Both the position numbers and the translations under genes were made by a program. From positions 1 to 5,432 of the IMG/VR virus record IMGVR_UViG_3300029561_000108: a DNA stretch of 5,432 nt; one strand, 5' to 3'. Numbering within the stretch: the stretch's first letter is position 1; every line of letters begins with the position of its first letter. This stretch comes from a virus. Shown one piece after another: positions 1-5,432 of the stretch. Below the pieces are notes generated by a model. It was not told the origin of the DNA. It ran no database searches and saw nothing but the letters and a program-made list of their open reading frames with translations.

Positions 1-96
1 TACCTGCATCAGTGACGCGAGACGGGGCAAGGTAGAGCGGAAAAGCTCACAACCATAACCAGACACTTGTAAAGAGTGCGGAGACTGTTTCGCGCC
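1..96. repeat. Terminal redundancy, copy A (identical to 5337-5432); circularisation overlap of a 5,336-bp circular genome
   Basis: Bases 1-96 (tacctgcatcagtgacgcgag...ctgtttcgcgcc) recur base-for-base at 5337-5432 and run to the last base of the window. An ORF reads through the implied junction. Confidence 0.97.
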
Positions 97-273
97 GTTG
101 TTGGGCTTATAGAAAAGTCCCGCAGGGGAATTGTAGGGGGAATTCTCACTTGCGTTAGAAGTCTGCGCAAAATGCAAGTCACACTGAGCAAGCGCATCTT
201 CAATTTTGGGGATAGAAATTGAACCATGCTCAAAAGCAAACGTGGCATAATCAAGTTTAACAACCGTTTTCAT
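1..273 (-). CDS. Rolling-circle replication initiator (Rep_trans-like), N-terminal segment; same gene as 4473-5432, joined across the circular junction
   Basis: The minus-strand frame is open from 309 down through base 1. It continues in frame into 5336->4473 once the redundancy is collapsed, giving 378 aa from ATG 273 or 387 aa from ATG 300. ATG 273 has GAAAGGTGG 10 nt upstream, matching the SD style of the other genes here. The N-terminus reads MKTVVKLDYATFAFEHG. Confidence 0.8.
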   Translation of the reverse strand, partial: MKTVVKLDYATFAFEHGSISIPKIEDALAQCDLHFAQTSNASENSPYNSPAGLFYKPNNGAKQSPHSLQVSGYGCELFRSTLPRLASLMQV

Positions 274-306
274 GTGAGAAAAACCACCTTTCATTTCCAT
301 GGTTAA

Positions 307-335
307 ATGTTAACACAATATGAAAGAGCTGTCAA
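307..335 (-). promoter_or_regulatory. Putative promoter for the rep operon (minus strand)
   Basis: The minus strand reads TTGACA (330-335), a 17-nt spacer, then TGtTAACAT (extended -10, hexamer at 307-312). The predicted start lies near 300, just upstream of the rep start codons. Confidence 0.55.
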
Positions 336-351
336 GAGGAAATTTCAAAAA

Positions 352-378
352 GGTGGGCGTATTACACGCACGCCCACC
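352..378. promoter_or_regulatory. Hairpin 1 of the GC-rich intergenic island (putative origin or packaging-signal element)
   Basis: GGTGGGCGT (352-360) and ACGCCCACC (370-378) form a perfect 9-bp stem with a 9-nt loop. The location is non-coding. Confidence 0.6.
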
Positions 379-439
379 GGCTCCCGCCGTCACGGCAGTC
401 TCTACGTATCGGAACCCCCTGCCAGTCTGTTTTGGAAGG

Positions 440-458
440 GCAAGGGCTTTGCCCTTGC
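440..458. promoter_or_regulatory. Hairpin 2 of the GC-rich intergenic island
   Basis: GCAAGGGC (440-447), TTT, GCCCTTGC (451-458) form a perfect 8-bp stem with a 3-nt loop. Confidence 0.6.
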
Positions 459-519
459 GGGGACGGGGGACGCGGTGGAGACGCTATCGCGTGACTAAAC
501 GTAGCAACTGCCTGCGAAA

Positions 520-533
520 TTTCTCCGGAGAAA
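520..533. promoter_or_regulatory. Perfect 14-bp palindrome TTTCTCCGGAGAAA (operator or Rep-site candidate)
   Basis: It is self-complementary over all 14 nt. It sits immediately upstream of the phased repeats and overlaps the 8-bp palindrome GAAATTTC (516-523), which also occurs at 339-346. Confidence 0.55.
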
Positions 534-581
534 AATAGAATTTCCTATTGACAAATAGAAGTTCCTATGCTACAATAGAAG
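534..581. repeat. Phased operator-like direct repeats: AATAGAAnTTCCTAT x2 plus a third AATAGAAG half-copy, period 20 bp
   Basis: AATAGAATTTCCTAT is at 534-548, AATAGAAGTTCCTAT at 554-568 and AATAGAAG at 574-581. Each full copy is an imperfect palindrome (ATAGAA / TTCCTAT). The array covers the -35, spacer and -10 of the plus-strand promoter. Confidence 0.8.
548..576 (+). promoter_or_regulatory. Near-consensus sigma70/sigmaA-type promoter for the 78-aa ORF
   Basis: TTGACA (548-553), a 17-nt spacer, then TGcTACAAT (extended -10, hexamer at 571-576). It is followed by SD AAGGAG (592-597) and ATG 606. Confidence 0.7.
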
Positions 582-605
582 CATAAAAGGAAAGGAGTTA
601 AGCCC

Positions 606-842
606 ATGAAAGTTAAATCAAAATTCCTCGAAAAGGTCTTTACGGAAAGAATCGTCTACACAAAAAACTATCAATACAGAGCAGTCAAGTACACCGCAGT
701 CAACGAAAAAGAAGAGTTTTACGACTTTTTTATCATCATGCGTATTGACATTAACGACGTTGATACAACGAGATATCTTGATGATATTTTCTGGGAGTTC
801 ATCGCACAGACAACAGACGGAAAAACATTCACGAGATTTTAA
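606..842 (+). CDS. Hypothetical 78-aa protein, divergently transcribed (positionally equivalent to inovirus regulators; no recognisable HTH)
   Basis: It has AAGGAG 8 nt upstream of the ATG, a dedicated consensus promoter and a strong terminator directly after the stop. It is the only plausible plus-strand gene. Confidence 0.75.
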   Translation: MKVKSKFLEKVFTERIVYTKNYQYRAVKYTAVNEKEEFYDFFIIMRIDINDVDTTRYLDDIFWEFIAQTTDGKTFTRF

Positions 843-852
843 AATAAAAAAA

Positions 853-894
853 CCTCCCCGACCATAACAGGCACGGGGAGGATTTTTTTTTTTT
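853..894. terminator. Bidirectional rho-independent terminator shared by the convergent 78-aa ORF and zot-like gene
   Basis: CCTCCCCG (853-860) pairs with CGGGGAGG (874-881) around a 13-nt loop. A 12-T run (883-894) follows on the plus strand. An A-rich tract (841-852) gives a U-tract on the minus strand. Confidence 0.85.
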
Positions 895-926
895 CAGCGG
901 CTATCGCCGCAACAAAACGAAGAGAA

Positions 927-1541
927 TTAACGCTTAGTGATAACCTGCTCTGTATCGTATTCTAATGCACTTACCTGCTTCACGGATTTGGGGATGGTAT
1001 ACCATCTTGCCCGCCCCGCCTTGCGTACCGTGTTGACCAGTTCTTGACCTCCCTCGGGGCGATGTTCCATAGCAATACATGAGCGATACGGAGTAAGGCG
1101 GCAGAACCAGCCAATGCGGTTGCAAAGGTAAATGCGATCACAAAGGTCACGTATCTTTTTATCAAAGTCCATGGTCTGAGACGATACAATAATCGTCAAA
1201 TGATATTTGCGCTGCATCTTGAAAAACTCGACAGCTTCACGGGGCATAGTTTTAAAATCACGATTAGAGTGCAGCACGCCAATTTCGTCAATGAGAATAA
1301 GGGAATCAGGAATAAAGGTCTGTTTCCAGTATTCCGGCTCTAACTCGTAACCAATACCCATATTGCTATAGATAAGCCCCTTATTAGCACGAAGCCACTT
1401 ATCAGCAACACGAGACATATACAGAGACTTCCCAGAACCTTTTGAACCAACAACAGCTTCAAGTCTGTAGGGGTTTTTGCAATAGTTATCGATATAAACA
1501 AAAAGCCAGCAAACGCAAAAGATAAGAATACCATAAAGCAT
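927..1541 (-). CDS. zot: Zot / pI-family filamentous-phage assembly ATPase (204 aa) with an N-terminal hydrophobic segment
   Basis: It has Walker A GSKGSGKS, Walker B LILIDEIG and the Zot-like block FFKMQRKYHLTIIVSSQTMDFDKKIRDL. GAAAGGA lies 8 nt upstream of the ATG. The N-terminus MLYGILIFCVCWLFVYI is hydrophobic. Confidence 0.9.
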   Translation of the reverse strand: MLYGILIFCVCWLFVYIDNYCKNPYRLEAVVGSKGSGKSLYMSRVADKWLRANKGLIYSNMGIGYELEPEYWKQTFIPDSLILIDEIGVLHSNRDFKTMPREAVEFFKMQRKYHLTIIVSSQTMDFDKKIRDLCDRIYLCNRIGWFCRLTPYRSCIAMEHRPEGGQELVNTVRKAGRARWYTIPKSVKQVSALEYDTEQVITKR

Positions 1542-1561
1542 AAATATAATCCTTTCTAAAC

Positions 1562-1605
1562 GAGAAAACGTCGCCGACCATAAAAATGGTCGGCGGCGTT
1601 TTCTC
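1562..1605. terminator. Long hairpin between the coat candidate and zot; probable attenuating terminator
   Basis: GAGAAAACGTCGCCGACCAT / AAAA / ATGGTCGGCGGCGTTTTCTC forms a 20-bp stem. The one non-Watson-Crick pair is T-G in plus sense and A-C in minus sense. In minus sense the stem is followed by a short U-tract (UUUUCUCGUUU). The position mirrors the terminator after gene VIII in Ff phages. Confidence 0.6.
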
Positions 1606-1612
1606 TCAATCG

Positions 1613-1741
1613 TTAGGAACGACCGGGAATCCAGCGGCGGAGGATACGGAGTACGATGCCCGCAATAGTGAGAATCACGAAGACAAGAAGAATGGGCTGA
1701 GATTCATAGAAATCAATGAGCTGACCCATCCAAGTGATCAT
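1613..1741 (-). CDS. Major coat protein candidate, 42 aa, Pf3-like (no leader); start uncertain
   Basis: Hand translation gives MITWMGQLIDFYESQPILLVFVILTIAGIVLRILRRWIPGRS. It has an acidic N-terminal part, a hydrophobic core of about 19 aa and a basic C-terminus with 4 Arg. A terminator hairpin follows. The frame stays open for 22 more codons upstream without an ATG. Confidence 0.55.
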   Translation of the reverse strand: MITWMGQLIDFYESQPILLVFVILTIAGIVLRILRRWIPGRS

Positions 1742-1841
1742 CGAGGTGAAGAACTCACCGACCAAAGAAAGCAGCGTGGCAAGAATAGAAGCAGAAGCGC
1801 CCTGAAGTCATCATCCTTTCATAAAATATTTATGGCACCTG

Positions 1842-1955
1842 TCACGGACGGAGCAGGAGAACCAACATAGAGAAAACAGCAGCGAAGATAATGAAATAGC
1901 CAATTTCGGGGACAGAAAAGATACCGAAACAGTACTGTAAAGGAAGAATTTCCAT
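1842..1955 (-). CDS. Small hydrophobic protein, 37 aa (pVII/pIX-like minor coat candidate)
   Basis: Hand translation gives MEILPLQYCFGIFSVPEIGYFIIFAAVFSMLVLLLRP. Its ATG overlaps the TGA of the upstream 204-aa ORF (TGATG coupling). Confidence 0.5.
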   Translation of the reverse strand: MEILPLQYCFGIFSVPEIGYFIIFAAVFSMLVLLLRP

Positions 1956-2569
1956 CAGCTCATGCGCCCCCAAATCGCGTTTTTAATCCAAGTAACAGTA
2001 GTAATAAAGACAAGGACAACAAGCAAAGCAGAAACGAGAGCCTGCGGGTTGAGGACCTGAGATGTAGTAGTGGAATCCTCCTCATAAGGAAGCTGAATAA
2101 GTTGAGTTGAACTGTTATAGGAATACCTTTCGGACGTATAACCGGACTTGTGCACCGTCTCAGTGCGTTCGATGAAAAACGTATCTCCGAACCAATCCAT
2201 AATAGCAGTGAAACTATTAGAGACAGCAGGGAGATTAGCATACAAAGCCGGAGTATCTGCGGCGCGGTCATCATAAGCGGTAAAACTCCCTTCAAAAGGC
2301 AATTCAACTTCCTCTGGTACATAGCCGTCGCGGAGGTCTGGAGATTCAGTGATATTCTGCGCGGGTTGCTCAGGAGCAGGAGAAGCTTCCGAGGGGGATT
2401 CAGCAGCGGCTTTAGCGTCCATATCAGCGACAGCCTGCGCGGATGCCTTGAGATAATCATACTGCTGCACGGTCATATCACAAGTACTACCATCTTTATA
2501 CTGCACTGTGTAGACGGTAACGCCGTCAGAATCAACCCAAGTTTTGATAATAGCAGGAACTTCCATCAT
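1955..2569 (-). CDS. Hypothetical 204-aa tail-anchored protein (no signal peptide, A/P/E/S-rich linker, C-terminal TM)
   Basis: It is a long ORF in operon orientation. Its start overlaps the upstream stop (TAATG). The C-terminus ALVSALLVVLVFITTVTWIKNAIWGRMS is a TM segment followed by basic residues. Confidence 0.85.
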   Translation of the reverse strand: MMEVPAIIKTWVDSDGVTVYTVQYKDGSTCDMTVQQYDYLKASAQAVADMDAKAAAESPSEASPAPEQPAQNITESPDLRDGYVPEEVELPFEGSFTAYDDRAADTPALYANLPAVSNSFTAIMDWFGDTFFIERTETVHKSGYTSERYSYNSSTQLIQLPYEEDSTTTSQVLNPQALVSALLVVLVFITTVTWIKNAIWGRMS

Positions 2570-2733
2570 TAATCACCCTCATTCCAAAGACTACGGAGAA
2601 CGAAACCAACAAGAGTAAGCAAAAAGAGTATAAGGACTAAGCCGCCATAAGTACCCAAGTGAAAAAACGGCATATTAAGTACTTTATAGACAAACGAAGT
2701 AACTACACCGAGAGTTGCAACAAAGTCTACCAT
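2569..2733 (-). CDS. Small membrane protein, 54 aa, two hydrophobic segments (pVI-like candidate)
   Basis: Hand translation gives MVDFVATLGVVTSFVYKVLNMPFFHLGTYGGLVLILFLLTLVGFVLRSLWNEGD. Its start overlaps the upstream stop (ATGGTAG) and its stop overlaps the downstream start. Confidence 0.5.
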   Translation of the reverse strand: MVDFVATLGVVTSFVYKVLNMPFFHLGTYGGLVLILFLLTLVGFVLRSLWNEGD

Positions 2734-2858
2734 GGCAACAAATCCTTTACAAATTTATATATCCCGAGACCAACGAGAAAAACGACAACAGTGATAACGA
2801 GTGTGCCACCGGAACCAAAAAGCCCGAAAACGGACTTAAAAAAGTCAATAAAACTCAT
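2727..2858 (-). CDS. Small hydrophobic protein, 43 aa (minor coat candidate)
   Basis: Hand translation gives MSFIDFFKSVFGLFGSGGTLVITVVVFLVGLGIYKFVKDLLPW. It has an ATGA overlap with the stop of the 390-aa ORF. Confidence 0.5.
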   Translation of the reverse strand: MSFIDFFKSVFGLFGSGGTLVITVVVFLVGLGIYKFVKDLLPW

Positions 2859-4027
2859 CCGTCAACCGCCTTTCTAATGAGCATTCGGAGAAAAACAGCA
2901 CCGAAGCAAAGGAGAGAAACAGAAAAAAGAAACGTGCCTAAATTCTGAAAAAGACCGCGAAGAAGAGAAGAAGCGCCCGCAGCAATAGAAGAATCGACGG
3001 AAGAAGAATTGTTCAACGAATTCAACACATCCTTAGAATCTTTCAGGGTATCAGAATCTATGTCAAATTCATCAGTAATAACTTTCTGCAAATCCTCTGG
3101 AGAATCGGAAAGCCAGGCACCAAGCTTAACGTCAGGCAAAAGAGAAGCAGGAACAAGGAGAGAAAAAGCGAAAGAAGCGGTAGTATCAAAGGCAGAAGCA
3201 GAATAAACAGGGGAGGAAGAAGGCTTTTGCACAAAAACAAAACCAATGTCAGAAGATGGAATAGTATATCCGGACGGATAAGGGACAAAAGAATGAGTTC
3301 CCAGAAGATAACGATTAGAATTGAGATTTATTTGCATCAAACTAGAATAAGCATTAGGAGGAACAATAAACGAAGAATCACCACCCTGCAAAACATAGCC
3401 ACTTGCGGAAGAAGAAGTAGATTCACGGAATGCAAAAGGATATGAATAAAAGGGGGAAGAAAAAGTGAAAGAATCTAAAGTATCAGTAGAAGAGCCAGAA
3501 GAAGAACCGGCAGTATTACCGAAAGAAAGAATACGGTCTGAACGGCTAAAAGAAGAAGTTAAAAAACCATAAGTTCCAGAGGGTTGAGAAGAAGTAGAAT
3601 AAACGCGGACAACAGAAGTTTGAGGGGAAAAGCCAAAACCAACAGGGAAAGAGGGAAGTTCAGACCAAAGACCAGAAGCACCGCGAAGAGGATAAGGAAA
3701 AGCGCAAGCATAATCATAAGCTAAGCCAGAATCGTTAGCTAAATAAGAAACATCAAACGCATCCGTAGAATAAGAAATAGAATACGGCAATGTATAAGAA
3801 GAACCAGAAACAGAAATAGGAGAGCAAAGAAGCTCAAAACAATCTATGCCGTGAGAAACAAGCTTACGCCAAACAAACCATGACCCATGATGACTATAGA
3901 AATCATCCAAAGATGGCATAACCATTTCCGTGTCAGAAGCAAAACAAGGAGTACACAAAGAAAGAGAAACCATCAGAGACGCGAAAAGGGCGACGAAGCG
4001 CTTAAATAAGTGCAGGTAATTTTTCAT
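2855..4027 (-). CDS. Ser-rich secreted protein with a C-terminal membrane anchor; pIII-like adsorption/minor coat candidate (390 aa from ATG 4027; GTG 4030 alternative)
   Basis: The N-terminal signal-like sequence is MKNYLHLFKRFVALFASLMVSLSLCTPCFA/SD. The C-terminus LGTFLFSVSLLCFGAVFLRMLIRKAVDG is a TM segment plus basic tail, as in pIII. GAAAGGTGGTGG lies 7 nt upstream of ATG 4027. This is the largest structural ORF. Confidence 0.85.
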   Translation of the reverse strand: MKNYLHLFKRFVALFASLMVSLSLCTPCFASDTEMVMPSLDDFYSHHGSWFVWRKLVSHGIDCFELLCSPISVSGSSYTLPYSISYSTDAFDVSYLANDSGLAYDYACAFPYPLRGASGLWSELPSFPVGFGFSPQTSVVRVYSTSSQPSGTYGFLTSSFSRSDRILSFGNTAGSSSGSSTDTLDSFTFSSPFYSYPFAFRESTSSSASGYVLQGGDSSFIVPPNAYSSLMQINLNSNRYLLGTHSFVPYPSGYTIPSSDIGFVFVQKPSSSPVYSASAFDTTASFAFSLLVPASLLPDVKLGAWLSDSPEDLQKVITDEFDIDSDTLKDSKDVLNSLNNSSSVDSSIAAGASSLLRGLFQNLGTFLFSVSLLCFGAVFLRMLIRKAVDG

Positions 4028-4077
4028 CACTTCGCCACCACCTTTCGAGACATCAAATAACGGAGGTCAATCCGCAA

Positions 4078-4151
4078 TGGTTGCGGGGTTAGGATTCGAA
4101 CCTACAGCTTCACGTTCAGAGCGTGACGTGCTACCATTGCACCACCCCGCC
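4078..4151 (-). tRNA. trnQ: tRNA-Gln, anticodon CUG, 74 nt, CCA encoded
   Basis: The reverse complement is GGCGGGG TG GTGC AATGGTA GCAC G TCACG CTCTGAA CGTGA AGCT GTAGG TTCGAAT CCTAA CCCCGCA A CCA. The acceptor stem has 6 bp plus G1xA72. The D stem is 4 bp with G18 G19. The anticodon stem is a perfect 5 bp with U33-CUG-A37. The T loop is TTCGAAT on a 4-bp stem plus G49xA65. Confidence 0.85.
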
Positions 4152-4155
4152 ATGT

Positions 4156-4175
4156 GAGAGCGGCGAACCGCTCTC
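4156..4175 (-). promoter_or_regulatory. Stable hairpin with a UUCG tetraloop, 4 nt upstream of the tRNA 5' end
   Basis: The minus-sense sequence GAGAGCGG-UUCG-CCGCUCUC forms a perfect 8-bp stem. No U-tract follows (ACAU, then the tRNA). Confidence 0.6.
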
Positions 4176-4211
4176 CCATAGGAAATGAAAATTAGGTTTG
4201 AACAAAGAAAG

Positions 4212-4454
4212 TTAGACTTCCTCAATTCCGAGAAGATATCCGTTGCGGTCAAAGTCGAGGTCATACGCAGCGCCAACGACAATGAGCGCATACGGCATCA
4301 TGCGAGCATCGACATTGATTCTATCAACCTGCACACCGTCATTGTCATCGTTTGCACGCATAGAATATTCGGCCATAAGAGTGGTAAAATCATAGTCTTT
4401 GCCCTGCTTGGAAGTGCCAGCGCGGCGGGACTTACCAACTACGGTAACTTTCAT
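4212..4454 (-). CDS. ssDNA-binding protein, gene V (G5P)-like, 80 aa
   Basis: It is directly downstream of rep, as in Ff phages, and of similar size (80 vs 87 aa). MKVTVVGKSRRAGTSKQGKDYDF resembles the M13 gVp stretch IKVEIKPSQAQFTTRSGVSRQGKPYSL. AAAGGATGG lies 7 nt upstream of the ATG. Confidence 0.7.
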   Translation of the reverse strand: MKVTVVGKSRRAGTSKQGKDYDFTTLMAEYSMRANDDNDGVQVDRINVDARMMPYALIVVGAAYDLDFDRNGYLLGIEEV

Positions 4455-4472
4455 AGAGTGACCATCCTTTCA

Positions 4473-5432
4473 TCAGAATAAAGATATATCATCAAACCCA
4501 TCTTCACTAAAGGGAGAAGGGTCATCAGCTACTTCGCGGAATTCCTCAACGGCAATGCGCGAAGATTCCGAGAATTGTGCGACTTCCTGCGTCAGTGCCA
4601 GAGGGGAGAACGGAAGGCGCTCATTATAGAACTGCTCCCACTTGCAACAAGCGAGGAAAAGAAGCTCAGGACGATAAAGCAGAATATCAATAATCCGGTG
4701 GCCGAAGACATTCGCAACATAGGACATTTTTTGTTCCTCGGTATGGATAGAAACAGAAAACTTTTGGGCAAGGTCATCACTAAGGGGATGCAATAAGTCC
4801 TTAGTGAACAGAATATTACGCGCTTCGAGGTCTGTCACGAATTCCATGTCATCCCAGCCATCAGGGAGAAGAGTTTCATTCCCGTACCGATTCCACACTT
4901 TACGGAGATAGGCGAAGAGCTTGTCATGGTCTTCGTAGTAAAACCAGAAAAGTGGAGACGGGTCATAGACGGAACGAGAACCAGAACGTACACGAGAAGT
5001 ATATTTCAATTCCATCTCGTAACGAATAATATAGGAATCATCAGGGCAGTCCAGAAACTCACCAGAAGACACACAGAGCTTTTTTTCAGGGTCTTGTAAG
5101 GACTTATTATAGATACGACAAAAGACCGCAGAAGACGTTCTACGACCAATATAGACGGTAGTAGAATCGCCATAGCCCTGATACATGAACTTGCGAACCT
5201 TACGGGCTTTTTCAGGGTAATTCATTTCATCGACAGAAGCAGAAATAACACCCAAATAGAACTCGCGCCACCGTTCTTTTGTCATAACAACATCGAAACA
5301 AAAATCAAGACGGGAAAAGTGACCGAATTCGTGACCTACCTGCATCAGTGACGCGAGACGGGGCAAGGTAGAGCGGAAAAGCTCACAACCATAACCAGAC
5401 ACTTGTAAAGAGTGCGGAGACTGTTTCGCGCC
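4473..5432 (-). CDS. Rolling-circle replication initiator (Rep_trans-like), main body; the N-terminus continues at 1-273 across the junction
   Basis: The frame is open to the window edge. The track start at 5402 is an internal GTG. The motifs FSRLDFCFDV and TTVYIGRRTSSAVFCRIYNK resemble the RxDxaxD and YiGsr...RiYdK blocks of the Rep_trans (pT181 RepC / phage Cri) family as I recall them. It ends with tandem stops TGA TGA. Confidence 0.8.
   Translation of the reverse strand, partial: GAKQSPHSLQVSGYGCELFRSTLPRLASLMQVGHEFGHFSRLDFCFDVVMTKERWREFYLGVISASVDEMNYPEKARKVRKFMYQGYGDSTTVYIGRRTSSAVFCRIYNKSLQDPEKKLCVSSGEFLDCPDDSYIIRYEMELKYTSRVRSGSRSVYDPSPLFWFYYEDHDKLFAYLRKVWNRYGNETLLPDGWDDMEFVTDLEARNILFTKDLLHPLSDDLAQKFSVSIHTEEQKMSYVANVFGHRIIDILLYRPELLFLACCKWEQFYNERLPFSPLALTQEVAQFSESSRIAVEEFREVADDPSPFSEDGFDDISLF
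5337..5432. repeat. Terminal redundancy, copy B (identical to 1-96)
   Basis: Exact 96-nt match to the window start. The offset of 5336 gives the unit genome length. Confidence 0.97.

Follow-up and report, generated by a model that had tools for sequence, protein, structure and literature searches.

The question raised by the non-coding region upstream of a 78-aa open reading frame (ORF) in a circular inovirus of ~5.3 kb is whether its array of phased repeats serves as an operator laid over a promoter or as a site for recombination. The analysis covered the whole stretch of 5,432 nucleotides (IMG/VR record IMGVR_UViG_3300029561_000108), which is referred to as the window. The original prediction, made from the letters of the window, had described three AATAGAA elements exactly 20 bp apart over a consensus promoter, and both parts of this description were confirmed, the copies being present at 534-540, 554-560 and 574-580 and the promoter, with TTGACA (548-553), a 17-bp spacer, TG (568-569) and TACAAT (571-576), being the best match within the window with a score of 11/12 with TG. 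The 15-nt palindromes into which the first two copies were said to extend were real yet imperfect, with 6/8 pairs in the first. The region comprises the following features.

307-344, minus strand: divergent Rep promoter (TTGACA 335-330, TGTG, TAACAT 312-307); the upstream AATTTCCTCTTGACA mirrors 539-553
520-533, unstranded: 14-bp perfect palindrome TTTCTCCGGAGAAA; hypervariable (mean major-allele frequency 0.56), not a conserved element
534-540, plus strand: AATAGAA repeat 1 (ATAG core 535-538), about -49 to -43 from the predicted start; major-allele frequency 0.94 (n = 29 relatives)
542-548, plus strand: TTCCTAT 1 (CTAT core 545-548), abutting the -35 hexamer; left arm of the dyad TTCCTAT-TGACAA-ATAGAA; conservation 0.97
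548-553, plus strand: -35 hexamer TTGACA, the same in 6/6 lineages
554-560, plus strand: AATAGAA repeat 2 (ATAG core 555-558), within the promoter spacer; conservation 1.00, kept in 5/6 lineages
561-564, plus strand: variable tetranucleotide, GTTC here; major-allele frequency 0.76, at least 11 variants; internal gauge of neutral change
565-569, plus strand: CTATG, the second CTAT core (inverted element), overlapping the -16 TRTG (TATG 566-569) and the extended -10 TG (568-569); conservation 0.99-1.00
571-576, plus strand: -10 hexamer TACAAT; conservation 0.98
574-580, plus strand: AATAGAA repeat 3, consisting of the end of the -10 hexamer and the AGAA discriminator; right arm of the dyad TTYCTAT-N6-ATAGAA
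582-584, plus strand: CAT with the predicted transcription start A583, 7 nt past the -10 hexamer; invariant
591-597, plus strand: ribosome-binding site AAAGGAG, 8 nt ahead of the ATG; conservation of the 5' UTR 0.93
606-842, plus strand: 78-aa ORF, the cassette cargo; the only plus-strand gene, antisense to all other phage genes
846-894, unstranded: bidirectional terminator (A-run, stem CCTCCCCG / CGGGGAGG, T-run), shared with the convergent Zot-like gene

Judged by sequence and conservation, the region is a strong promoter of the sigma-A/sigma-70 type of Gram-positive bacteria. It reads TTGACA, 17 bp, TATG-c-TACAAT, AGAA and then CA at the predicted start, so that the hexamers are near consensus and the spacer falls within 16-18 bp, and the TATG at 566-569, with a conservation of 0.99-1.00, agrees with both the TGn extended -10 and TRTG, the established -16 motif of Gram-positive promoters. 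The start at A583 is predicted from the invariant CA, and a ribosome-binding site and ATG are present at a proper distance from the promoter. The 14-bp palindrome that had been pointed out immediately upstream is indeed perfect, but does not hold as a feature, being confined to the window and L015, its 99% twin; at its position the relatives have a T-run followed by an A-run, a tract that looks like an A/T-rich UP-like element. Promoters of the TRTG/extended -10 class recognized by Gram-positive sigma-A (B. subtilis Pveg-type) share with the region the TTGACA(A), the 17-bp spacer, the TATG-n-TACAAT, the A/T-rich tract, the A/G-rich discriminator and the purine start after a pyrimidine, whereas the cassette-specific ATAG/CTAT elements, which are phased with the helix and lie within and beside the spacer, distinguish the array from generic sigma-A promoters.

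The repeats themselves are unlikely to arise by chance, as a 7-mer tripled at an equal period of 8-40 bp occurred in 3/1000 first-order Markov genomes (~0.3%). Tandem Repeats Finder, run on the whole window, reported one array only (533-581, period 20, 2.5 copies, 83% matches), and AATAGAA was present in 7 copies across the window compared with 1.67 expected. The underlying regularity is an alternation of ATAG (535, 555, 575) with CTAT (545, 565) at a 10-bp step, and this 44-bp pattern (535-578) had one perfect match, with 0 expected. The conserved core of ATAG or CTAT every 10 bp gives TTYCTAT-N6-ATAGAA dyads around the -35 and -10 hexamers, and hence repeated, dyad-symmetric half-sites are placed at helical phasing over the region contacted by RNA polymerase.

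We consider it probable that the array is a strong promoter with an embedded candidate operator, forming the control region of a mobile cassette, and not a recombination site. The promoter is made up of the A/T-rich upstream tract, the -35 hexamer, the 17-bp spacer, the -16 TATG, the -10 TACAAT, the AGAA discriminator and the CA start. Superimposed on it are five ATAG/CTAT half-sites, exactly one helical turn apart, that combine into two TTYCTAT-N6-ATAGAA dyads on the same DNA face and 20 bp apart; the 6-bp centre of one is occupied by the -35 hexamer and that of the other by the -10 hexamer. The dyads would be bound by a dimeric protein, possibly as two cooperating dimers, in competition with RNA polymerase, by which an otherwise very strong promoter would be throttled. 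The binder may be the 78-aa protein acting as an autorepressor, which is the sole candidate encoded by the cassette, and a host or resident-prophage regulator is equally possible. Within the array, ordinary promoter sequence largely accounts for the third AATAGAA, and what is specific to the cassette is the first unit, the second AATAGAA and the CTAT cores.

To support an operator within the promoter, the conservation of the array was compared with the neutral background. Among 29 distinct relatives, the major-allele frequency was 0.94-1.00 at the motif positions, compared with 0.80 at third codon positions, 0.62-0.83 at inter-motif positions and 0.56 in the upstream tract; there were 0 indels within 534-584, indicating that the phasing is fixed. 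The repeats and phasing were also partly conserved in five further lineages, of which the ORFs were only 38-55% identical. Across the six lineages at 38-55% protein identity, 26-33 of the 37 positions of the promoter core were identical, the highest value being that of L038 (33/37 compared with a protein identity of 45%). The ATAGAA of repeat 3 was invariant in 6/6 lineages, and AATAGAA repeat 1 was lost in L003, L041, L045 and L046, of which L003 and L046 kept TTCCTAT 1. In the TTYCTAT arm, the three outermost bases are variable. Furthermore, the second-position ATAG is direct, and not inverted, in two microvirus lineages (L040 and L045), and L041 is without the -35 dyad; therefore, the exact dyad architecture is not universal. 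The array motif was not found beyond cassette promoters in any fetched locus, host flanks included, and a similar TTCCTCT stands before the -35 hexamer of the Rep promoter in the window. The conservation thus goes beyond the requirement of a promoter, with motif positions more constant than those between them and with spacer motifs that are absent from generic promoters. As far as sequence comparison reaches, the operator-over-promoter half of the original prediction is supported, including the 20-bp phasing, for which a check in relatives had been proposed and which proved to be conserved above the neutral level.

It is possible, although rather unlikely, that the array is only a promoter, its repeats being the legacy of a 20-bp tandem duplication kept by RNA polymerase itself. 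The features kept would then be the UP-like tract, the spacer shape or curvature from phased TA steps, the TRTG and the AGAA discriminator with G at -5. Much of the array does coincide with known promoter elements, namely the TRTG, the discriminator and the UP-like tract, and the Tandem Repeats Finder result can be read as 2.5 copies of a 20-bp unit. The sequence TAnnATAGAAnCA, in the region of repeat 3, is a common ending of phage promoters, and the frame TTGACAA-N16-TAnnATAGAAnCA recurs at at least 119 unrelated phage loci, which carry promoter hallmarks outside the search pattern (TG in 26% and TATAAT in 64%). However, the same-frame spacers of these generic promoters were essentially random: ATAG was present in 2/108 at the first spacer position of the cassette (8-11), and CTAT or ATAG in 5/108 at positions 18-21, whereas the cassette holds both spacer motifs across lineages that are saturated for neutral change. 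The flip of the middle element from CTAT to ATAG in the same phase in L040 and L045, the three ATAG at ~10-bp spacing in the unrelated promoters L094, L067 and L110 and the failure to find a repressor candidate in the window are in line with a promoter alone. Against this, the symmetry of the -10 dyad is perfect in two distant lineages, both of microviruses (GTTTCTAT-AGTATA-ATAGAAAC and TTTCTATG-CTAT-CATAGAAA), and the spacer palindrome is maintained by paired changes, from AAATTT to AATATT to AGCGCT.

With respect to the protein that would bind the candidate operator, no cognate DNA-binding protein was found among the proteins of the window, which include no HTH or RHH protein. The 78-aa product has a net charge of about zero, and its confident model is an alpha+beta fold (pLDDT 94.6) that resembles no known structure; there was no significant match to a DNA-binding family or fold in Pfam, PHROGs, NCBIfam, PADLOC, PDB sequences, Foldseek PDB or BFVD, and the sole database match was a weak, sub-threshold one to DUF7661. 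Conservation is much higher in the promoter than in the ORF, which is awkward for a product of the ORF that reads the array. The HTH_3 repressor of L046 was considered as a binder and rejected, since its own divergent promoter region has TGTAAA/TTTACA and TGTAGC-type repeats, not ATAG. In an informal comparison by eye with the boxes of Firmicute regulators (CodY, CcpA, Spo0A, SinR, LexA, ArgR, Fur and Rex), the array had no convincing match. The array resembles the operators of P22 Arc/Mnt at Pant, of plasmid CopG, of the omega repressor (heptads) and of tet, which are tandem dyads lying over a promoter to which small dimeric repressors bind cooperatively, in having dyad symmetry and half-sites at integral helical turns over the -35, spacer and -10, and the omega heptads tolerate flips in orientation, as the array does. 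It differs from those systems in that no RHH/HTH protein is encoded here, the half-site core is only 4-7 bp and the candidate operator is known from its sequence. The P22 Arc operator presumably contains ATAGAAGCAC, to which ATAGAAGCAT at 575-584 of the window may be compared as a lead only.

The promoter, short leader and 78-aa ORF are best explained as a mobile accessory-gene cassette. The ORF belongs to a small family with 196 close homologues, all on ~5-kb contigs. The closest GenBank relatives (MT135305 and MT135292) are without the cassette, and the array is wholly absent from relatives that have the same structural backbone, with a Zot-like protein that is 95% identical; an equivalent of the terminator at 846-894 is present in cassette-less L001 and L002 and, hence, belongs to the backbone. 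The cassette was carried by inoviruses whose Rep modules are of the Rep_trans type or of other types, by one inovirus having a Rep_OBD Rep and by gokushovirus-like microviruses, and is thus common to filamentous and icosahedral ssDNA phages of the gut. The morons and divergent regulators of filamentous phages, such as rstR of CTX-phi, similarly have a self-contained promoter and ORF and an adjacent backbone terminator. Like rstR-type units, the cassette occupies a non-coding control region in the opposite orientation, close to the origin and att site, and is variably present among close relatives. Unlike rstR, its product is not an HTH repressor, and it is common to two unrelated ssDNA phage families.

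The cassette was antisense to the phage genes in every lineage seen, and the incoming viral strand is therefore its template. This raises the idea, which we regard as improbable, that the array acts on single-stranded DNA, where hairpins of the dyads or pairing with the Rep promoter would allow transcription or priming by host RNA polymerase ahead of complementary-strand synthesis, in an Frpo/ssi-like manner, as known for promoters in the leading regions of plasmids (PMC11541004, PMC9849209). Folding analysis indicated that local folds of the array strand were more stable than those of shuffles (z -2.5 to -3.2), that the -10 dyad forms an 8-9-bp hairpin in microvirus ssDNA and that, in the minimum-energy fold of the window, the -35 regions of the 78-aa ORF promoter and the Rep promoter are paired with each other (z -5.6). 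However, no fold rebuilt a double-stranded -35 plus -10; only the -35 is paired in the window, and the microviruses give only short local hairpins, with the -10 placed in a loop. Sequence comparison of relatives with other Reps gave no Rep-promoter segment in the upstream 330 nt with full complementarity to the -35 region of the array, and the arm sequences are conserved, not covarying. Accessory and repressor genes of filamentous phages are, moreover, commonly placed antisense as well. There is likewise little likelihood that the cassette is an immediate-early gene of ssDNA phages, its promoter lying on folded ssDNA and serving a fast-evolving host-interaction protein and/or complementary-strand priming. 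The product could in that case be, for example, an anti-defence or exclusion factor, acting before the replicative form, and the module could be one shared horizontally by Inoviridae-like and Microviridae phages of gut Clostridia.

The other half of the original prediction, in which the array serves as a tyrosine-recombinase site, XerCD-type or other (attP, FRT-like), for integration without an integrase, is very improbable, and the Xer/attP reading is refuted for the array locus. TTCCTAT-N6-ATAGAA does have an arm-6 bp-arm geometry, no integrase is encoded in the genome and integration at host dif-like sites does occur in related ssDNA phages, with a precedent in microviruses (PMC3091885, PMC7062461). 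When every 28-mer of the genome was scored against five dif sequences (those of B. subtilis, S. aureus and E. coli and two sites flanking a cassette-bearing microvirus prophage), however, the array matched 12-13 of the 22 arm positions, compared with 13-14 for the best of the whole window and a mean of ~14 for shuffles; thus, the proposed alignment with host dif sites gave no better than shuffled-level similarity, and no 28-mer of the genome exceeded shuffles in resembling the 28-bp 11-6-11 dif. A relaxed search of the window for the dif core yielded one 3-mismatch match, in the Rep gene (4715-4736), as in 5% of shuffles. In the dyads, the place of a spacer is taken by the -35 and -10 hexamers. 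The original prediction was correct on the sequences of FRT and B. subtilis dif, and the 11-nt identity of GAAGTTCCTAT to the FRT arm was confirmed, but this 11-mer is not conserved, being present at the promoter only in the window and L015. An FRT/Flp site was also rejected in that there is one arm only (11/13), the spacers are 6 bp and not 8, and a recombinase gene is lacking.

Prophage evidence was in accord with this. The 78-aa homologues were confined to contigs of 12 kb or less, and no prophage copy of the cassette was found in 185,579 species genomes. The prophage junctions, which the original prediction had proposed to seek inside the array, were mapped in relatives to separate 28-bp dif-like sites (ATTGAACAAAA-N6-TTTTGTTYAAT) that lay at a distance of 170-400 bp or belonged to phages having no array: the microvirus attL is ~400 bp upstream of its own cassette promoter, and the integrated inovirus (L048) has no array at all. 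L004, L016 and L021 have the array and a separate dif-like site ~190 bp upstream, and no array-bearing inovirus was found in an integrated state. The idea of integrase-less phages using host Xer-type recombination was therefore right for the group, at other sites, and not for the window. The relatives behave like IMEX (integrase-less filamentous phages of the CTX-phi and VGJ-phi type; gokushovirus prophages at dif via host Xer), from which the present case differs in that the site is not the array and nothing of this kind exceeds chance in the window. The inovirus L048 and the cassette-bearing microvirus (L041-L044) occupy the same 28-bp 11-6-11 site beside radA, the arms of which are perfectly palindromic in the host, and L004-type genomes carry an attP-like site matching it.

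That the repeats are iterons bound by the phage Rep at the replication origin is scarcely credible. They are direct repeats of ~20 bp in an intergenic region, with the Rep gene and a highly structured segment rich in GC alongside, but the array accompanies the ORF in phages of unrelated Reps (Rep_trans-like, Rep_OBD, microvirus REP_ORF2-G2P and at least 2 other modules) and stands beside at least 4 unrelated Rep types with no co-variation with a particular Rep or origin, for which reason we reject iterons. Relatives with the same structural-gene backbone (Zot-like 95%) are without it, and Reps of these rolling-circle kinds nick at a hairpin and are not known to use iterons.

The promoter-operator proposed here is an ordinary kind of element, and it is its setting that is informative. 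Should the regulator be found, this ready-made, small Gram-positive promoter, which is probably very strong and includes a candidate operator, could be of use. The conservation of the promoter, tighter than that of its cargo, suggests a protein under diversifying pressure that is expressed from a fixed, probably regulated, strong promoter. Two unrelated families of gut ssDNA phages exchange a compact expression cassette that is complete in itself, and such cross-family exchange is, to our knowledge, rarely documented. Furthermore, the recombinase idea led to real dif-like attachment sites and to a single chromosomal position in spore-forming Firmicutes where both an inovirus and a microvirus are integrated, which provides information on the hosts and lifestyle of phages known only from metagenomes.

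The first 96 bases of the window recur exactly at 5337-5432, and thus the window represents a circular genome of 5336 bp. Nearly all of its genes are on the - strand, the layout is that of a small filamentous phage (inovirus), and the closest matches in GenBank, at ~86% identity over the structural genes, are "Inovirus sp." genomes from pigs. The array is located in the 300-bp non-coding region that separates the 78-aa ORF from the divergent Rep gene.

Gene content of the window
~272 through 1/5336 to 4473, - strand: Rep_trans-like replication initiator, wrapping across the window ends
606-842, + strand: 78-aa ORF, the sole + strand gene
927-1541: Zot-like assembly ATPase
4078-4151, - strand: tRNA-Gln(CUG), full length
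80-aa protein: weak RstB-family match (PHROGs, E 6.5e-4), occupying the slot of the ssDNA-binding protein gene
Further products: a 391-aa protein and several small hydrophobic proteins

Although this inovirus is only 5.3 kb long, its tRNA-Gln(CUG) gene is kept by almost every inovirus relative that was compared, L046 with its different Rep among them; another comparison locus, L049, carries tRNA-Gln(UUG) instead.

The original prediction of three AATAGAA elements, 20 bp apart, over a consensus promoter was confirmed. The elements start at 534, 554, and 574, and Tandem Repeats Finder reports no array in the window other than 533-581 (period 20, 2.5 copies). When 1000 genomes with matching dinucleotide composition were simulated, three contained some 7-mer in three copies evenly spaced by 8-40 bp. 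The underlying promoter, the top-scoring one in the window, consists of TTGACA at 548-553, a 17-bp spacer, TG at 568-569, and TACAAT at 571-576. At a finer scale, ATAG (535, 555, and 575) alternates with its reverse complement CTAT (545 and 565) exactly every 10 bp, a 44-bp pattern for which the chance expectation is zero, and the -35 and -10 hexamers occupy the 6-bp centres of two TTYCTAT-N6-ATAGAA dyads. The Rep promoter (330-344) and the ORF promoter (539-553) have AATTTCCTnTTGACA in common, in mirror orientation and 93% complementary; this may be an upstream determinant used by both promoters or a binding site. The Rep promoter also has the TGTG -16 motif, and the related inovirus L048 has GATTCCTCTTGACA at the place corresponding to AATTTCCTnTTGACA.

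Conservation was evaluated as the mean major-allele frequency per segment among 29 distinct window-type promoters. The alignment was gap-free over 534-584, indicating that the 20-bp phasing is fixed in these relatives. The 14-bp palindrome noted upstream is perfect in the window (TTTCTCCGGAGAAA at 520-533), but, given the low frequency of its stretch, it is not a conserved element; it occurs only in the window and its 99% twin, L015, most relatives having a T-run followed by an A-run there.

Mean major-allele frequency in 29 distinct window-type promoters
503-533, upstream stretch including the 14-bp palindrome: 0.56
534-540, first AATAGAA: 0.94
542-548, first TTCCTAT: 0.97
554-560, second AATAGAA: 1.00
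565-568, CTAT: 0.99
571-580, -10 and AGAA: 0.98
541, 561-564, 570, and 581, inter-motif positions: 0.62-0.83
ORF third codon positions: 0.80

Across six lineages whose proteins share only 38-55% identity, 26-33 positions of the 37-nt core were identical, with TTGACAA, TA at about -18, TAnnAT, AGAA, and CA being invariant. The second AATAGAA is intact or one base off in five of the six, and only the window-type lineage and L038 have the first repeat unit in full. The symmetry kept most widely follows the pattern that had been proposed as an alternative reading of the array, TTYCTAT-N6-ATAGAA: the dyad around the -10 is perfect in the microviruses L041 (GTTTCTAT-AGTATA-ATAGAAAC) and L003 (TTTCTATG-CTAT-CATAGAAA). 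The spacer palindrome ATAGAA-ATTT-CTAT shows paired substitutions (AAATTT, AATATT, and AGCGCT), and many variants break it. Furthermore, the promoter and leader of the sister inovirus L038 (764-835) are near-identical to 534-605 of the window (33/37 core and 13/14 upstream positions), whereas the ORF products are only 45% identical, a contrast suggestive of either diversifying selection acting on the protein or recombination inside the cassette.

For comparison with generic promoters, viral contigs were scanned for TTGACAA-N16-TAnnATAGAAnCA, which gave at least 119 loci, mostly, among those listed, on tailed-phage-sized contigs with unrelated downstream genes. Among the 108 distinct promoters in the matches listed, TG at -15/-14 was present in 26% and TATAAT in 64%, promoter hallmarks beyond those specified in the scan, and thus the third "repeat" is an ordinary -10 with discriminator and start. 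Likewise, CTATG coincides in part with the TRTG motif found at -16 in Gram-positive promoters, and upstream there is an A-rich tract similar to an UP element. ATAG at the position of the second repeat was found in only 2 of these 108 listed promoters, and CTAT or ATAG at the next cassette position in 5, so that the spacer and upstream elements represent an additional, cassette-specific constraint, which is the main argument for a putative operator. The proposal of an operator over a consensus promoter stands for the promoter, which is conserved, and the embedded operator is probable. A few unrelated phage promoters (L094 3783-3818, L067, L110, L111, and L158; for example, TTGACAAATAGCAAACAATAGTATATAATAGAATCA) also have three ATAG copies, ~10 bp apart, in the interval from the -35 to the start, by chance or through a shared regulator.

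As to what might bind such an operator, family searches of the gene products found no recognisable DNA-binding regulator encoded in the window. The confident model of the 78-aa protein (pLDDT 94.6), in which a helix packs against an antiparallel sheet, had no PDB or BFVD structure match at E < 0.1, and the protein sequence had no match to Pfam, NCBIfam, PADLOC, or PDB sequence families. Its net charge is about zero by residue count. With the N-terminal MKxKxxFLxKV as its most conserved segment, autoregulation by this protein is possible but unsupported, and the alternative is a host or resident-prophage factor. The HTH_3 repressor of inovirus L046 was rejected as a binder because its own promoter bears different repeats.

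It is improbable that the array functions at the single-strand level instead. The cassette is antisense, so that the injected strand is the template, the dyads form short hairpins (z -2.5 to -3.2; 8-9-bp stems in the microviruses), and the -35 regions of the ORF and Rep promoters pair in the minimum-energy fold of the window; however, no computed fold rebuilt a duplex -35 plus -10, and the dyad arms show conservation, not covariation. A small hairpin with a TATC loop (ACGC-TATC-GCGT; 478-494, GACGCTATCGCGTGAC) stands a short way upstream of the cassette and reads TAGCGT on the viral strand, which corresponds to the CS-6 motif of ssoA-type single-strand origins. Two hairpins of this kind are found upstream of the cassette in microvirus L041 (~75-100 and 140-160; CGGC-TATC-GCCG and CATGC-TATC-GCATG), and the hairpin may be a complementary-strand origin element common to both phage families.

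The proposal that the array is a XerCD-type attP failed in direct tests. Matches of the array and the whole genome to the dif sites of B. subtilis (sequence verified in PMC3025954), S. aureus, and E. coli were no better than those of shuffled sequences, and prophage junctions map to separate dif-like sites. The 11-mer likened to an FRT arm is real, yet only the window and L015 have it. Microvirus L041-L044, which bears the cassette, is integrated as a prophage between ATTGAACAAAATAAGCATTTTGTTTAAT and ATTGAACAAAATAAAAATTTTGTTCAAT; its left junction is ~400 bp upstream of the cassette promoter, and a bacterial radA gene lies beyond its right end. Inovirus L048, whose Zot-like protein is 83% identical to that of the window, occupies the same chromosomal site (radA flank 86% identical, same 28-mer) and has a different antisense cassette without the array. 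Both are integrated, in related spore-forming Firmicutes, beside radA at a 28-bp sequence with palindromic arms, ATTGAACAAAA-N6-TTTTGTTCAAT. A radA-adjacent position is unusual for dif.

Dif-like sites in relatives
L041 5140-5167; L042 63-90 and 5390-5417; L044 219-246: 28-bp sites of the microvirus
L048 2815-2843 and 2895-2922: two inovirus sites, 52 bp apart
L004 4302-4329; L016 2094-2121; L021 894-921: attP candidate GTCGAACAAAATCATAGTTTTGTCCAAC of window-type phages
L046 ~5148-5176: similar site, TTTAAACAAAATGACGGTTTTGTATAAA, directly downstream of the cassette

Since L004, L016, and L021 hold GTCGAACAAAATCATAGTTTTGTCCAAC ~190 bp upstream of the array, the two are separate, coexisting elements, and the array is not an attachment site. 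In some relatives with the array, the attP candidate is accompanied by TGTAGA/TCTACA-type repeats and another Rep module; at the equivalent place, the window has a GC hairpin/terminator. A whole-window search found no dif-like site above chance; the best match, CAACATAGGACATTTTTTGTTC at 4715-4736 (+ strand, inside the Rep gene), has a dif-like core with three mismatches, was equalled in 5% of shuffles, and is probably due to chance. Integration at dif by integrase-less ssDNA phages is known for filamentous phages and microviruses (PMC3091885, PMC7062461), and the idea of an integrase-less phage using a dif-like site fits the phage group but not the array sequence itself. Rep iterons were excluded because the array accompanies unrelated Reps.

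Spore-forming gut Firmicutes are indicated as hosts by the promoter type, by the CotJA, CotJB, and Mn-catalase genes beside L048, and by Clostridia contigs with distant Zot relatives. The L048 contig (CAVDWO010000002.1) is labelled Alistipes onderdonkii; since it carries cotJA, cotJB, and a cotJC-like Mn-catalase gene and its radA shares 86% identity with the microvirus host flank, it probably comes from a Firmicute and was mis-binned into a Bacteroidota genome.

The distribution of the promoter and ORF shows that the array is part of a mobile antisense cassette. Both are missing from the close relatives MT135305 and MT135292, in which the GC-rich hairpin segment (window ~400-500) is directly joined to the Zot-like gene terminator, whereas the intergenic region of OP549876 ("Microvirus sp.", human sample) contains a homologous promoter together with a small ORF of 38% identity. 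Among 1.8 billion representatives, the ORF family amounts to only about six genuine clusters (50% identity), with every member on a contig of ssDNA-phage size, and no homologue was found in 185,579 species-representative genomes. The ORF was antisense to the remaining phage genes in every recovered case.

Settings of the cassette
Window-type inoviruses with at least three different Rep modules
Sister inovirus lineage L038/L039
Inovirus L046/L047 (Rep_OBD initiator, HTH_3 gene)
Gokushovirus-like microviruses of three lineages (L040, L041-L044, and L045)

Comparison of window 300-500 with L004-L037 shows one hairpin-plus-cassette module linked, in different contigs, to three or more unrelated Rep/promoter modules, indicating frequent modular recombination at the non-coding region. 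In L048, the corresponding slot between the hairpin region and the Zot terminator is taken by its different cassette (1866-2213, - strand), which consists of a 115-aa ORF and an extended -10 promoter of its own, and L038 has an extra 90-aa gene after its 78-aa homologue. The slot is apparently a hot spot for accessory genes in antisense orientation. The interest of the array lies in its context, namely, its sharing across phage families, a tightly kept promoter over a fast-evolving cargo, and real dif-like sites nearby.
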